In this document: one piece after another, positions 1 through 64,000 of the stretch
How positions within the stretch are numbered: the first letter of the stretch is position 1
How the letters are laid out: each line of letters starts with the position of its first letter
IMG/VR virus record: IMGVR_UViG_3300033148_007030
Location: 1-64,000 of that record
Strand: one strand, 5' to 3'
Length of the DNA stretch: 64,000 nt
From: a virus
Program-made: the position numbers and the translations under genes
The notes under the pieces: model-generated
What the model was told of the DNA's origin: nothing
Database searches by the model: none
The model's input: the letters and a program-made list of their open reading frames with translations, nothing else

Positions 1-309
1 TACACCTGTTAATCCTAAATCAACAACATCATGAATATTTGGCATAACACCATTCCCCAAAATTTGCACAGATGAATCTAAAACATCCTCTAATTTAATA
101 ACACCTAACCGAACTAATAACATAATAACAGCGCTGATCTGAGATGATCTAATTCCTCGTAACCTAGATCTATTACCTATATGTATTTGTTTATTGATAT
201 CCCATTCTTTTTGAAGTAATTCCATAGTTCTGTTGTAAACTTCCTGATCATTAATCTCTTTTTGTTGTTTCTCAAGTTCTTTTTCTAAGTTTTCCCATTC
301 TTTATCCAT
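1..309 (-). CDS. Hypothetical protein, runs off the window edge
   Basis: ATG at 309 after a GGAG Shine-Dalgarno (SD); open frame MDKEWENLEKEL... to position 1 (my translation). Confidence 0.6.
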   Translation of the reverse strand, partial: MDKEWENLEKELEKQQKEINDQEVYNRTMELLQKEWDINKQIHIGNRSRLRGIRSSQISAVIMLLVRLGVIKLEDVLDSSVQILGNGVMPNIHDVVDLGLTGV

Positions 310-342
310 TGTTTTATACTCCTTCTGTTATTTTTATTATCT

Positions 343-555
343 TCATTTTAACCACCTCCACGTTATCCCTCTTTTAATTCTACTTATTGAATTTTGACTG
401 ACTTTACACCCATATGCTATCCACTTTTGAGTAAATCCTCTGCGTAAGAATTCTTTGATACACACCACCCTTTCAATTGTTAACTTCGAGTTAATATTCT
501 TTTCTCCACATTGGAATATACCACGTCCTGTCTCTGGTGTTAATAATTTAGTCAT
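343..555 (-). CDS. Small HTH protein resembling the C-terminal DNA-binding tail of phage HNH endonucleases, with no HNH domain
   Basis: GEKNINSKLT...V..IK...TQK.IA....VSQ..ISRIKRGITW pattern. Confidence 0.5.
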   Translation of the reverse strand: MTKLLTPETGRGIFQCGEKNINSKLTIERVVCIKEFLRRGFTQKWIAYGCKVSQNSISRIKRGITWRWLK

Positions 556-810
556 TTATTTTCCATCACCTTTCTCCTTTGTTTTAACAGGATTATCTAC
601 TGACATCTTTTGTGGTTGTGATGGGCAATTAAAAGTTAAAAGGCTTAAATATATCCTTCCTATAAAAAGAACCTTTAATCTTTCCCAAAAAGACAAACCC
701 CAACAAGAGGTAACTTCCCCATCTGAAGCTTTATAAACTGGTAATGGTAAATATGTTGGTTGATCTTTTGCATACATTTCATTACACTCTTTAAATTTTA
801 TTATTTTCAT
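556..810 (-). CDS. Hypothetical phage protein (probable start MKIIKF)
   Basis: ORF with SD GGAGG before ATG at 810. Confidence 0.6.
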   Translation of the reverse strand: MKIIKFKECNEMYAKDQPTYLPLPVYKASDGEVTSCWGLSFWERLKVLFIGRIYLSLLTFNCPSQPQKMSVDNPVKTKEKGDGK

Positions 811-2048
811 TGTCCTCCTGCTCCTCCAAAAAAAGTTCTCATAAACATCCCTGCTTGTGCTACTCCCCATGAAAATCGATTTACCCCAACAAATTCAGGC
901 AAACTATACTGTTTCCAAGTATCTAACCTAAATATTTTATATTCCTCCTCTATAACTATTCTAACATTTGGCCAGAATTCGATCGGAACCGGAAAACCTT
1001 TCTTTTCATAATTATTAACTATCTCATCAGGTATTCCAAAAGGTAAGTCCCTTAATTGTTCTTTTTGAATTGTTACCATTGGAGTATTTAACATCCTGGC
1101 ATTATTAATAAGAGTTTCATTTGTAAATGGGCTGTGCCCTTTTACTCCTAACGATAAACACATTTGCTGATTAAGATGAAGAAGAGAAGGAAGAGTCCAA
1201 TTTATATTAACAGTCAATAACTTATCGATAACTTCAGGAATCCTAGCCAACATAGGCTCTAATATGCCTCTAACAAATAAAGAATGGATAGTATCTTTTC
1301 CTGCTCTATTGATCAAAGAAATTATCATGAAATCCACAACATCTTTTATTGCTTTGTTTAATGAAGGTTCAAAATTTAGCATCCCATCAATACTCGAACC
1401 AGAATTTTCGTAAAAGTTCACTATGAGTCTATTAAAAAAGTATGCCAGGAATATCTCATCTCCTCCATGCCCAAACAAGACTTCCTTTGTTTCCGGTTTC
1501 TTTTTTAACACTTCTTTCAAGATAAGATACTCAGAAACAGATCCTAATCCTCCTGCTGGGGTGCAAAAAACTTTAACAACCTCATACATGGCATCTATAA
1601 AATCCTGCTGCGATACTGGAATTTTCAAATGCTGGGCTTCTATCGTATCTGCCATCTTAGCAGCAAGAGGAGTTTCATCATACTCCTCACCTTCCTTATA
1701 ATATCCGGTATAAACCACCTCTGGCAAAAATTGAGAAGCTACTATCGAAGAATCTAATCCACCAGAAAGAGACCCTATTGGCAAAGTCTCCATATTTTTA
1801 ACTTGTTCCTTAAAACTTTCATAAATAAGAATATCCAACGGTGGTTCGGTAGAAATTTGACTATCTAGATCATACGTAGTATCTGAAACTACCGAAACCC
1901 CTTTGAAGAAAGTCCTTCCTGTAATAAACACTTGAAATGGTATATATTCCTCCAATATATAATCAAGATCAGGTTTTAACTTATTGTTTAACACTATATC
2001 TCTAATGTCGCTAAATAGTTCTCCTTTATATTTATACTGAATTTTCAT
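807..2048 (-). CDS. Asparagine-synthase-like ATP-dependent amidoligase (synthetase domain only)
   Basis: PP-loop SLSGGLDSS, GHGGDEIF, KKGFPVP; no N-terminal Cys glutaminase domain. Confidence 0.8.
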   Translation of the reverse strand: MKIQYKYKGELFSDIRDIVLNNKLKPDLDYILEEYIPFQVFITGRTFFKGVSVVSDTTYDLDSQISTEPPLDILIYESFKEQVKNMETLPIGSLSGGLDSSIVASQFLPEVVYTGYYKEGEEYDETPLAAKMADTIEAQHLKIPVSQQDFIDAMYEVVKVFCTPAGGLGSVSEYLILKEVLKKKPETKEVLFGHGGDEIFLAYFFNRLIVNFYENSGSSIDGMLNFEPSLNKAIKDVVDFMIISLINRAGKDTIHSLFVRGILEPMLARIPEVIDKLLTVNINWTLPSLLHLNQQMCLSLGVKGHSPFTNETLINNARMLNTPMVTIQKEQLRDLPFGIPDEIVNNYEKKGFPVPIEFWPNVRIVIEEEYKIFRLDTWKQYSLPEFVGVNRFSWGVAQAGMFMRTFFGGAGGQ

Positions 2049-2734
2049 ATAATCTCCTTCAATATTAAGTGCATAAATTTAATTGGGTAAGGGGTGAATC
2101 GCATAAACCGAGTGTGGGCCGTTACCATGGTACTACTCACTTCCCTATAATGACCAAACAACTTATGAATCAACTCTTGATCAATAGACCTTTGATGTCT
2201 ATATTTGTATTGTTTATAATCCCTCTTAAATTCATCCAACTCATACACAGATAAATCTTGATTCCACGGACAAGCAAGAAATAAAGATCCGCCTACTTTT
2301 AATACTCTCGTTAATTCCTGAGCCAGCATATGTGGATTAAGCACATGTTCCAGCAGATCAAAACACAAAACAGCATCAAAATAACCAAGCTCAAAAGGCA
2401 TACTTTCGCCATACGCTCTTACCGCTGTAATACCAGGCATAACATGAGTAAGTTCATTCAAAGAAATGTCCACTCCCACCCTTTCTTTCGACATAATATG
2501 ATTTAAAACATAACCAGTGCCACACCCTACATCCAAAACCTTTCCATAATGGTTTTGCTGAAATAGTACATTACATAGATTACCAAATATAGAAGTTTCA
2601 ATAGAAATAAAACCTCCGTAATCCTCACTTATTTCTTCATAGTTAACAATATAATCATCTTCATTCTCTCCAATGAAATCTAAAACGTTATTAACCTCAC
2701 GTATCGGTTTTTGATTAAACATATCCTCAATCAT
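2045..2734 (-). CDS. Class I SAM-dependent methyltransferase
   Basis: VLDVGCGTG, FDAVLCFDLLEHV, RVLKVGG; SD GGGAGG before ATG at 2734. Confidence 0.85.
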   Translation of the reverse strand: MIEDMFNQKPIREVNNVLDFIGENEDDYIVNYEEISEDYGGFISIETSIFGNLCNVLFQQNHYGKVLDVGCGTGYVLNHIMSKERVGVDISLNELTHVMPGITAVRAYGESMPFELGYFDAVLCFDLLEHVLNPHMLAQELTRVLKVGGSLFLACPWNQDLSVYELDEFKRDYKQYKYRHQRSIDQELIHKLFGHYREVSSTMVTAHTRFMRFTPYPIKFMHLILKEII

Positions 2735-2735
2735 A

Positions 2736-3160
2736 TTACCTCCCATCAATATTCCAAACGAAAGCAGCAAAAGCCCCAACATCAATCATATCTTCTGAAT
2801 CCACAGCATTTGATACTAATCTAGCCAACATTTCTTCTCTTTTAGTTGGTTCTTTCCATGTAAGTCTGTAACCAGCATCAAACTTCTCCTGCAATCTTTT
2901 CTTGATTCCTTCACAAAAAACATTTACCAAACCATTCAATTCTTGTAACTCCTTTCTCTTACTATCTGAATATGCCATCACATCACCTCCTCTATATCAA
3001 TGGTAATCTTTTCTTTTATAGAAGGCCCAATACAAGCCACCTTTATTGTATTTACAACTTTATTCACATCTTTAGTAGTTATTTCCACCTCTGTTTCGTT
3101 CATCTTTCCTTCCAAAGTATAGGTTTTCTCTGTATAATTAATAGTATAAATTCTACTCAT
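2736..3160 (-). CDS. Two small hypothetical proteins (2736-2981, 2978-3160)
   Basis: Overlapping stop/start codons and SD sites. Confidence 0.55.
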
Positions 3161-3436
3161 GACATACCTCCTTTATATTGTATTATGTTCTTAGTTTCTT
3201 TATGTTCTGCATTCAAGATATTTTTAGCTTCCTCAAATTCACTTTCCTTCATTTCCTTCATTGCTACTTTTATACAATCATCCCCAGGAACCATTTTCTC
3301 AGAGGCATAAAGAAAAAAACCTTTTAATATCACCCAAACTTGTAGACATCTTAAAAACCAAACTAACTCCTAGTGGCAATCGTTCAACAAAAGTTATGGA
3401 GTAGACTCTTACCATCTTTTCTACTTTATCAGTCAT
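3157..3436 (-). pseudogene. Hypothetical gene interrupted by one extra T in a T7 run at ~3313-3319
   Basis: MTDKVEK... frame continues as FLYASEKMVPG...KGGMS* if one T is removed; fills the gap between neighbours exactly. Confidence 0.45.
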
Positions 3437-4358
3437 CGTTTATTTCCTTTAGATGGGTATAAACTTTGTCTACATTATGTGAACCATACCATTTAATTGC
3501 TTCGCCAATTCCATAAGACAAAGGAATTTCTACGGAACCAAACTCTCTTTTTGTTCTCGACGGATCAAGCAGTATAGTTTCGACATCATCTGCCCCCTTT
3601 TGTATAAAATTAGGAGAAGTTTTTCCCACCAATTCAGAACCCATTGCCTCATAAATCTCCCAATAAACATCCTCAATAGAATAATCCCTACCAGACGATA
3701 TGTGATACACTCCTGAGCCTTTCCCATCTATTGCCATCAATAGCAACCTGACCAAATCATCAACATAAACAAAATCCCTTCTTGTCCTCATAATAGTGCA
3801 ATTCTTACCTTCATTCAGCTTCTTGAAAAACGTTGGAATCGGGCCAGACAAATTCCTTGGCCCATAACAATTAGCTAATCTAAAAGATATATAATCCAAA
3901 CCACTCATTCTTATATATCTCTCTGCCGCTGTTTTAGTAATAGCATAGCTGTTCTGAGGCATAAGCGGATGTCGGAGAGTTATGGGTTGTTCTTGAGGAG
4001 GGCCATAACAAAGACTTGTTTGTAAATAGATAATTCTCTTTACATCATGTTTAAGACATTGCTTTACTATGTTAACTGTTCCCAAAACATTCGTGACAGT
4101 ATCTTCCCTCCAATCAGTGGGATCTTTATAAGAAGCTGCGGCATGAACTACAACATCAGGTTTGAAGGAAGAAAAATAAGTACCTATATGATTTTCCCTC
4201 TGAATATCCGTTTCCAAAAATATAGCTTTTTCAGGAACATTATCCAGTCTTCCTGTTGATAAATTGTCAATAATGAACACATCGTTCCCCTCCTCCAACA
4301 AAGCTTCTGCCAAATGAGACCCTATAAAACCTGCTCCTCCAGTTATTAAAACTTTCAT
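3429..4358 (-). CDS. NAD-dependent nucleotide-sugar epimerase/dehydratase (extended SDR, WbmG/H-like)
   Basis: ITGGAGFIGSH, YAITK (YxxxK), RLANCYGP, RDFVYVDD. Confidence 0.9.
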   Translation of the reverse strand: MKVLITGGAGFIGSHLAEALLEEGNDVFIIDNLSTGRLDNVPEKAIFLETDIQRENHIGTYFSSFKPDVVVHAAASYKDPTDWREDTVTNVLGTVNIVKQCLKHDVKRIIYLQTSLCYGPPQEQPITLRHPLMPQNSYAITKTAAERYIRMSGLDYISFRLANCYGPRNLSGPIPTFFKKLNEGKNCTIMRTRRDFVYVDDLVRLLLMAIDGKGSGVYHISSGRDYSIEDVYWEIYEAMGSELVGKTSPNFIQKGADDVETILLDPSRTKREFGSVEIPLSYGIGEAIKWYGSHNVDKVYTHLKEINDD

Positions 4359-4393
4359 TCTTGTTCTCCTTTCTTTTACATTAAAAACTACAT

Positions 4394-4473
4394 CCCTACC
4401 CTACCAAACCCTACCATACCACGCCTCACCTCACCTCACCGCACCATACCTAACCACACCTTACCGTACCCCA
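4394..4473 (-). repeat. Orphan (GGY-NN)16 pentamer array, candidate guide RNA
   Basis: 16 consecutive ccNNr pentamers on + strand, from cccta 4394 to cccca 4473; intergenic. Confidence 0.85.
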
Positions 4474-4515
4474 AATAAATTTTTTATTTTCCAATAACAA
4501 ACCTCACCGCAAAAC

Positions 4516-6078
4516 CTATTTTTTACTATAAACGAAATAAATTTGCCTTTCCACATACCGAATATCAAAAATTTCCCACCCTTGTTTTTTACATATATCC
4601 AAATAATTATAATGAAAACAATGATTCGGTCCTGATTTCAATTTACCAGGAATATCAAAATCAATACGTTCTTCGCACCACGAAACAACAATAACTTTCT
4701 TACAAACTCTTACCAATTCTGACATTATCAGCAAAATATGCTGGGGTCGTTGATGAAGAAGCACCTCGGACGCAACTCCTACATCAAACTCATTCTTCTT
4801 ATAAGGGAGTCTGCCTATTTCTACTAAATCCAAATGCACCAACTTAAATTCAAACCCAACTTCAACAGCTTTTGCCTTTGCCTGATCCCCATACAACCTA
4901 GAAATATCACACCCTTCAACATAAGGAATATTTTCATAAGCCTCAAAAGTTCTGCCTATTCCTGGGCCAAAATCAAACACTTTTTTTGCCTTAAATACGT
5001 TCTCCTTAATATAACCAATATGTCTTTTAATTGTATCCTCAGTCATATTTGGGTCGGTAGGATATGAACGACGATTCCAATAATCAAACTCAGAGTATTG
5101 TTCTTCTGTTACCACAACTTCTTTTTTCTTCTCAGGAGGATTATCAATTATCTTGGCAATATCTTTTAATTTATAACGCAAGAGATAATTCTTTGACACA
5201 AAAGATCTATACTCCAAAGAATTGTATTCCTGATCCCCTATCATAGCAACGAAATCATTAATAGTCGTCCATAAATATTTCTCATCATAGATATTTTTTG
5301 CTCCTACAAAATTATGAATCACCGGCTTAATTCCCATACACATCGCTTCCATAATTCCTAAACCTTGGCTTTCCAATGGACTCGTACAAACAATATAGTT
5401 TTTATCTTCCAACCACCCTGCCACATCTTTAATATAATTTCCAAAATGAACCACCTTTTCCAGCTTCATTTCTTTTATCATGTGACTAAGGTAAAGACCA
5501 AATCTAGGATCTTGTATATGTCCACCAATGGACAATCCATATTTTATAAACGGAGAAGTTCTCACTAATTCGTAAAAAGCATGAATAAGTAACATAGGTC
5601 CCTTTTTTGCGGACATATTGCCAAGAAACGCTATATTCTTTCCTGGAGATCGGTTGGAAAATTTATATTTATCAACATCAATTCCATTGGCAATCAAATG
5701 GGTGTTAAAATCTTTAGTAACGGACTTAGGATCTGCTGCAAGTTGTTGAAATACCAAATCTCTAATATGATCAGCAACAAATATAACATCATCAAATTTA
5801 TTCCAATTAATTGCTGAAACATATCCTGAAAGTGCTTCGTAACTATGCACTCTACAAATACTATGCTTGCCTTCAATTATATCTGACTGAGTAATCGCGG
5901 CAGCTAACTCATTGCCCCATTCAACCCAAACAGTGTCAGCCCACCCCATTACCTGTTTTAACTCTTCATTATTCCCAGTAAAACAAGTCTTAACCTCATA
6001 CTTACTTTCAAAAAACTTCACTATATCAACTAAAAATGACTCTAATCCTGGTAAACAAACTACTGCTATTTTTCTCAT
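4516..6078 (-). CDS. GT-B (family 4-like) glycosyltransferase fused to a C-terminal SAM methyltransferase
   Basis: IANGIDVDKY, KKGP, ESQGLGIMEAMCMG; C-terminal VFDFGPGIGR, EVLLHQ. Confidence 0.85.
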   Translation of the reverse strand: MRKIAVVCLPGLESFLVDIVKFFESKYEVKTCFTGNNEELKQVMGWADTVWVEWGNELAAAITQSDIIEGKHSICRVHSYEALSGYVSAINWNKFDDVIFVADHIRDLVFQQLAADPKSVTKDFNTHLIANGIDVDKYKFSNRSPGKNIAFLGNMSAKKGPMLLIHAFYELVRTSPFIKYGLSIGGHIQDPRFGLYLSHMIKEMKLEKVVHFGNYIKDVAGWLEDKNYIVCTSPLESQGLGIMEAMCMGIKPVIHNFVGAKNIYDEKYLWTTINDFVAMIGDQEYNSLEYRSFVSKNYLLRYKLKDIAKIIDNPPEKKKEVVVTEEQYSEFDYWNRRSYPTDPNMTEDTIKRHIGYIKENVFKAKKVFDFGPGIGRTFEAYENIPYVEGCDISRLYGDQAKAKAVEVGFEFKLVHLDLVEIGRLPYKKNEFDVGVASEVLLHQRPQHILLIMSELVRVCKKVIVVSWCEERIDFDIPGKLKSGPNHCFHYNYLDICKKQGWEIFDIRYVERQIYFVYSKK

Positions 6079-6305
6079 TCAGACCCCCCTCCTAAGTTAA
6101 CCCGTTTAATTGACGACAATTGGTAAGACATTTCAACTCTACCATGATAATCAATATGTTTATCCATACCATCCACAAATAACAACTCCATTTTCACTCC
6201 CTTAACTGTTATAAATATGGAATCCTTGGAATTGAACAACTCCTCAAATACTTCTAAAAAAGTACCTCCATCTTTAAAACTATCTAAATCAATGTTAATC
6301 TTCAT
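6075..6305 (-). CDS. Hypothetical protein
   Basis: ORF overlapping the next start codon, with SD. Confidence 0.55.
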   Translation of the reverse strand: MKINIDLDSFKDGGTFLEVFEELFNSKDSIFITVKGVKMELLFVDGMDKHIDYHGRVEMSYQLSSIKRVNLGGGSE

Positions 6306-6487
6306 TTCGTACCCCTTATTTTTCTACCTTGCATTTTTCATGGCATTTATAAAAATTCTTTGTTTTTTCTTTTGGGCTTTCTTATTGACAGACACAGGTG
6401 GTGGATTTTTAAAACTCGGGGCAAGATGTCGAAGATTTTTTGGAGCAGATTTCATAATTATTTCCTCCTTTCTTATTAATTATTTTA

Positions 6488-6595
6488 TGCTGGCAGGCAG
6501 GATTCGAACCTGCAAGACAGCAAATGACAAGAATCCCCACTCTAATACAACGGTGCATTATTATATACTCTCTTGCCAATTCCGCCACTGCCAGC
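6488..6595 (-). ncRNA. tRNA-like element 1 (8-bp acceptor stem, T arm, Leu-type D loop; no canonical anticodon arm)
   Basis: GCTGGCAG-TG-GCGGAATTGG ... GCAGG-TTCGAAT-CCTGC-CTGCCAGC-A; 108 nt. Confidence 0.7.
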
Positions 6596-6600
6596 ATATT

Positions 6601-6867
6601 TTACAATCCTCCTACTTCCGTCTCCTCTACTTTATCATAATAACCATTTAATTGTAGTAAAAACGAACAAGCATTTTGCCTGGTTTTGAAACCATCTACC
6701 ACACCCAATTTATAAGGCTTCTGGGAAAAACAAGACCAATAACGACCAGAATTTATTACTTGTCCAATAAGAATATCACCAATATAAAAAAGATATGCAT
6801 TATTAATCCTTTTTTTATATCCAAAATCTAGTACTTTACCATTAACATTTATACTATATTTACTCAT
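6601..6867 (-). CDS. Hypothetical protein flanked by a 19-bp direct repeat
   Basis: Ends EVGGL*, like the terminase; ttacaatcctcctacttcc at 6601-6619 and 6872-6890. Confidence 0.65.
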   Translation of the reverse strand: MSKYSINVNGKVLDFGYKKRINNAYLFYIGDILIGQVINSGRYWSCFSQKPYKLGVVDGFKTRQNACSFLLQLNGYYDKVEETEVGGL

Positions 6868-6871
6868 ATTA

Positions 6872-8290
6872 TTACAATCCTCCTACTTCCATTTCCTCTA
6901 ATTCAGAATCAGAGGTGAGAAGTCTATATCTTGTCTCGTCCCATATATGATCTTCTGCCTTTGTATTAATATCATCCATATTTTTCGGATCTCTTGGCAG
7001 AACAGGAACAGTTCGCTTAAAATGTAAACAATTTTCAAATACAAAAAATCCAGGATCTTCCATAGGCGACTGAAGTGAAGCATATAAATACTGCCTGAAT
7101 ATTTCTAAACCATTAATTCTGGAACCAGGACTTTTGTTTGATCTAGCCCAAGACACTCCAATAGTTGCCATATCATTTGCAATACTTTTTCCGTCCTTAA
7201 CATCATAAATAGAATTATCCGCGGGTCCAGGATGTACAACGAACGGCAACTTCTCTTCTATATCTATTATCCTACGAGCAATTTCCGTTGAAATCATCCT
7301 AGATCCTTTATCTGCTTCACCATTCCATCCATACATCTCTCCTATTCTAAATAAAGTTCCAGGAGGATACGATTTTATAAAAGAATTGCCATTCTGTTTA
7401 ACCATAATCTCTGTTCCATCTGATTCCGCCCACCATCCTACACTAAAAGGTCGTGAGGAACCCCAATCAAAAGATCTATCAATATACCAACTTGCAGGAA
7501 TTTTAAACCAAGGAATCATGTGAATAGCTTCATCCCAAACATCATCAATAGCTCCACCTGCAACAATATCCCACCTACCTTTTCTCCAAGCCTTTCTTTT
7601 ATTGGGATCTTTTATTGAATTTAATAGCTTAAGATATTCAGGATCAGCTTTTAGAAGAATTTTATTTTCATCAATACTACTATGAATTCTAACTCTAGCC
7701 TGACCTTCATCATTATACATTAGCTTTCCAGCAGGGGCAGGGTCTACAAAATACTCCTTGATCCAATTATGGCCAACTCCATACGGATTACAATTAGCTC
7801 TATACTTTCTAGGCATTCCCGGAGTAGATGATCTACAACACGATTTCATAACCTCATAACAATCCACAGAAGACCAATTAGTTAGCTCCTCCCACCCAAT
7901 CCACGGATATTCATGCCCGTGATAATTCCAATAATCTTCAGGATCATTCATATAACTGAAACGAAGGACTTCTCCTGTAGGCCATTCCCATACATATGCA
8001 GATTTATTAAAAGTAGCTTGCGGAAATATTTGTGGAAACCATTTTTTTGTTCGAGCCACCACATCTGCTAACTGAGGGTAAGATTGGCGGAAGAGAATTC
8101 CTCTCCAGGCTGCTCCGAACCCTTTCCCAACATGCTGAGCAAAATCCATTATAAGAGTGTCAGTCTTCATAGATCCTCTGGTTCCATCGTTAAGAAGTTC
8201 AAAAACAGGACAAGACAAAACTAGTCTTTGACTTCCTTTCTGAGGAGACCAAATTACATTACCAGAACCTATGTTTACACCTTTACTAAT
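6872..8290 (-). CDS. terL: Terminase large subunit
   Basis: Walker A-like DGTRGSMKT, Walker B IGWEELT, coupling motif ANCNP, nuclease SFDWG and EDHIWDETRY; frame open upstream of the TTG at 8218 (WSPQKGSQ), possible ATT start at 8290. Confidence 0.9.
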   Translation of the reverse strand: MSKGVNIGSGNVIWSPQKGSQRLVLSCPVFELLNDGTRGSMKTDTLIMDFAQHVGKGFGAAWRGILFRQSYPQLADVVARTKKWFPQIFPQATFNKSAYVWEWPTGEVLRFSYMNDPEDYWNYHGHEYPWIGWEELTNWSSVDCYEVMKSCCRSSTPGMPRKYRANCNPYGVGHNWIKEYFVDPAPAGKLMYNDEGQARVRIHSSIDENKILLKADPEYLKLLNSIKDPNKRKAWRKGRWDIVAGGAIDDVWDEAIHMIPWFKIPASWYIDRSFDWGSSRPFSVGWWAESDGTEIMVKQNGNSFIKSYPPGTLFRIGEMYGWNGEADKGSRMISTEIARRIIDIEEKLPFVVHPGPADNSIYDVKDGKSIANDMATIGVSWARSNKSPGSRINGLEIFRQYLYASLQSPMEDPGFFVFENCLHFKRTVPVLPRDPKNMDDINTKAEDHIWDETRYRLLTSDSELEEMEVGGL

Positions 8291-8291
8291 T

Positions 8292-8558
8292 TTACTTCTC
8301 CTTCTTTTCCATACTCATTCTAACATTCTTCATAAGATCTTGAATTCTCTTTTCAACCCATTTGTTAGGAGTTATCTTACCATTCAAAATCTGCTTAACT
8401 TCTTCTGGAGATTTTAGAATCCTTCGTCCAATTTGTTCAAACGATATATCATAATCCTCAAAGAATTCCTTTCCTGGATGAGGTTCGGGAATGTGTAGTA
8501 AAACATCAATCCCGGAGTCATCTACTTTGTCGTTATCTGGCATGATCAGTCCTTTCAT
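8292..8558 (-). CDS. XRE/HigA-like helix-turn-helix protein
   Basis: HPGKEFF...ISFEQIGRRI....V.QILNGKITP. Confidence 0.55.
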   Translation of the reverse strand: MKGLIMPDNDKVDDSGIDVLLHIPEPHPGKEFFEDYDISFEQIGRRILKSPEEVKQILNGKITPNKWVEKRIQDLMKNVRMSMEKKEK

Positions 8559-9313
8559 TTAATATTTAAACTTAATGTCCCCCATGCTGTTGCAACCACT
8601 TTTGGAACCTGCCCATTGCCAATGGCTTTAATTCTGTCCACCCTATTGGCCACCCCATCATTTGTTCGTAAATTGAAGGCCAATTCTCTAAAGGTATTTC
8701 CCGCAATGTTAAAAGTGCTGTTAGTTGTAATTGATGCCCACGCTCCACCACATTCTTTATGATTGATTGCTTTTTGAACGCTGTCCGAAGCCAATCGCTT
8801 GCAAACGGAGTTGGCCACAAGCCACCACCTTTTCCTTTTATGAGGGGCACCACAATTTTCTGCTGATAACTCACACCATTGAGCATTATACCCTGCTTCG
8901 GCCAAGTCTCCGTAAATTCGTCTGATATAGTCAAATGAAAGGATGGACGGCACATTTTCCAAATACACATATCTTGGTCGTACTTGGCAAATGGTCTTAT
9001 GTACTTCAGGCCATAGATTTCTTTCATCTTTTTCTGCTTTTCGTTGTCCTGCAACTGAGAAGGGCTGACAAGGGAATCCTGCGGTAATGAGATCTGTAAT
9101 TCCTTGATATAACTTTGCACATCCTGAATCAAGGAATGCTCTGATATCGGTAAAGATTGGGGCATTGTGCAGAAATCCGTCTTTGATTCTTTGTGCGATA
9201 ACTTGTTGGCAATAGTTGTCATATTCTACATACCCTATAGTGTTAAATCCAAGTAAATGCTGTGTGGCAAGGAGGCCACCCCCTGCACCTGAGAACAGTG
9301 ATAGTTCATTCAT
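8555..9313 (-). CDS. DNA cytosine-5 methyltransferase (alpha chain, lacks motif IX)
   Basis: SLFSGAGG, AGFPCQPFS, LENV, PHKRKR, RIKAIGNGQVP. Confidence 0.9.
   Translation of the reverse strand: MNELSLFSGAGGGLLATQHLLGFNTIGYVEYDNYCQQVIAQRIKDGFLHNAPIFTDIRAFLDSGCAKLYQGITDLITAGFPCQPFSVAGQRKAEKDERNLWPEVHKTICQVRPRYVYLENVPSILSFDYIRRIYGDLAEAGYNAQWCELSAENCGAPHKRKRWWLVANSVCKRLASDSVQKAINHKECGGAWASITTNSTFNIAGNTFRELAFNLRTNDGVANRVDRIKAIGNGQVPKVVATAWGTLSLNIK
8572..9222 (-). CDS. Overlapping alternate-frame ORF, putative methyltransferase beta chain supplying motif IX
   Basis: TWPKQGIMLNG, LWPTPFASD, PSIYEQMMGWPIGWT; exact start uncertain. Confidence 0.6.
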   Translation of the reverse strand: MTTIANKLSHKESKTDFCTMPQSLPISEHSLIQDVQSYIKELQISLPQDSLVSPSQLQDNEKQKKMKEIYGLKYIRPFAKYDQDMCIWKMCRPSFHLTISDEFTETWPKQGIMLNGVSYQQKIVVPLIKGKGGGLWPTPFASDWLRTAFKKQSIIKNVVERGHQLQLTALLTLREIPLENWPSIYEQMMGWPIGWTELKPLAMGRFQKWLQQHGGH

Positions 9314-10007
9314 ATTCTTCCTCATACTCCTCTTCATCTTCATCACCAATATCAATTATATTATCTTCGTCCTCGTTATCACCCCCATCAACTAACAATT
9401 TCTGTTGTTCAGCAATAGCCCATTTCTCCCACTCGTCAATCGGGACTGGGGCAGGAACTAAAAGAACTCCACCCGAAACCTTAACAGTATGATCAACTTT
9501 ATCAACTAACATTCCCTTATAGCGCATAAGCAAAGTAAGAGCCCCTAATTTATCACATGATTTTATATCTGTGGTAACAACTGATATTTTTTTACTTGTT
9601 TTTTCATCTTCTGATATAACAGTCTCATTTGTTTTTATAGAAGAAATAGCCCTTGCTACATCGTCGTCCAATTCACTAATCAATTTCAAAGTTCCATCAT
9701 CATTATAGAAATCCTTTGGATTTAAAAATGCTATCCTGCACAACTCTTTTATTATTCTTCGAGTGGTTGCCCTATTTGGTTTGGTTACTACCTTCACCAA
9801 CCGAGCTATCTCCGCCTTAACATGAGGACGTTTCATTAGTTGAACCACCGCTGCTTCAGCAACATTATCTCTTCCCTTATATCCCGCCCATATGTAAGCT
9901 TCCTTTGCATTCCTACACCCATTTGCAAGATACCTGGAAATAAACATTTCTTGTTGATTATTCAATCCTACCTTGGCTCCACTTAGTTTTATTTTTTTTC
10001 TTTTCAT
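9306..10007 (-). CDS. terS: Terminase small subunit
   Basis: QEMFISRYL...NAKEAYIWAGY, ELCRIAF, DKLGALTLL; upstream of terL. Confidence 0.85.
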   Translation of the reverse strand: MKRKKIKLSGAKVGLNNQQEMFISRYLANGCRNAKEAYIWAGYKGRDNVAEAAVVQLMKRPHVKAEIARLVKVVTKPNRATTRRIIKELCRIAFLNPKDFYNDDGTLKLISELDDDVARAISSIKTNETVISEDEKTSKKISVVTTDIKSCDKLGALTLLMRYKGMLVDKVDHTVKVSGGVLLVPAPVPIDEWEKWAIAEQQKLLVDGGDNEDEDNIIDIGDEDEEEYEEEYE

Positions 10008-10067
10008 ACTTAAAATTATATAATAAATTAGCTTTAAAATAAAGAGTAAAATATTTCGTCCTTTTAG

Positions 10068-10142
10068 AAGCCCCCCCTTAAGGCGCCTGATAAAGACGTT
10101 TCTTGTGGATACGCCTCTGCACTATATGTGCAAGGAGGGCTT
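10068..10142 (-). terminator. GC-rich branched hairpin between the replication block and the terS promoter region
   Basis: AAGCCCTCCTT pairs with AAGGGGGGGCTT; inner GCAC-ATATA-GTGC hairpin. Confidence 0.45.
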
Positions 10143-10152
10143 AAACACAATC

Positions 10153-10549
10153 TTATAGTTCTTGATCTTCTTTGTAGTGTATACAATACTTCCCATATAA
10201 TTCGAATAACTTATCTACAAAATCTGGACAGGGCATACTAAATGGTAGGCCTCTAGGACGGAATACCAATGAAGCCCTCGGCTTAAATTCACACACTTCT
10301 CTTTTACCACAATTCTGGCAACTTTTTGTTTCCATTTTACTTCCTCCCTATTAATTATTATCATTTACTATAAAAATGAGCATAACTTCTATCCCTTGTC
10401 TTTATCTCCTCTTCTGCGCTAAAATATAAATCCTCAAACTTTTCTTCAAACCAATCTTGTTCCATAAGCCAAGTCAAATAATTGGAAGGAAGTTCTCTGA
10501 TATCTTTACCTATATACTTCCCAAAGGGTATTACCATATCATCAACCAA
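10153..10549 (-). CDS. Two small proteins: Cys-rich 10153-10335; PFGKY-motif (DUF3820-like) 10361-10549
   Basis: CxxC motifs; IPFGKYIGKDIRELPSNYLTW. Confidence 0.6.
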
Positions 10550-10551
10550 CT

Positions 10552-11229
10552 TTACCTCCTCCTCAAAAGCTTGGGTTTCTGTATTTCAATATCCCCATTT
10601 TTCTGAACAACCACCGAATGAACTCCATTATGTTTCACAATATAAACTCGATCAGCTATCCCCATCAATTCCTCATCATGGGTAACGATTATCAACTGAA
10701 ATTTTAATTTATGAGACACTTCTCTTAACACCTGACCCCCCAATCCAACCAACCTTCCCATATTTTTCATTGGTTCATCCAAGATAATAACATTTCTACT
10801 ACTCGGTTTTTCTAAGTGCCATAAAACAATTCTCAAAGCAAAACTAATGATATCAATAGCACTTCCACCAACATCATCCTTTGGATCTTCATATACGACC
10901 TTTTTATTTCCCACCATCTCATAAACAATTGGTTTACATTCTAATTTATTTCTCTTCCTCTCAAAGATTAACTCAAATCCAAAAGGTCTTTCAAAAACAG
11001 ATTGAATAGCCATTGTTACCAACGATTCGACTCTCTCCTTAAATCGTTCCTGAGTTAATTTAGCCACCTCTGATAACACCCACCTAGCCTTGACAAAATT
11101 ATTCACCTTCTGAATATTATCTTCTATAGCATTTTCTTTTTCCTTCAAAGAATCCGCAAGAAGAAGAGATGTAACTTTCGCATCCTTAAACGCATCAACA
11201 CATTCTTGAACTGAATAATTGTTATTCAT
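10552..11229 (-). CDS. SbcC/Rad50-like ATPase, C-terminal half
   Basis: Signature-like VGGSAIDIISFALR, Walker B VIILDEP, IIVTHD. Confidence 0.85.
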   Translation of the reverse strand: MNNNYSVQECVDAFKDAKVTSLLLADSLKEKENAIEDNIQKVNNFVKARWVLSEVAKLTQERFKERVESLVTMAIQSVFERPFGFELIFERKRNKLECKPIVYEMVGNKKVVYEDPKDDVGGSAIDIISFALRIVLWHLEKPSSRNVIILDEPMKNMGRLVGLGGQVLREVSHKLKFQLIIVTHDEELMGIADRVYIVKHNGVHSVVVQKNGDIEIQKPKLLRRR

Positions 11230-11464
11230 ACCCCTCTAACCTCTCTTGAGCTATTTTCAACAAAGATTGTCGCTTCTCTTGTTTCACTTCAACCTGGCCA
11301 TCAATTTCCTTCAATCTGACATACATGGCATCTACATCTTCCATTCCAAACTCCTTCTTAATTCTACCAAAAATAGCATTCCTCTCTCCTTCCTTTGTAG
11401 AAATATCTGACTTGATATTACCCAACTTTTCCTTCAACTCAATTAAAACTGTTTCATCTCTCAT
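11222..11464 (-). CDS. Small coiled-coil protein
   Basis: Heptad-rich ORF coupled to the SbcC C-terminal gene. Confidence 0.6.
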   Translation of the reverse strand: MRDETVLIELKEKLGNIKSDISTKEGERNAIFGRIKKEFGMEDVDAMYVRLKEIDGQVEVKQEKRQSLLKIAQERLEGYE

Positions 11465-11479
11465 TGGCTTTCCTCTTAA

Positions 11480-12130
11480 TTAAAGATTGTCAAATAGTAT
11501 AGGCATTAACTCTCTGAATTCTGCTAAAATAGGTATCATTGTTTCCTGCATTTGTGGGTGAGCTGCTTTTGATGTGCGTAGTTTAAGAATGTGTCTCCAC
11601 TCACGAATGTTAGCTGTCATTACGATTTCGGTTTTGAGTGAATTTGGAAGGACAGATCGAGCTTGTTGAGGAGTCCAACCATACTTTAACGCTTGCATAT
11701 AAGCATCTTCACTCTCCCACATATGCGCAAACCAAGTATACAGTCCTCCATATTTCTCTCCATTTAGTATCGTTGAAGTAGATCTAACATATTCACCTTC
11801 CTCTATATTAATCCAAGGTGGAATCACAAATGTTACCCCCCCTTTGTAATTACAATACCTTGTACTCTCTTGACTGTATGCCACAAGTCTATGTCTTACA
11901 ATTTCATGAGTAACTCCACGATCACAAGTAATTTTAACTGAAATGTTTGCATGCTCAATTATAGAATGGTGCCCAAAAGCAATAATCCTTTCTACAAACT
12001 TTTCTGCAGACTCATCCGTTATTTTATTCTCGGACTTGTAACAGATTCTTCCTGCCTGTTCTATCCTTCGTAAAATCCCTAAACCTTCAACATCTGTTAG
12101 TATTTTAAAACTTGGTTTTACTAATATCAT
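11480..12130 (-). CDS. thyX: Flavin-dependent thymidylate synthase
   Basis: GHHSIIEH, RHRLVAYSQESTRY, ARSVLPNS, AHPQM. Confidence 0.95.
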   Translation of the reverse strand: MILVKPSFKILTDVEGLGILRRIEQAGRICYKSENKITDESAEKFVERIIAFGHHSIIEHANISVKITCDRGVTHEIVRHRLVAYSQESTRYCNYKGGVTFVIPPWINIEEGEYVRSTSTILNGEKYGGLYTWFAHMWESEDAYMQALKYGWTPQQARSVLPNSLKTEIVMTANIREWRHILKLRTSKAAHPQMQETMIPILAEFRELMPILFDNL

Positions 12131-12133
12131 TAG

Positions 12134-13060
12134 TTACCCCTCCTTACTCATTATTTGTGATAAAATATTAACTATTTCCTGATCCACCTTATTTTCCTTA
12201 ATAAACGCCTGGAGATTGATATTAAAAGAAGTAGTGTCAGCCTTCATATCAGGATTAACCTCCATCATCTCTTGAACAAATTTATCCAACATAGCTGTCA
12301 CCCTCTCCTCTTTTTCAAGATGTTCCCTAGATAAAACAACTTCTGGTGGTTGATGAGGAATTTCAACTTCTTCTATCCTACCCAATTTCTTTTTAGTGTC
12401 ATAAACATAAAAACATGGAGTATGATTCCAAAGATCCACTGACTTTCTAATCATACAACCAGTATTACAAATGATCTGACCGTCCTCCTCAATACAAAAC
12501 TTTTTATGTATGTCCCCACATAAAATAAGATCAAATTTACTGTGCTCATCTGAAAACTTCCTGGCATCCATATAATCGTGTCCTGACCACAATGCTTTTT
12601 CAGCAATAGGGGCATGGATTACCAGAATATTCAAATCAGCCCCCATTGAAATTTCTGGAATATCTTGCCCATAACTTACCCCACAAATTTGAATAGTTCG
12701 TCGATCATCGAGCAACTTGAGACTACTATTTCCTAAAATAGAAACCAACCCAGCTTTTTCCAAAATACCTAAGGAAGTAGCATTTCTTGTCTCCTCGGAG
12801 TAGAAATATGTATCATGCTGCCCAAAAATTGAAAAGGAATCTACTTTATACTTATTCAGCAAATCAATTTCCTTAGATAAAAGTCCATACCCTCTTGGAG
12901 TATTGTGCCAATCTCCTGCCTGAAGAATAGTGGCTCCTATCTCTTTTGCATAACTCCAAACAAACTCTAATTTTGAAAACTGAGATTCCACTAAATTGTC
13001 CAACCTGGCTTCAGGATTCTGCCATAAAAGATGAAGATCCGAAAGCAATATAAATTTCAT
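12134..13060 (-). CDS. SbcD/Mre11-like metallophosphoesterase nuclease
   Basis: SDLH, AGDW, GQHD, IHAPI, GDIH. Confidence 0.9.
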   Translation of the reverse strand: MKFILLSDLHLLWQNPEARLDNLVESQFSKLEFVWSYAKEIGATILQAGDWHNTPRGYGLLSKEIDLLNKYKVDSFSIFGQHDTYFYSEETRNATSLGILEKAGLVSILGNSSLKLLDDRRTIQICGVSYGQDIPEISMGADLNILVIHAPIAEKALWSGHDYMDARKFSDEHSKFDLILCGDIHKKFCIEEDGQIICNTGCMIRKSVDLWNHTPCFYVYDTKKKLGRIEEVEIPHQPPEVVLSREHLEKEERVTAMLDKFVQEMMEVNPDMKADTTSFNINLQAFIKENKVDQEIVNILSQIMSKEG

Positions 13061-13078
13061 GCTATAACTCCTTTTACT

Positions 13079-13613
13079 TTAGGAAATAAGTTCAAAAAGA
13101 TGCCAAACATAATCTTCTTGATCCTCCATAAAAGTTCCAATATACTTTATATTTAAAAAATCACCAATAAGTTGGCCAGTACCAAAAAGTTTAAAATATC
13201 TTACGACCATAGATTTAGTAGCATCTACCAAAACCCAAAGAAATGGTCTTTCCTTCTGCGTACCCACTGTAAGTATCTCAGCTCCCTCCGGCATTAAAAT
13301 CTCAAAATTCCCTACTATTGGAACTAAATATTTAAAAACTTGTTTCATTTTGCATCTCCTATATTTGATTTATTGCATCATTCCAGCACTCAAGAGCCAT
13401 AAGACAATTTTCTTTATCTACCCCACCCCAAACATCTTCATATCTGAGTAATGTATTCTCCGCCGTTGGGTCATAACCACATTTACATACCATCCAAACA
13501 TTACAAACATCCTCAGCAACTTGTTTAGAATAAGCAATAAACTCAGTATTATTATCACACTTTGGGCATCTTTCTATCTCATCATTTTCCTTCAACTGGA
13601 TTCTTCTTGACAC
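13079..13613 (-). CDS. Two hypothetical proteins (13079-13348, 13359-13613)
   Basis: ORFs with SDs; the second has CxxC motifs. Confidence 0.6.
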
Positions 13614-14682
13614 TATAACTCCTCAATTATAGAGTTTATTCTTTTCTCATCAATAACGGAAAAACAGGTGGGGCATACTTTAAGTTCTGTTAACTCCAAA
13701 ACGTATTCCTCTTTTATCTCATCTTTGCTTACTTCCAACTTGGCAATATCAGTATCAAGACCAACAAAAGTTTCTAACAAATTTTCCAATAGAATTAGTT
13801 GATCTATTTCCTTGGTAATTTGTAAAGCTTCTTTAATAGGTTTTTCTGCTGCCAAACCTTTTTTCAACTCCTCCACTTCCTCAGCAATTTCTAGGGCTTC
13901 GGATAAGAGTTCTTGTTCAGAAATTATGCTCTCTATCTGTTTACCAATAGTTTCCGCTTTATTGATATACTTCTCAGAGGATAAAAATGAATGGAGTAGT
14001 TTAAGTTCCTTATTAACCTCCTCTACATCTACTAAATACCTATCCAACACAGAATATTGTCTTTGAGCCTCCTTTTCCTCTTTATGAACTTTATCAAGAT
14101 CATTAACTATCTTTTCAACTTCATCAATGTCAGAATATCTCGCAAATTCAAACTTCTGATTTCCATGTTGGTCTTATTAACTTTACTTGTTAAATCACTG
14201 ACCCACCCATCCACCTGTTCCAATTTGGTTATTCTGTTTATTGTGCGGGCTACTTCCCCTGGGCTGGATGTTATTAAAAAAGGAACATCCAACTGCTTTT
14301 GAATGTTAAGATCCCCCAAATTCAAAACATCGGTAATAACGTCTGGAATACTCTTACCAAACCCTTTATAGACTTTATCTCCTATCACATATTTTGAATC
14401 CTCAACCTGTGGACCTTCCTTCCCAACCCCCACTTGTTTGATCAATTTAACAGAAGGACTATCAGGAAAAGATAAACTTATTTTAGTTGTTCCTTTATCC
14501 CCAGCAAAATGAGGAAGAAAATCTCCCCCCGAAGGTCTGTTTTTAGCTAATAACAATAAACCGCGTATGATATTAGTTTTCCCTGATTGAGGATCTCCAA
14601 TGATAACATTGACATTTGGGTGAAAATCAATCTTAGTATCCTTATGGGATTTAAAATTTTCTATTTTTAGAGTTTTGAACAT
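13613..14682 (-). CDS. SbcC/Rad50-like N-terminal half ending in a zinc hook; frameshifted near 14140
   Basis: IENFKSH, Walker A GDPQSGKT, Q-loop QKQLD; second frame FARYSDIDEVEK... leads to CPTC. Confidence 0.8.
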
Positions 14683-14692
14683 TAGATAACTC

Positions 14693-15202
14693 CTATTTTT
14701 CTACTACTAAAAAAGAACTCTTTATACCAAACTCCTTTGCCGCCTTCTCTGAGAACATTAAAATATCCACTCTATTCTTCCATCTCTCATGCATTCTATC
14801 CTGGAAAACAAACCTCCCATAATCCAATAAATAAACCTCATCCCCAAACTTAAACCCAAACTCCTTCTCAATATCCCTGGATAACGCAATCATCCCTTCT
14901 TTAACCTTTTTATTTGAAGCAGTTATTGTGGGAGAATCATCTGTTTGGGATGAAACAGGGTTATAAGCAGTCACTACCACCGGAACTAGTTCAATAATCG
15001 AACTATTGTACTTTTCAGATTCAAACTCTTTTTGTATATCCTGAAAGGATGATTTTATCTCAGTTATATCATAACCATTTGTATGAACTTGTTCTCGAAG
15101 TGTTCGAATATTTACAGAATATATTATGAAAAAGGTTAAAAATAACAGACTAAGAAACACCCCAAAAACAAAAAGTATATTAATCTTTATGTCATTTCTC
15201 AT
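14693..15202 (-). CDS. Membrane-anchored 3D-domain protein (lytic transglycosylase-like)
   Basis: N-terminal TM helix; VTAYNP..QTD..P.ITAS, IALSRD, DRM, VDILM. Confidence 0.8.
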   Translation of the reverse strand: MRNDIKINILFVFGVFLSLLFLTFFIIYSVNIRTLREQVHTNGYDITEIKSSFQDIQKEFESEKYNSSIIELVPVVVTAYNPVSSQTDDSPTITASNKKVKEGMIALSRDIEKEFGFKFGDEVYLLDYGRFVFQDRMHERWKNRVDILMFSEKAAKEFGIKSSFLVVEK

Positions 15203-15217
15203 CTTCTATTACCCCCA

Positions 15218-15766
15218 TCACACAAAGAATGTTGGTTCAACTAAATCAAAAAAATCTTGAAGTCGGACAATTACCCCATTTAACCTGCCTATCATAACTC
15301 TAATACTTCTACCTTCAAAAGATTCATCATACCAGGCAAGCAAATCAGATGCCACTTTATTAGAAAACATAATGCACTTCTCATGCCTATCCCTTTTAAA
15401 AATAATTAGTATTTCCTTTTGATTAGTTTTCTCTACTTTCTTTATTGCTTCCAACCACCATTTCAACAAAAGAGGGTCTCCCTTTTTTCTATCAATAAAA
15501 TCCAATATACTCACTTCATCAGAATACCCTCTTTTGATCTCCACAAAACATCTATCTATAAAAGGTTGACCTACAGGATCAATCGCCGCTACATCCCCAT
15601 CACTATTTGCAGTTGTTTTACCGTGTTTCAATCTCGTTGTGGCTCTTCCCCCAGATTGAGAGGTTCTCCAAAAAACATCGTCTCTCACATTGCCAGTCCA
15701 CCAGAAACTTAGTTCTTTGCAAATCTCTCTCTCAAAATTAAAGCCCTTAACAGATCCTTTGCCCAT
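15218..15766 (-). CDS. Holliday junction resolvase (Hjc/PD-(D/E)xK type)
   Basis: KG..FEREICKELS, SGG, GDV, VEIKRGY. Confidence 0.8.
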   Translation of the reverse strand: MGKGSVKGFNFEREICKELSFWWTGNVRDDVFWRTSQSGGRATTRLKHGKTTANSDGDVAAIDPVGQPFIDRCFVEIKRGYSDEVSILDFIDRKKGDPLLLKWWLEAIKKVEKTNQKEILIIFKRDRHEKCIMFSNKVASDLLAWYDESFEGRSIRVMIGRLNGVIVRLQDFFDLVEPTFFV

Positions 15767-15768
15767 AA

Positions 15769-16023
15769 CTATTCCTTCCTTAGTTTGGTATCATCTAACA
15801 CTTCAATCAAACACTTTGTTTTTGTTCTGAAAGAAGCTGCTCCTATAATACTTCTAATAGCCCCAATAATCCTGCCCTTTTTACCAATAATAAACCGATA
15901 ATCATCCTTTACCGCCGCTATTTGTAAAATAACTCCTGATCCTGTCCCTTTTATTTCTTTCACCTTTATCTTGTCCGGCTCATTCACCAACGCCTTAACG
16001 ATAACCAACAATAAATCTTTCAT
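15769..16023 (-). CDS. khpA: KH-domain RNA-binding protein (KhpA-like)
   Basis: IVKALVNEPD, IIGKKGR (GxxG), AIRSII. Confidence 0.8.
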   Translation of the reverse strand: MKDLLLVIVKALVNEPDKIKVKEIKGTGSGVILQIAAVKDDYRFIIGKKGRIIGAIRSIIGAASFRTKTKCLIEVLDDTKLRKE

Positions 16024-16050
16024 ACTTTTCTCCTCTCATTATATAAATAA

Positions 16051-16224
16051 TTAATTCCAAAACCCTCCAAAATACAGTACTATAATCCAGAAAACTGCGT
16101 ACCCTAAAGTGCTCCAAAAATTATACAGCCGGTTACCCCCTACTTTTGGTTTTCCATGTAAGTTAGCTGCTACTAATAAACCAGTTCCAAGCGCTATCAT
16201 TATAACTATCTGTGGCCAATCCAT
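16051..16224 (-). CDS. Small two-TM membrane protein
   Basis: MDWPQIVIM...HGKPK...LYFGGFW; SD GGGGAG. Confidence 0.65.
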   Translation of the reverse strand: MDWPQIVIMIALGTGLLVAANLHGKPKVGGNRLYNFWSTLGYAVFWIIVLYFGGFWN

Positions 16225-16237
16225 CTTACTCTCCCCC

Positions 16238-17098
16238 CTATTGTAGTTTAAAAATCTCTTCCCATTTTTCAAACTTATCGAAAAACGATTCAAATCCATA
16301 CTCCTCAAATACTTCTATAAAACTATCCTCCTTGAACCTTCCAAACCCAAGGCTGTTCACTTCAATTTTCTTTGGGCCTCTATACGGCAAAGCAATCAAT
16401 TGTAAATTTCTATGTATGATTTCCTTACTTTCTTCAGACTCAATTTTATCTTTCTTTTTCCCTGTTAACTCTCCTTTCAAATACTTGCAAGCTCCAAGCA
16501 AACCAACCCCTTCAATCCCTTTGATATTATCACTTGAATCTCCTGCCATTGCTTTAGCCATTGCCCATTGATTTGGCTCAATGCCCCATCCCAGCATAAA
16601 CTCCTTTTTAGTGAAAATCTTCTTTGTTTTTGCATTAAACACCCTAACAAAATGGTGCCTTTCTTCCAACAATAACTGCCATAAATCACCATCACTTGAA
16701 AATATAATATTTTTCCCTGGGCATCTTGCAACCACCTCTGCTATCAAATCATCCGCCTCATACCCATTATGATAAAATATATTTTCAAACCCAAGTTTCG
16801 GAAGCACCTCCTTTCTTAATTTAGTAAATTGATTATACATTATCTGTAATTCACCTAACTCCTCTATTGAATCAGTCTTTCTTCTGTTGGCCTTGTATTC
16901 TGGGTAAATCCAACTCCTATAACGATGTCTGCTATCCCAACAGAAGACAAATTCAGTAGTATCAAATTTCTCTGCCATTTTAAGAATTTGGTTCAGAAAA
17001 CCATAAATAACGCCTGTATACCTATCCTTGTACGATAGATCTCCAAACGCATATGATGCCATATAGCCAATATTGTTTGCGTCAAATATTATTCTCAT
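16238..17098 (-). CDS. 5'-3' exonuclease/flap endonuclease
   Basis: FDANN, YPEYKANR, EADDLIA, SSDGDLWQL, GDSSDNIKGIEGVG. Confidence 0.92.
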   Translation of the reverse strand: MRIIFDANNIGYMASYAFGDLSYKDRYTGVIYGFLNQILKMAEKFDTTEFVFCWDSRHRYRSWIYPEYKANRRKTDSIEELGELQIMYNQFTKLRKEVLPKLGFENIFYHNGYEADDLIAEVVARCPGKNIIFSSDGDLWQLLLEERHHFVRVFNAKTKKIFTKKEFMLGWGIEPNQWAMAKAMAGDSSDNIKGIEGVGLLGACKYLKGELTGKKKDKIESEESKEIIHRNLQLIALPYRGPKKIEVNSLGFGRFKEDSFIEVFEEYGFESFFDKFEKWEEIFKLQ

Positions 17099-17129
17099 TT
17101 ATGGTTCTATCCTATAAAAAATTATATTA

Positions 17130-17405
17130 CTATACATTATAATAGTACGGGGCCAGCTCTCCCATAGTAAATAAATTGGCAGATATTCTCCTTCTGACAG
17201 TAATTGGTTCTGATTTCAATATCTTGTATATTGGAAAGATAAGATCATATTTTGGGTCATTAAAATTTGTCTTTTTAAGATCTCTAAAAAACTGAACATA
17301 TGACCACATATCTTCATTATTTTCTGGCTGAAGGTCAATTGTTGGGATTATGCCCCCCGGTCTTTCAAGTGGCACTATTTTGATTTTCATTTGCTTCCTC
17401 CTCAA
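17130..17405 (-). CDS. Hypothetical protein
   Basis: ORF only. Confidence 0.5.
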   Translation of the reverse strand: MRRKQMKIKIVPLERPGGIIPTIDLQPENNEDMWSYVQFFRDLKKTNFNDPKYDLIFPIYKILKSEPITVRRRISANLFTMGELAPYYYNV

Positions 17406-17456
17406 TTAGTTAAACTAATTAATAATTCTCAAAATCTTTCCTTTGTTTTAAAATAA

Positions 17457-17620
17457 CCTTGCCATACCGCGCCTTACCAGACCTAACCTTGCCTCACCGA
17501 ACCTCACCTGCCTTGCCTTACTACGCCTTGCCCTACCTGACCGGACCGTGCCGTACCTTGCCTGCCTTGCCTTACCGAACCGGACCAAGCCCTACCACGC
17601 CCCGCCTGCGCAGCCACGCC
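17457..17620 (-). repeat. (GGY-NN)n array B: three units of 8, 10 and 10 pentamers punctuated by GGCA
   Basis: ccNNr pentamers on +; cctg tetramers at 17507, 17561, 17605. Confidence 0.9.
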
Positions 17621-17641
17621 AGTCCGTGAGACTGTATAAAG

Positions 17642-18127
17642 CTATACTATTTCATCCATTGCCGCAAACACCTTTGCAAGAGCAGCCAAAGAACCGTACT
17701 TTCGTCTAAATATATCCATATCCTTTTTAGCCTCATCCAACATCTGCCGGGTCAAATCCTCATCAGATAGAATATCAAGTACTTCTCTATACCCACGAAC
17801 ATCTTCAGCTTTCCTATCTTTAGTAAGAGACATAAATGTTCTTACTTTCTTTTTTGACTTTCCTTCCCCAATAACTATCAATTCCATTCTAATAATCTGT
17901 CTTGCTTGCCATATCCTATGCTGTTCCGCTGCTAAAGTGTTATCCCATTCGAATTTTGAATGTAAAACCGTATCTGGATTACGGGCAAACTCGACAACCT
18001 TTACAGGATCAAGCAACCCTCTATTCTGTTCCTTGACAAATAAAAGTTCCTTAGTAACTGTCATCTCCTCAACAATTGGCTCTTCTGATATTTCCATTGC
18101 CACTGCTACTGTATTATTTGCTTTCAT
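17642..18127 (-). CDS. Protein of unknown function coupled to the Cas7-like gene
   Basis: SD GGAGGAG; overlaps the end of 18114-18764; GLLDPVKVVEFARNPDTVLHSKFEWDNTLAAEQHRIWQARQII. Confidence 0.75.
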   Translation of the reverse strand: MKANNTVAVAMEISEEPIVEEMTVTKELLFVKEQNRGLLDPVKVVEFARNPDTVLHSKFEWDNTLAAEQHRIWQARQIIRMELIVIGEGKSKKKVRTFMSLTKDRKAEDVRGYREVLDILSDEDLTRQMLDEAKKDMDIFRRKYGSLAALAKVFAAMDEIV

Positions 18128-18764
18128 GGATCTCTCCTCCCTTAACCTCAAATAATCCCCATCCCATACCAACGCTTTTCTTACTATCAGGACGGCCTTC
18201 TCCTATACCAACTTGCATTCCTACTCTATATAACAAATTATAAATATCATCAATTGTAAATTGATCAGCATCCCAGCGAATCTTTACCTTTGCCGACCAA
18301 TTATGATACGCAGCTCTCACTGTAACATACGGTTGACCTGTTTCCACCCTTGCCATATCTTCCTGCTTTACTGGTTTCCCATATATACGAATTAATGGAA
18401 TCTGAGGTTCTTTTGCATCCCATCCATCGGGAACCACAAAGATACTTAACTTAGCCAATGTCATCTTAAAGCCTACTAATCGACAGGCAGAAATCATTGC
18501 TGCGCGAATTGATGTTGCGTTAAATCCATCCCAATTTTCTGCTGATATATACCTGGATTGTTGGTAAGACTCATCAGTAGATTTAGGTTCCCGATTTTTC
18601 TTACTAGAAGCGGCCTTACCAGTTTCCATCTTCAATTTCATTTCTGCTTTTGTCTTCGCAGAAAATCTATGGATAACTAACGGCGCTTCCCCAATAACCT
18701 CAAAAATTGCCGTTTGAAACTTTGGTGCTGAAATTGTTACAGTCTTTTTTTGTTCAGTAGCCAT
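18114..18764 (-). CDS. Stand-alone Cas7/RAMP-like RNA-binding protein (candidate Vipr)
   Basis: First strand FEVIGEAPLVIH, helix ATSIRAAMISA, thumb ending in R-A-A-Y-H-N-W-S, C-terminal G-rich loop VGIGEGRPD....GMGWGLFEV. Confidence 0.75.
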   Translation of the reverse strand: MATEQKKTVTISAPKFQTAIFEVIGEAPLVIHRFSAKTKAEMKLKMETGKAASSKKNREPKSTDESYQQSRYISAENWDGFNATSIRAAMISACRLVGFKMTLAKLSIFVVPDGWDAKEPQIPLIRIYGKPVKQEDMARVETGQPYVTVRAAYHNWSAKVKIRWDADQFTIDDIYNLLYRVGMQVGIGEGRPDSKKSVGMGWGLFEVKGGEIHESK

Positions 18765-18866
18765 AATAGCTCCTTTCTTGTGTGTTCTCCAATGGAGATG
18801 TTAAAAATTAATGTTTATTACCGCCTTTTACCAAATTTATTTTTACCGCACCACCTCCTTTTTATT

Positions 18867-19185
18867 CCAAGCCTGCCTTGCCTTACCTGACCTGACCTCA
18901 CCACACCGCGCCATATCACACCTCACCTGCCATGCCAAACCGCGCCCTACCCCGTCATACCTGACCGTACCACACCATGCCTGCCTTACTACACCTCACC
19001 GCGCCTAATCACACCGTGCCGTATCGTACCTGGCCATACCTGCCTTGCCTTACCAAACCCAACCATACCACACCGTACCCCACCTCACCATACCTGCCAA
19101 GCCATATTAAACCATACCTCACCTCATCATACCCCACCTAACCTTACCAAACCATACCATACCTGCTGTACCATACCACACCTCA
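18867..19185 (-). repeat. (GGY-NN)n array A: 4 leading pentamers, then units of 13, 10, 11, 10 and 10 pentamers punctuated by GGCA
   Basis: cctg tetramers on + at 18872, 18926, 18980, 19039, 19093, 19162; starts at the recA stop codon. Confidence 0.92.
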
Positions 19186-20223
19186 AAATCTCTCCTTCTT
19201 CCTCCTTTCAGTTTTAAACTTATCTTCAATTTCGTGCCAAAGATCAATCACTTTCTCCCGTAACTCCTTCTGTAATCCGTTCCTCTCAATAACCCTAACC
19301 ATTTTATCCATAGAAACAAACTCACCTAAATCTGAATCACCATACTTAGTTGCTCCTGTCATGTTTTTCAAGTACTGTAAATTTCCACGGATATCATCAA
19401 TTCCATAAGAAAAAAGAATAAAGATAAGAGCTTCTCGAAATGGATCATCTACAGAACTTTTCCTGATCTGACATAATGATTGAATTCCTACAACCTTCTT
19501 CACTTCTTTTTTACCAATTTTAGTAGTTCTTTCAACTTTGGCTTTCTGGCCAACTCGAATCCTCAAAGAAGCATAAAACGGAATCCCTTTTCCTCCTGGA
19601 GTCACTTCTCCCATATCACCTTGCCGGACTTGATTAGTACAAACAATAAGCCAATTGTTGTTTCTGATAATTCTGGAGGTTTTTCTCAATCCCTCACTGA
19701 ACTCCTTTGCTCTCCTCATTCCCATCTTGTCCTTTCCTTCCATCTCCATATTAGTAGAAAGAGCTGCTAAAGAATCAGTTCCTATCCCATTAATAACATC
19801 CTTCCTTGGCGGATTCCAAGCATATATGTGATCATCAAAAACTTCAGTAACAGTATCAGGTCTGTAGTAATTTTTCTTGTCTATCTCAACCCCATAAATA
19901 CGAGCATACTCTTGATCCAAACGAGCTTCTGGATCAAGAAACTTTACTTCTCCACCATTTGCTTGAATGGATGCACAAATCTCAGCCAATATGGAGGTCT
20001 TCCCAGCACTTGACGGACCAAATATTTCTACTATAATTCCACCAGGAAGACCCCCTTCCCTCTTTCTACCCCCGGATATTTCAAGGTCAAGTACAGTAGA
20101 TCCAGTAGAAACCGTTTGCTCTAACCTAACAGTTTTCACCTTTTCTATCGGAGAATCCGTGACCTTTTGTATCTGTCTTGCCAACTGCTTTGTGCTTTTC
20201 GTTCGCCTTAATAACGTGGCCAT
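19183..20223 (-). CDS. recA: RecA/UvsX-like recombinase
   Basis: VSTGSTVLD, EIFGPSSAGKT, DSLAAL, NQVR, TPGGKGIPFYASLRI. Confidence 0.92.
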   Translation of the reverse strand: MATLLRRTKSTKQLARQIQKVTDSPIEKVKTVRLEQTVSTGSTVLDLEISGGRKREGGLPGGIIVEIFGPSSAGKTSILAEICASIQANGGEVKFLDPEARLDQEYARIYGVEIDKKNYYRPDTVTEVFDDHIYAWNPPRKDVINGIGTDSLAALSTNMEMEGKDKMGMRRAKEFSEGLRKTSRIIRNNNWLIVCTNQVRQGDMGEVTPGGKGIPFYASLRIRVGQKAKVERTTKIGKKEVKKVVGIQSLCQIRKSSVDDPFREALIFILFSYGIDDIRGNLQYLKNMTGATKYGDSDLGEFVSMDKMVRVIERNGLQKELREKVIDLWHEIEDKFKTERRKKERF

Positions 20224-20233
20224 TATTTAACTC

Positions 20234-21259
20234 CTAAAAAGGAATATCATCATCAAGCTTTTCAAGTTCATCCGACTTTTTGGCGCAATCATCCCATAAC
20301 TTACAATCATCGCAATGATCTAATGTGTCCAAATCAACCCCAAATTCTCCCCCACCTGGGCACTTAGATCCCCCTTCCTTTTTCTCTTTCTTTTCTTTTT
20401 CCAATTTACGCTGCTTTCTTTTTGCTTCTATAGTTGCTTTTCTTGAAGACAATTTAGGTTTAACAGGTTTCTCTTCCCCCTCTTCTTCCTCTTCTTCTAC
20501 TTCCCCAGCCTCTTCACTTTCCTCTTCCTCTTCCTTAGATCCCCAAAAAGCGTTTTTCACCTCGTCATAAGTGGGTTTATGAATAAGTTCATCCAAACAC
20601 TGAACCTCATCCAAACTTTCATCAGTTATTTTATAATCCCTATCCACAAACTTATGACCTACATATTCAGTATTGGTTGGACCAGTTCCTTGTCTCTCAA
20701 AAGAAATAGCCTTTCCATCATCAGGATCAGCAAATAAAACAAAACCCCCACCTTTCGGCTTTTTTGCCAAAGGAGTTAAAAGTCTTTCCATCAAATGATG
20801 AGAAGCATCCCAAACCTGAACCCCTTTTGCCTCTTCTTTGTCATTATCATAACAAAGTATATTGTAGATAGATCTTCGTTTTGGATTTAATTGCTTTGCC
20901 GCATCATCCTCCCCATTATCTTTTAACCTTTTTTGCTCCTCACAAATTGGGCAAGACTTATTAAACATTCTTGCCAAACAAATGTAAGCGTCTTCATTTA
21001 CTCCAACTCGATAATGCACCCATGCTTCCAATGTATATGCCGGTTCCCCTGCAGAAGCTTGAGGATTATTGTCCCCTGCAATGTAAGGCAGAATGTCAAT
21101 TAGATGCTCTCCAGCAACGCATTTAAAATAAGTTACATCTTTGACATCATCCCTAAAAATAGTTTTAAATCTACCACTGTCCCCTCTTCGTTCATGACTC
21201 TCTTTGGTTCTTTTCAAAAGAGCTTCCTTCATTGCTTTTCTATCTCTCTTCATCGTCAT
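20234..21259 (-). CDS. Single-stranded DNA-binding protein (gp32-like)
   Basis: H..C...CPIC zinc site, acidic tail ending DDDIPF, next to recA. Confidence 0.75.
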   Translation of the reverse strand: MTMKRDRKAMKEALLKRTKESHERRGDSGRFKTIFRDDVKDVTYFKCVAGEHLIDILPYIAGDNNPQASAGEPAYTLEAWVHYRVGVNEDAYICLARMFNKSCPICEEQKRLKDNGEDDAAKQLNPKRRSIYNILCYDNDKEEAKGVQVWDASHHLMERLLTPLAKKPKGGGFVLFADPDDGKAISFERQGTGPTNTEYVGHKFVDRDYKITDESLDEVQCLDELIHKPTYDEVKNAFWGSKEEEEESEEAGEVEEEEEEGEEKPVKPKLSSRKATIEAKRKQRKLEKEKKEKKEGGSKCPGGGEFGVDLDTLDHCDDCKLWDDCAKKSDELEKLDDDIPF

Positions 21260-21411
21260 TGCCTCCTATTAAATGTTTATCTTTCTCCTCAAAATAACTT
21301 TTAAAAATAGCCGAAAATAACGCCCTAAAAATAGTATACAAAATAATCAATCCTACTAGTCCTAATCCTCCAAATAGAACAACATATTTTATAAACTCCA
21401 GTGTTGCCATA

Positions 21412-21912
21412 TTAACTTTTTTCCCTTCTCTTCAATCTTGGATTATCTTTCAACCCTTTTTCCTGTGCTACTCTTGAATTATTTTCCACAATCTTTTTAG
21501 CATCAGAAGGAATATTAGGATCTGCATAGTAACTACCGAGCCACAATTTTACCATATTTTCAAGAGCGGAGCGTTTGTGGTTCATAGCTTCTCTTGCCCC
21601 TGCCAAAATAAGGGAATCCTTATTTGCTTCAATCAATGCCAAATTTGCTTTTTTATACTTATCCTGAGAAGTTATCCAAGCAGAAATAGCTGATTCAGTA
21701 GGTTTCTTATCAAAACCAAACGCATCAGGATTCGTTCGTAATGCTGAGTCTAGCTCCGCTCTTACCAATTCTAACTGATCTTTTTTCTTGTCTCTTTCAT
21801 AAAGTGCTTGAGCATGCCTCTCCGCCCACTTCATATATAGAGCAGGTTGGTTTGTCCAATCCACATCTAAATTATCCTTATCTATTTTAAGATCTCTTTC
21901 ATACTCTTCCAT
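21412..21912 (-). CDS. UvsY-like recombination mediator
   Basis: LKIDKDNLD, helical, KPTESAI; position next to SSB and RecA. Confidence 0.6.
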   Translation of the reverse strand: MEEYERDLKIDKDNLDVDWTNQPALYMKWAERHAQALYERDKKKDQLELVRAELDSALRTNPDAFGFDKKPTESAISAWITSQDKYKKANLALIEANKDSLILAGAREAMNHKRSALENMVKLWLGSYYADPNIPSDAKKIVENNSRVAQEKGLKDNPRLKRREKS

Positions 21913-21933
21913 CTTTTTTACCCCCCTTTCTTA

Positions 21934-22254
21934 TTAATTTATTTGCTTCCTTATATCTTCAGGAAACACAAACCTATCATTGCCATTTTCTCTAAATTTA
22001 ATCCTTAACAATTTAATCGTGTTGGTGACCTTCAAATACCCCGGCTCAAAACCCCCATAAGATTCATATCCATAGGAAGAATAATTTGTTGGTGGAGAGT
22101 ATTTGCCTTCCTGCTTATAAGAAAATCCTACATAGTATGCCTCTACTTCTTTATCTAGCTTCCTTTGAATCCATTTTCTGATATTATTAGCATCATAATC
22201 TGGTAAAGCTACTGATTCTACTAACACTTTATCTCCCATCTTAAAGTCCGTCAT
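21934..22254 (-). CDS. Hypothetical protein flanked by a 17-bp SD-region repeat
   Basis: ttttacccccctttctt at 21916-21932 and 22254-22270. Confidence 0.6.
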   Translation of the reverse strand: MTDFKMGDKVLVESVALPDYDANNIRKWIQRKLDKEVEAYYVGFSYKQEGKYSPPTNYSSYGYESYGGFEPGYLKVTNTIKLLRIKFRENGNDRFVFPEDIRKQIN

Positions 22255-22276
22255 TTTACCCCCCTTTCTTTAAATT

Positions 22277-22412
22277 TGGTGCTGGCAGGCAGGATTCGAA
22301 CCTGCACGGGGGAAATGCAGCCTAATATTAATAGGCTGGTCATTCGGGATTTAGACTTGGCCTCATTAATCCCCCAGTTTTCTCTGCATCTACCAATTTC
22401 GCCACTGCCAGC
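22277..22412 (-). ncRNA. tRNA-like element 2 with encoded 3' CCA
   Basis: GCTGGCAG-TG-GCGAAATTGGTAGATGC ... GCAGGTTCGAATCCTGC-CTGCCAGC-A-CCA; 136 nt. Confidence 0.75.
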
Positions 22413-22437
22413 ATATTATTACAATCCTCCTTTCTTT

Positions 22438-23358
22438 TTAAACTTTGCATGCGTAATAGCAAGCAGAAGTTAATCCGGCCTTACCTGAATACATGAAAGA
22501 CTCTGAAAACAAGTCAATCATTTCTACAATTCGATCATCCGCTCTATTTAAAAGTACCGCATTCAAATAACCTAAAACCGCATATCTCACTGACTCAGGT
22601 TCGCTATCCACCCCTTTTAACAACACAGCCATTTCCTTCCACCCTTTTCTTTTCTCCATCAATAACCTACATATTTCTATAACTTGACTTTCTTTTACCG
22701 AGCCTTCCTCAATCACTTTCAAAATTTCTTCCTCATTACCAACATTCATTACTTGCCCCAAAATAACAAGGGCTTGCCTCGGTATTCCTTCGGATACTCT
22801 TGCAATTTCCTTTAAAGTATCTATAGAAAGATCCAGTCCTTCTTCCTCACAAACCTTCTTCAATAACTTTACAATTTCCCCTCTTCTCAATAACCGTAGA
22901 TGATAAATAGAACATCTTGTGCGAATGGTTTTAAGAAGTTTTTCAGGCTCGGTAGTTGTCAATATAAAATAAACATGTTTAGGGGTGTCTTCTAATATCT
23001 TCAATAAAGCAGGCTGCGCATCAGAACTTATTCGATGCGCTTCATCAAAAAAATAGATCTTTACATCTCCTTCAAACGCTCCATAACTACAATTAGAAAT
23101 AACCTCCCGTATAGTATCAATCCCTCTGGTATTAGCAGTATTCATCTCTATAAAATCTCTATCAGAACACCTAAGCTCAGTTTTCAATATCCTTGCCAAG
23201 GTGGTTTTTCCACACCCAGAAGGGCCAGTAAAAAGAAATACCTTTGATTTGTTTTCCTGTGAGAGTACCGAATTCAGACTTTCTATAACCCCCTCACTTC
23301 CGATAAATTCTTTGAAATTCTTGGGTCTGTAACGGATCTGTAATGGTTCGTTATTCAT
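22438..23358 (-). CDS. Clamp loader AAA+ subunit (DnaX-like)
   Basis: RYRP..F, GPSGCGKTT, FDEAH, TIRTRC. Confidence 0.9.
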   Translation of the reverse strand: MNNEPLQIRYRPKNFKEFIGSEGVIESLNSVLSQENKSKVFLFTGPSGCGKTTLARILKTELRCSDRDFIEMNTANTRGIDTIREVISNCSYGAFEGDVKIYFFDEAHRISSDAQPALLKILEDTPKHVYFILTTTEPEKLLKTIRTRCSIYHLRLLRRGEIVKLLKKVCEEEGLDLSIDTLKEIARVSEGIPRQALVILGQVMNVGNEEEILKVIEEGSVKESQVIEICRLLMEKRKGWKEMAVLLKGVDSEPESVRYAVLGYLNAVLLNRADDRIVEMIDLFSESFMYSGKAGLTSACYYACKV

Positions 23359-23395
23359 CTTTTACCCCCTATTTATTTATATTCAAGGACATTAG

Positions 23396-23608
23396 TCAAC
23401 CGGGATAACAAGGATGAGTAAAACTATCAATTTCAAGTAAAATTGCCTCCAATTCAATTGATCCTATGATCCCCAAACAACCATTTGTCTCTTTATTAAA
23501 TACAGAAACTTCCCAAATTGCCCAAATTTCATTATAATATAATTCAAATCTCCATCCATTTGTAAAACAAATTTCTCTAAGTTTATTCCCAAATTCCTGA
23601 AATTTCAT
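23396..23608 (-). CDS. Hypothetical protein
   Basis: ORF only. Confidence 0.5.
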   Translation of the reverse strand: MKFQEFGNKLREICFTNGWRFELYYNEIWAIWEVSVFNKETNGCLGIIGSIELEAILLEIDSFTHPCYPG

Positions 23609-23618
23609 AGTTTACCTA

Positions 23619-24866
23619 CTATTTTAAATCTAATGCAGAGCTTTTATTAATTTGAATAATCTTCTGTATTTTCATTCTTTCCTTCTTTATCTCTCGATAT
23701 CTTATATAAGCTTCACTTTTTGGTTGGGTCTGCCCTAATCCCTTACACCAATAATCATTCCTTAAAAGCACCTTACACATTCTACGCCATGACGGAACCC
23801 AACATTTATTCTCTAATTCTAAAGGGGATTCATCAGGAATTATTGGGTACCCTCGCTGATGCCAACCATAAATAAACTTCTTAAATCTATATACATAATG
23901 ATCTCTTGTCTTTTTAGGCATAGTCTGAAGAAGCAAATTACAAAAACTCCTCCAAGTATGATTCTCTGGTTTTGTTATATGATGGTACCCTGTTATGTTT
24001 CCATTTTCTCTTACATATAATGCGCCAGTATTAGCTCCATTTACCCTAACTATTAGCTTAAACCACGTTTCAGGCTCAAGAATATGATACAACCACAAAC
24101 CTCTTCTTTGATCATCTCCAAAGGGTTGACAAAGGCGTTGCTGACTAATCTTTACCCCAGCCATAGCCATTCTATCATAAATTTTATTATGAGATTTTTC
24201 TGGATATTTTGAATGATATCTCCAAATATCTTCAGTCTTCCAATCATAAATAGGATAAATATTATAACAATTATCAACAATTTTAGTGGTCCACCTATAT
24301 TTATTAAATAACAATCCTTTCTTCTCCCAAGTTGCTATTGCACAATATCGATGTAGACTTTCATCTGCCCGAATACCCACAAATCCAGCAGTTAACTTAC
24401 CTTGTCCATACCACTCACTAAACAAGATTATAAATTCCTCAAACTCCATCTCTGATACAAAAAAAGGGTAATCCTTATCAGTTTTTGCCTGAAGTGGTTT
24501 TTCTCGAACCCATATAGCCTTCTTGTCTTTATCCCAACAAATCCACCTTGGTTCATAATTGGTAACAGCGTTTCTAAGTAACATTGGAACACATATCCAA
24601 TGAGGATCAATATGTTCTCTATATTCATTAAAAACTCGTTCCACATTATTTACTGTCTCAGTATATTGAGCTTCAAAATCTATAAACATAAGGCCTACTT
24701 TTTTCTTTCTTTTTATAGCCTCATCCATCACCAAATGAACCATAACTGTACTATCTTTCCCTCCAGAAAAAGCGCAATACACCCTCTCAAAATTATCAAA
24801 AACAATCTTGATCCTATTCCTGGCAGCCGTTAACACATCTACATCTCTATATTTTTTTATAGCCAT
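23619..24866 (-). CDS. ibrA: IbrA-like PAPS-reductase-family protein (DUF3440)
   Basis: FSGGKDS, GIRADESLHR, YPIYDW, QRLCQPFGD, PSWRRMCK.LLRNDYWC. Confidence 0.85.
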   Translation of the reverse strand: MAIKKYRDVDVLTAARNRIKIVFDNFERVYCAFSGGKDSTVMVHLVMDEAIKRKKKVGLMFIDFEAQYTETVNNVERVFNEYREHIDPHWICVPMLLRNAVTNYEPRWICWDKDKKAIWVREKPLQAKTDKDYPFFVSEMEFEEFIILFSEWYGQGKLTAGFVGIRADESLHRYCAIATWEKKGLLFNKYRWTTKIVDNCYNIYPIYDWKTEDIWRYHSKYPEKSHNKIYDRMAMAGVKISQQRLCQPFGDDQRRGLWLYHILEPETWFKLIVRVNGANTGALYVRENGNITGYHHITKPENHTWRSFCNLLLQTMPKKTRDHYVYRFKKFIYGWHQRGYPIIPDESPLELENKCWVPSWRRMCKVLLRNDYWCKGLGQTQPKSEAYIRYREIKKERMKIQKIIQINKSSALDLK

Positions 24867-24874
24867 AATACTCC

Positions 24875-26125
24875 TTAATAAAGATCCATCTGTCTATCCT
24901 GTCCACCTAATGCCCCTTCCAATGATACCTCATTTCTTCCATTTGCCTTAAGCCATTTATTTAGGTATATAAGAGCTTTTTCATTGGCATTTCTTTGCTC
25001 CTTTTCTGACATAAGATTAAACCCATTACGAAATACCTCTGGTATTCCCATATCATAACATACTGAAGCTTGCCCAAGATATGCTATTCTATTCATTGCT
25101 TTATTAGTTAAATAATGCTCACAAGAAAATTTCCATTCTTTTATTACCTGCCTTAATGCTTTTCTAAATCTAGGAATATCTTTAAGAAAATCACAATAAG
25201 CCTGTTCACATTCTTCTCTAGTCATTCCTTCTTTTGTAGTATTATAAAGTCCAGCTTTATAACACTCCCATTTATCCCATTTATGAAATACTCTATCTTC
25301 GTCATTGGTATTAACAGTTCGGAAATCCCCTACCTCATCACCAAAGGTCTCTTTATCATCTGACAAAGGAACAAAATCAGAATCATAAGTCTCTCCTTCT
25401 ACATCCCAAGACTTTGAAAATTCTTGATCTTCAAATAACCCAGAAAGCCCACTGATTTGGCAAAGTCGTAAAATTTCATCCTCTTCCATACCCAATTCCC
25501 TAGCTATTCTTGCATTAGCCCAATTCCTACCTTTAAGTTCTATCACAATATCTGACATACCTTCTACTGTATGCTTTCCCCTTGCTCTATTATGTCTAAT
25601 AGTAGATGCAATCCTATTCCCTCTATCTTCCTTATCAACATTAATTATAGATAAAGGTAAATATCCTTGTATTCTTTTATTTATCACTCTACATTCTCTA
25701 CCTACTCTATTACGATGAAACCCATCCACCACCTCATAACAATCTTCATTCTTCCATGCCACAATAGGTTGGGTATATCCATCCTCTAAAATAGATTGTT
25801 CAAGTAATTTCATTTCTGGGGGGGCTACCACGTTTGGATTATAATCATTAGCTTGTACATCATCCAAGGGCACCCATTGAACACAATCAACTGGTTCAGA
25901 CTGAAAAGGACTATACAAATGTAATATCCGATGTAATTTATTAAGAACCTCAACACTATCTTTTTTATCCAATAAAGGCATATACTTTAATAACACTTTG
26001 TCCACTATCTTCGGAATAATTATCTTTTCCTGCGCCTCCTTCCTACTCCTATTAATCTGAATCAATTTAATTTTTTTACTAACCATTTTTCCTTTATCTT
26101 GCACATCCAAAATATGTCTCTTCAT
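24875..26125 (-). CDS. ibrB: IbrB-like ParB/Srx-domain protein with C-terminal extension
   Basis: ANDYNPNVVAPPEM.LLE.SI.EDGYTQPIV, VVDGFHR, STIRHNRARGKH. Confidence 0.85.
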   Translation of the reverse strand: MKRHILDVQDKGKMVSKKIKLIQINRSRKEAQEKIIIPKIVDKVLLKYMPLLDKKDSVEVLNKLHRILHLYSPFQSEPVDCVQWVPLDDVQANDYNPNVVAPPEMKLLEQSILEDGYTQPIVAWKNEDCYEVVDGFHRNRVGRECRVINKRIQGYLPLSIINVDKEDRGNRIASTIRHNRARGKHTVEGMSDIVIELKGRNWANARIARELGMEEDEILRLCQISGLSGLFEDQEFSKSWDVEGETYDSDFVPLSDDKETFGDEVGDFRTVNTNDEDRVFHKWDKWECYKAGLYNTTKEGMTREECEQAYCDFLKDIPRFRKALRQVIKEWKFSCEHYLTNKAMNRIAYLGQASVCYDMGIPEVFRNGFNLMSEKEQRNANEKALIYLNKWLKANGRNEVSLEGALGGQDRQMDLY

Positions 26126-26146
26126 TTTTCTCCTTACATTATGTTT

Positions 26147-28717
26147 TCACACAATACCCTTTTTATAATACCAAGATTCATCTATCTCTGTTGCCTCAAA
26201 ATCGACTGATAATGGAACAATTATCCAATCATGTTCTTTTCTTATCCTCTCACAACTAATATAATTTGTTACCTCAATAACATGTTCCTGCTCTGAAGGA
26301 TCTAAATCATAGATAATCTCATCATGAATCTGTCCCATTATCTTGGTCTTCCAATTCTCTTCTTTTCTGATTTTATTTATTTCAATCAAGGACCAAAGTA
26401 AGCAATGAAAAGCAGTTCCTTGAATAGGGGTATTTACGATCTCCTTTGGTGACAAATATCCTTCTCTTCTAAAACCAAAAGGCATATCAACATACCCTTT
26501 TCTCCGATACCTCCTCTCAGCTTTTTCTTTCCACTCAGCAAATACATTATACTTCTCCCAAAAAGCATCCTCAACTTTCCTTAGGTGTTCTTCAAAATCA
26601 ACGTAACTACTAATACCAACATTTCTAAGATGTCTACGAATAGTTATTTCATCACCTGTTTTCAAATCAATACATTCTTTCCACAAATTTTCAGCGCATT
26701 TTTTATAATATGACCCATAAAACTCAGGAAAAATAAAACCATTCTTTGCATAAAATCGAATATCCTTTGTTACTTTGCTGCTTTCTAATAAAAATATTTC
26801 AACTGCTTGGTCTCTATGCATATCAGTTAACGGGTCAGATACATAGTCTACCAAAACAGGATCTTTTGTGATACAAGCCGCCCCTGCTACTTCTATCCCT
26901 TTATAATCACCACATAAGATTTTATTTCCAGGAGAAGGAATAACACCAGATCTCACCGACTTTTTTGCTTCTTCATCCCGGATGGGAATGTTCTGAAAGT
27001 TCGGTCTGGAGCTACTTGAGCGATAGGTAACAGGGATATGTAGATCAAAGAAAGGATGTATCTTACCATCAACCACCTCTCTTTGAAACTGAGCCAAATA
27101 AGTATCTCTAATCTTCAACAATTTTCTATATTTTAATAAATTCTTTACGAAAGGAATAGTCATCTTTTCAAGAGCTTTCTGATCGACTGACTCCATTTCT
27201 GTTTTTGTTTTCTTAACTGATTTTAACTTCAGGAGTTTGAAAAATAGAAATCGCAAATCCTTAGGTGATCCTAACCCAATTCTTTCTTCTTTCTTCTCAT
27301 AAAAAAGTTTTGCTTCCTCGCTATTATATAATTTCTGCTCTAACTTATTAATCCTTTCCGTTAATCGTTTATGCTCATTCTCATAATATTCTTCATTAAT
27401 CGGAATTCCTTCAGACTGCATCTCACAGAAAACTTTCAATCCTTCGTGAAAGAACGCATAAGCATTGCCTAATTTATTTTTAACCGATAAAGTATTGCTT
27501 AACCTCATCTGCTTAGTCTGAGATACCCACAATCTATATGTCAATAACACATCCATCCCAACATACAAACACAACTTATATAATGGGGCATCTTGAATCT
27601 TATTGAATTCAGTAGAACTAACAAGAAAATGTTTTATCTCACTATCATATTCTCCAACACCCCATCGTACATACGATTGGTATTTTAATCCCGTTGCTCC
27701 ATGTCTTCCATCAAGAACATGGCTCGCTACCATAGTGCACCAAATCCAACCTTCAGGTACCACATTAAAAATAACTCTTGACCAAGAATCTTCAAACTTC
27801 AAATTCTGAGCTATTTTAAATATCCTGGGATCTTTTAAAATCCTTCTCCACTTACCAATGAATTCTCTACTATTCAAAACAGGAAAAGAATAAGCTTCAG
27901 TCTCACTCAATGCCACCCCAATCGTTCTTATAAAATTACCTTCTCTATAAGGTTTCAAACTGCTCGTTTCATAATCAAAAGAAATAATTGGATGGGTGTC
28001 TATAATTCTATCTAACAAATCTATAATCTGATCTTTTTCAGTAAGAATTTTTACATATTTCTCTTCCTCATCAAATACAGGTCTCTCTCTTTTCAAACAA
28101 GAAACAGCCCACTTTAAATCCCTTTCAAAAACACTTCGAAGATTCTTATCTCTAGATTTACGCAATATATAAGAAGGGTGAAACATTGGAATAACCCAAG
28201 CATTTGTTTTTCTATCTGGTATACATCTATGTCTCCATAATGTTATCCCTAAATCTTTAAATCTACTCATATAAAAAGATTCAACGGCTGCTCCACCCAT
28301 CAACCAAATAAACTTTGGTTTGAGCTTCTCAATAGCTTCATCAATTTTAGGTTTACAGCATTTCAATTCTTTCTTAGTAGGTTTTCGATTGTCAGGAGGC
28401 CGGCAATTCACAGCATTTAATTTCCAACAATCATAATCTATATCAACTCCTAACGGATCAAGAGACTCTCTAACCAACCTGCCTGCTTTACCTATTAACT
28501 GAGTTGGTACTTCGTAACCTAAATTTTCCCAATCTTCATCCTCTTCTTTTCCTGGGGCTTCCGCTATAATCAATATCTCCTTATCCCCTGTTCCGGTATA
28601 TTCCATTTTGGGAGATATGCAAGTTTTATAAAGACCACAGGTTTCACAAGGGTCTGACTTATCAACCTTAGATTTCTTGGTTGGCTTGTCTTCTTCAGTA
28701 AAGAAAAAACCTTTCAA
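26147..28717 (-). CDS. Family A DNA polymerase with N-terminal family-4 uracil-DNA-glycosylase domain and 3'-5' exonuclease
   Basis: CxxC, AEAPG.EED, CRPP.NR.P, HPSY; DYET; RSSSSRPNFQNIP, DYKGIE, R..AK...F..FYG, QIHDE. Confidence 0.92.
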   Translation of the reverse strand: MKGFFFTEEDKPTKKSKVDKSDPCETCGLYKTCISPKMEYTGTGDKEILIIAEAPGKEEDEDWENLGYEVPTQLIGKAGRLVRESLDPLGVDIDYDCWKLNAVNCRPPDNRKPTKKELKCCKPKIDEAIEKLKPKFIWLMGGAAVESFYMSRFKDLGITLWRHRCIPDRKTNAWVIPMFHPSYILRKSRDKNLRSVFERDLKWAVSCLKRERPVFDEEEKYVKILTEKDQIIDLLDRIIDTHPIISFDYETSSLKPYREGNFIRTIGVALSETEAYSFPVLNSREFIGKWRRILKDPRIFKIAQNLKFEDSWSRVIFNVVPEGWIWCTMVASHVLDGRHGATGLKYQSYVRWGVGEYDSEIKHFLVSSTEFNKIQDAPLYKLCLYVGMDVLLTYRLWVSQTKQMRLSNTLSVKNKLGNAYAFFHEGLKVFCEMQSEGIPINEEYYENEHKRLTERINKLEQKLYNSEEAKLFYEKKEERIGLGSPKDLRFLFFKLLKLKSVKKTKTEMESVDQKALEKMTIPFVKNLLKYRKLLKIRDTYLAQFQREVVDGKIHPFFDLHIPVTYRSSSSRPNFQNIPIRDEEAKKSVRSGVIPSPGNKILCGDYKGIEVAGAACITKDPVLVDYVSDPLTDMHRDQAVEIFLLESSKVTKDIRFYAKNGFIFPEFYGSYYKKCAENLWKECIDLKTGDEITIRRHLRNVGISSYVDFEEHLRKVEDAFWEKYNVFAEWKEKAERRYRRKGYVDMPFGFRREGYLSPKEIVNTPIQGTAFHCLLWSLIEINKIRKEENWKTKIMGQIHDEIIYDLDPSEQEHVIEVTNYISCERIRKEHDWIIVPLSVDFEATEIDESWYYKKGIV

Positions 28718-28758
28718 AATCTAACTCCTTTACTCAATGCAATTTCTTTTTTCATTCC

Positions 28759-29977
28759 TTAAACCCTCATCGGTATAATTAAACCCAGAAAACCCTCATC
28801 TTGTTCCCCGGTAATCAGGTATGGGCTCGTTTGATCTTTAATATTTAAAAAGATTATATCGCTGTCCATCGTCTGAAGTGCGTCTATGAAATACTTAGGA
28901 TTAAAAACCATCTCTATTGGTTTGCCGTCGTATTTAATTTCTATTTTTTCCTCCACATCACCTAAATCAGGGTTCACAGACGCCATCTCTAAATAATCTG
29001 TTCCCGTCGTTAATTTTACCCCTTGGTATAATTCAGTAGAATTTAGATTACACCTTTTCATGACATCAAGCAGAGACTTTCTATTAACAATTGCTAAATT
29101 AGAATTTTTATCTTCTGGGATTGCCACCATATAATCAGGAAATTTCCCATCAAATAAACGTATCAGCATCAAGGCCGTTCCCTTTTTAATAACAAGATTG
29201 TCATTACCTAATCCCCAAAGAAACGATGGCTTTTTTATTCTGCAACAACCCAAATCCTTTAGATTGATTCTTTTTCTGTTTGCCATCCTTTAATAAAATC
29301 TTATTTAATTCCATCAATCCCTTTTTAGGAATCAATATGCCCTTTTCCAACACCAAACCTTTATTATTAAAAATCTTTTTATCAACCAATGAGAGCCTAT
29401 GGCCGTCTGTAGCAATCATTCTTAAAAAATCCTCTTTGTCTTTATTTACTATTTCCATAAGGATATTTTGTAGGTTTTTCCACCCCCCTTCTGTGGAAAC
29501 AAAAGGGGATGTCTTCCTAATCATCTCGGACAATATTGATTCATCCATTTCCACCATTTTCATATCTTTAGATTCTGGGGGAATAGGAAAATCATCAGCA
29601 AGATAACCTGCAAACTTAAACTTACTAGAACCGCCAGAGATTTCTACCCAATTAGTTTCTTTTTCACTTACCTTGATTATAGGGGAAGACAATTCTCGAA
29701 CAAAATTAAATAGAGTTTGAATTGGTATTGCTATACTTCCAGATTCCATTATTCTTGCAGGAAGGAAATCTTGAAACCATATCTCCAAATCAGTAGTAAT
29801 TACTTCAATCCCATTTTCCTTTGCTGTAAAAAGGGCTGATGTCAATATAGGAATATAGCTTTTTCTATTTACTATACCTTTTACAGTAGAAAGAAATTTC
29901 AAAAGAATCTTTCTATCAATTTCTATATTCATTAAACTTTCTTTTTTTACCTTTTCCTCTTTTACTTCTTCAGTCAT
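28759..29977 (-). CDS. dnaN: DNA polymerase III beta clamp (host-like), frameshifted by one extra G at ~29213-29216
   Basis: ATDGHRL, IPKKGL.EL, RL.DGKFPDY, FNPKYFIDAL, IIPMRV; two ORFs join at TTGGGG. Confidence 0.85.
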
Positions 29978-29999
29978 AATCTATATGCCCTCCCTTTCC

Positions 30000-31010
30000 T
30001 TAATCTATAGGCAATGCTAATACATGTTTAAAATTACCAGATTTAAACAAAGCTTTCCCCTTTGTCAAACGTGCTGAAGTTATATTATTAAGAATCTCAG
30101 AAAAGAAAATTGGATTTATATTAAAAGTAATAGGTTTTCTTTTAAATTTAATTGGCACCTTTTTCTTTACCCAACCATGTTTACTTTCCCCTGTGCAAAG
30201 AATAGCATCTTCCTGAAAAGATACAGTTATCTTTTTATCAATATGTTCCCCCGCAGCAAAAAAAGTAACAGCCTCTACCGCACCTTTAAGCTCTTTTGGC
30301 ATCCTCAAACGGGAACCTCCCTCCAATTCAAAATAAGGGTCACAATCAGGGTATGTTTCTTTTACCACCCGTGAACTAAAAATAACATTATCAGATGTCT
30401 TAAAATGAACCCATGAATCAATAAGACAATATTCCTTAATATCAAATTTAGTAAGCTCTTTTGCAGAACTAAGAGGGAAAAGAATAGAAGTATTAATCCC
30501 TTCAAGTTCGTACATACTTATCCTATAATTATCAGAAGAAAGAATTTTCCCATTCCCTATATAAACACAAGTTAAAACACCTTGAGAAATATCTTTAGAT
30601 GCTGAAAAAATGCACAAAGAAATAGCCTTAACAAACTCCTCAGGAAGTATTTTCCATTTCATTTTTACATCGATAATGGAGCCTATCGACTTTAAAATAT
30701 CAGATTCCTCAAAGAATATATTCAATTTAGCTTTTGTTTTATTTGTTTTTAAAAATAAAGATTCACCATCTAGATTAATATCTATTGATTCTTCTTCTAT
30801 CCCTTTAAGTATCCTATAAAATTCATCCGCTGGAATAGCACAGGCAAAATCAGTAACAAATGGATACCTTATACAGAGTTGCTCATTATAAGTTACAATA
30901 TCATTGCCTGTAAAAATGAACCCTGGTATTTGTTCTTGCAAATTTTTCTTTCCAATTGCCGGGATAACAGCCTCAAGTGCCTCAATAAGTTTATCTTTGT
31001 TTATTTTCAT
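30000..31010 (-). CDS. Second, diverged sliding-clamp-like protein
   Basis: AISLCIFSASKD...LTCVYI, SSDNYRI, YPD, INPIFF, LALP. Confidence 0.7.
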   Translation of the reverse strand: MKINKDKLIEALEAVIPAIGKKNLQEQIPGFIFTGNDIVTYNEQLCIRYPFVTDFACAIPADEFYRILKGIEEESIDINLDGESLFLKTNKTKAKLNIFFEESDILKSIGSIIDVKMKWKILPEEFVKAISLCIFSASKDISQGVLTCVYIGNGKILSSDNYRISMYELEGINTSILFPLSSAKELTKFDIKEYCLIDSWVHFKTSDNVIFSSRVVKETYPDCDPYFELEGGSRLRMPKELKGAVEAVTFFAAGEHIDKKITVSFQEDAILCTGESKHGWVKKKVPIKFKRKPITFNINPIFFSEILNNITSARLTKGKALFKSGNFKHVLALPID

Positions 31011-31044
31011 AAATTTAATCTCCCATTATTATATATATAAAAAA

Positions 31045-31941
31045 CTACTCTCCCCATCTCTCTTCTCTACCATCCCTTAAACCAGGAACTAATCCAAACC
31101 CTTTTGGCTTTTCTTTTCTATGATCATAACTCTTAAATGACACGCCAAAAATATTTGCACTTCCCCTCCAATATCTACTAAATCTTTTCAACTCATAATC
31201 AGTCCATCCTTTATCTTTTGCAACAAATATATCTTTTTCCAAACAATCAAGAGACTGAAATCGCATCGCATAAACATCAATCTGCAAAGATCTGAGTAGA
31301 GTTACCCTGTATAATGCTTCTTTTGGTGTTTCTTTAAAACCACAAAGAACGTAACACCCTATATCATTCAATCCTTTTTTTCTTGCCAAATTGATCGCAT
31401 CAACAACATACTTTTCATCCGATAACTTATCAAAGGCAAACCTAACTTTTACATGCTTTAATTCAGATAGTCTATCGGCTATCCTTGGTGTAAGAAGTTT
31501 TGCTTCAAGCCCTTGATTAAAATCCACATAGGAAAATACTTTCAACTTATCTATAACATTATCAAAATGCTTTCTACTGGAGGCAAGAAAATTATTATCA
31601 CAAACAATCGGACGAGGTATAAAATCAGAGAGTTCTCTAAAAGCTCCTTCAATTTTAGGGACTGCACAAAATGAACATTTATTTATGCATCCTCTTGTTG
31701 TAAATGTAGCAAAAGGATTATGATAAATGACAGGTTCAAAAGGATATGCATTGTCTTTAACTTCTGCAATCCCTTCAAATTTATCTCTTAATAGCATAGC
31801 CCCTGGCCCACCTACTATTACTTTCTTTTTACTTTCTTTAATCATGTAAAGAGCTTCATTGACAAGCCAAGTAAAAGGCACTGATAAATATAACCTATTA
31901 TCAGCTTGCCATGAAGCTATTCCTTTTTTCCATTGTTTCAT
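31045..31941 (-). CDS. Radical SAM protein
   Basis: TTRGCINKCSFC (CxxxCxxC), DNNFLA, DFNQGL. Confidence 0.88.
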   Translation of the reverse strand: MKQWKKGIASWQADNRLYLSVPFTWLVNEALYMIKESKKKVIVGGPGAMLLRDKFEGIAEVKDNAYPFEPVIYHNPFATFTTRGCINKCSFCAVPKIEGAFRELSDFIPRPIVCDNNFLASSRKHFDNVIDKLKVFSYVDFNQGLEAKLLTPRIADRLSELKHVKVRFAFDKLSDEKYVVDAINLARKKGLNDIGCYVLCGFKETPKEALYRVTLLRSLQIDVYAMRFQSLDCLEKDIFVAKDKGWTDYELKRFSRYWRGSANIFGVSFKSYDHRKEKPKGFGLVPGLRDGREERWGE

Positions 31942-31947
31942 CTTATC

Positions 31948-32685
31948 TCACTTCACAAGAGTATAAATACCTTCTTTATCAACCCTTACAACTTTCAAGA
32001 TCAATAAGGAAGGAAGAACATAACCTAACAAAGCCTTAGCAACTTGAGGATTATCTGAACCTCCATTTTTAATATAAAGCTTATTAGCCTGTTTTATAAG
32101 TTCCTTTTTATTACCACCTTTGCTAAAAGAAGCAATCAGGGCATCAGATCGGGTATACTTTGTTGTTTTCTCTTCTTTCTTTATTAATTTCTCAGGTTCC
32201 TTTTCTGTTTTCTTTTTTTCCTTTTTTTTACCTTTTGGTTTTTCCACCTTTTTCTGTTTTTCTACTTCCTCATCAACTTCACTTTCCTCTTCCATTACCT
32301 CTTCCTCCTCAACTACCTCTTCTTCAACCTCTTCTACCTCCTCTGCCCCCTCTTCAACTTCTATTTCTTCAACCTCTTCTACCTCCTCTTTCCCTTCAAC
32401 CTCTTCTACCTCCTCTTTCCCTTCAACCTCTTCTTCCTCTACTTCCTCCTCAACTTCCTCCGACGCTTCATCAGAAATAAGATCATTGTACATCAAAATA
32501 ACCTTTTCTGGAAGTTTGGTGGCTTTATCTTCATCCAGGGATTCCACGGCCTCAACTAATTCATCCATCATGTCATCTGTGGTTTTACCTTTTATGACAA
32601 CAGCTTTCTCTACTAATTTAGCTCCATTCAAAGAAGCAATTGCCTCCCTCAATTTTTTTACATCTACATCGTTTGCATCTTTCAT
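31948..32685 (-). CDS. Protein with Glu/Val-rich acidic repeat and Lys-rich segment
   Basis: EEVEGKEEV tandem repeats. Confidence 0.7.
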   Translation of the reverse strand: MKDANDVDVKKLREAIASLNGAKLVEKAVVIKGKTTDDMMDELVEAVESLDEDKATKLPEKVILMYNDLISDEASEEVEEEVEEEEVEGKEEVEEVEGKEEVEEVEEIEVEEGAEEVEEVEEEVVEEEEVMEEESEVDEEVEKQKKVEKPKGKKKEKKKTEKEPEKLIKKEEKTTKYTRSDALIASFSKGGNKKELIKQANKLYIKNGGSDNPQVAKALLGYVLPSLLILKVVRVDKEGIYTLVK

Positions 32686-32715
32686 TTTCTATACTCTCCT
32701 TTTAAAATTAATGTT

Positions 32716-33366
32716 TTACTTTTCTTCTACTAAATTCAAAACCTTATGTAATTGTACGTTTAAAATAGCATCATACGCCTCCTCTCTCATTAGCCAGTTA
32801 ATTAATGTATTTGCATCCATAACACCATGCATCGGTGAGAATGCGAACTTTGCCTGATAAGACTCTTTACTTTGCAAAATCTTTTTTATTGCTATAGCTT
32901 CATTAAAATCTTCCCTATCCTGAATTACAAACTTAATAAAATCAGTTGATTTGAGTCCTTCAAATATATCTATATTCATTTTATGAGATTCTCCAGAACT
33001 AGGTAACTTCCAATCTACCACCCAACTTCCAACACCATACCCATATAAAGGAAATGAGCCGTTCGTTTCAATAGATATTTCATAAGCATCTTTCCACAAT
33101 AATCTTGTTAATTCGAATAATGCGTCTTGTTGCAATAGGGGCTCTCCTCCGGTAATTGTAATCTTTCTGATTCCTATTGTTTTTACCTTTTCCATAACTT
33201 CAGCAGGAGTCATTTCTGTCCCTGAATTTATATCTAACGCATACTTGGTGTCGCAGTAGGAGCACCGACAATTACAACCAGAAAATCTTATGAATGTAGT
33301 TAATCTACCTTGGTGGTATAAATCAACTTCTCCTGATATTGATGGGAAAATGCTGTATATTTTCAT
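32716..33366 (-). CDS. queE: 7-carboxy-7-deazaguanine synthase
   Basis: IFPSISGE, FIRFSGCNCRCSYCDT, TGGEPLLQ, IETNG, QLHK. Confidence 0.9.
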   Translation of the reverse strand: MKIYSIFPSISGEVDLYHQGRLTTFIRFSGCNCRCSYCDTKYALDINSGTEMTPAEVMEKVKTIGIRKITITGGEPLLQQDALFELTRLLWKDAYEISIETNGSFPLYGYGVGSWVVDWKLPSSGESHKMNIDIFEGLKSTDFIKFVIQDREDFNEAIAIKKILQSKESYQAKFAFSPMHGVMDANTLINWLMREEAYDAILNVQLHKVLNLVEEK

Positions 33367-33483
33367 GGTTTTCTACTCCTCCACCTATTCCAACCCACAT
33401 ACGATAAATCAATGAATACATAACCACCAATCCAAATCAAAAAGAAACAACACCAAGACAATGAATCTAACCAATTCAATAAA

Positions 33484-33852
33484 TTAATCATCTTTCCTCC
33501 ATTCTGCATAAGAAGTAGAAGTTTCATATACTCTAATTCTAACAAGACCGCCACCAAAGAAGTCTATTAAGCTATCTCTAATCCATAAAGCCATATTCTC
33601 CGCTGTTGGTATAGGAATTACATCATTCAAATAAGTATGATCAAGTTTATCAATCACTTCTTTGTTAACTATGCCCTTCAAGTCACCAAAGTCCAAAATC
33701 ATTCCATCATAATCGCTCATAAAATCAAGTGGCGACTCAGTTATTTCAATTTCAAGTTGGCAATTATGGCCATGGGTGTTTTTACATTTTCCTTTGTGGT
33801 TTGGTAAAGAATGAGCGTATGCAAATTCAAATATTTTAGTTATTGATAACAT
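33484..33852 (-). CDS. queD: 6-carboxytetrahydropterin synthase
   Basis: FAYAHSL, C..THGHN, DFGDLK, LDH.YLND, PTAEN, YET. Confidence 0.92.
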   Translation of the reverse strand: MLSITKIFEFAYAHSLPNHKGKCKNTHGHNCQLEIEITESPLDFMSDYDGMILDFGDLKGIVNKEVIDKLDHTYLNDVIPIPTAENMALWIRDSLIDFFGGGLVRIRVYETSTSYAEWRKDD

Positions 33853-33874
33853 TAGTTAGTCCTTTTTTTAAATG

Positions 33875-34038
33875 TGCTGGCAGGCAGGAATCGAACCTGC
33901 AAGTGCACGATATTTAAACACGCCCATACGGGTCGTCAACTTGCGACGCCACATGGTAAGGATTCCAGTACCAGGATCTTTCGGCATAAGCCTACTCCCC
34001 ATCGCCCGATGCGACTTACCAATTCCGCCACTGCCGGC
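33875..34038 (-). ncRNA. tRNA-like element 3 (longest cargo)
   Basis: GCCGGCAG-TG-GCGGAATTGGTAAGTCGC ... GCAGGTTCGATTCCTGC-CTGCCAGC-A; 164 nt. Confidence 0.7.
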
Positions 34039-34045
34039 ATTTATA

Positions 34046-34802
34046 CTATCGATCGTAAATCTTCTGACCAATTCTTGACCTAATCGATCCAAAAGTTCTA
34101 TGATGCCTTCTTGCTATAGCTTGTATAAGTTGAGCCCATTCTTCTCCAAGAGAAATATCCTCCTTAGAAGTCCATCCTTGTCCAGCATTATCTGTAGGCC
34201 AGTTATGAGGCCTAGTATAACTACTCTCTTTCACTGCTTTATTAATTCCCTCCTCAATCATCGTTTTAGCAACATCAGCAGTTACAAATTGATAATCGTA
34301 CAAAACATCCCTTACTATTGCTTTAATAACCCCTGCCAGATTTTCACCTCTTCTCTGCAATTCCTCATCCATCTTCTTCCTCCTCTCGTTAAAAGTCATT
34401 AACCTACTCCTCCTTCAATCCTGTATAACCCTCATAAATCGAATGATACTCAGGGTTTCCTCTAACAACATCCCCAAACCTATTTGTAAAACCAAATCCA
34501 GGCAATAAAGATAACTTTTCAAAAGACAATTGATTGTTAAAAATCCAACCTAAAATCACCACTTTGCTTTTCTCATTTACACTCGAATTGAAATACTTCA
34601 CCAAGTTTGAAAAACGAGCAGATACCCCAGTCTTGTAAAAAGTCTCCTGTACCATCCCGAAAAGATCTTCAACTAATTTCACCAAAGCTTCTCTTGACCA
34701 CAAACCAATGTCCTCCATAAATATTCCTAATAAATACGAGAACAATGCTTCTGACTTCAACTTCTTACTATTCTTTTCTACGAGATCTAAATTAATTTGC
34801 AT
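34046..34802 (-). CDS. Two hypothetical proteins (34046-34372, 34404-34802)
   Basis: ORFs with SDs; first has a W..EED....A..H.RT.GSI.SR HTH-like motif. Confidence 0.6.
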
Positions 34803-34843
34803 CTTCTCCTCCTTCTTTGTGGTTTCTATTTTTTATTATCTTG

Positions 34844-34880
34844 AGTATATAATAAAAAAAGGCTGAGTTTTACAACTAAA
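34844..34880 (-). promoter_or_regulatory. Putative promoter motif, copy 1
   Basis: TTTAGTTGTAAAACT...TTTTTT-TATTATATACT, repeated at 54513-54549. Confidence 0.45.
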
Positions 34881-34906
34881 TTTAATTTTTTTTGAGTTAA
34901 TTATAA

Positions 34907-36481
34907 CTACTTGGAATCATTAGAATCTTTCTTTGGTTCCTTGTTTATTATCAATTCACTATCTAAATTAGGTTGTCCTAATGAAAGTTGTTGAAGCACC
35001 ACTACCTGCTTGCTTTCATCAAAATCTTTATCTCTGTGAGCAGCTAATCCAATCCTCATAACTCCCCGTCTTTTCTCCTCTGCTGTTTGACTTAAAGGAA
35101 TCATAACATCCACATGAGCCATCTTCCTAATATCCTCCGCTACATCAGTAGACCTCACATTTTTCTTATCTGCCGAACCTCTTGTAGATTGACTTGCAGT
35201 GGCCAAAAGACAATGTCTCTCTTCAGTCATACCTCCAAGAGTTTTCCAAGTATCATCAATTCTATCCCTTCTTTCTACTAACCTGGAATCTTCTGGAGCG
35301 AGGATGTCAGCATAATCAATAACAATCACATCAGGAATAAAATTATCTGTATATTCCAATAAATCTAAATCTCTTTTTATATCTCCTGTATTGGCAGAAA
35401 ATCTTGGGTAGGATATAACTCTCAAATTATCCCCATACATAGTTTTAAAACCTTCCAACGTTTTGATAGTACCCCGAACAGAAGCTCTTCTCTTTGAATA
35501 CAACTCAAACCAAGTAGCAGATTTATAAAGCTCAGGTATTTTTCCTCGGCAATAAGTACAAGGTTTGTACTTCATTCCTGCTTTGAAGGGGGGACTCTTG
35601 CCTTCACTATCAAAAAGAGGAACCGATCCTACTCGATTACGACTTGTGCAAGAACCATTTTGATTACTAAAACAATCAAAACATGGAAATATAAAACTAC
35701 CACTTGTATCACCTTTACCTGTTATCTCTTTATACATCCTTCTTATTACTCTTTTGTACCCCATTTCAAGTGAAATAAAAACAACCTTCCATCTAGATAA
35801 CAGGGCCTGAATTGCTAACTCCTGCAACCACCACGTCTTCCCGCGCTTGAACGGCGCTAGGAAAGATACAAACCACCCTCTGTCAAAGTCTCCTACCAAC
35901 TCTCCTAATTTACCAGGAAACTTCACTAAATGATCTCCTTCTTCATCAAATATCTTACGAACAATTTTTGGAGAAAAAGGATTGACCCAAGAAGAAGTCA
36001 CTTTGGCTACCTTACGATAACTCTGCATCTGCTCTTCTGCTTTATCTACTTTTCCAGCATCAAGTAATGTCTTGATATTTTCCGAAACTGCTCTCAGGGC
36101 TCTTTTATTAAGATATTCCAAGGAGCTGTCAAGAACATACTCAACATTGAATTTCTCAGTTTCTTCATAGTTCTTGGATAGGTTTGTTAGGAAAGTTTCT
36201 ATTACATCTGCTTCTGCTTTATCAATGTCAGATCTCTCGGCTTTAAATATATCCTGAATATGTTTTCCAGGAGAAGTACCATAGGTTTTGTAATAATCTT
36301 TTATCCACGTGATTATTCTTTTACCATACGAAATCTGAAAATATGCTTGATCTAAAATTGGGAAAACATCTTTGCAAAACTTTGTGGAAACTATTAATGC
36401 AGTTATTATTTTTAACTCAATTTCTGTATCTGCTGGGTGTCTTCTGAAATTAGACATTATTTTCCTTTCTAATGAATTCAC
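34907..36481 (-). CDS. dnaB: DnaB-family replicative helicase with Cys-rich insertion
   Basis: APFKRGKT, FISLEM, VIDYAD, TASQ, AEDIRK; insert CFDC...C...CTYC. Confidence 0.85.
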   Translation of the reverse strand: MNSLERKIMSNFRRHPADTEIELKIITALIVSTKFCKDVFPILDQAYFQISYGKRIITWIKDYYKTYGTSPGKHIQDIFKAERSDIDKAEADVIETFLTNLSKNYEETEKFNVEYVLDSSLEYLNKRALRAVSENIKTLLDAGKVDKAEEQMQSYRKVAKVTSSWVNPFSPKIVRKIFDEEGDHLVKFPGKLGELVGDFDRGWFVSFLAPFKRGKTWWLQELAIQALLSRWKVVFISLEMGYKRVIRRMYKEITGKGDTSGSFIFPCFDCFSNQNGSCTSRNRVGSVPLFDSEGKSPPFKAGMKYKPCTYCRGKIPELYKSATWFELYSKRRASVRGTIKTLEGFKTMYGDNLRVISYPRFSANTGDIKRDLDLLEYTDNFIPDVIVIDYADILAPEDSRLVERRDRIDDTWKTLGGMTEERHCLLATASQSTRGSADKKNVRSTDVAEDIRKMAHVDVMIPLSQTAEEKRRGVMRIGLAAHRDKDFDESKQVVVLQQLSLGQPNLDSELIINKEPKKDSNDSK

Positions 36482-36602
36482 TCATAATATTTAGAAATAC
36501 TTGTATTACCACGATTCGAGTATTTTCCAGAACGTGTCACTGAATCTGCTTTATATGGTATCTTAAATAAAATATCAAGCTTCCGAAGTTCCTCCCGAAT
36601 AC

Positions 36603-36657
36603 GTCTAACATCCTCCTTATCAGCGGCCTACAGGGTTGGCTGCGTTGGTGGTTATGC
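36603..36657. other. attC-like site
   Basis: GTCTAAC ... GTTATGC ends 55 bp apart; internal symmetry weak. Confidence 0.35.
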
Positions 36658-36659
36658 GT

Positions 36660-38299
36660 TTATCGTAATTTAATGCCAAGTGCTGACGCCATTTCTTCCA
36701 TAGTGCTTGCTTGTTCAAATTTTTTGTGCTGTGCCTTTATTAATTCACGTTTATCCTCTCGTTCAATATATTTAGCCCTGCGTTTTGCCTTCTTGCTTGG
36801 ATAAAATTTATTCATTTTCACCTCACACATAACAACATTATTAACCAGATTTACTGTCAGATGCATTATTAGTAATATTTATATATCTTATTCTCCCAGC
36901 TAAAGAAAATAGGAATTGCGGCGTATTCCTCTGATTTCTTTTTACCCCAAGGTTATCAAGTTCTTTGTGGGCTCTCTCTATATCTCCTAATGCTATTCTA
37001 GCCTTAGTTGATTCTTCCATATAATCACGTTCTATTTCACGTGAAATAGACAAAGGTACTACCTTCTCCTTTTTCGTAACATACCTACTACAGAAAGCGT
37101 TATAATCTGATATTGGTGTCATTGTGTCTCCTTTCACCCCTCACTCACTTGCGGGGGGTTTACTTTGGGTCGGTTTCAGCGGTTGTTGGGAGGCCTTTGA
37201 TAAAGGGCACCAATCAGGTATTGTTAAAATATCTTCTACTAGCCTTCCATTAGGTAAATCAATAGCAGAACAGTTGCGCCTACAATCACCCACGGTGCCC
37301 CCCAAGGCAGGAACAAAAAAATGGTAATGGGGACATCCCCTACAACATGTAATCTCAATAATTCTCTTTTCCATAAAGTCCTCCTAACAACATTATTAAC
37401 CAGAATTATTTCTGTATAATAACATTTCCCTTATTTTAGATCTTTTTCCATCCTTGCTTTGTTACCTGATATTTCGTGCCGTCTGACATTTCAACGATGT
37501 TGCCTTCTTTGTGAATTTTGGTAGTGACAGGTTGATCGACTTTGCGCGGAAACAACTTAAATTCTTCCTGTTTCTCTTCGGTAAGATTGTCAAACAAAGC
37601 TTTTCTTTCATCAGAAACAATCATTGTGTCACCAAAGAGATCTTTCATTTTAGCCAGTGATTTTTCATTCATTGGTCCATCGAATTGCATACTCATCTTC
37701 CCCCTCCTTTCATGGGGTGTCCTTTTTAAATTTTGTGCATTTGGGTTGCCCATCATCGCCATACTGCCATTCGCACGGATATCCTGGATCATCAATATCA
37801 AGTGCCATTGTTCTACCTATTATATGACATAATTTTGTTTCTCCATTATCATGTATGCACTGGTCACAAAAAGAGGTCATGAAGATTTCGCCCTCTGTGC
37901 CATTTGAAGGGCGGTATTTCTTAATAGGGTTACTATCCTTTATTTTTGCTATTAACTTATCTAATTGCCCTGGACGTAAGCTGTCAGAAGCACAAACATA
38001 TTTTGTACCCATCACTCCCTCCTTTCTTTTTAAACTTCGTCCCAACTTGCTAACTTGGCTTCTGGAATTTCTTCCTGGATAGAAACAAGCATTTCTTTGA
38101 TACCAAGCTCAGTATTACTACTAATCCAAAAATCCTTTAAAACAGAATCTTCTGGATAACTATCAAAAGACTCCTTCAAGACTTTTTCACTTCTTTCTGT
38201 ATGAAAAGGTAAATTTAACAAAAAATCAAAACTAGCCTGCTGCTTTTCCAACTCTTCTTGATTACCTTTTATATAACAAGTTATTCTATACTTTTTCAT
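36660..38299 (-). CDS. Cluster of six small accessory ORFs
   Basis: 36660-36815, 36841-37122, 37141-37374, 37436-37696, 37710-38012, 38030-38299. Confidence 0.55.
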
Positions 38300-38313
38300 C
38301 CACCTTCTCCTTT

Positions 38314-39603
38314 CTAATCATTTAAAGGTTCCTCAATCATAGCTTGCTGATATAAATATGCTGGTAATGTTTTCCAATATAAAGACTCTTGTGAAAACCA
38401 TCCAGGAGTAACTCTCGATAAATCTTCATTCAATTGTTTATCCAACGCTGCAAAAACATATCTGACAAGATGAACTGGATATTGCCTTTCAAGAGGTTCA
38501 AGAAGAATTTTATCTCCATTCTTTTTGAAGAAGTCTGTTAACATCTTTCCCGCTTTTCTAAAACAATTCTCCTCCCTACTTGTAAACCCATTTGAATGTG
38601 AGTTACCTAGAACTTTCTGAACATACTGGGCTTTGAACTCTTTGGTAAGTTCTGGATGAATATCAGTTACAGGAGGATCTTTAAGAGGTAATGGTGGATT
38701 TAAGTAAAAGAGTAATAAAGCTTTATTTCCAATAGAACGAGGATTGTAAATAAAATCAACTAATGATAATCCTTTCAAGTAGGTTTTATTTTGGGGTTCG
38801 TACGAAGGATTGGTTGTAGCAATTTTGAAATGTCCTATTGCCAATTTAATCTGTTCGGAAGTAATCTTCTTATCTTTATACTCATTTACTTCGAACCTAC
38901 CTCTAATAAGTTGTTTAGCCCGTTTAACTATATCTTTGTAAACATTAGTGGAAGGATTCTTATGTTGTCGTAAACCTGAATTATTCCAATAGTCAATAAT
39001 ATCCTGAATAGTAGCAGGAACTGTAATGGGTTTGGTTTCCTTCTTCTTTGGTATAAGGGAATGATTATCTTTAAGTTTAGAACGAATTCTTTTTGCTTTG
39101 CTTCTTTTTAGTAAGGATGGTTTATTATGAAATGATTTATCAAAGGAGGAGGGCAGTTCAGGCGAAGCCTGTACTTCTAAAACTTTAGTTTTAGAAGAAT
39201 AATCTCTATCTAATAAACTCTTATTAATATACTCATTGATTTCATTAGGCTGCTTAATAGAATTCATAAGGCAGCCTTTTAGCTTTTCAGAAATATCGGA
39301 GGCTATTCTCAACGTTCTTTTTCTCCCATCAAAGCTCTCCAATTCTACTAATCCCAAACTTATAAGTTTATTGATAGCTTTACTTATGGTAGATTCTCCA
39401 ATATTAAGAAAATTAGCAAAATATTTGTTGGAAGCAAAACATCCTTTTTTCTTAGTTAGACTTTCTATTTCTACATATAAAACTTTCTCGTACCAATTAA
39501 GTCCTGTAGCTAGATAAATTTCTTTCCTAATCCATACTCCTGTAAAACCCCTTTCTTTTTTCCCCGGGTTCATTTCTTCTTTTATTTCTTGTTCCATAAA
39601 CAC
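38314..39603 (-). CDS. Replication initiator-like protein with N-terminal winged HTH
   Basis: FTGVWI..EI, EK.LY.EI.SL, GCFASNKYFA.FL....STISKAI.KL...G; IIDYWN. Confidence 0.75.
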   Translation of the reverse strand: MFMEQEIKEEMNPGKKERGFTGVWIRKEIYLATGLNWYEKVLYVEIESLTKKKGCFASNKYFANFLNIGESTISKAINKLISLGLVELESFDGRKRTLRIASDISEKLKGCLMNSIKQPNEINEYINKSLLDRDYSSKTKVLEVQASPELPSSFDKSFHNKPSLLKRSKAKRIRSKLKDNHSLIPKKKETKPITVPATIQDIIDYWNNSGLRQHKNPSTNVYKDIVKRAKQLIRGRFEVNEYKDKKITSEQIKLAIGHFKIATTNPSYEPQNKTYLKGLSLVDFIYNPRSIGNKALLLFYLNPPLPLKDPPVTDIHPELTKEFKAQYVQKVLGNSHSNGFTSREENCFRKAGKMLTDFFKKNGDKILLEPLERQYPVHLVRYVFAALDKQLNEDLSRVTPGWFSQESLYWKTLPAYLYQQAMIEEPLND

Positions 39604-39626
39604 CTCCTTCTATACTAAAATTACTT

Positions 39627-40796
39627 TTATCCTTTGATTACTCCTAATGGATAGAGTTTTACCAATGGTTTAATAAGATCAAGTTGGGATTCAACCACGT
39701 AATCAATATCTTTATATGCCTGTGGCGCTTCTCCAAGGTCTATATTTCCTTTTCGATCTTGTCCCCATCCATCAAACACAACACCACCCATAGCTTTATC
39801 ACATTCCACTTTATTCAATCGTCTAGAAGCATCTTTTCTGCCCATTGTTCTTCCGGCTCCGTGTGAACAAGAATTAAATGATTCAGGATTACCCAAACCC
39901 TCAACAATATAAGATGGAGTTCCCATACTGCCGGGAATAATTCCAAGCTCTCCCTTCCTGGCTCTCGTGGCCCCTTTCCTGTGAATAAGAACATTTTTGC
40001 CAAAATGATTTTCCCACGCAGCATAGTTGTGATGAATGTTAATTTCTTTTTGAAAATCACTGGAATTAAGAATTGTACTAACAGCCCCCTTTAAATGCCC
40101 CATAATTAAAGTTCTATTCATTTTGGCAAAACTTAACGCAAAAGTCATTGCTTCAATATAATCTTTTGCCTGTTGATCTTCTATTGGGAGAAAGGCCAAC
40201 TCCTTATCTGGAATATTTGAATGCCATCGCTCACAAAATTTTATGGCAAGATCATTATAATGTTTTGCTATTTTGTACCCAATATTTCTTGAACCGGAGT
40301 GAACCATTAACCAGACATAATCATCATTTCCTTTTTGAATTTCAATAAAGTGATTTCCCCCGCCAAGCGTCCCTATCTGTTTTCTTGCGGATTCTATTTG
40401 GTTTTGTAGTATTGGTAAATCTGGAGCATCATCAAACCCATCCCAGTCATAATCTTCTTCGTTATGATTAAAACCTACCGGTACAGATTTCCTTACTAAT
40501 TCAATGATTAATTTAATTTTATCTTTTGGAAGATGCAGAATATTTGTTTGCACCGCGCACATCCCGCATCCAATATCTACACCAACAGCATTTGGGATAA
40601 CAGCTCTATTACACGCTATAACACCCCCTATTGGCATCCCATACCCCTGGTGACAATCCGGCATTAAAGCCACATGTTTAAATATAACAGGATGCCTAGC
40701 AAGATTCTCTGCTTGTTTCATTGCTCCATCTTCGATTGGTTCACACCATGATTTTATTGGAATACGTTGATTACTTTCATACTTTACCCATTTCAT
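39627..40796 (-). CDS. rtcB: RtcB RNA ligase
   Basis: MPDCHQGYGMPIG, GVDIGCG, GGGNHFIE, HSGSR, HHNY, HRKGAT, SHGAGR, EAPQAYK. Confidence 0.95.
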   Translation of the reverse strand: MKWVKYESNQRIPIKSWCEPIEDGAMKQAENLARHPVIFKHVALMPDCHQGYGMPIGGVIACNRAVIPNAVGVDIGCGMCAVQTNILHLPKDKIKLIIELVRKSVPVGFNHNEEDYDWDGFDDAPDLPILQNQIESARKQIGTLGGGNHFIEIQKGNDDYVWLMVHSGSRNIGYKIAKHYNDLAIKFCERWHSNIPDKELAFLPIEDQQAKDYIEAMTFALSFAKMNRTLIMGHLKGAVSTILNSSDFQKEINIHHNYAAWENHFGKNVLIHRKGATRARKGELGIIPGSMGTPSYIVEGLGNPESFNSCSHGAGRTMGRKDASRRLNKVECDKAMGGVVFDGWGQDRKGNIDLGEAPQAYKDIDYVVESQLDLIKPLVKLYPLGVIKG

Positions 40797-40820
40797 ACTG
40801 TTACCTCCTTAAAAACACAA

Positions 40821-40961
40821 AAAGAGTTTGTTTTGGAAAACTCCCTAGCCAAAGATAGATTTTTTAGTCCTGTCTCGACCCGGCCCCCCAGGCATCAAAC
40901 AGACAACCAGGGAGTCTTCTAAAACAAACTCTTTCAAAATTCTATCTTTTGATTTGTTCAT
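40821..40961 (-). promoter_or_regulatory. Attenuator-like leader: 26-bp stem plus 38-aa leader ORF (40845-40961)
   Basis: 40821-40846 pairs with 40909-40934 (24/26), followed by a U-rich tract and the rtcB SD. Confidence 0.5.
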
Positions 40962-41038
40962 AACTTCTTTCTTCACATGGGGGCTCTCAATATTTTTATA
41001 ATTATAAAATATTTTTAAAAAGAAATAAAGAAAAAAAT

Positions 41039-41188
41039 TTATTCTCCCTCTTTTTCATCCTTTTCTACTTCTTCCCGCAAGAGTTTCAATATCAAATCCT
41101 TAATAGTAATCTTTCGTTTCGACACAAGCATGCTCACTTTGTACCACAACTCTGGATCATAATGTGGTAGTAAATATGTATTACTCAT
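41039..41188 (-). CDS. Small ribbon-helix-helix-like protein (49 aa, not in ORF track)
   Basis: MSNTYLLPHYDPELWYKVSMLVSKRKITIKDLILKLLREEV; SD GGAGG. Confidence 0.55.
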   Translation of the reverse strand: MSNTYLLPHYDPELWYKVSMLVSKRKITIKDLILKLLREEVEKDEKEGE

Positions 41189-41204
41189 TCCTTATTCCTC
41201 CTTT

Positions 41205-41882
41205 CTATTTAAAAAGTATTGATCCTTTACGAATAACTGGATTGAATAGATCTAACTTGACCTTACCCAATCCTTTACACTTATAACAATCTTTGAATCC
41301 TGTTCTAGTAATTCTTCCAGTCCCATCACATTTTCTACATGTAACTACCTTAAAAATTCCAGTCCCTTTGCATTTATAACAATCAACCACCCTACCGTTT
41401 CTCTGTTTGAATTTCCCAGTTCCTTTACAAACTCGACACCCCAAAGTTTTCTTCCCAGAGGATCTTTGTTTACCAAGAAATGCCCCCCAAAATCCCTTGA
41501 TCTCTGGCCCAAGGTCACATTCGTCGCATTTAGCAAAATGAAGTCCATAAGGATCAAATATCTCTGTTTTCCCACTGCCGCCACATTCAGAGCAAGGTTC
41601 CCAAAAAGTAAACATATCCTCATTCTCTTCAAAGGATTTCATTGCCTGTTCTTTCTGCTCTTTCCCTATTCCAAAAGAGATGGCTAAATTCTTCAAGTGT
41701 TTGTAGGCGATTATAACCCCCTTAGCTTTCTCCTCAAGAGCAATATTCCCAGCAGTATCAGGATGACAGGATTTAATCATAGCTCGAAACTTATTAGACA
41801 ACTCCTCAGGTGAAAAAGGATACTCTCCGATTCCTAAATGCTGCATTGCTTCTTCTGTTCTTGCTCCTATTTGTATTCTCAT
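41205..41882 (-). CDS. DnaJ-like protein (J domain plus CxxCxGxG zinc fingers)
   Basis: HPD; five CxxCxGxG repeats. Confidence 0.85.
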   Translation of the reverse strand: MRIQIGARTEEAMQHLGIGEYPFSPEELSNKFRAMIKSCHPDTAGNIALEEKAKGVIIAYKHLKNLAISFGIGKEQKEQAMKSFEENEDMFTFWEPCSECGGSGKTEIFDPYGLHFAKCDECDLGPEIKGFWGAFLGKQRSSGKKTLGCRVCKGTGKFKQRNGRVVDCYKCKGTGIFKVVTCRKCDGTGRITRTGFKDCYKCKGLGKVKLDLFNPVIRKGSILFK

Positions 41883-42668
41883 TATTCTACCTTTTTTAAT
41901 GGTAATATTTCTGGATCAGGTTTATCTAATTCAAGAAGAACTTTATCGACATCCATGACTTGAACCGTCCTAAGAACAGATAAACACTTGCGAATTACCG
42001 ATTTATTGAAATCATACCTATCCTTTTCCTCTGGATAAAAAAGCATTGCCCAAAAACTATTTGGAGACAAATCCATGACAAAATTCGAAAAATCGTGCTC
42101 TATTCGAATATATGATTGGGCTATTGATAGCAACAAATGAGCGATATCTTTAGAAGAACAATATTCCGGCTCTATTCCGTTTCTAATTGAAACAATTCTC
42201 TTCATGTCTTCAATAACATCTGTTTCCTTGTACCAACCTTTTGCATATAAATAAATATGTGAATCTGCATTCTTCATAACTATTCCTCCTTTTCTTTTAA
42301 TGCTTCCAGACATTTATCAAATAAACAATTTACTGCCTTATCCCCACAAAACTCCCTCCATGGTTCCCCATATCTGTAACAATAAAGAATACAATCTTCC
42401 ATGAAAAACCGATACTTACCATCTTCTAAAATAATCTCGTCCATTTTCAACCTCCCTTTGCAAGTTTTTTCATATAACCAACCAAACAAACAAAACCACA
42501 AAAAGCTAAATCAGTTGAAATTAAACGGTCAGCTTTACGAACTTTTCCAACTTTATCCACTCCTTTACTAATTATAATTTCATTTATCCCATACATTTTT
42601 ATCCAACCAATCTTTTCTTCAGGATTGATTATATATTTACCACAATGGTCACAGTACCCTATACTCAT
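41882..42668 (-). CDS. Three hypothetical proteins
   Basis: Abutting ORFs with SDs. Confidence 0.55.
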
Positions 42669-42669
42669 C

Positions 42670-43581
42670 TCACTCCCCTTCTCTAAAAAGTTCTTGTTTT
42701 AATTCTTTAGCTAATTTATCACTCATATCTGCTGGATCTCCCTTTTCTAATTCAATCATCTCTGTTATAGGAACAAATCCAGATAACGCGTTTCTAAGTG
42801 CTTCTGCTCTCTTCATAGCTAAGGGTTCAGGATCAAATAAAACATAAGCTTCCTTTAAATTTTTAGCTCGTAACAAATTGATCTGAGCCCAAGTAAATTC
42901 AAGACCAAATGTACAAACTACCCCATCTCCTAATCGCCAAACATCAAAAGGGCCTTCCACAATAATCACTTTATCCTTAACAGAATCAATATTATACAAA
43001 CATTCTTTTGCTGGTATTATCGATTCTTCAATCGAACAATGTTTGTATGCAGTATGGGCTTTCCCAGTTACATCTCTACTGGTAAAACATACAAGTTTCC
43101 TATCCATGTAAATTGGAATTATCAATCTAAATTTCCAATCTCCTAAATTGTAACAAGCTTTGATTTCGTATTTTTTTATCAAGTAATCAGGATCAAATCT
43201 TCTGTTTATTAAATACTTTCTATGTAAATCAGGTAGGGTATCTGTAGCCTCCTTTGGCAACATAATATGATTACTTCTTATCTGTATATCTTTTTTCAAA
43301 TAATCGAAAGTCTTGTCCTGATATCTCTCAACAATGGTGTTGGCTTCTGCCCAGGAACATTCTTCAATTTCTCTGACTATCATTGTTGCCGGGCCTTTTA
43401 CCCCACAAGACCAACAATGCAGAAGTTTGGAAGTTAAATTTATTCCAAGATGATTTGAAGGATCTGAGCACCAAAGGCAATTTATATTAACCCAACCTCT
43501 GGATACATTCTTTCCAGATTCAAAATATTCGACCCCTTTATCATCAAAATATTGAAGTATATCAAAGTTTTCTAAGGACAT
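42670..43581 (-). CDS. DNA primase (zinc finger plus TOPRIM)
   Basis: CLWC..HCWSC, IVEGPFD, FDPE, DPAD. Confidence 0.88.
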   Translation of the reverse strand: MSLENFDILQYFDDKGVEYFESGKNVSRGWVNINCLWCSDPSNHLGINLTSKLLHCWSCGVKGPATMIVREIEECSWAEANTIVERYQDKTFDYLKKDIQIRSNHIMLPKEATDTLPDLHRKYLINRRFDPDYLIKKYEIKACYNLGDWKFRLIIPIYMDRKLVCFTSRDVTGKAHTAYKHCSIEESIIPAKECLYNIDSVKDKVIIVEGPFDVWRLGDGVVCTFGLEFTWAQINLLRAKNLKEAYVLFDPEPLAMKRAEALRNALSGFVPITEMIELEKGDPADMSDKLAKELKQELFREGE

Positions 43582-43585
43582 TTAT

Positions 43586-44763
43586 TTACTCCAATAAATA
43601 AGCTTCTGAACATAAATCACATAAAACCCCAAAACCAGGAAAATCCCTAACTTCTACGCTCTCTGGTAAACCCCACCAAGTATTCTCTACTATTCTTAGT
43701 AACTTTGTATCTCTATTCGATCTCAGCACTTCAATATACTGCAAAATATCTACCGGAAAATTTTCTTTTAATATCTCCTTCACTTGTTGTAATCTTATTT
43801 TTTCTGGTACTGGAGCAGTTATAATAAAATTATCATTAAATTTCTTTCCTTTTCTAGGATGAAATCTGGAGATTAGTTTCCTTAAATTTTCCCAATTTTC
43901 ATCAACTAATTCCCACCATTCTTCTTTCGTTTTAGGGTAAGACATGTTTATTCTCCTTTATCTCTATTTCGTTGTTTACAAAAGGTATCTCTGGCATACC
44001 ACTGTACATATACTTACCAAAAATCTCCATCAGTTCCCACAGTTGAAATTTATATTTTTTACTTGGTAACATATGACAAAAGATTAATTTCTCTGGAGCT
44101 TTTTTATTTAATATTTGCTTTCCAAAATCCGTCAAATCAACTATAACCCTATCATTTATATTAAATTTCATTTTACTTCCTCTCCCTTCTTTCTTAAACC
44201 TCTTTCTTGTTTATAATCTTCCTCTATACATAATTGGGCATATCTAATTAAAACCTCTGTAGGTTCTATTTCCCATCCCACTACTTCCTGTTTTGCTTGT
44301 GCAAGTAATCTTTGGCCTATCCCCGCTGTTTTAGGGTAAGGTGCATCTGTCGGAAATAGATTTTTAATAATATCAATTGCTTTTTGTCTTTTCATTATTC
44401 ACCTTCTTTCTTTTTAAGTTCTTCAAGAACAGCAAGAACAAAGTTTTCAAATGTCCCAAACTTTCGACCAATAAATATACCAGCCCATAAATAAAATATA
44501 ACTGCCCCTATTGCAATTAAACATTCTATTATCTGTTGTATCATTTTACTTCTTCTCCTTTCTTTTGTTTAATCCTTCATGAATCCCATCGAAAGATCAT
44601 CAGGCTGTTTTCCATATTCTTTAATACATTGATCAATCCATTCTTGTATTTCAGAAGGCCCCCCACTTGTAACAAGTCCATACCCTCTACCTTCTTTATT
44701 CCATCGCGGATCTTTGTCACTGTATAACCACCAACTACCCATTTTAGGTCCAAACATACTCAT
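43586..44763 (-). CDS. Several small hypothetical proteins
   Basis: 43586-43945, 43932-44171, 44168-44395, 44569-44763. Confidence 0.55.
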
Positions 44764-44765
44764 AA

Positions 44766-45245
44766 TTATTCTCCTTTCTTTTGTTTAAAAAGGTTTCTCT
44801 TCTTAGCCCCATCCAAAATGGTTATTCCATTTAGATGATCAATTTCGTGTTGTATTACAAAAGAAGTTATATTCTTCCTCGGTTTGATTTCTATATAATC
44901 ACCTTTCTGATCAAATCCCTCCACTACAATCACTCTGTCTCGTTTAATGTTCCTTCGTATGTTTGGAACACTCAAACAACCTTCTTGCTCTGAAACCATT
45001 TTCCCTTTAGTAAAAGTTATAACTGGATTAATAAGAACCTGCATATCATTGTTGTCATCACGAAAAGTAATAATCCTTTTACCAACATCAACCTGAGGAG
45101 CAGCTAATCCCATTCCTCTATCAAATAAGGTATCCAGCATATCTTCAATAAATTTCTGTTCTTTCTTTATATCAGATGGTTGAACTCTTACTGCTATTTC
45201 TAATAAAATTAATTTTGGATATTTAACTATGTTTAAAATTGTCAT
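44766..45245 (-). CDS. def: Peptide deformylase
   Basis: GMGLAAPQV, EGCLSVP, QHEIDHLNG. Confidence 0.95.
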   Translation of the reverse strand: MTILNIVKYPKLILLEIAVRVQPSDIKKEQKFIEDMLDTLFDRGMGLAAPQVDVGKRIITFRDDNNDMQVLINPVITFTKGKMVSEQEGCLSVPNIRRNIKRDRVIVVEGFDQKGDYIEIKPRKNITSFVIQHEIDHLNGITILDGAKKRNLFKQKKGE

Positions 45246-45993
45246 GATGAAATAATACCTCCTTTCTTTTCTAATGTTAAATCTGATACCTTACTTTTTC
45301 CAATCCTACCAAACAGAAGTCCAAGACATCTAACTGTAGCAACCACAGTTGGAGGAGATGTAGACCAATCATTTTGCAAATCTCGTATTTCTGCTCTCCC
45401 TCCACTAATATGTCTGACAATATCTCCTTTTTTAAAAATTTGTGGAACTAAAACCATGATTATCTCCTTTCTTATTTATAAACATCCTAATTAAATCTCC
45501 ACAAGTTCAGAAAGTAATAAAGCACATATTGCTTCTTTTTCTTCATGTTTTGGCTCAAAAGATCCCATAAAAGATTTTAAATATGGAAGAGCTTTTGCCT
45601 TAAAATCCTCATCTAAACCCTTCTTAAAGTTTATCTTTCCCCCATTAAAAAACAGTTCGGAAAACAAGTCATTATATGGCGTATACCCATTGTAAAAACC
45701 CCGTTTCTTTGCTTCTTCTAATAGGTTCTTATCGGTTTTAATGGTTGATATAATAATCCCAGTTATTTTAGGAAATTTATATTGTTTAAGATCCATAATT
45801 ATCTCCTTTCATAATGGTTAGCGACTTCCTTCAGAAAAGCCAATGCTTTACCTGGAGTCTTTTTTGATATTTTGATAACCTTAGGAATAAAACCAGCATC
45901 TAAATAATAGATATAGGTTACTCCATTTATTGTAGCCCCCATCTCACCATCTTTAGTATAATATCTGATTTTAAAGTTAAGTTTTTTTAGCAT
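45242..45993 (-). CDS. Three small hypothetical proteins
   Basis: ORF track, SDs. Confidence 0.55.
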
Positions 45994-46007
45994 TTCTATC
46001 CTTTCTT

Positions 46008-46370
46008 TTAAACATCATAAGAACGGAAATGTAAAATTATAATCCCTTCCTTTTCAGCCCTTCTCATCATATCTTTGCTGCCTTTGGAATTCTCAAGATC
46101 GTTATGAAATACAATAACCATATCAGGATTTTCAACATCTAACATCTGTTGATTGCGAATAAATCCAGCGCCCCTCCCATATTTGTCCCACTCAGCAGGG
46201 TAAACCCGAACTTCATAATCTAACCGTTTTGCAATATCTCCCGCAATCCTGTCAGCCCCCCGACAATCCCCATGAATTATAATCGGATTTTCTTTTTCAA
46301 AAGCAGCCAACACATATACCACAGAGGATAAATCCATCCAATTTCTACCCCCACAAATTAAAACTTTCAT
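46008..46370 (-). CDS. SLOG/YspA-like (DUF2493) protein
   Basis: VLICGGR, IHGDCRGAD, AEWDKYGRGAGFIRNQQM, SKGSKDM. Confidence 0.85.
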   Translation of the reverse strand: MKVLICGGRNWMDLSSVVYVLAAFEKENPIIIHGDCRGADRIAGDIAKRLDYEVRVYPAEWDKYGRGAGFIRNQQMLDVENPDMVIVFHNDLENSKGSKDMMRRAEKEGIIILHFRSYDV

Positions 46371-46465
46371 TCGGGCCTCCTTTGTTATAGGTTAATATTA
46401 CCTTAAAATCCTTTGATACAATAGAAATTCATAGGGCACAATCAATGATCTCTTTAAAGGTATAC

Positions 46466-47782
46466 TCATATCCACCCCATATCAGAATACAAGGCTAACC
46501 TCTCTGCAATATGGCTTATCAGATAATTATGACTAAGATCTAAAAAATCCACAATAATAGCTTCATTCTTACCCTTGACTACTGTTAAACCTCTACCTAC
46601 TGCTTGTAATGTCATTGTTTCGCTTTTTCCCCCGCATCCATTAATAACAGAATTCAAAGATGGGATATTTACTCCTTCTCTAAATACTGCTGTGGCGATA
46701 ACAATCTTTATGCTCTTATTTTCAAGAGACTTCTTAACTCCCATTCTTGCTTCTGAATCAGTAGCCCCTTGAACAAAAGGGATATCTAACCCATAAAGTC
46801 GTTTGGCAAGATCAACCAAATTATCTCCGTGGGCAATTTGAACCACCAGAATTAAAACTGTATTTCCTTCATCCATTAATTTCCGAGCTTCCTTTACAAT
46901 TAATCTGTTCCTAGCTCTATTGAAAACAATACCTTTTTCATAAACAACTTTATATTTACCCAGTTTTCGTATTCGTTCACTTTTAGGAACCTTGATCAAT
47001 TGTATTCTTGGTCTTGCTATAATTCCTTTTTCTGCTGCTTCCTGTATAGTTAACTCTCCAATAACAGGTCCCATTGTCCCCTCCAAAGTCATCGTAGCTA
47101 CTTTACTAAGAGGAAGAGTTGCAGTAAATCCAATCCTGAGTGTAGCTAACATTTGATGAAGAACTTTCGCATAGTGTCCAGTTGGGTTACCCAAATGATG
47201 GACTTCGTCTGTTATTACCCCATCGTAAATATCACAGTATTCTATAGGGTTTTTGTTTGCCCAAGATTGAATAGTTCCAACATCCACCCGAGATGAAAAA
47301 CCAAACCTATCCACATCTTCCTGGAGTTGATTAACTATATCCAAAGTATGAGCAAGAAGAAGAAACACGCCTTTTGGAAAAGCAGAAATAATGCCCATCA
47401 TAATAATACTTTTTCCTGATCGTGTGGGGCTTTTTATAACTCCTCTTTGTATAGTAATAGCTTTTTCTATTAACTCAATCTGGTCCTGTCTAAAAGTAAT
47501 TCCAGGTATTTCAAATTTTCCAGGTTTTAATTTCTCCTCATTTCCTTTGATGGTAAGAACAATATCTTGTCGTTTACAATACCCCTTTACTCTTGGAATA
47601 AGTCCTGTAAGAAACACCCCTTCTTTATCAATCAGATATTTTCTGTATTCCTTTTTTGTTCTCTTTCCAAACCTGCCCCTTATCCAAAACTCAGCTTTGT
47701 AGGATAAAAGTGGTTTTAGTAAACCAATTCCTTCTTTTACCTGAGAATGGACAGGATCTAATATAGTAATTTTTAAATTCAT
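46466..47782 (-). CDS. Superfamily 2 (DEAH, UvsW-like) helicase
   Basis: PTRSGKS, DEVHH, GFTAT, EGVNIP, QAVGRG. Confidence 0.9.
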   Translation of the reverse strand: MNLKITILDPVHSQVKEGIGLLKPLLSYKAEFWIRGRFGKRTKKEYRKYLIDKEGVFLTGLIPRVKGYCKRQDIVLTIKGNEEKLKPGKFEIPGITFRQDQIELIEKAITIQRGVIKSPTRSGKSIIMMGIISAFPKGVFLLLAHTLDIVNQLQEDVDRFGFSSRVDVGTIQSWANKNPIEYCDIYDGVITDEVHHLGNPTGHYAKVLHQMLATLRIGFTATLPLSKVATMTLEGTMGPVIGELTIQEAAEKGIIARPRIQLIKVPKSERIRKLGKYKVVYEKGIVFNRARNRLIVKEARKLMDEGNTVLILVVQIAHGDNLVDLAKRLYGLDIPFVQGATDSEARMGVKKSLENKSIKIVIATAVFREGVNIPSLNSVINGCGGKSETMTLQAVGRGLTVVKGKNEAIIVDFLDLSHNYLISHIAERLALYSDMGWI

Positions 47783-47800
47783 TAGTGAAATCCTTAATGT

Positions 47801-50800
47801 TTAATTAAAAAGAGATATATACTCCTTTATTTCCTGGAGATCTCGACGAATGGCTGATCGTTCTTTAATAGTAAAAGATCGGGATGTTCCAGAAAAAACT
47901 GGTTTTCTTTTTTTTCGTAAAAAGTTGTCAATATGATACTTTTTTGCTTGGGTAGTTTGTTCCATCCCCCAATTAAACAATTCTCCTGGAGAAAATATTA
48001 TTAATCTCAAAAGTTCTTTAGCTTCCTTAGTTAAATCATAGTAAGCCTCTTTCTTCATCAACTGTGATTCTGGATTCTCTCCATGAATTGCTTCAACTGT
48101 AAATACTTCTCTCTGCATAGTAGATCTCCTTTCATTTAAGGTTAAATTCTTATCTCTGCCTATCTCCTCCAAGATAAGCAAAGTAAAAACTTAACTAACT
48201 TCTACATATTCCATTGTCACTTGAAGCAGATGATCATAATCGCCGGCTATGGCCTCGTTCATATACTTATCGCAATACTCATGATCTGCCCCCGCATCCT
48301 TCAATACTTTTTTTACTCTACCTATAATTGCAAATGCGTTCCCATCTTTACCTACTAATTCTACTTCTGGTTTTGTTTCTGGTGCTTTCATCATAGTCTC
48401 CTTTCTGATTGTTTACTGATTTCTTTCCCATAATTTCATGTTTGCATGTACCTTGTCGGTTAAACTGATTGAGTTAGAAATATTTTTACCTGCTCGTACA
48501 GCTCCATTCTTACCGACCCAATAAAATGAATCAGGAGAAGAACCAGTGAACTTTCTGTATCTATTCTTAGAAGGTAATTCTTGTTTATTCAGCCCTTCCA
48601 TTAAATGACGAATGACTCTGTCGGTTAATGTTTTTGGTTGCCCTTTCCTTGGTCCTTTTGCATAAGTCTGATATGACAACATCTTCTTTCTCCTTTCTTT
48701 TTATAAAAGATTATCCTTTCAACTTCTCTCCACGAGTATTGTATAATTGTCCTCTTCCTCTACCTAAACCAGTTCCATGAATTGTAAAACAAGGATCACA
48801 CATTATGGTCCAGTGACCTGTCCTAGTTTTCCCATCAACAAAAGTACCAACAAGATCAGCACCACATAAATCACATCTTTTGGGAACTGGTAAAATCCAA
48901 CTATTTTTCGGAGTTTCCTGCTCCAAAATCATTCGTAATCTTCCCATCATTTTCTCCTTCCATTTTTAATTGACGTAAACATCTCCAAAAAGCAATCCTA
49001 TTTGACCTACCTTCTATTTTAGGATATAAGACTTTGGCTTCTTCTAATGTTAAACTCCTCACTACACCTTTTTCAAGATCAATTTCAACCAATCTCTCAT
49101 CATACTCCTGCTCCTGTCTGGAATATTCAGGATACATATCTGGTATACATTCCGAAGACATTGCTATTGATTTAAAACTCGCTGGCCCAAAATCGTATAA
49201 AGTTTCTATTACCATCATTTTCTCCTTTCTTCTAAGATTAACATTCAACCACCCCTCTATTCTTCATCAGCTTAAAGCTGGGGGCCGATAAATATAATAG
49301 CCAAGAATAGAGGGTAGACAAAAAATTAATCTCTCGGCCTTTTTGCATGACCGCTTTTCCTTCTTGGACTTTCATGAGCATAACATCTATCTGCAGATGG
49401 TTGTCTTTCGACCACATTCTTCTTTAATGGTTTTCCACAAGCTGCGCAACGTTTATTGCTCATTTCTCTAAAATCATAAAGTTTCTTTGTCATCGTTTTT
49501 CTCCTTTCTTTTTAAAATTAAAATGAATGAACGGAAGAGATTGGTTTCGACCTTGCTTCCCCACGATTCGTTTTCAAGCACGTTCGACAGACGAAATTGC
49601 GGTACTCACGTCCATTGCGGATTGGTTACCGCGGCCCCGCTTGGCGTTCTGTGCCTCGCATTGCCAGTTTTGCTACTTTCTTTTCACTACACGTTACTTA
49701 AAAGCCGTGGCCAAATTACCCTATGGGCTATGGCAACTACTCGCTACTAAGTTTCACATCCTGGATGCGCGTCTTGTTTCCCTCAATGTCGGCTTATGTG
49801 TACCCTACTTCCGTTCATTTGAAAGCTATTCTTTTGAATATATTTTTGCCCAGTCTTGTATATCATTCCAAGCTAACTTACAAAGTAGATAAATAGGTTG
49901 AGTCATTGCCTTGTCAAAACCAAGCTTCTCTGTTGCTTTATCAGCGGCATCATAAATTGAAAGTTTATAACAAAGATCAAAGTTATATATTTCATCTTTA
50001 TGTTTATCTGCCTCCTCTTGATCAAAGGATTCTTCTCTTAACTTTTGAGTTAATAATATTGCTTCTGCGAACCTTTCCTCTGGCAATCTTTCACTAAAAT
50101 CTATCATTGTCATTCTCCTTTCATTTAAGGTTAAATTCTTATCTCTGCCTACTTCCTCAAATAGACAGAGTAAAAAATCAATAATGAATCAAATACATCA
50201 TTATGCCAATACCAACTACAAATACAAGAAGTACCCATTCTGTCCAATCAGATTTGATTTTCATATTTTCTCCTGTTTATTTTTATTGACAATGCCCGCA
50301 ATCAGGGCAAACAAATATTTTATCAAATTCTTGCCATTCCATAGCTTCTGCATCGTTGCCGCACTCTTCGCATTTCCCAGCGTTTTCAGCGAGGGCTGCT
50401 TCCGTCTCTTCCAAAAGAATTCCAGCAAATTCTTCCATCGCTTTATTTTCGAGCTGTTTAGCTGTTAATTCTTTTGCTCGTTTCATCATTCTGTCAAAAA
50501 TTTTAAATTGTGTCCCACTGTCCAGTGAGTCAAACTTTACTTTATTTAACATTGTCCTGTCCTCCCGTTAAAGTTTAGATCTCTTTTCTTTTAAGTAATT
50601 TGATTATTCTTTCTGGTTTCTGTTCTTCTTGATTTCTCCTCCTCAATCTTTTTAGCCTTTTTCCTTCCAAGATATATTCGTTATATGCCGGACAATCTTC
50701 ATTACAATAAAATCTACAAATAACGGCATCAACACGAACAATACCATTGAAGATTGGGCCTTGCCCTCTATCGCAATAATCCGGTCGGGGCATAAAACTA

Positions 50801-52078
50801 TCTTGCATACTTCTTTGTGGTTTCAAATCTATTAGTTTTCTTTTCATTTATCCTCCTTCTACTTTATAATAATTTCAGTTTGGTTTTCTAAAACTGCCGC
50901 GGAAGCCCCCTTTTTTGCTTCCTCATCAGAAATTTTCAAGCCTCGAAGAGTGTAATAAATCTCTTGGTATGTTTGTCCTGCATGAATTCTTACCCCTTTG
51001 TAATTAATATATACTGATTGAGCCATTTCCATTATCTTTCTCCTTCTTGTTAAAGTTAATTCCTTATCTCTGCCTATTTCCTCAAATAAGCAGAGTAAAA
51101 ATTTAACTTTCTTTGGCAATCAAATCGTAGAGTTTGGCTTTGAGAGCAACAACTTCCATTTCCAAGGCATCAATAGCATCAGCTTTCTTATCAATTATAT
51201 CTTCCAGATCAGATTTGTCTTCATACAACTGCGCTACTGTTCCAGTAAGAGCGTCCGATCTTTCTGATTGTATTTTAACATTTGCTGCAAGACCTTCAGT
51301 TTCCTTTTTCCAAAATTCAATTGTATTTTTCAGATCTTCTATCTCTTCTTTGAGAGGTTGACTGACCCCAAAACCCCAATCGTAAAGATCAGGTGGGAAA
51401 TCATTCTTAATTTGTTGACTTACCCAACCTACTAATTTATCTGTAAAAAAATCCTTCAGGTAAGTATCTGTTCCTGAATATATCTTCTGGAGTTTCTCAA
51501 GAACCACTATCTCCTCTGCCTTTGCTGGGTCGTCAGTATTTATTGTTATTCTGCTTGTCATGATGTTCTCCTTTCTTTAAGTTAAAGTTAATCCTTCATC
51601 AATGCCCCTATCCAAAGGAGCATTGTCAAGGGTTACTGTTTATAAGCAATTAAAGTACCAGGATCATGCCATTCAATAAGATAATTCATTCCTTCAACAG
51701 CCTCTTTAAGTTTTTCATTAATCCAAGGATAACCTCCTCTAAACTCACCATAATAGTCAGCCGCATTGAACTCATCAATCTCCCCGCCCTCGGCAGCATT
51801 CCCAAGATGTACTTTCTCCTCTCCTTGCGCATGAATACCGTCGATATTAGGGAACATCGCTTTCAAATTACTTTCAACTATTATTGCTGTAATCTTTTCC
51901 ATCTTCATTCTCCCTTTTATGTTAAAAATCGGTGTAGATTTAATTACCTTGTAGCTCCCTTCCCAAACTCGTGGGCTTCCCTTAATGTCCAAAACTTTTC
52001 TATGTTTACCTTGGTACCGTTAATTGTCAACCATACCCTGTAGCCACCGTCAAATAACTGCTGAATTTCGTATCTCAT
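47801..52078 (-). CDS. Early/host-takeover region of about 12 small unknown ORFs
   Basis: Short ORFs with strong AAAGGAGA SDs separated by repeated leader hairpins. Confidence 0.6.
48126..48190 (-). promoter_or_regulatory. Leader module (12-bp hairpin, TTAACYTTA enhancer-like tract, SD); close copies at 50113-50178 and 51039-51102, structural variants at 51567-51634 and 52085-52155
   Basis: CTYTGYYTATYT-loop-ARRTAGGCAGAG-ATAAG(G)AA(T)TTAACYTTAA...AAGGAGA. Confidence 0.75.
49526..49819 (-). ncRNA. Candidate ~295-nt structured non-coding RNA
   Basis: GC-rich island closed by a perfect 12-bp stem AATGAACGGAAG/CTTCCGTTCATT, with nested helices. Confidence 0.6.
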
Positions 52079-52517
52079 CTTCTTTCTCCTTTCTTTAGTT
52101 AAAATTAATCCTTCGTTCTTGTCCACCATCTCTGATAGACAAGACCAAGAATCAAATTATCTGGTGGTTTCTAAATCCTTTACTGTCCGGGAAAACAGCC
52201 CGTCGAGCCTAAGGACTACCTGAATCCCATTACCGTATGTGTTTGGCTGGCATCGCTCAACCAGTTGCAACTATCGGCTTCTATTGTCAAAAAACAATTA
52301 AGAGCTTTGCTTCCTAGATTTTCTTTTATGTTTAATTTCTTCTTCATTGTAATTATATATATAATATAAATAATATAATAAATAAAACCTGATATAAACC
52401 GATATAAGCTGATTATGGTTGATTATCGACGGTTAAATAATAGAATGCTTAATTTCTCTTAGTTATACTTAATATTCCTTTAGTTTTCTTTGATTTTTAA
52501 AACAGGAAACTAATTTA

Positions 52518-52613
52518 TTCAATGATTTCAACAACTTATAGAAAACAAGAAAAATCAATTTTTTTAATTTTTTTTAAAAATAATTTTTCAATGATTTCAA
52601 TAACTTATAGAAA
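52518..52613. repeat. 27-bp direct repeat x2 (1 mismatch) in the AT-rich junction
   Basis: ttcaatgatttcaaYaacttatagaaa at 52518-52544 and 52587-52613. Confidence 0.8.
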
Positions 52614-52639
52614 CCCATTAATTTTTTATCCTTTTAAAC

Positions 52640-52679
52640 AAAAAATAGGGGTATGACAATTTATTTTGTCATACCCCTA
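52640..52679 (-). terminator. Intrinsic terminator of the lysis operon
   Basis: 14-bp stem TAGGGGTATGACAA/TTGTCATACCCCTA followed by a T run on minus. Confidence 0.8.
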
Positions 52680-52700
52680 CCAGGTTCTACTAAAACTATA

Positions 52701-53096
52701 TTATTTTTTCTTATCTAGAAGATACCCAACTCCATAACTACCAAAGTAAAAGATTATTATAGCTATAATTGGATTCTTGAGTACCATTGAACATTCAAAA
52801 AGTCGTTTCGACCAACCAACAAACCATGGATAAACAAAGGCTGACATCAAAAGCAATAAAAGAAAAGCACTACAAAACATTATAGCTATTACCCTACGAG
52901 TAATTGATCGAATTGAACTTTCACTTACTGCAAGTTCTACTCTTTTCATAATAAGTTGACCAGTTGCTATCATAGCATCATGCTTCTCTTCTTTAGTAAA
53001 AAACAATTTGTCCAATCCTGCAACTGCCCCTTCTGCTACAGTAGACATAGTATCAACTGCTTTCTTACTTCCCGATAAAAAACTAAACAATCCCAT
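52701..53096 (-). CDS. Holin-like membrane protein
   Basis: LDKLFFTKEEK, TM helices, YFGS; follows the endolysin. Confidence 0.7.
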   Translation of the reverse strand: MGLFSFLSGSKKAVDTMSTVAEGAVAGLDKLFFTKEEKHDAMIATGQLIMKRVELAVSESSIRSITRRVIAIMFCSAFLLLLLMSAFVYPWFVGWSKRLFECSMVLKNPIIAIIIFYFGSYGVGYLLDKKK

Positions 53097-53106
53097 CTTA
53101 CCCTCC

Positions 53107-53703
53107 TTAAAAAAGATTTATAATTTCTATCTGATCACCTTCTTTTAATGTAGGAACTATTTCTTCTTGAAACTTTCTAAAAGTATTCCCACTATTCAGA
53201 ACAGCTCTATTTCCTGTAAGTTTCCCTAATTCACTTCCCATTAAATTACAACCCAAAGATTGGCGTTCCCAATTTCCCGAATGAAATAATAAAGCGGTAT
53301 GTCCAGGAACAATAATCTCCATAGTATTATGCCACTTAGTATCTTCATTGCCTGGAAAATATCTCACAGGATAAACTCCAGGAGGAATTTGAAAACGCTG
53401 AGGATCTTTGTCATCCGGTTCTAACAACCAACAGAATACTTTCCCATCTGCTGAAAAAGATCCTATAGCGCCATCTTCAGTTTGTTCTTGCCGAACGTTT
53501 CTAAACCTTGTTTTCATTTTATTACCCCCTTTAACCATTCCAAGAAACTTTGAAACATTTTGTCTCATTTGTTTACTATGCTTTGCTTCCTCATGAAACC
53601 AAATTTCAAAACTTGTTAAGAAATCTTCTAGATACGCTTCCCAATCCCCTGGCAGAGAAGAAGAAGGCATATACTCCTTATTAATAAAAGCTTGTAGATC
53701 CAT
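53107..53703 (-). CDS. Putative endolysin (DUF5675-like); internal start likely at 53517
   Basis: LLEP, IPPGVY, VPGHTALLFHSGN...SLGC.LMG, VLNS..TF. Confidence 0.7.
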   Translation of the reverse strand: MDLQAFINKEYMPSSSLPGDWEAYLEDFLTSFEIWFHEEAKHSKQMRQNVSKFLGMVKGGNKMKTRFRNVRQEQTEDGAIGSFSADGKVFCWLLEPDDKDPQRFQIPPGVYPVRYFPGNEDTKWHNTMEIIVPGHTALLFHSGNWERQSLGCNLMGSELGKLTGNRAVLNSGNTFRKFQEEIVPTLKEGDQIEIINLF

Positions 53704-53713
53704 TGGCTCAACC

Positions 53714-54492
53714 TCATTGGCTGTCTTTAAAATTTATAATAGATTTCAATGCAAATATATCATTCGTTGATACGACACCTTTTGGAACATCATTAATTTG
53801 CATTTCCAACTTCCCTTCCTGTATAATAAATTCTACATTTAGAAGTTCAGTAAACTCTTTTTGAAACCATTGAGCTTTCGTAGTAAAAAGAAACTGACCT
53901 GGATTTGGCTGAATCAATTTTCCTTGGGCATCCTTATCCCCATATTTGTCAACAAGATTTTGTTTTTGCTTAACAAAAGCATTTATAGGGCTTTGCAGCT
54001 TATCCAAAATTATCGATAATTTGAAACTAAACGCAGCTGATAAATCAACAGGATTCCCATGCATGTCTTTCGATTCTCGTAACCTTGTTAACCCATCACA
54101 GTTAATCAACATTTCCAAATCTGAATTTTTCAAAGTTATTTGGTTCTTCTTTTTTGCTAATTTTAATACTTTCTTGTTTGCCATTTCTTTGCCCCCGGAT
54201 TAAATGTTTAAAATTTGAAACCTAGTTTAATTCCTTTTTGTCGGTCAGATATTATAAACCCCCAACAGATTCCATTAGAAAGAGTTAATATCATTTTCTT
54301 ATGTTTTGGAAATAGTTTCGTTGCTCCATAAACCATTCCAATCTCTACCACTTTTGTAATATACACTTGTTGCTTGGATGGATGCTTTCCATATATAGGG
54401 TTGATTTCCCAATACCCCATCTCCTGTTGATAATTCATATTTCCTGCTGATATAATCTGTCCTGCTATAAATAATGCCCATAAATAATTCAT
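53714..54492 (-). CDS. Tail-region hypothetical protein (53714-54184) and small membrane protein (54208-54492)
   Basis: LVDKYGDKD...F..EF.ELLN.E pattern; EINPIYG with hydrophobic segments. Confidence 0.6.
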
Positions 54493-54512
54493 ATAACCCT
54501 CCTTTTCTATTT

Positions 54513-54549
54513 AGTATATAATAGAAAAAAGAGAAGTTTTACAACTAAA
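54513..54549 (-). promoter_or_regulatory. Putative promoter motif, copy 2
   Basis: TTTAGTTGTAAAACT...TTTTTTCTATTATATACT. Confidence 0.45.
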
Positions 54550-57500
54550 TTTGTTTTTTGCTTTTATTTTCTAATTTTTTCATTCTCTCATCTAATTGCA
54601 TAACTGCCTGATAAAGCAAATCAGACTTTGTGCCTATTTTTTCTAAATAATGGTTTCCTTCATCCTTCACAAATAACCAAGGATACTTCGGGTGCAGCCT
54701 TTTCATATCAAAACGCTCATGTTTCCATTCATCAAATATACCAGATCCTGGCTGTACAATATCATTAATTATTTTAAGGGCATCTCCTGGAATAATTTCA
54801 CATGTTCCTTCTGTAATGCAGTTGGTGACTGTTAAATCCACCATCCAGCCATGTTTCCATCTTAAATCAGTAGTCCCTAATTCCTGGGAGTTATTAGCAT
54901 AGGGTCGAAGATCTGAACCATCTATTCTTACATATTCTTCATCTGCATCCGCATACACAAAGACTCCAGCTTGATGGGTAGCATCCCAATCTGAGAACAT
55001 ATTTATTTGTGTATGAGTGGCTCCGGAATAAATTTCTATATTACTGTTATCATTTCCAGTGTCCATTTGGTCATATATAGTTCTTGCTTGCCAATTATAC
55101 TGAGCAAGTTGGTATATTCCTATAAATGCTTTAATTGACCCACCTCCACCAAACTCATAGCCAATATAAAAATTCCCATCCTCAGCGGTAGCTGGGTAAA
55201 TAGCAAAATTATCGCTTGTTTTATGTGCTCCCATATGAATATCAGTACCGTCAGTAACCCATTTAAGCAATGCAGGGTTGGCATCAGCCCCATTCATAAT
55301 GAGATCGCCGCCAGCTTCAAGAGTTATGCTTCCGCCACTCTTAATCGTAATAGCGTTCGCCTGTGCCGTACTTATCGACACCCCTGTTCCCTGCACATAC
55401 TGAAAATACTCATTGGCCCCATCACCTGCGTAGAATTTCGCCTTCCATCCGGCGTCATCTACCCAGATTAATTGTATTCCCGCATTCCCAAACGTAGCAT
55501 CATTAATAGCAATTGAACCGGCTGTTACACCAGTGCCTACCAGAATGGACGAGCCAACATACACATCTCCACCATCAATTTTCGTCCTATCACTTGCATG
55601 AGTAAATGACCAGGCAAGTTCATCAACTCGCTTGAGGTAGATATTATCAAATGCTGCCCAACCGTCGGCGGTAATAGCTCCCAGCATAAGAAGCAAAAAT
55701 TTTACCCCCGCTGGTACAGTGTAAATACCCGACTTAGTAGTCCACGCAGCGTCTAATGAGGTTACTGTCGTGCCCCACTCCACGATCCCCTTGTCTTTAT
55801 CTAGGGCACGAGACGACATCCATGCAGTGCATACTGTATCACTTTTTAGTGACCCGCCTAACTCATAGGTTTCACCCTCATTAACTTCAAAATACCGAGT
55901 AGTACCATCTGGATTAAGATAAAAAGGATGATTATTTCCGCCAGCTCTAACTACTTTAAGATATTTATTGCTATCATCTCCACCAGCAACCTCGGTTGAT
56001 ATGCCTACTCCACTTGTCCAGTAATATGCATTTGTCCCATCTGTCTCCTCAAATCCTCCGTTCATAAGCATATTCTGGAGGGATGGGTTGCCGATGATCT
56101 CCACGAGTCCTTTAACAATTAATTTCCCAGATGTTTCATCATAAGTTGTGTAATTTCCTGCCAAGGTGGAATCTCCATATGCAAACCCATACGCATCAGC
56201 AACATAGCCGTAAGAACCATTAAGATTACCCAACCTCATTTGTGTAGTAAGTGTTGTCCAGGGAGCACCTGCATGAGTAATTACTGATAGATAAGGCGCA
56301 TTTGCTTCTGAGGCAGTAATGTAGACAAAGCCATCTCCGCTTTGCCGGTAATTCACCACCGTCGCACCCTTTTTCCACAAGGGATTGGTGTCTGCTGCAT
56401 AATCCACGTTCATATCCCTTGTCACCGTATAGTCAGCCCCGGCAGCTCCTGTTACTTCGATCCACTCATCATCCGTATCATCCTTAATCCTCAGGAAATC
56501 CCCCACGGCGAACGTCTCATTTCCTTCTATAACAACATGACAATTGTCGAGTGCGGTCATAGTTGTGGCCAGCACATCTGCAGGCAACACGGCAAGGTTC
56601 CCACCCACTGCACTTACAATATCTTTCTGAAATACGGCTGTACGGATAATCCCTCTTGCCGCTATATTTCCCACTTCCAATAAATCCGGCTCCAAGGTAA
56701 AGCCTGCCCCGGCCATGCCTGCAACATAGTTAGAACTGCGAATACGTAAATTTGCCCCATCTAAAGTAAGATAATCACCTGTTGTAGGTCCAAGCCTAAT
56801 CAGAGTATTGTCACTATCTATATATACATTGGCATTAGCAGCTACAGCATTGTCTGCCAAAGCAGTAGCACTTATTATCCACCCGCCAATAGATCCTGAA
56901 TTTGCAGTGATATTTCCAGACAATACAAGGTTGGCTCCATTCCAATACATATAATCAGTAGCATCCCCTAAATACATCTTCACTTTATTTCCGTCAGAAT
57001 CATCTATTCCAATAATGAAACCATTATCAGCAGTGGTAAAATCTGTCTTACCTGCTCCAATATAGATATCTCCTTCCCCATCTGCCACAGTTAATGTAAT
57101 AGAAGCTGATTGACCTACTCCATCTCCAAGCAATATGGGTCCAACCCATGTCTCAGGACCATAAACTACATAATTACGTCCATGAGGATCTGAAGGAGGT
57201 GTAATAACAAAAGAATCATGAATGGCTGAATAATATTCTCGGCACTCTAGCTCAAATTTTGATACTCCTCCTTTCGTGATCTTGTCTATCACATATTCTT
57301 TGGAAGCTAAATTTCTTCCAGGAGCTGTGACAGTAATTATTTGTCCACGAGAAAGATCTCTTCCTTCCATACCTACATTAATAGCAGCTTTGTTATCTGA
57401 ATAGATAGAACGATTTTTCAAATAGTTTAAAACATTTGTTGCGGTTCCATCTTCCAAGACAAATGGCAATTCATAAGTTCTGGTCACCCCAAACGCAGCA

Positions 57501-59356
57501 TGAACACCGGTTGACAATTCTTTAAAAGGTAATTTCTCATTTGTGGGATCAAGAGAATAATGAACTATTGCTTCTTTTAAAGATTCATTGGCAGGGATTG
57601 GAAAAACATCAATAACTTCAGCATTGTTATAGTACCCATCATTATCTCCAACATCCAATATACTTGCTCCAGCTTTATCAATCAAAAGAGTCCATTTTCC
57701 ATCGGCTCCTCTTTCAACTCTGGCCCTAGCTGGAAATAACAAATCATCAAGAATATCTCTTGCCTGACTTTGTTCAGTAATAGCCCCATCACAATACATA
57801 TTTGTTATGTCATTAAGATCAGTAGCAGCGGTGGAGAAAGCATCAACATCAATAGTATCAGCTAACCCCCAAGTTGCTCCATTGAAAAATCTTCCAATAA
57901 CATAAGAAAAATTTCTTTCTGCTGACCCATGACCAAGCTCCAATCCTTTTACATCCGCAGTAAGTTTATGGTATACCCCTGAATAATCCATCTGTTCTTT
58001 AGTAAATCTAATACATGCATAGCCAGACCAGGGAGTTGCTTGTGAACCATCATAAACATTACCATCATCATAATCAGGAGCATTTGTACCATACTCACTA
58101 GTAACAACAAGCACCCCATCTCTCTTTACCCCTATATCGTTTGCATGATCTACCCATAGACTTTCTATAACTCCATAACCTATCAAATAATCATAGTAAT
58201 TGTTGGCTATATCATTTGCTACGTTTCTTAAAGGGACGTTCCGACAATGACCAAAAGGAATGTTGACAGGCTCCCCAAGATCCAATGCAGTGGTGGCAAA
58301 AGTATTGGTGTTGACAACTTCTAAAGGAAGAAGAGTTTCAAGAACATCGTCATCCCTCATTTCAACATTTACCGTAACCGTTGGGCCAAGAGAATAATCA
58401 GAAATCTTTCCTCTGAACTCAAAAGAAGTTCCATCAGTGGGATCATATCTTTGAACAACAACCCACTTACCTCTTAATTCTTGATATTTTGCAATATTAT
58501 CCCAGGTATGAGTTTTGTAAAAATACAAATTACTAATAGATCCTGACATTGCTATAGCATTGCCTTCATTATAAGTACATACTCCATAACAATATCGATA
58601 TTCTTGTCTTGGAGTACGAAGATTTCTGACTAAGGTTTCTTGCAGATCAGTGTGTTCAGCATCAGTATAAATATAACAATATATTTTACCAAAATCCCCT
58701 TCATCTCTCTTTCGGACGACTCTCAAATAATAATCAGTATTAACAAGTACATCATCATGAGCATCTAGTTTAGCTCCTCCGACGATTTCATCCAAGTATA
58801 TTTGATAAGCGCCTGCCGTCTGTTTATATAAAGTAATAGCTACATAGTTCTCGCCAGCCGCTCTAAGCGCGTGGGTATCTCCGATGGCGTTAGCTAATAC
58901 CAAGGCTTGAACCTCACACCCGTCATCTGCCGCTGTCATCTTCACATCAAGAAAAATTTCAAAATCCTCTTTAAAATAATCAACACCAAAATTATAATAA
59001 GCATAAGCGATTTCATTTTCTGTTAATCCTGCAAAAGTAATAGTATTAGCTGCTATTGCTATTCTTCCATTTGGATCAACTTCGGTGTAGGCAGGATCAG
59101 TAAAATCTTGTAGGTTAACAAATACATAAGGACCTTCTTCTCTTTCACTAGAAAACTCTAATGTAAGAGATTGAGCTTGTTCAACTCCATAATAAAGGTC
59201 AGACAATTCTTGAGAAATGTTAGGGCCACCTAGGAGAGTTCCGCGATAATAATTATCTGCGGCATCATAGAAATCTTTGGTGGCAAACCTATGAATACTT
59301 TCCAAATGAATATCAACTAAAACTATAGGATCATATGAAGAAAGAGAAGTTGCCAT
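54545..59356 (-). CDS. Tail tip/host-specificity protein with carbohydrate-binding-like inserts
   Basis: 1603 aa after distal tail gene; GSIGGW repeat, NMLMNGGFE CBM-like module, C-terminal chaperone-like LLYQAVMQLDERMKKLE. Confidence 0.75.
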   Translation of the reverse strand: MATSLSSYDPIVLVDIHLESIHRFATKDFYDAADNYYRGTLLGGPNISQELSDLYYGVEQAQSLTLEFSSEREEGPYVFVNLQDFTDPAYTEVDPNGRIAIAANTITFAGLTENEIAYAYYNFGVDYFKEDFEIFLDVKMTAADDGCEVQALVLANAIGDTHALRAAGENYVAITLYKQTAGAYQIYLDEIVGGAKLDAHDDVLVNTDYYLRVVRKRDEGDFGKIYCYIYTDAEHTDLQETLVRNLRTPRQEYRYCYGVCTYNEGNAIAMSGSISNLYFYKTHTWDNIAKYQELRGKWVVVQRYDPTDGTSFEFRGKISDYSLGPTVTVNVEMRDDDVLETLLPLEVVNTNTFATTALDLGEPVNIPFGHCRNVPLRNVANDIANNYYDYLIGYGVIESLWVDHANDIGVKRDGVLVVTSEYGTNAPDYDDGNVYDGSQATPWSGYACIRFTKEQMDYSGVYHKLTADVKGLELGHGSAERNFSYVIGRFFNGATWGLADTIDVDAFSTAATDLNDITNMYCDGAITEQSQARDILDDLLFPARARVERGADGKWTLLIDKAGASILDVGDNDGYYNNAEVIDVFPIPANESLKEAIVHYSLDPTNEKLPFKELSTGVHAAFGVTRTYELPFVLEDGTATNVLNYLKNRSIYSDNKAAINVGMEGRDLSRGQIITVTAPGRNLASKEYVIDKITKGGVSKFELECREYYSAIHDSFVITPPSDPHGRNYVVYGPETWVGPILLGDGVGQSASITLTVADGEGDIYIGAGKTDFTTADNGFIIGIDDSDGNKVKMYLGDATDYMYWNGANLVLSGNITANSGSIGGWIISATALADNAVAANANVYIDSDNTLIRLGPTTGDYLTLDGANLRIRSSNYVAGMAGAGFTLEPDLLEVGNIAARGIIRTAVFQKDIVSAVGGNLAVLPADVLATTMTALDNCHVVIEGNETFAVGDFLRIKDDTDDEWIEVTGAAGADYTVTRDMNVDYAADTNPLWKKGATVVNYRQSGDGFVYITASEANAPYLSVITHAGAPWTTLTTQMRLGNLNGSYGYVADAYGFAYGDSTLAGNYTTYDETSGKLIVKGLVEIIGNPSLQNMLMNGGFEETDGTNAYYWTSGVGISTEVAGGDDSNKYLKVVRAGGNNHPFYLNPDGTTRYFEVNEGETYELGGSLKSDTVCTAWMSSRALDKDKGIVEWGTTVTSLDAAWTTKSGIYTVPAGVKFLLLMLGAITADGWAAFDNIYLKRVDELAWSFTHASDRTKIDGGDVYVGSSILVGTGVTAGSIAINDATFGNAGIQLIWVDDAGWKAKFYAGDGANEYFQYVQGTGVSISTAQANAITIKSGGSITLEAGGDLIMNGADANPALLKWVTDGTDIHMGAHKTSDNFAIYPATAEDGNFYIGYEFGGGGSIKAFIGIYQLAQYNWQARTIYDQMDTGNDNSNIEIYSGATHTQINMFSDWDATHQAGVFVYADADEEYVRIDGSDLRPYANNSQELGTTDLRWKHGWMVDLTVTNCITEGTCEIIPGDALKIINDIVQPGSGIFDEWKHERFDMKRLHPKYPWLFVKDEGNHYLEKIGTKSDLLYQAVMQLDERMKKLENKSKKQI

Positions 59357-60139
59357 TTAAACCAATTCCTTAAATCTAATAGTATTTCCTATTACCAGAT
59401 CATTAAATTCCAATGTTCCTTCATAAGCCTCATCTCTGAGGCAAAGGTACACTTTATTGTCAACATTGTCATTTTCATAAAATATCATAGGATCAGATAA
59501 ATCTATTAAATTGAAAGCCCAAAGCTCCGACTCATTCGTTTCAGTTCTCTTACCGAAAATAGCAGATCCGAGCCATTGGTAACTATCTCCAAGATTAACT
59601 CGTTCCGTTCCTCCATGCGGTAAAGAAACATCTTCATAGGGCTTCTCGGCTTTCCTTTTATATCCCCAAGCCATGTTTTTAGTAAGTTCAGTAGCAGAAC
59701 CAAGAACAATTACTGACCCCACTTCCCACTTGGTTTGGTAATCTCCTGTTGCTGCTGTGGTATTGTCTATAAATATTCTCATCCATTGAAGGTTAAAACC
59801 TGTAATTGGGATATATATTTTATGACGATTAACTCGTTCGTCCAAAGTAACATCAAAGGTAGCACTAGTATAAGCTGGGCCGCCCCACGCATCCGCAGCA
59901 TTTCCTTCGATTACCACCTTGTCAAAATTGATGGCGTTAAGAACAACACCTTCAACCACGGTTGCAGCCCCAAAATCAAATTTAAGAAGCCAATCATCTT
60001 TAGTCACATCATCCGCTCTAAATCTTCTTCTAAGATGCCAATAATCCTCTACATTATCATCTGGGTACTCAGCAACTTCTGTTCGTGAAGTAATAGTTCC
60101 TAGATCTACAAAATCCCCACTTACAATAATATTTCCCAT
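59357..60139 (-). CDS. Distal tail protein (putative)
   Basis: Position between tape measure and tail tip; beta-rich. Confidence 0.6.
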   Translation of the reverse strand: MGNIIVSGDFVDLGTITSRTEVAEYPDDNVEDYWHLRRRFRADDVTKDDWLLKFDFGAATVVEGVVLNAINFDKVVIEGNAADAWGGPAYTSATFDVTLDERVNRHKIYIPITGFNLQWMRIFIDNTTAATGDYQTKWEVGSVIVLGSATELTKNMAWGYKRKAEKPYEDVSLPHGGTERVNLGDSYQWLGSAIFGKRTETNESELWAFNLIDLSDPMIFYENDNVDNKVYLCLRDEAYEGTLEFNDLVIGNTIRFKELV

Positions 60140-63100
60140 TATCTTCCTCTACTCTCTTGTTGTATTAATTTTCTTCCAATGGAACTTTTTACAAATGTTT
60201 CAAATTCTTTTCTTACTGCCATACCAGTTGCATGAGGAGTTTTACTTTCATTAACCTGAACAACAAGACTAAAACTTGTTGAATTTGCTGGAATTACTTG
60301 CTCTCCTTGATGAAGTTTATATATGCCTGTTTCTGGAACATAGTCAGTTCCATGTTGATATGAAGGAACATCATGAAGATGGAAAGGATTTTCATAATCG
60401 ACAAAAGTAGCTATTTTATCCAATGCTTCCAACTGCTGTTCCTGTATCGCCAACTGCTGTGCCTGAATCTCATACTCAGATATTCGTTCCTCTGCGACCC
60501 CTTTCAGACCTTCTAATGCATCCAACACAGAATAGTAAATATTTTGATACTCTGTGGAGGGTCTTTGGTGCACCTCTTGGGCAATATTCAGATATTCTCC
60601 CCACAAATCTTGAAGTTTTTGTACATCAGAAGGGCTTGTAGGCGATCCATATCCAGAAATCTCCTGTTGTAATAAAGCCATTCTTTCTAAAGCCGTTGCT
60701 GGGCTGGCTTTACTTATTTTGATTTTTAAAATTTGATCATCAATGGATTCTAATACAGACTTCCAATCTTCAAGTGTTCCAGTAAAATCTTCTGATTCAT
60801 CATTCAAATCTTGTAATGCTTTATATTGTAATTCATAGGCATAATTAACCAAATTCAACCCAGTTCCTAAAGCCTCAGCTACTTCAATTTGTTCTTTATA
60901 CCATTCATCAAGAGCGTATAATTGTTGTTCATAATCACTTAAAGTATGACTTCTGATAATCTCTTCCAATCCACCAAGAAACGAACTGGTCAAAGCTGCT
61001 AACTGGGCAGCGTAAGCTGCACCTACTGTATTTCCAGCCTCTTCGAGTTGTTGAGCTAATTCTTCAAAAAAAGCTACTTGTTCGTCAATAGCTATATTTA
61101 TCAAATCAATCTCATGTGGAATACCCCCAAGAGATGGTAATAAAGCCGCTTGTATAGCTTCATACTCTTGCCTTGCCGCATTAAATTCTCGTAACCAACT
61201 CATAAAAGGATCGCCTACTGCTTCAAAGCCGGCAGGCATTGTAAATACCCCTTCTAATAACTCCTCAAGAGTGGGAACAGAAAAATCAATACCTGAACGG
61301 GCGAAACTTTCACTAAGATCTACAAGATGATCTCGAAATTCTGTGGCAGAGGCTAGCCAATCTGTTTCAGAATCTGCTAAATCCGAAACCACTTGGCCAT
61401 ATTCCTGTTCTAAAGCAGCTATTTCTGCTGTATAGTCTTCAAGTATACTGGGAATAGCATCCATTTCTTCTCGAATAGCATCCATAGTTTCATCCATCTG
61501 ATCTCGCCACTTTTCCAAATTATAAAGTTGCATTTGCATTGGAGAAAGTCCTATAGTCTCAATAATACCTTGAGCTTCCTCCCCTGTCGCTAGAAGAGAC
61601 TCTTGCTGTTTTAATAATAATTGTTTTTTAGATAATTCGTAGGCCTCTCTCAGAAGTTCTACTGATTCAGATCCTAAAGCTCTTGCCGCATCTATTTGAG
61701 TTTTACTAATTTACCCCTTTCATAATCACTGGGATCTAATCTAACCTGATTAAGTATATCTAGTAAAGGTTCCTCAAACGATGTTTTCAACTTTTCTTTT
61801 ACCTTTGCTAAAACTTCTGCCCTTTGTTCTTCTAATCTATTAATTTCATTTGTGGATGCTCCCAACTCACTGAGTGTTCTTAACCAGGTATCAAATTGTG
61901 AGTTTACCCGCCGCATTTCTTTTGTAACATCATCCAAAGGATAGGTTATTTGAAGAACTTGATCATAAATATCAGTCCATGCATTGGATAATTCCTGCAA
62001 TCGTCTAGCTTCTTCAGCATGTTCAGCCTTTCGTTTGTTAGATCGACTCTCTGAATAGGAATAGGTTGCATACAAAGCCGCTGCACCCATTGCAACAGTT
62101 TCTAACATTCCTGTTGTTGCTGCTGACGTTGCTGCTGACGTAGCTTGATCTCCAGAATCTGATTGGATAGAAAGCTTTATTTTTTTCACTAATGCAGCCG
62201 CAGCCATCTCAGAAAGAGTTCGTATAAACAAATTTTTCATGGAGGTCATCAAGTCTTTCCAGCCATCCATCTGCCCACTAAAAATATTATAAAAAGTATC
62301 AGCAAAAGCGCCTTGAACTCTACTAAGAAAAGTTTTGTAAGTTTCTTCTAATAAAGTGAGGTTTTCTTTAGTTTTCTCTACATCAGTAGGAACCCATTGC
62401 TCATAATCAAAGGGGGCTCCATATTCTAACGATGCTGCTTCTTTTGCTGCTTTTACATATGCCTCCATAGTATGAACCTGAACCTCTGTAGGTATTAGAA
62501 CTTCCCAATCAAATGGTTCTGCATATTCAATTGCAGCTAATGTTTTGGCCAATTTAATATAATCAGCTGTTTCCTTATTTAATTTCTTCAATTCTTCTTT
62601 GGTTAATTCTACTTTTTCCTTTACTTTTTCGAAATGTATTGTCCAATCTTCATATCCTGGCAGCAAATCTTCAACTTTTGCAGCGTTTTTCATATCTTCA
62701 AGAGTATCTATAAAACCTTGAAATTGGGTATTGGTATTTTTTATAGAGTCAATTAAATCAATGGACATAGCTGCCCCAGCGTTTTTCATGTGCTCAAACT
62801 CACTTTGAATACCTTTCAAACCTGCTATAGAATCATCAAGTCCCCCAGTAAGATATTTCCCTCCCGGGTATAATTCAGCTAGATACTTTTGGGATTTAGC
62901 AATCTTTAAAAGAACAGTTACAAAAGTTTCTCCTAATGCAGATACCGCGGTCATTGTGGCAGAAAATGCCAGTGAAATTCCTCGAACAGTATTTATAAAT
63001 AATCTCACCCCTTTCGCTGCAAATTGAAATGATGTTATTATTGCTTTAGCAGTATTATGAGCCCATTCATCCATTGCACCTTCCATTTTAAATCTTTCTA

Positions 63101-64000
63101 ATTCTACCAACAAAGCCGTGGCTTGCTCCTTCATAACTTGAAATGGACCAGCATCCATAACTAAATTTCTAAACTGAAACCATTTATCTGCAAACATACT
63201 CATGGCACCTTCCCAAGTTTTTGCTAATTCTTTCGTAACATCTTTGAATTTACTATCCTCAGCATTCCAAGCATCAAACATCATCTTTTTGGTATCTTCT
63301 ACAGAATATCGAACCCCTGCTTTAAATCCCATCATGGCCAAAACACCCCGTTCTCGAAATAAATCCGCAGAAGCAGCACCAGCAGAATACATTCTAACTA
63401 TTTGAGAAGTAGTAGTCATAATATCAAGACCAGTTGCAGCAGCGAGATCCCCAATCATGGGCATCCATTTTTTTATCTCATCAACTCCCCCTTTCATAAC
63501 TCCTGATAATGTAGTAGCTGCATCCATAATTTCTGCATATTGAAAAGGAACTCTTCCTGCATAATCTGCCATTGCTTCAAAAAGTTTGTTTCCTTCCGAA
63601 ACACTTCCCAACAAAGCATTAAGACGAGTTCTATACCCCTCAGAAGCAACAGCTGCCTCAGTAAAACTTTTAGATAACCTCATCAACCCATAAACACCAA
63701 TAACCCCGCCCATGACAGCTTTAAGACTGAGCATAGATTTTCCTACTGATGTTACCCCTCCTTTCAAAGTAGACATAGCTCCAGAAAGATTCCCTGTTTT
63801 CATTTGTAATTTTGCTACTTCAAGGCGAGTTAACTTAGCAGAAGTTTTCAATTTATCTAAAGCAGCTTTTCCTTTATCTGCCCCCATCTTCTTTAGCATG
63901 CGTTGTTCGAGCTTTTTTATATCCTTCTCTGTTTTTACAGTCTCCAATCCAAGAGTATTAAAAGCTTTACGAAGATCATTAGAAGCTTTTTTTGCCTCAT
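60139..64000 (-). CDS. Tape measure protein (5' end outside window), frameshifted at ~61700
   Basis: Tape-measure domain (AGRVPF...IGDLAAATG), helical repeats, C-terminal YQHGTDYVPETGIYKLHQGEQVIP; second frame KTQIDAARALG... joins 61539. Confidence 0.85.

What the first reader, a model, noticed from the sequence alone, without database searches (positions are those of the whole stretch)
17457..19161. Decoded NN strings read like codon positions 1-2, suggesting wobble-skipping targets
Seen (5'->3', minus strand): A1 AT AT TT AA TA GG AT GA GA AT TT AT TT; A2 AT GA GG AC GT AT TG TT AA AA; A3 AT CA AC AC AC GT TA GC GA GT AA; A4 AT GT AC CA AT GG AG GC TT AT; A5 GA GT AT GC GT GA CA CA AA AA; B1 GG GT AG TT CC TC AA AA; B2 AA AC AC CC CA AG AA GT AA AA; B3 GA TC GA AA TA CT AA GC AT AA. 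Including the orphan array, 76 of 98 start with a purine (hand count) and CG never occurs. Inference: read as NNx codons, A2 allows M-E-G-T-V-I-W-F-N (cf. cold-shock-domain GTVKWFN) and the orphan allows G-T-K-V-Y-I-A-E-E-E-V-I-R-L-R-R (excisionase/HTH-like). Skipping every third base would make targeting insensitive to synonymous escape. These readings are cherry-picked from degenerate options and may be chance. I saw no self-target by eye.
Basis: inference. Interest (0 to 1): 0.75.

Follow-up and report, generated by a model that had tools for sequence, protein, structure and literature searches.

The report
Phage VIPR guide arrays with natural targets
The five-base repeats are guide RNAs of a phage VIPR system, a CRISPR-like DNA silencer first published in 2026.

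Summary
All nine NN strings, the 76/98 purine-first count and the absence of CG are exact.

Those papers already state that the skipped base falls on the codon wobble position and blocks synonymous escape.

The locus is a complete VIPR system:
- a 216-aa stand-alone RAMP protein, whose only significant PDB sequence match is SUSP1 Vipr and whose fold is Cas7-like;
- a small winged-helix-like accessory gene;
- two "staggered" GGY-NN arrays plus one orphan array, all on the coding strand.

New here are candidate natural targets, all in frame with NN on codon positions 1-2:
- Guide A1 matches 20/20 a RecA/UvsX-like gene in three sister-phage contigs. All ten wobble bases differ among them. The phage's own recA, directly upstream of the array, matches only 17/20, through two amino-acid changes.
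- Guide A5 matches 20/20 a PDC-S27-type candidate defence gene on a provirus and on a second IMG/VR viral contig that also encodes three serine recombinases.
- Guide A2 matches 19/20 the first ten codons of cold-shock genes, never 20/20.

A3, A4 and the orphan gave no target, and B1-B3 were not scanned. This scan has already noted VIPR arrays in at least 25 other genomes. It is a new member of a known kind.

The parts
18872..19185 (-). vrRNA array A (staggered). Short leader block 19166-19180. A1 19097-19161 (functional part probably units 1-10, 19112-19161; unit 11 is degenerate TTTAA). A2 19043-19092. A3 18984-19038. A4 18930-18979. A5 18876-18925. The blocks are separated by 4-nt CAGG units at 19162-19165, 19093-19096, 19039-19042, 18980-18983, 18926-18929 and 18872-18875.
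   Evidence: Parse; sequence. The array begins at the stop codon of the recA-like gene. A1, A2 and A5 have NNx matches in public sequences.
18114..18764 (-). vipr: 216-aa stand-alone RAMP (Cas7-like) protein, phrog_4652, with G-loop GIGEGRP
   Evidence: The only significant PDB sequence match is SUSP1 Vipr 36pp_D (E=0.022 for the single sequence; E=5.5e-6 for the profile). AF2 pLDDT is 94.2. Foldseek top hits are Cmr4/Csm3/Cas7-11/type VII Cas7, E 1e-5 to 5e-4. There are 2216 50%-identity clusters with E<=1e-3.
17642..18127 (-). vap-like accessory gene: 161 aa, phrog_15946, winged-helix-like core (about residues 19-121) plus a long C-terminal helix. It overlaps the end of vipr by 14 nt.
   Evidence: PHROG hit. 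A homolog with the same FEWD..AAEQHR.WQARQIIR motif follows vipr in Cy-LDV1. AF2 pLDDT is 83.9. VIA-align hits are almost all winged-helix DNA binders but weak, Z about 5. Foldseek gave nothing significant.
17457..17623 (-). vrRNA array B (staggered). Leader block 17609-17623. B1 17565-17604. B2 17511-17560. B3 17457-17506. CAGG units at 17605-17608, 17561-17564 and 17507-17510.
   Evidence: Parse. No targets were found in the loci held.
4394..4473 (-). Orphan vrRNA of 16 GGY-NN units without CAGG punctuation, about 13.6 kb from vipr, just upstream of a nucleotide-sugar epimerase-like gene (the other neighbour is unannotated)
   Evidence: The two 9-unit halves gave 2+2 IMG/VR hits, as expected by chance, and the rest of the guide matched at chance level. 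The downstream neighbour 3429-4358 hits phrog_540; the upstream neighbour 4516-6078 has no PHROG family.
19183..20223 (-). The phage's own RecA/UvsX-like recombinase gene, directly upstream of array A. Its site 19390-19419 (ILFSYGIDDI) is the homolog of the A1 target and matches A1 at 17/20.
   Evidence: Pfam RecA 4.5e-36. Alignment with the three targeted homologs. Own-site comparison.

Best explanation
This is a phage-borne VIPR (Viral Interference Programmable Repeat) system. Arrays A and B and the orphan array are read on the gene strand, and by inference are transcribed with the flanking genes. The staggered transcript is probably cut at the GGCA/CAGG junctions into vrRNAs of about 10 units (inferred). 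By analogy with SUSP1 VIPR, one Vipr protomer binds each GGY and presents the following NN. The filament then pairs with double-stranded DNA, skipping every third target base, so a 10-unit guide reads positions 1-2 of ten consecutive codons. Binding should silence transcription, because the accessory protein looks like a DNA binder and not a nuclease. The guides are sense-oriented, so they would pair with the template DNA strand and cannot pair with the mRNA. Shown here are the anatomy, the homology and fold of Vipr, the hypervariable NN in relatives, and in-frame NNx matches. A1 matches the recombinase gene of sister phages, while the phage's own copy differs by two amino-acid changes. A5 matches a PDC-S27-type candidate defence gene on a provirus and on another viral contig. 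A2 matches the 5' end of cold-shock genes with one mismatch. Inferred and not shown are expression, processing, RNP formation, silencing, and which of these matches matter in nature.
For: Literature: VIPR comprises Vipr, vap and vrRNAs of 9-16 YNNGG repeats. The 1-nt skip rule was proven in vitro and in vivo, the skip base falls on wobble, staggered arrays have a 1-nt overlap, and targets are competing mobile elements. Vipr membership. Arrays. The same gene order and GGCAGG junction occur in Cy-LDV1, and arrays with the same junction flank vipr in 13 of the 14 IMG/VR relatives, with entirely different NN. NN composition best fits sense codon positions 1-2. A1 units 1-10 have 3 exact IMG/VR hits, all at I[IM]FNYGIDDI of RecA-like genes 31-49% identical to the phage's own. 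These lie in gp32-recA-nuclease-SbcCD-type modules without a VIPR locus directly after recA. All 10 wobble columns vary, and the own site matches 17/20. A5 has 2 exact hits inside the DUF234 domain of ATPase_2+DUF234 proteins that match PADLOC PDC-S27 at about 2-3e-58. One record is classed as a provirus, and 4 wobble sites differ. About 0.13-0.16 chance hits are expected per 20-base pattern, calibrated by the 2 hits seen per 18-base pattern. A2 matches 58 of 63 sites in metagenomes and IMG/VR and 19 of 24 in GTDB genomes at cold-shock genes at 19/20.
Against: There is no expression or processing data. No sequencing run was listed, and no Rfam family, promoter or terminator signal rose above background. 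A3 and A4 gave no exact hit, and the orphan array gave only chance hits. B1-B3 were not searched in the public collections. Shuffled-guide and skip-0/2/3 patterns could not be run against those collections, so the evidence for skip-1 is not an unbiased comparison here. Three of the four chance hits of the orphan halves were also in frame, so composition alone biases matches towards the wobble phase. A2 never matches 20/20. The G-loop Trp that stacks on G2 in SUSP1 Vipr is an invariant Gly in this clade. The host is unknown.
Confidence: 0.88

Rival explanations
1. The codon-like readings and database matches are chance or cherry-picking. The arrays may be VIPR guides, but their true targets are none of those found.
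For: The databases are huge, so a 19-base pattern should hit the metagenome set by chance alone (my rough estimate, a handful to about ten sites). A5's two hits are one evolutionary event, with about 0.15 expected by chance. Chance hits are biased to the coding frame.
Against: All three A1 hits fall at the same site of a homolog of the gene that directly adjoins the array, in related phages, with every wobble base varying. RecA-like genes are a tiny share of viral DNA, so this is very unlikely by chance. The csp hits comprise 47 distinct sequences, 45 of them aligned from the ATG.
Confidence: 0.06
2. A1 chiefly regulates the phage's own recA-like gene, by partial binding at the 17/20 site with six contiguous perfect 3' units, and is not mainly a weapon against sister phages.
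For: The own site is 85% NN-identical, above the papers' 80% target threshold. R-loop formation starts at the 3' units, and units 5-10 match the own gene perfectly. The guide lies 22 nt after the recA stop codon.
Against: Perfect 20/20 matches exist in other phages, whereas the own gene carries two non-synonymous differences exactly at guide-read positions. Published systems show lower self-match than non-self match as an autoimmunity-avoidance pattern.
Confidence: 0.1
3. The repeats are structural nucleic-acid elements without guide function, such as two-tier G-quadruplexes, iterons, or an RNA sponge for a ring protein.
For: The GG-N3 periodicity could form weak G-quadruplexes. This was my initial reading.
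Against: A Vipr homolog is encoded between the arrays. NN is hypervariable among relatives while GG is fixed. The NNx matches to coding genes are unexplained by a structural role.
Confidence: 0.02

Closest known systems
VIPR systems with staggered vrRNA arrays (bioRxiv 10.64898/2026.04.26.720920, fig. S18 legend; the type number cannot be assigned from the text held)
   Same: A stand-alone Vipr RAMP, an adjacent small accessory gene, GGY-NN pentamer arrays flanking vipr on the same strand, successive guides offset by one base (GGCA|GG), a phage host genome, and targets in other mobile elements read with a 1-nt skip on the wobble position.
   Different: The type (I-VII) and vap class (vap1-6) could not be determined, because the figures and data files are not held. 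The guides here include one against the recombinase gene of sister phages, next to a recoded own allele. The three papers read do not describe that target class.
Type II VIPR of Escherichia phage SUSP1 (PDB 36pp; bioRxiv 10.64898/2026.04.26.720927 and 10.64898/2026.10.15.759431)
   Same: A homologous Vipr. The profile E is 5.5e-6 over the thumb-to-G-loop region, with R138 aligned to R150, D177 to E189 and R179 to R191. It shares the GGY-NN grammar, guide length of about 10-13 units, solo/orphan vrRNAs elsewhere in the genome, and self-match lower than non-self match.
   Different: There is no invariant 3' tail or pseudoknot after each guide, and the guides abut through a 4-nt junction. The G-loop Trp178 is Gly in this clade. 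Overall sequence identity is very low. The targets are not a satellite integrase.
Class 1 CRISPR Cas7 backbone filaments (Csm3/Cmr4, Cas7-11, type VII Cas7)
   Same: An RRM/RAMP fold with a G-loop and thumb (Foldseek E about 1e-5 to 5e-4, TM about 0.4-0.5). One protomer binds per repeat unit of guide, with periodic base flipping.
   Different: There is no CRISPR repeat-spacer array, and no other cas genes were seen nearby. The periodicity is 5 nt, of which only 2 pair. The guide is gapped and the target is skipped every third base.
Homing-endonuclease marker exclusion in T-even phages (from my own knowledge, not tested)
   Same: A weapon against the homologous gene of co-infecting relatives sits beside a resistant own allele.
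   Different: Here the weapon is an RNA guide with a presumably non-cleaving silencer, and no gene conversion is implied.

Membership tests
VIPR system | Stand-alone RAMP protein (Vipr) homologous to an experimentally validated Vipr | tested here: met
   SUSP1 Vipr 36pp_D is the top PDB sequence hit (E=0.022 single sequence) and the only significant profile hit (E=5.5e-6). The high-confidence model (pLDDT 94.2) has a Cas7/RAMP fold.
VIPR system | GGY-contacting residues of the thumb and G-loop (SUSP1 R138, D177, W178, R179) | tested here: inconclusive
   In the alignment, R150 (nearly invariant) aligns with R138, E189 with D177, and invariant R191 with R179, but invariant G190 replaces W178. 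A conserved GWG follows in a C-terminal extension. No complex was modelled.
VIPR system | vrRNA genes: tandem YNNGG/GGYNN repeats of about 9-16 units next to vipr on the same strand | tested here: met
   There are eight blocks of 8-13 units flanking vipr-vap and one 16-unit orphan. None occurs elsewhere in the 98 kb.
VIPR system | Conserved GG(Y) with hypervariable NN among related loci | tested here: met
   In 13 of the 14 IMG/VR relatives and in Cy-LDV1 the arrays sit beside vipr with the same GGCAGG junctions but unrelated NN strings. The third base is often A or C in relatives.
VIPR system | Adjacent vipr-accessory (vap) gene | tested here: inconclusive
   A conserved 161-aa partner gene follows vipr here and in Cy-LDV1. 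It looks winged-helix-like only at Z about 5. The sequences of vap1-6 are not held, so identity with a named vap could not be tested.
VIPR system | Targets read by the 1-nt skip rule, with skip bases on codon wobble positions | tested here: met
   A1 (3 loci) and A5 (2 loci) match 20/20, and A2 matches 19/20 (47 distinct csp sequences). All are in frame with NN on codon positions 1-2, and the wobble bases vary. Caveat: other skip rules and shuffled guides were not searched in the public collections.
VIPR system | vrRNAs expressed, processed and bound by Vipr; guide-dependent silencing | not testable with these tools
   No sequencing run was listed. This needs small-RNA sequencing, pull-down and reporter assays.
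Type II VIPR (SUSP1 / P. fulva clade) | Each vrRNA ends in an invariant structured 3' tail (pseudoknot) | tested here: not met
   The guides abut through a 4-nt CAGG unit with no intervening tail. Rfam and the terminator scan found nothing. It is therefore filed as a staggered-array VIPR, not type II.
CRISPR-Cas (class 1) | Repeat-spacer array with contiguous spacers plus multi-subunit cas operon | tested here: not met
   No repeat of CRISPR size or spacing turned up in the tandem-repeat scan. The neighbours are RecA, gp32 and FEN genes. PADLOC gave no hit for either locus protein.

The most novel reading that the evidence does not exclude
Guide A1 and the recoded recA-like allele 22 nt upstream of it form a linked weapon-and-antidote cassette. 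The phage silences the recombinase of co-infecting sister phages through a protein-motif-level, wobble-blind guide, and is itself protected only by two amino-acid substitutions at guide-read positions. The same array would then also carry counter-defence guides (PDC-S27) and possibly host-directed guides (csp). That would extend VIPR from anti-satellite and anti-prophage use to core-gene exclusion among relatives and to silencing of host immunity.
Probability: 0.35. Interest if true: 0.6.

Novelty: new member of a known kind. Interest (0 to 1): 0.4.

Why it matters
It independently confirms, in an uncultured phage of a distant Vipr clade with staggered arrays, that the gapped NNx code finds real coding targets whose wobble bases have drifted completely. 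It also gives three concrete, testable guide-target pairs. The sister-phage recombinase target with a recoded own allele beside the guide suggests a simple reporter experiment on how many non-synonymous mismatches separate self from non-self. The match to a PDC-S27-type gene points to RNA-guided counter-defence. None of this changes the known mechanism.

Tried and rejected
- My first reading (a ring-protein or G-quadruplex repeat, or an origin) was dropped once the VIPR papers and the Vipr homology were found.
- Self-target scan of the whole 98-kb record at skip 0, 1 and 2: nothing above shuffles.
- Cross-targeting between 63 guides of relatives, the nine own guides and all loci held: nothing above shuffles.
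- A3 exact: no hit in IMG/VR or in metagenomes. A4 exact: no hit in IMG/VR.
- Orphan halves: chance-level hits only.
- Other guides scanned against the full target records G001 and G005: nothing. B2 at 17/20 in frame in G001 is borderline.
- Extending A2 by the shared junction unit AG: only 3 of 47 csp sites fit.
- 'Guides start at ATG' as a general rule: AT is the first unit in 7 of 55 relatives' guides against 8% overall, which is not significant.
- Host identification: the DNA polymerase and RecA have no isolate relative above 36% identity. The csp class is spread from DPANN archaea to Erysipelotrichaceae and Acidobacteriota.
- Sequencing runs: none was listed, and no RNA holder was listed.
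- vap: nothing significant by Pfam, PDB sequence search or Foldseek.
Full report
**What is there**

The window is part of a 98-kb IMG/VR virus record (84% complete by CheckV). All of its genes lie on the minus strand. The region of interest sits in a replication and recombination module. It contains a gp32-like SSB (20234-21259), a RecA/UvsX-like recombinase (19183-20223) and a 5'-3' exonuclease (16238-17098).

Between these genes, on the coding strand, lie two arrays of 5-nt units YNNGG (= GGY-NN). They flank a 216-aa gene and a 161-aa gene. A third array of 16 units lies at 4394-4473. A 4-nt CAGG unit shifts the phase by one base every 8-13 units. Nothing similar exists elsewhere in the 98 kb.

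**Observation check**

The counts are also exact: 98 units, 76 begin with a purine, and CG never occurs.

CG avoidance is not a rule of the system. CG is only 1.2% of codon positions 1-2 in this phage. It appears 34 times among 609 units in the arrays of GC-richer relatives.

**Identity of the system**

A note from the same scan used the word "VIPR-like". That led me to three 2026 preprints. They describe Viral Interference Programmable Repeat systems with these features:
- a stand-alone RAMP protein (Vipr), an accessory gene (vap) and vrRNAs of 9-16 YNNGG repeats;
- NN dinucleotides that pair with DNA while one target base is skipped per unit;
- skip bases that "overwhelmingly" align to the wobble position, which the authors explicitly interpret as defeating synonymous escape;
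- array types that include "staggered" arrays, whose vrRNAs overlap by one nucleotide;
- targets that are satellites, prophages and rival phages' VIPR loci;
- solo (orphan) vrRNAs.

The 216-aa protein fits this description. Its best PDB sequence match is SUSP1 Vipr (E=0.022). A profile of 78 diverse homologs finds that chain as the only significant hit (E=5.5e-6). The match aligns the thumb arginine and the G-loop. The AlphaFold model is confident (pLDDT 94.2). Its best structural matches are Cas7-family RAMPs: Cmr4, Csm3, Cas7-11 and type VII Cas7.

The family is large. It has 6778 near relatives in metagenomes and 2216 clusters at 50% identity. phrog_4652 members occur in mycobacteriophages, Gordonia phages and Cy-LDV1.

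Cy-LDV1 shows vipr, array, partner gene, array, with the same GGCAGG junction. Of the fourteen IMG/VR relatives, thirteen carry arrays beside vipr, all on its strand, with unrelated NN strings.

The partner protein (phrog_15946) is conserved. It models as a winged-helix-like core plus a long helix, but the matches are weak at Z about 5.

There is no structured tail between guides, so this is not the SUSP1-type (type II) architecture. It fits the description of staggered arrays in the fig. S18 legend.

**Testing the wobble-skipping reading at this locus: composition**

The NN dinucleotides fit the phage's own sense codon positions 1-2 best. For the 82 core units the log-likelihood is -310.6 bits. 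The alternatives are:

| Model | Log-likelihood (bits) |
|---|---|
| Sense codon positions 1-2 | -310.6 |
| All minus-strand dinucleotides | -321.5 |
| Uniform | -328 |
| Codon positions 2-3, or antisense 1-2 | -333 |
| Codon positions 3-1 | -340 |
| Remaining antisense phases | -347 to -354 |

. The guides therefore look like sense-strand codon stems. Such guides cannot pair with the mRNA, only with the template DNA strand.

**Testing the wobble-skipping reading: pattern scans**

*A1.* Units 1-10 give three exact IMG/VR hits. All three lie in frame at I[IM]FNYGIDDI of RecA-like genes. Those genes are 49%, 48% and 31% identical to the phage's own RecA. They sit in similar gp32-recA-nuclease-SbcCD-type modules that lack a VIPR locus directly after recA. 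The 20 NN bases are identical in the three, while all ten wobble columns vary. Units 11-13 of A1 match 0/6, and unit 11 is a degenerate TTTAA. The working guide is therefore probably ten units, like its neighbours.

The phage's own gene ends 22 nt before A1. It reads ILFSYGIDDI at the same site and matches 17/20. The differences are CT for AT and TC for AA, both non-synonymous.

*A5.* This guide gives two exact hits. Both lie in frame inside the DUF234 domain of ATPase_2+DUF234 proteins. Those proteins match the PADLOC candidate defence family PDC-S27 at about 2-3e-58. One hit is on a complete provirus. The other is on a contig with three serine recombinases. Four wobble positions differ. The phage has no homolog of this gene and no csp gene.

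*A2.* I relaxed one base at unit 6. IMG/VR then gave 2 sites, metagenomes 61 and GTDB genomes 24. Across the three scans, 77 of the 87 sites lie in cold-shock genes, giving 47 distinct 36-nt csp sequences. Forty-five of these start at their ATG (MEGTVKWFN[NK] or MDGTVKWFN[NK]). Every one has AA (Lys) where the guide has AT, so A2 matches 19/20 and never 20/20.

*Guides without targets.* A3, A4 and both halves of the orphan gave nothing beyond chance.

**How strong is this**

The two 18-base patterns each returned 2 IMG/VR hits. That calibrates a 20-base pattern at roughly 0.13-0.16 chance hits, perhaps up to about 1 for the AT-rich A1.

The A1 result is decisive in my view. The hits fall at one site, in one gene family that is the homolog of the gene touching the array, in related phages, in frame, with the wobble fully randomised.

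A5 is one evolutionary event with about 0.15 expected by chance. It is strengthened by frame, conservation across two diverged homologs and a plausible target class. I rate it at about 0.6.

I rate a true csp-type target at about 0.5.

Two cautions apply:
- Three of the four chance hits of the orphan halves were also in frame. Codon-like composition alone therefore pushes matches towards the wobble phase.
Within the target loci, only skip 1 gives more than chance, but those loci were found with skip 1.

**Mechanism, with what is shown and what is inferred**

Shown here:
- the locus anatomy;
- Vipr homology and fold;
- hypervariable NN among relatives;
- gapped in-frame matches.

From the literature on SUSP1 and P. 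fulva VIPR:
- one Vipr protomer binds per unit;
- GGY is sequestered and NN is presented;
- a 1-nt-skip R-loop triplex forms, starting at the 3' units;
- the outcome is transcriptional silencing.

Inferred for this locus:
- the arrays are transcribed with the module and processed at the GGCA|GG junctions;
- rival recA, a prophage-borne defence candidate and perhaps a csp gene are silenced;
- the phage is protected from A1 by its two recoded codons.

Because units 5-10 of A1 match the own gene perfectly, and pairing begins at the 3' end, partial self-binding or autoregulation cannot be excluded.

**Comparison and novelty**

This scan has noted VIPR arrays in at least 25 other genomes. Some of those notes describe cases where a guide spells the rival allele of a neighbouring gene. 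I reached the recA result before reading those notes.

The locus is a new member of a known kind, in a clade far from SUSP1. Three details are worth recording:
- the G-loop Trp is replaced by Gly;
- the guides are staggered and have no tails;
- there is a guide against the sister-phage recombinase beside a recoded own allele. The three papers I read do not describe that target class.

Noticed in passing
L005, L007 and other relatives (for example L005:3739-3940, L007:3798-3852 and 5195-5258): In close Vipr relatives (73-86% identity) the third repeat base is often A or C rather than Y (GGA-NN units). In SUSP1 the pocket for that base is said to exclude purines, so this clade may have a relaxed or different third-base pocket.
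   Followed up: partly
window 18930-19161: Four of the five array-A guides begin with AT. For A2 this AT aligns with the ATG of csp genes, which suggests guides aimed at gene starts. In relatives AT is first in only 7 of 55 guides, so this is not a general rule.
   Followed up: partly
window 17507-17520, 17561-17574, 18872-18885, 19039-19052: The junction TAAGGCAAGGCAGG recurs exactly four times, so four guides end in AA AA. In the A2 and A5 matches these AA AA units also pair with the target (AAx AAx). It is untested whether this reflects array duplication history or a preference for Lys/Asn-Lys/Asn at the 3' end of targets.
   Followed up: no
window 19166-19185 and 17609-17623: Short 3-4-unit leader blocks (GA GT AT AC, then CAGG; CT GT TG, then CAGG) precede A1 and B1. 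The first overlaps the recA stop codon. They are too short to be guides and are possibly remnants or processing leaders.
   Followed up: no
L108 (G001), minus-strand offset 1229: Guide B2 matches 17/20 in frame (NTILQSYVKN) in the same sister-phage contig that carries the A1 target. Shuffled guides reach at most 16, so this is borderline and could be a second target or chance.
   Followed up: partly
L111:1810-6811: The contig carrying the A5 target encodes three consecutive large serine recombinases next to the PDC-S27-like gene. The layout is typical of integrative elements of Firmicutes and is a weak hint about the host group.
   Followed up: no
window 18114-18764 (residues 189-205): This Vipr clade has invariant Gly where SUSP1 Vipr has the G2-stacking Trp178. 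It has a conserved C-terminal S..S.G.GWG.F extension that might supply the aromatic residue instead.
   Followed up: no

What the first reader, a model, noticed from the sequence alone, without database searches (positions are those of the whole stretch)
18867..19185. Second-level punctuation cuts the arrays into ~54-nt guide-sized units
Seen: a 4-nt GGCA unit breaks the pentamer phase at 18872, 18926, 18980, 19039, 19093, 19162 and at 17507, 17561, 17605. The resulting units have 13, 10, 11, 10, 10 (A) and 8, 10, 10 (B) pentamers; five of eight have exactly 10. The junction TAAGGCAAGGCAGG recurs exactly four times (17507-17520, 17561-17574, 18872-18885, 19039-19052), while the internal NNs are unique to each unit. 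Inference: a multiplexed array of about eight guides in which the phase break sets filament length or marks a processing site. A slippage microsatellite would not be expected to show this.
Basis: partly seen in the sequence, partly recalled or inferred. Interest (0 to 1): 0.82.

Follow-up and report, generated by a model that had tools for sequence, protein, structure and literature searches.

The report
Staggered VIPR guide-RNA arrays in phage
The one-base "hiccups" in the five-base repeat are real and mark the borders between eight back-to-back guide RNAs of a phage VIPR system, a CRISPR-related DNA silencer first described in 2026. This layout is already published, so it is a good new example of a known kind, and one guide spells a conserved motif of a candidate anti-phage defence gene of gut Clostridia.

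Summary
On the minus (gene) strand, arrays A (19184-18875) and B (17622-17456) are NNGGY pentamers. They are broken only by 4-nt steps at the nine stated places, always as GGC-A-GGY. This gives units of 69, 54, 59, 54, 54 nt in A and 44, 54, 54 nt in B.

The rule holds across the family. In 14 related viral loci, 78 of 79 phase changes are the same -1 step with a GC-A-GG core. Cyanophage Cy-LDV1 and Mycobacterium phage Brocalys show it too.

The 216-aa gene between the arrays is a Vipr protein: it hits the solved SUSP1 Vipr by sequence profile and has a Cas7-like fold.

The layout matches the "staggered vrRNA arrays" of bioRxiv 10.64898/2026.04.26.720920 (fig. S18 legend: neighbouring guides overlap by 1 nt). 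This scan has also reported the same thing on other DNA.

One new piece of support came from decoding with the published 1-nt-skip rule. Unit A5 matches 20 of 20 letters, in frame, in an ATPase_2+DUF234 (PADLOC PDC-S27) gene. There were 49 exact genome hits against about 1 expected, and 43 fall in that family. The match stops exactly at the unit's borders.

RNA cleavage at the break was not tested. Verdict: real, a new member of a known kind.

The parts
19165..19184 (-). Array A leader: four pentamers (the last degenerate, ACAGC) that start inside the uvsX stop codon and come before the first junction
19096..19164 (-). Guide unit A1, 69 nt: A-GGT followed by 13 NNGGY
19042..19095 (-). Guide unit A2, 54 nt, 10 NN
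18983..19041 (-). Guide unit A3, 59 nt, 11 NN
18929..18982 (-). Guide unit A4, 54 nt, 10 NN
18875..18928 (-). Guide unit A5, 54 nt, 10 NN (GA GT AT GC GT GA CA CA AA AA). It matches the DVMAVDHQ(N/K)K codons of ATPase_2+DUF234 / PDC-S27 genes
18866..18874 (-). Terminal junction and stub (A-GGC-TT-GGA). About 100 nt of 5' UTR of vipr follow it
18114..18764 (-). vipr, 216 aa, a Cas7-like RAMP
   Evidence: Profile hit to PDB 36pp_D 'SUSP1 Vipr protein', E=1.1e-5, with R150 aligned to SUSP1 R138 and the G-loop aligned. AF2 model pLDDT 74.6. Top Foldseek hits are Cmr4, Csm3 and Cas7-11. Matches phrog_4652.
17642..18127 (-). vap-like accessory gene, 161 aa from the ATG at 18127 (ORF listed from 18172). 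It overlaps the vipr stop codon
   Evidence: Matches phrog_15946. Conserved next to vipr in 12 relatives. The model has a weak winged-helix-like core only.
17608..17622 (-). Array B leader: three pentamers, the last degenerate (TGCGC)
17564..17607 (-). Guide unit B1, 44 nt, 8 NN
17510..17563 (-). Guide unit B2, 54 nt, 10 NN
17456..17509 (-). Guide unit B3, 54 nt, 10 NN. It ends without a junction, before a T-rich stretch
4398..4472 (-). Array C: 15 unbroken NNGGY pentamers with no junction, 13 kb from vipr. Probably a single guide

Best explanation
Arrays A and B are 'staggered' vrRNA arrays of a VIPR system, that is, a Vipr RAMP protein, a vap accessory protein and GGY/NN guide RNAs.

They lie on the gene strand inside the uvsX - array A - vipr - vap - array B stretch. 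No promoter-like or terminator-like signal above background lies within or beside the arrays, so I infer they are made as part of one long transcript.

From the published SUSP1 structures, one Vipr protomer binds each GGY and presents the NN dinucleotide. The NNs read DNA with one skipped base per step.

At each GGC-A-GGY junction only one base instead of two separates consecutive GGY motifs. I infer that this one-base loss of register ends one Vipr filament and starts the next. I also infer that the precursor is cut at or next to this site, giving 44-69-nt guides of the form A-GGY-(NN-GGY)n.

Shown here:
- the junction rule holds across the family;
- the protein is a Vipr;
- guide A5 matches a target over exactly one unit.

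Inferred, not shown:
- co-transcription;
- the filament break;
- cleavage, and which nuclease does it.

A5's match suggests that this phage uses at least one guide to silence an ATPase_2+DUF234 (PDC-S27) candidate defence gene found in many gut Clostridia.
For: Junctions. There are nine -1 breaks and no other kind in the window. The 14-mer junction word occurs 4 times against 0 expected. In 14 IMG/VR relatives, 78 of 79 phase changes are -1. At the junction, C is 89-100% and A is 86-100%, whereas ordinary third positions are 43-69% C. The same layout sits beside the Vipr homologues of Cy-LDV1 and Brocalys.

Unit size. Internal units in relatives hold mostly 9-12 GGY. This is inside the published range of 9-16 repeats per vrRNA.

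Guide content. The NN strings turn over completely between relatives. The only similar pairs are paralogous units aligned at offset 0.

Vipr identity.

Target of A5. The 20-letter pattern has 49 exact matches in genome contigs against about 1 expected from database size. Of these, 43 are at one motif of one protein family, in frame, with varying skip bases. Two more matches are in viral contigs. The family is ATPase_2+DUF234 and PDC-S27 (E=3e-58). The flanks of the target are conserved (45/45, 43/45, 44/45), yet they do not match the NNs of the neighbouring unit.

Transcription and folding. The promoter and terminator scan is at background. The array RNA has no significant fold, z = -1.8.

Published description of staggered arrays.
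Against: No RNA data were available, so neither expression, RNA ends nor cleavage at the junction is shown.

The preprint itself confirmed only the ribozyme-spaced and single-guide layouts by small-RNA sequencing, not the staggered one.

Only one of nine guides has a convincing target. The other eight gave nothing above chance.

The A5 boundary test rests on one internal junction (A4|A5) and on the end of the array.

If the junction were skipped altogether, A4's last NN (AT) would match the target's -1 codon. The next three would not.

PDC-S27 is a candidate defence family, not a tested one.
Confidence: 0.8

Rival explanations
1. The array is not cut. It works as one long RNA on which the -1 step only resets the register, so several Vipr filaments sit side by side on a single transcript. 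That transcript may still be joined to the uvsX and vipr-vap messages.
For: No nuclease domain was found in vipr or vap. No ribozyme or other Rfam family lies in the window. The staggered layout was not confirmed by small-RNA sequencing in the preprint.
Against: The fig. S18 legend speaks of 'individual processed vrRNAs'. The junction core keeps C and A much more strictly than a mere spacing change would need. All characterised vrRNAs are discrete species of about 100 nt.
Confidence: 0.13
2. The GC-A-GG junction is mainly a DNA-level scar or recombination site through which whole guide units are gained, lost or swapped. It has no role of its own in the RNA-protein complex.
For: Guide content is completely different between relatives whose Vipr proteins are 72-86% identical. 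Whole blocks bounded by junctions are duplicated in L011 and L009. Four of eight units here share the same 14-nt junction word.
Against: A scar would not need to shorten the period by exactly one base in 87 of 88 cases. How guides are acquired is unknown for any VIPR system. This reading is compatible with the best explanation rather than exclusive of it.
Confidence: 0.05
3. The tract is a slippage-prone microsatellite or a cryptic coding repeat with no guide function.
For: It is a short-period tandem repeat.
Against: No ORF spans the arrays. The NN positions are hypervariable while GGY and the junctions are fixed. The tract always lies next to a Vipr gene, in phages of 34-65% GC. One unit has a 20/20 in-frame target in 43 species.
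Confidence: 0.02

Closest known systems
VIPR systems with 'staggered vrRNA arrays' (bioRxiv 10.64898/2026.04.26.720920, main text and fig. S18 legend)
   Same: A lone Vipr RAMP plus a vap gene, flanked by GGY/NN pentamer arrays. Neighbouring guides abut with a 1-nt overlap, which is the same thing as a 4-nt step. There is no structured tail or ribozyme between guides.
   Different: Only the figure legend is held as text, so I could not compare the junction sequence, the unit sizes or the VIPR type. This locus adds the explicit GC-A-GG core, short leaders before the first junction, a third unpunctuated array 13 kb away, and a position inside a T4-like uvsX/gp32/uvsY replication-recombination module.
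Type II VIPR of Escherichia phage SUSP1 and the Pseudomonas fulva prophage (same preprint; structures in 10.64898/2026.04.26.720927; PDB 36pp)
   Same: The Vipr fold and key RNA-contact residues (R138 and the G-loop) align. vrRNAs lie both upstream and downstream of vipr-vap. Guides have 9-16 repeats. The 1-nt-skip code puts skip bases at codon wobble positions.
   Different: Each SUSP1 vrRNA is about 100 nt and ends in a conserved 3' pseudoknot tail that caps the filament. Here there is no tail, and the guides are separated only by the one-base register break. Sequence similarity of the proteins is low (profile E=1.1e-5 over about 60 residues).
CRISPR arrays and class 1 Cas7 backbones
   Same: Many guides come from one transcript. 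A RAMP filament binds the guide with a fixed step and flips out bases periodically.
   Different: There are no repeats or spacers, no cas1/cas2, no Cas6 site and no contiguous pairing. The punctuation is one missing base rather than a 28-37-nt repeat.
Vipr homologues with the same array layout in GenBank phages: Cyanophage Cy-LDV1 and Mycobacterium phage Brocalys (Cheoctovirus)
   Same: 27-49% identical Vipr proteins. The adjacent arrays have the same -1 GGC-A-GGC junctions.
   Different: These are temperate phages with the cassette near the immunity and excision region. Their arrays are unannotated, or are partly covered by a called CDS (Brocalys gp45).

Membership tests
VIPR system | Vipr protein: a minimal RAMP with an RRM core, a G-loop and a thumb, related to SUSP1 Vipr | tested here: met
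   A profile of 12 homologues hits PDB 36pp_D 'SUSP1 Vipr protein' at E=1.1e-5. The invariant R150 aligns to R138, and GEGRP aligns to GDWRP. The AF2 model's top Foldseek hits are Cmr4, Csm3 and Cas7-11, E about 1e-5, probability 1.00.
VIPR system | vrRNA genes: tandem GGY/NN (YNNGG) pentamers, at least 4 units, next to vipr on its strand | tested here: met
   More than 85 pentamers in arrays A and B flank vipr-vap on the minus strand. They are the only such arrays in the 98-kb genome apart from array C.
VIPR system | An accessory vap gene next to vipr | tested here: inconclusive
   A conserved 146-188-aa gene follows vipr in 12 of 14 relatives. Its model gives only weak winged-helix-like matches, Z about 5. 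I could not match it to a named vap1-6 family.
VIPR system | Guides read DNA by the 1-nt-skip rule (NNx), often with the skip base at the codon wobble position | tested here: met
   Guide A5 matches 20/20 in frame in 43 species' ATPase_2+DUF234 genes, with variable skip bases. There were 49 hits against about 1 expected. This holds for one guide only.
VIPR system | vrRNAs are expressed and bound by Vipr | not testable with these tools
   No sequencing run was listed for this sequence.
Staggered vrRNA array (fig. S18 layout) | Adjacent vrRNAs abut with a 1-nt overlap, so the end of one marks the start of the next, with no tail or ribozyme between them | tested here: met
   All nine junctions are 4-nt steps, equal to pentamers overlapping by 1 nt. 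No Rfam family, including hammerhead, lies in the window. No conserved tail lies between units.
Staggered vrRNA array (fig. S18 layout) | Units are processed into individual vrRNAs at these boundaries | not testable with these tools
   No RNA data were available. The indirect support is that A5's target match is confined to one unit.
Type II VIPR (SUSP1-like) | A conserved 3' tail or pseudoknot after each repeat tract | tested here: not met
   Units follow each other directly. The array RNA has no significant structure, z = -1.8.

The most novel reading that the evidence does not exclude
The GGC-A-GGY junction could be a complete, protein-read punctuation mark. Under this reading the Vipr filament itself senses the missing base and either cuts there or exposes the site to a host RNase. 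Tail-less guides could then be packed back to back inside an ordinary mRNA. This lytic-type gut phage would use such guides as programmable anti-defence, with A5 silencing a PDC-S27 (ATPase_2+DUF234) gene across dozens of species of Clostridia, rather than only to fight rival phages.
Probability: 0.25. Interest if true: 0.6.

Novelty: new member of a known kind. Interest (0 to 1): 0.35.

Why it matters
It gives a clean, well-delimited example of the least-documented VIPR array layout. That layout appears in print only as a supplementary figure and has not been confirmed by small-RNA sequencing.

It provides an explicit junction consensus and a family-wide rule: 87 of 88 breaks are -1.

It also provides a target-based check that the break is a guide border.

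Such arrays show how short a separator between guides can be, which is of practical interest for building compact multi-guide constructs.

The A5 target hints that VIPR guides can be aimed at host defence genes, and it points to gut Clostridia as the host range of an otherwise unplaced 98-kb phage.

Tried and rejected
RNA evidence. The look-up of sequencing runs listed no run for 17400-19300, so none was listed and read laying was not used.

Known RNA families. The Rfam scan of the window found nothing at gathering thresholds.

Self-targeting and cross-targeting. No guide matches the phage's own 98-kb genome better than shuffled guides do. No guide from the window or its relatives matches five relatives' whole contigs better than reversed-guide controls.

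Exact 1-nt-skip scans of viral contigs gave 0 hits for A4, A3, C (central 11 NN), A2, B2 and A1 (central 11 NN).

B3 in metagenome contigs gave 2 hits, about the chance number. One is in frame in an unannotated 855-aa ORF beside an NB-ARC/NACHT gene. I keep it as a lead, not a finding.

B2 in 401 Clostridia genomes with up to 2 mismatches gave 7 hits against 10 for the backwards control.

A2, A3, A4 and B3 were searched in five genomes that carry the A5 target. None matched.

No other window guide hits the 8-kb surroundings of the A5 target. No relatives' guide does either.

vap gave no Pfam family and no Foldseek match with E<=0.001. VIA-align found only weak winged-helix-like similarity.

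A coding reading of the arrays was rejected because no ORF spans them. A structured-RNA reading was rejected because the fold z-score is -1.8.

Full report
**What is there.** All genes in this part of the window lie on the minus strand. They form a T4-like replication and recombination block: clamp loader, UvsY, gp32-like SSB, UvsX and a 5'-3' exonuclease.

Read on that strand, the stretch after the uvsX stop codon (array A) and the stretch after the 161/176-aa gene (array B) are runs of NNGGY pentamers. The distance between successive GG dinucleotides is 5, or 10 where one pentamer is degenerate. The exceptions are nine places where it is 4 (or 9). These are before the GG at 19163, 19094, 19040, 18981, 18927 and 18873, and before 17606, 17562 and 17508.

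A phase-tracking parse shows that each break shifts the phase by -1 and never by any other amount. The resulting units are:
- array A: 69, 54, 59, 54 and 54 nt;
- array B: 44, 54 and 54 nt.

Each unit has the form A-GGY-(NN-GGY)n and ends in GGC. The 14-mer TAAGGCAAGGCAGG occurs exactly four times, with none expected. Each array begins with a short leader of three or four pentamers before its first junction. Array A ends with a junction and a stub.

The whole record is a single 98,002-bp phage contig of 36% GC with a near-repeat at its ends. It holds only one further array, C (4472-4398), which has 15 pentamers and no break.

**What it is.** VIPR systems (bioRxiv 10.64898/2026.04.26.720920) consist of a minimal RAMP protein (Vipr), an accessory gene (vap) and vrRNAs of 9-16 YNNGG repeats. 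The GGY motif is held by the protein, and the NN dinucleotides read double-stranded DNA with one skipped base per step.

I tested membership rather than assuming it. A profile of the 216-aa protein and 11 homologues hits the solved SUSP1 Vipr protein (PDB 36pp_D, E=1.1e-5). The invariant R150 aligns to the thumb arginine R138, and the G-loop also aligns. The AlphaFold model (pLDDT 74.6) finds Cmr4, Csm3 and Cas7-11 as its best structural matches.

The downstream gene is conserved next to vipr in relatives. It shows only a weak winged-helix-like core. This would fit the DNA-binding vap proteins described for some types, but it does not prove the point.

**Is the punctuation a family feature?** Fourteen related loci from IMG/VR carry Vipr proteins 43-86% identical to this one. 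Across them, 78 of 79 phase changes between adjacent array segments are -1. The remaining one is -2.

At the junction the base after GG is C in 89% of relatives and 100% in the window. At ordinary positions it is C in 43-69%. The single intervening base is A in 86% of relatives and 100% in the window. The GC-A-GG core is kept even where the last GGC has decayed to TGC or AGC.

Internal units hold mostly 9-12 GGY, within the published guide size. The relatives' genomes range from 34% to 65% GC, so the cassette moves between very different phages while keeping this grammar.

Two GenBank phages have the same GGC-A-GGC staggered arrays beside their Vipr homologues. They are Cyanophage Cy-LDV1 (49% identical Vipr) and Mycobacterium phage Brocalys (28%).

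One close relative, L003, has only a degenerate array rich in GGA and GTT. My parser missed it, but it still shows a TGC-A-GGC junction.

**Are the units separate guides?** The NN strings are essentially unique. Among 3,828 unit pairs only a few exceed the shuffled null. The clear ones are paralogous units within one locus (L004 units 1 and 4; L005 at 611 and 1993), and they align at offset 0, that is, anchored on the junction. Whole junction-bounded blocks are duplicated in L011 and L009.

I then decoded the window's guides with the 1-nt-skip rule and looked for targets. There is no self-match and no match in five relatives' full contigs.

Guide A5 gave the one clear result:
- Searched with nine NN in viral contigs, it gave four hits. 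Two of them, L033 and L035, lie in homologous genes, are in frame and also match the tenth NN.
- The full 20-letter pattern gave 49 exact matches in one-genome-per-species bacterial contigs. About one is expected from the size of the collection (596 billion bases, two strands, 4^20; my arithmetic).
- Of the 49, 43 lie at the same place in the same protein family, spelling DVMAVDHQ(N/K)K just upstream of a GECKY motif. The six others look like background.
- The hosts are gut Clostridia, including Pseudoflavonifractor, Intestinimonas, Lawsonibacter, Marvinbryantia, Blautia, Eisenbergiella and many Lachnospiraceae and Oscillospiraceae MAGs.
- The gene encodes an ATPase_2 + DUF234 protein and matches the PADLOC candidate defence family PDC-S27 at E=3e-58. 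Its neighbours differ from genome to genome: a serine recombinase, a cytosine methylase, ParB, a pilus gene.
- The skipped bases vary freely among the hits, as the code predicts.

**The boundary test.** In the 45 family hits the codons flanking the match are as conserved as the matched ones. The prefixes are -1 AT in 45/45, -2 GA in 43/45, -3 AC in 44/45, and +3 TT, +4 GC and +5 GG in 45/45. A longer guide could therefore have covered them.

It does not. The last NNs of the upstream unit A4 (GC, TT, AT) fail to continue the match if the junction counts as a step. If the junction is skipped, only the single AT fits and the next three do not. The junction A lies opposite a T. Downstream of A5 there is only the terminal stub.

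So the match covers exactly the ten NN between two junctions.

[quoted passage not shown] In GGYNN framing, the last pentamer of a unit (GGC-A-G) shares its final G with the first pentamer of the next unit. That is the same thing as a 4-nt step.

The authors state that the ribozyme-spaced and single-guide layouts were confirmed by small-RNA sequencing. The staggered one is not in that statement. The structural paper and the October 2026 paper do not treat it. In the SUSP1 type a 3' pseudoknot caps each guide. Here nothing of that kind lies between units.

This scan has also reported the same GGCA, 5n+4 punctuation on other DNA: e1-5929049, e1-5747916, e1-5998737 and e1-6026429. The finding is therefore a new member of a known kind.

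**How it most likely works.** The arrays start inside the uvsX stop codon and run up to the vipr 5' UTR. There is no promoter-like or terminator-like signal above background and no stable fold. I therefore infer one precursor transcript.

In the published structure two adjacent protomers share each GGY, and the NN pair spans the gap between them. A junction with one N instead of two should not fit that geometry. I infer that it ends a filament and leaves an exposed site where the RNA is cut. The nuclease is unknown, and neither vipr nor vap shows a nuclease domain.

The unprocessed alternative, several filaments on one RNA, cannot be excluded without RNA data, and none was listed.

**Limits.** Eight of the nine guides have no convincing target. 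PDC-S27 is an untested candidate family. I could not see fig. S18 itself or assign a VIPR type.

Noticed in passing
window 18875-18928 (guide A5); targets in L033:241-1755, L035:12868-14130, L036-L084: Guide A5 spells, 20 of 20 letters and in frame, the DVMAVDHQ(N/K)K codons of ATPase_2+DUF234 (PADLOC PDC-S27) genes in at least 43 species of gut Clostridia. This suggests that the phage infects such hosts and that it silences a candidate defence gene.
   Followed up: yes
window 4398-4472 (-): A third array of 15 unbroken pentamers with no junction lies 13 kb from vipr. It is probably a single guide whose ends must be set in some other way. The central 11 NN gave no exact target in viral contigs.
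   Followed up: partly
L093:2593-5160 (-), metagenome contig Ga0105044_10036608: Guide B3 has one exact in-frame 20/20 match (DSEKYLNAIK) in an unannotated 855-aa ORF next to an NB-ARC/NACHT NTPase gene. The number of hits (2) is about what chance gives.
   Followed up: partly
window arrays A and B: Units A1-A4 all begin with the NN pair AT, which could be start codons of target genes. Four of eight units end in AA-AA. In A5 these AA-AA letters are true target letters (Asn/Lys-Lys codons), so the recurring 14-mer junction word is partly guide content.
   Followed up: partly
L004:4078-4322; L005:611-653 and 1993-2040: Some relatives carry paralogous guides that differ at a few whole NN pairs. 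They look like variants aimed at alleles of one target.
   Followed up: no
L003:2790-2950: The relative with 81% identical Vipr has only a decayed array with many GGA, GTT and GTA in place of GGY, but it still has a TGC-A-GGC junction. A -35/-10-like TTGACA box lies just upstream.
   Followed up: no
L095 (Mycobacterium phage Brocalys, NC_031262.1 about 32516-32752): The annotated CDS gp45 starts inside the pentamer array, so its 5' end is probably miscalled. The array itself is unannotated in this and in the Cy-LDV1 record.
   Followed up: no
G001-G005 (contigs behind L002, L006, L007, L004, L012): The same vipr-vap-array cassette sits in phage genomes of 34% to 65% GC and 47-77 kb. This implies wide horizontal movement of the cassette.
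   Followed up: partly
G000:C1 ends (1-50 and 97950-98002): The contig's last roughly 50 bases repeat its first bases with one mismatch. This suggests a complete, circularly permuted or terminally redundant genome of about 97.95 kb.
   Followed up: no
This is probably a coincidence with the acceptor-stem sequence.
   Followed up: no
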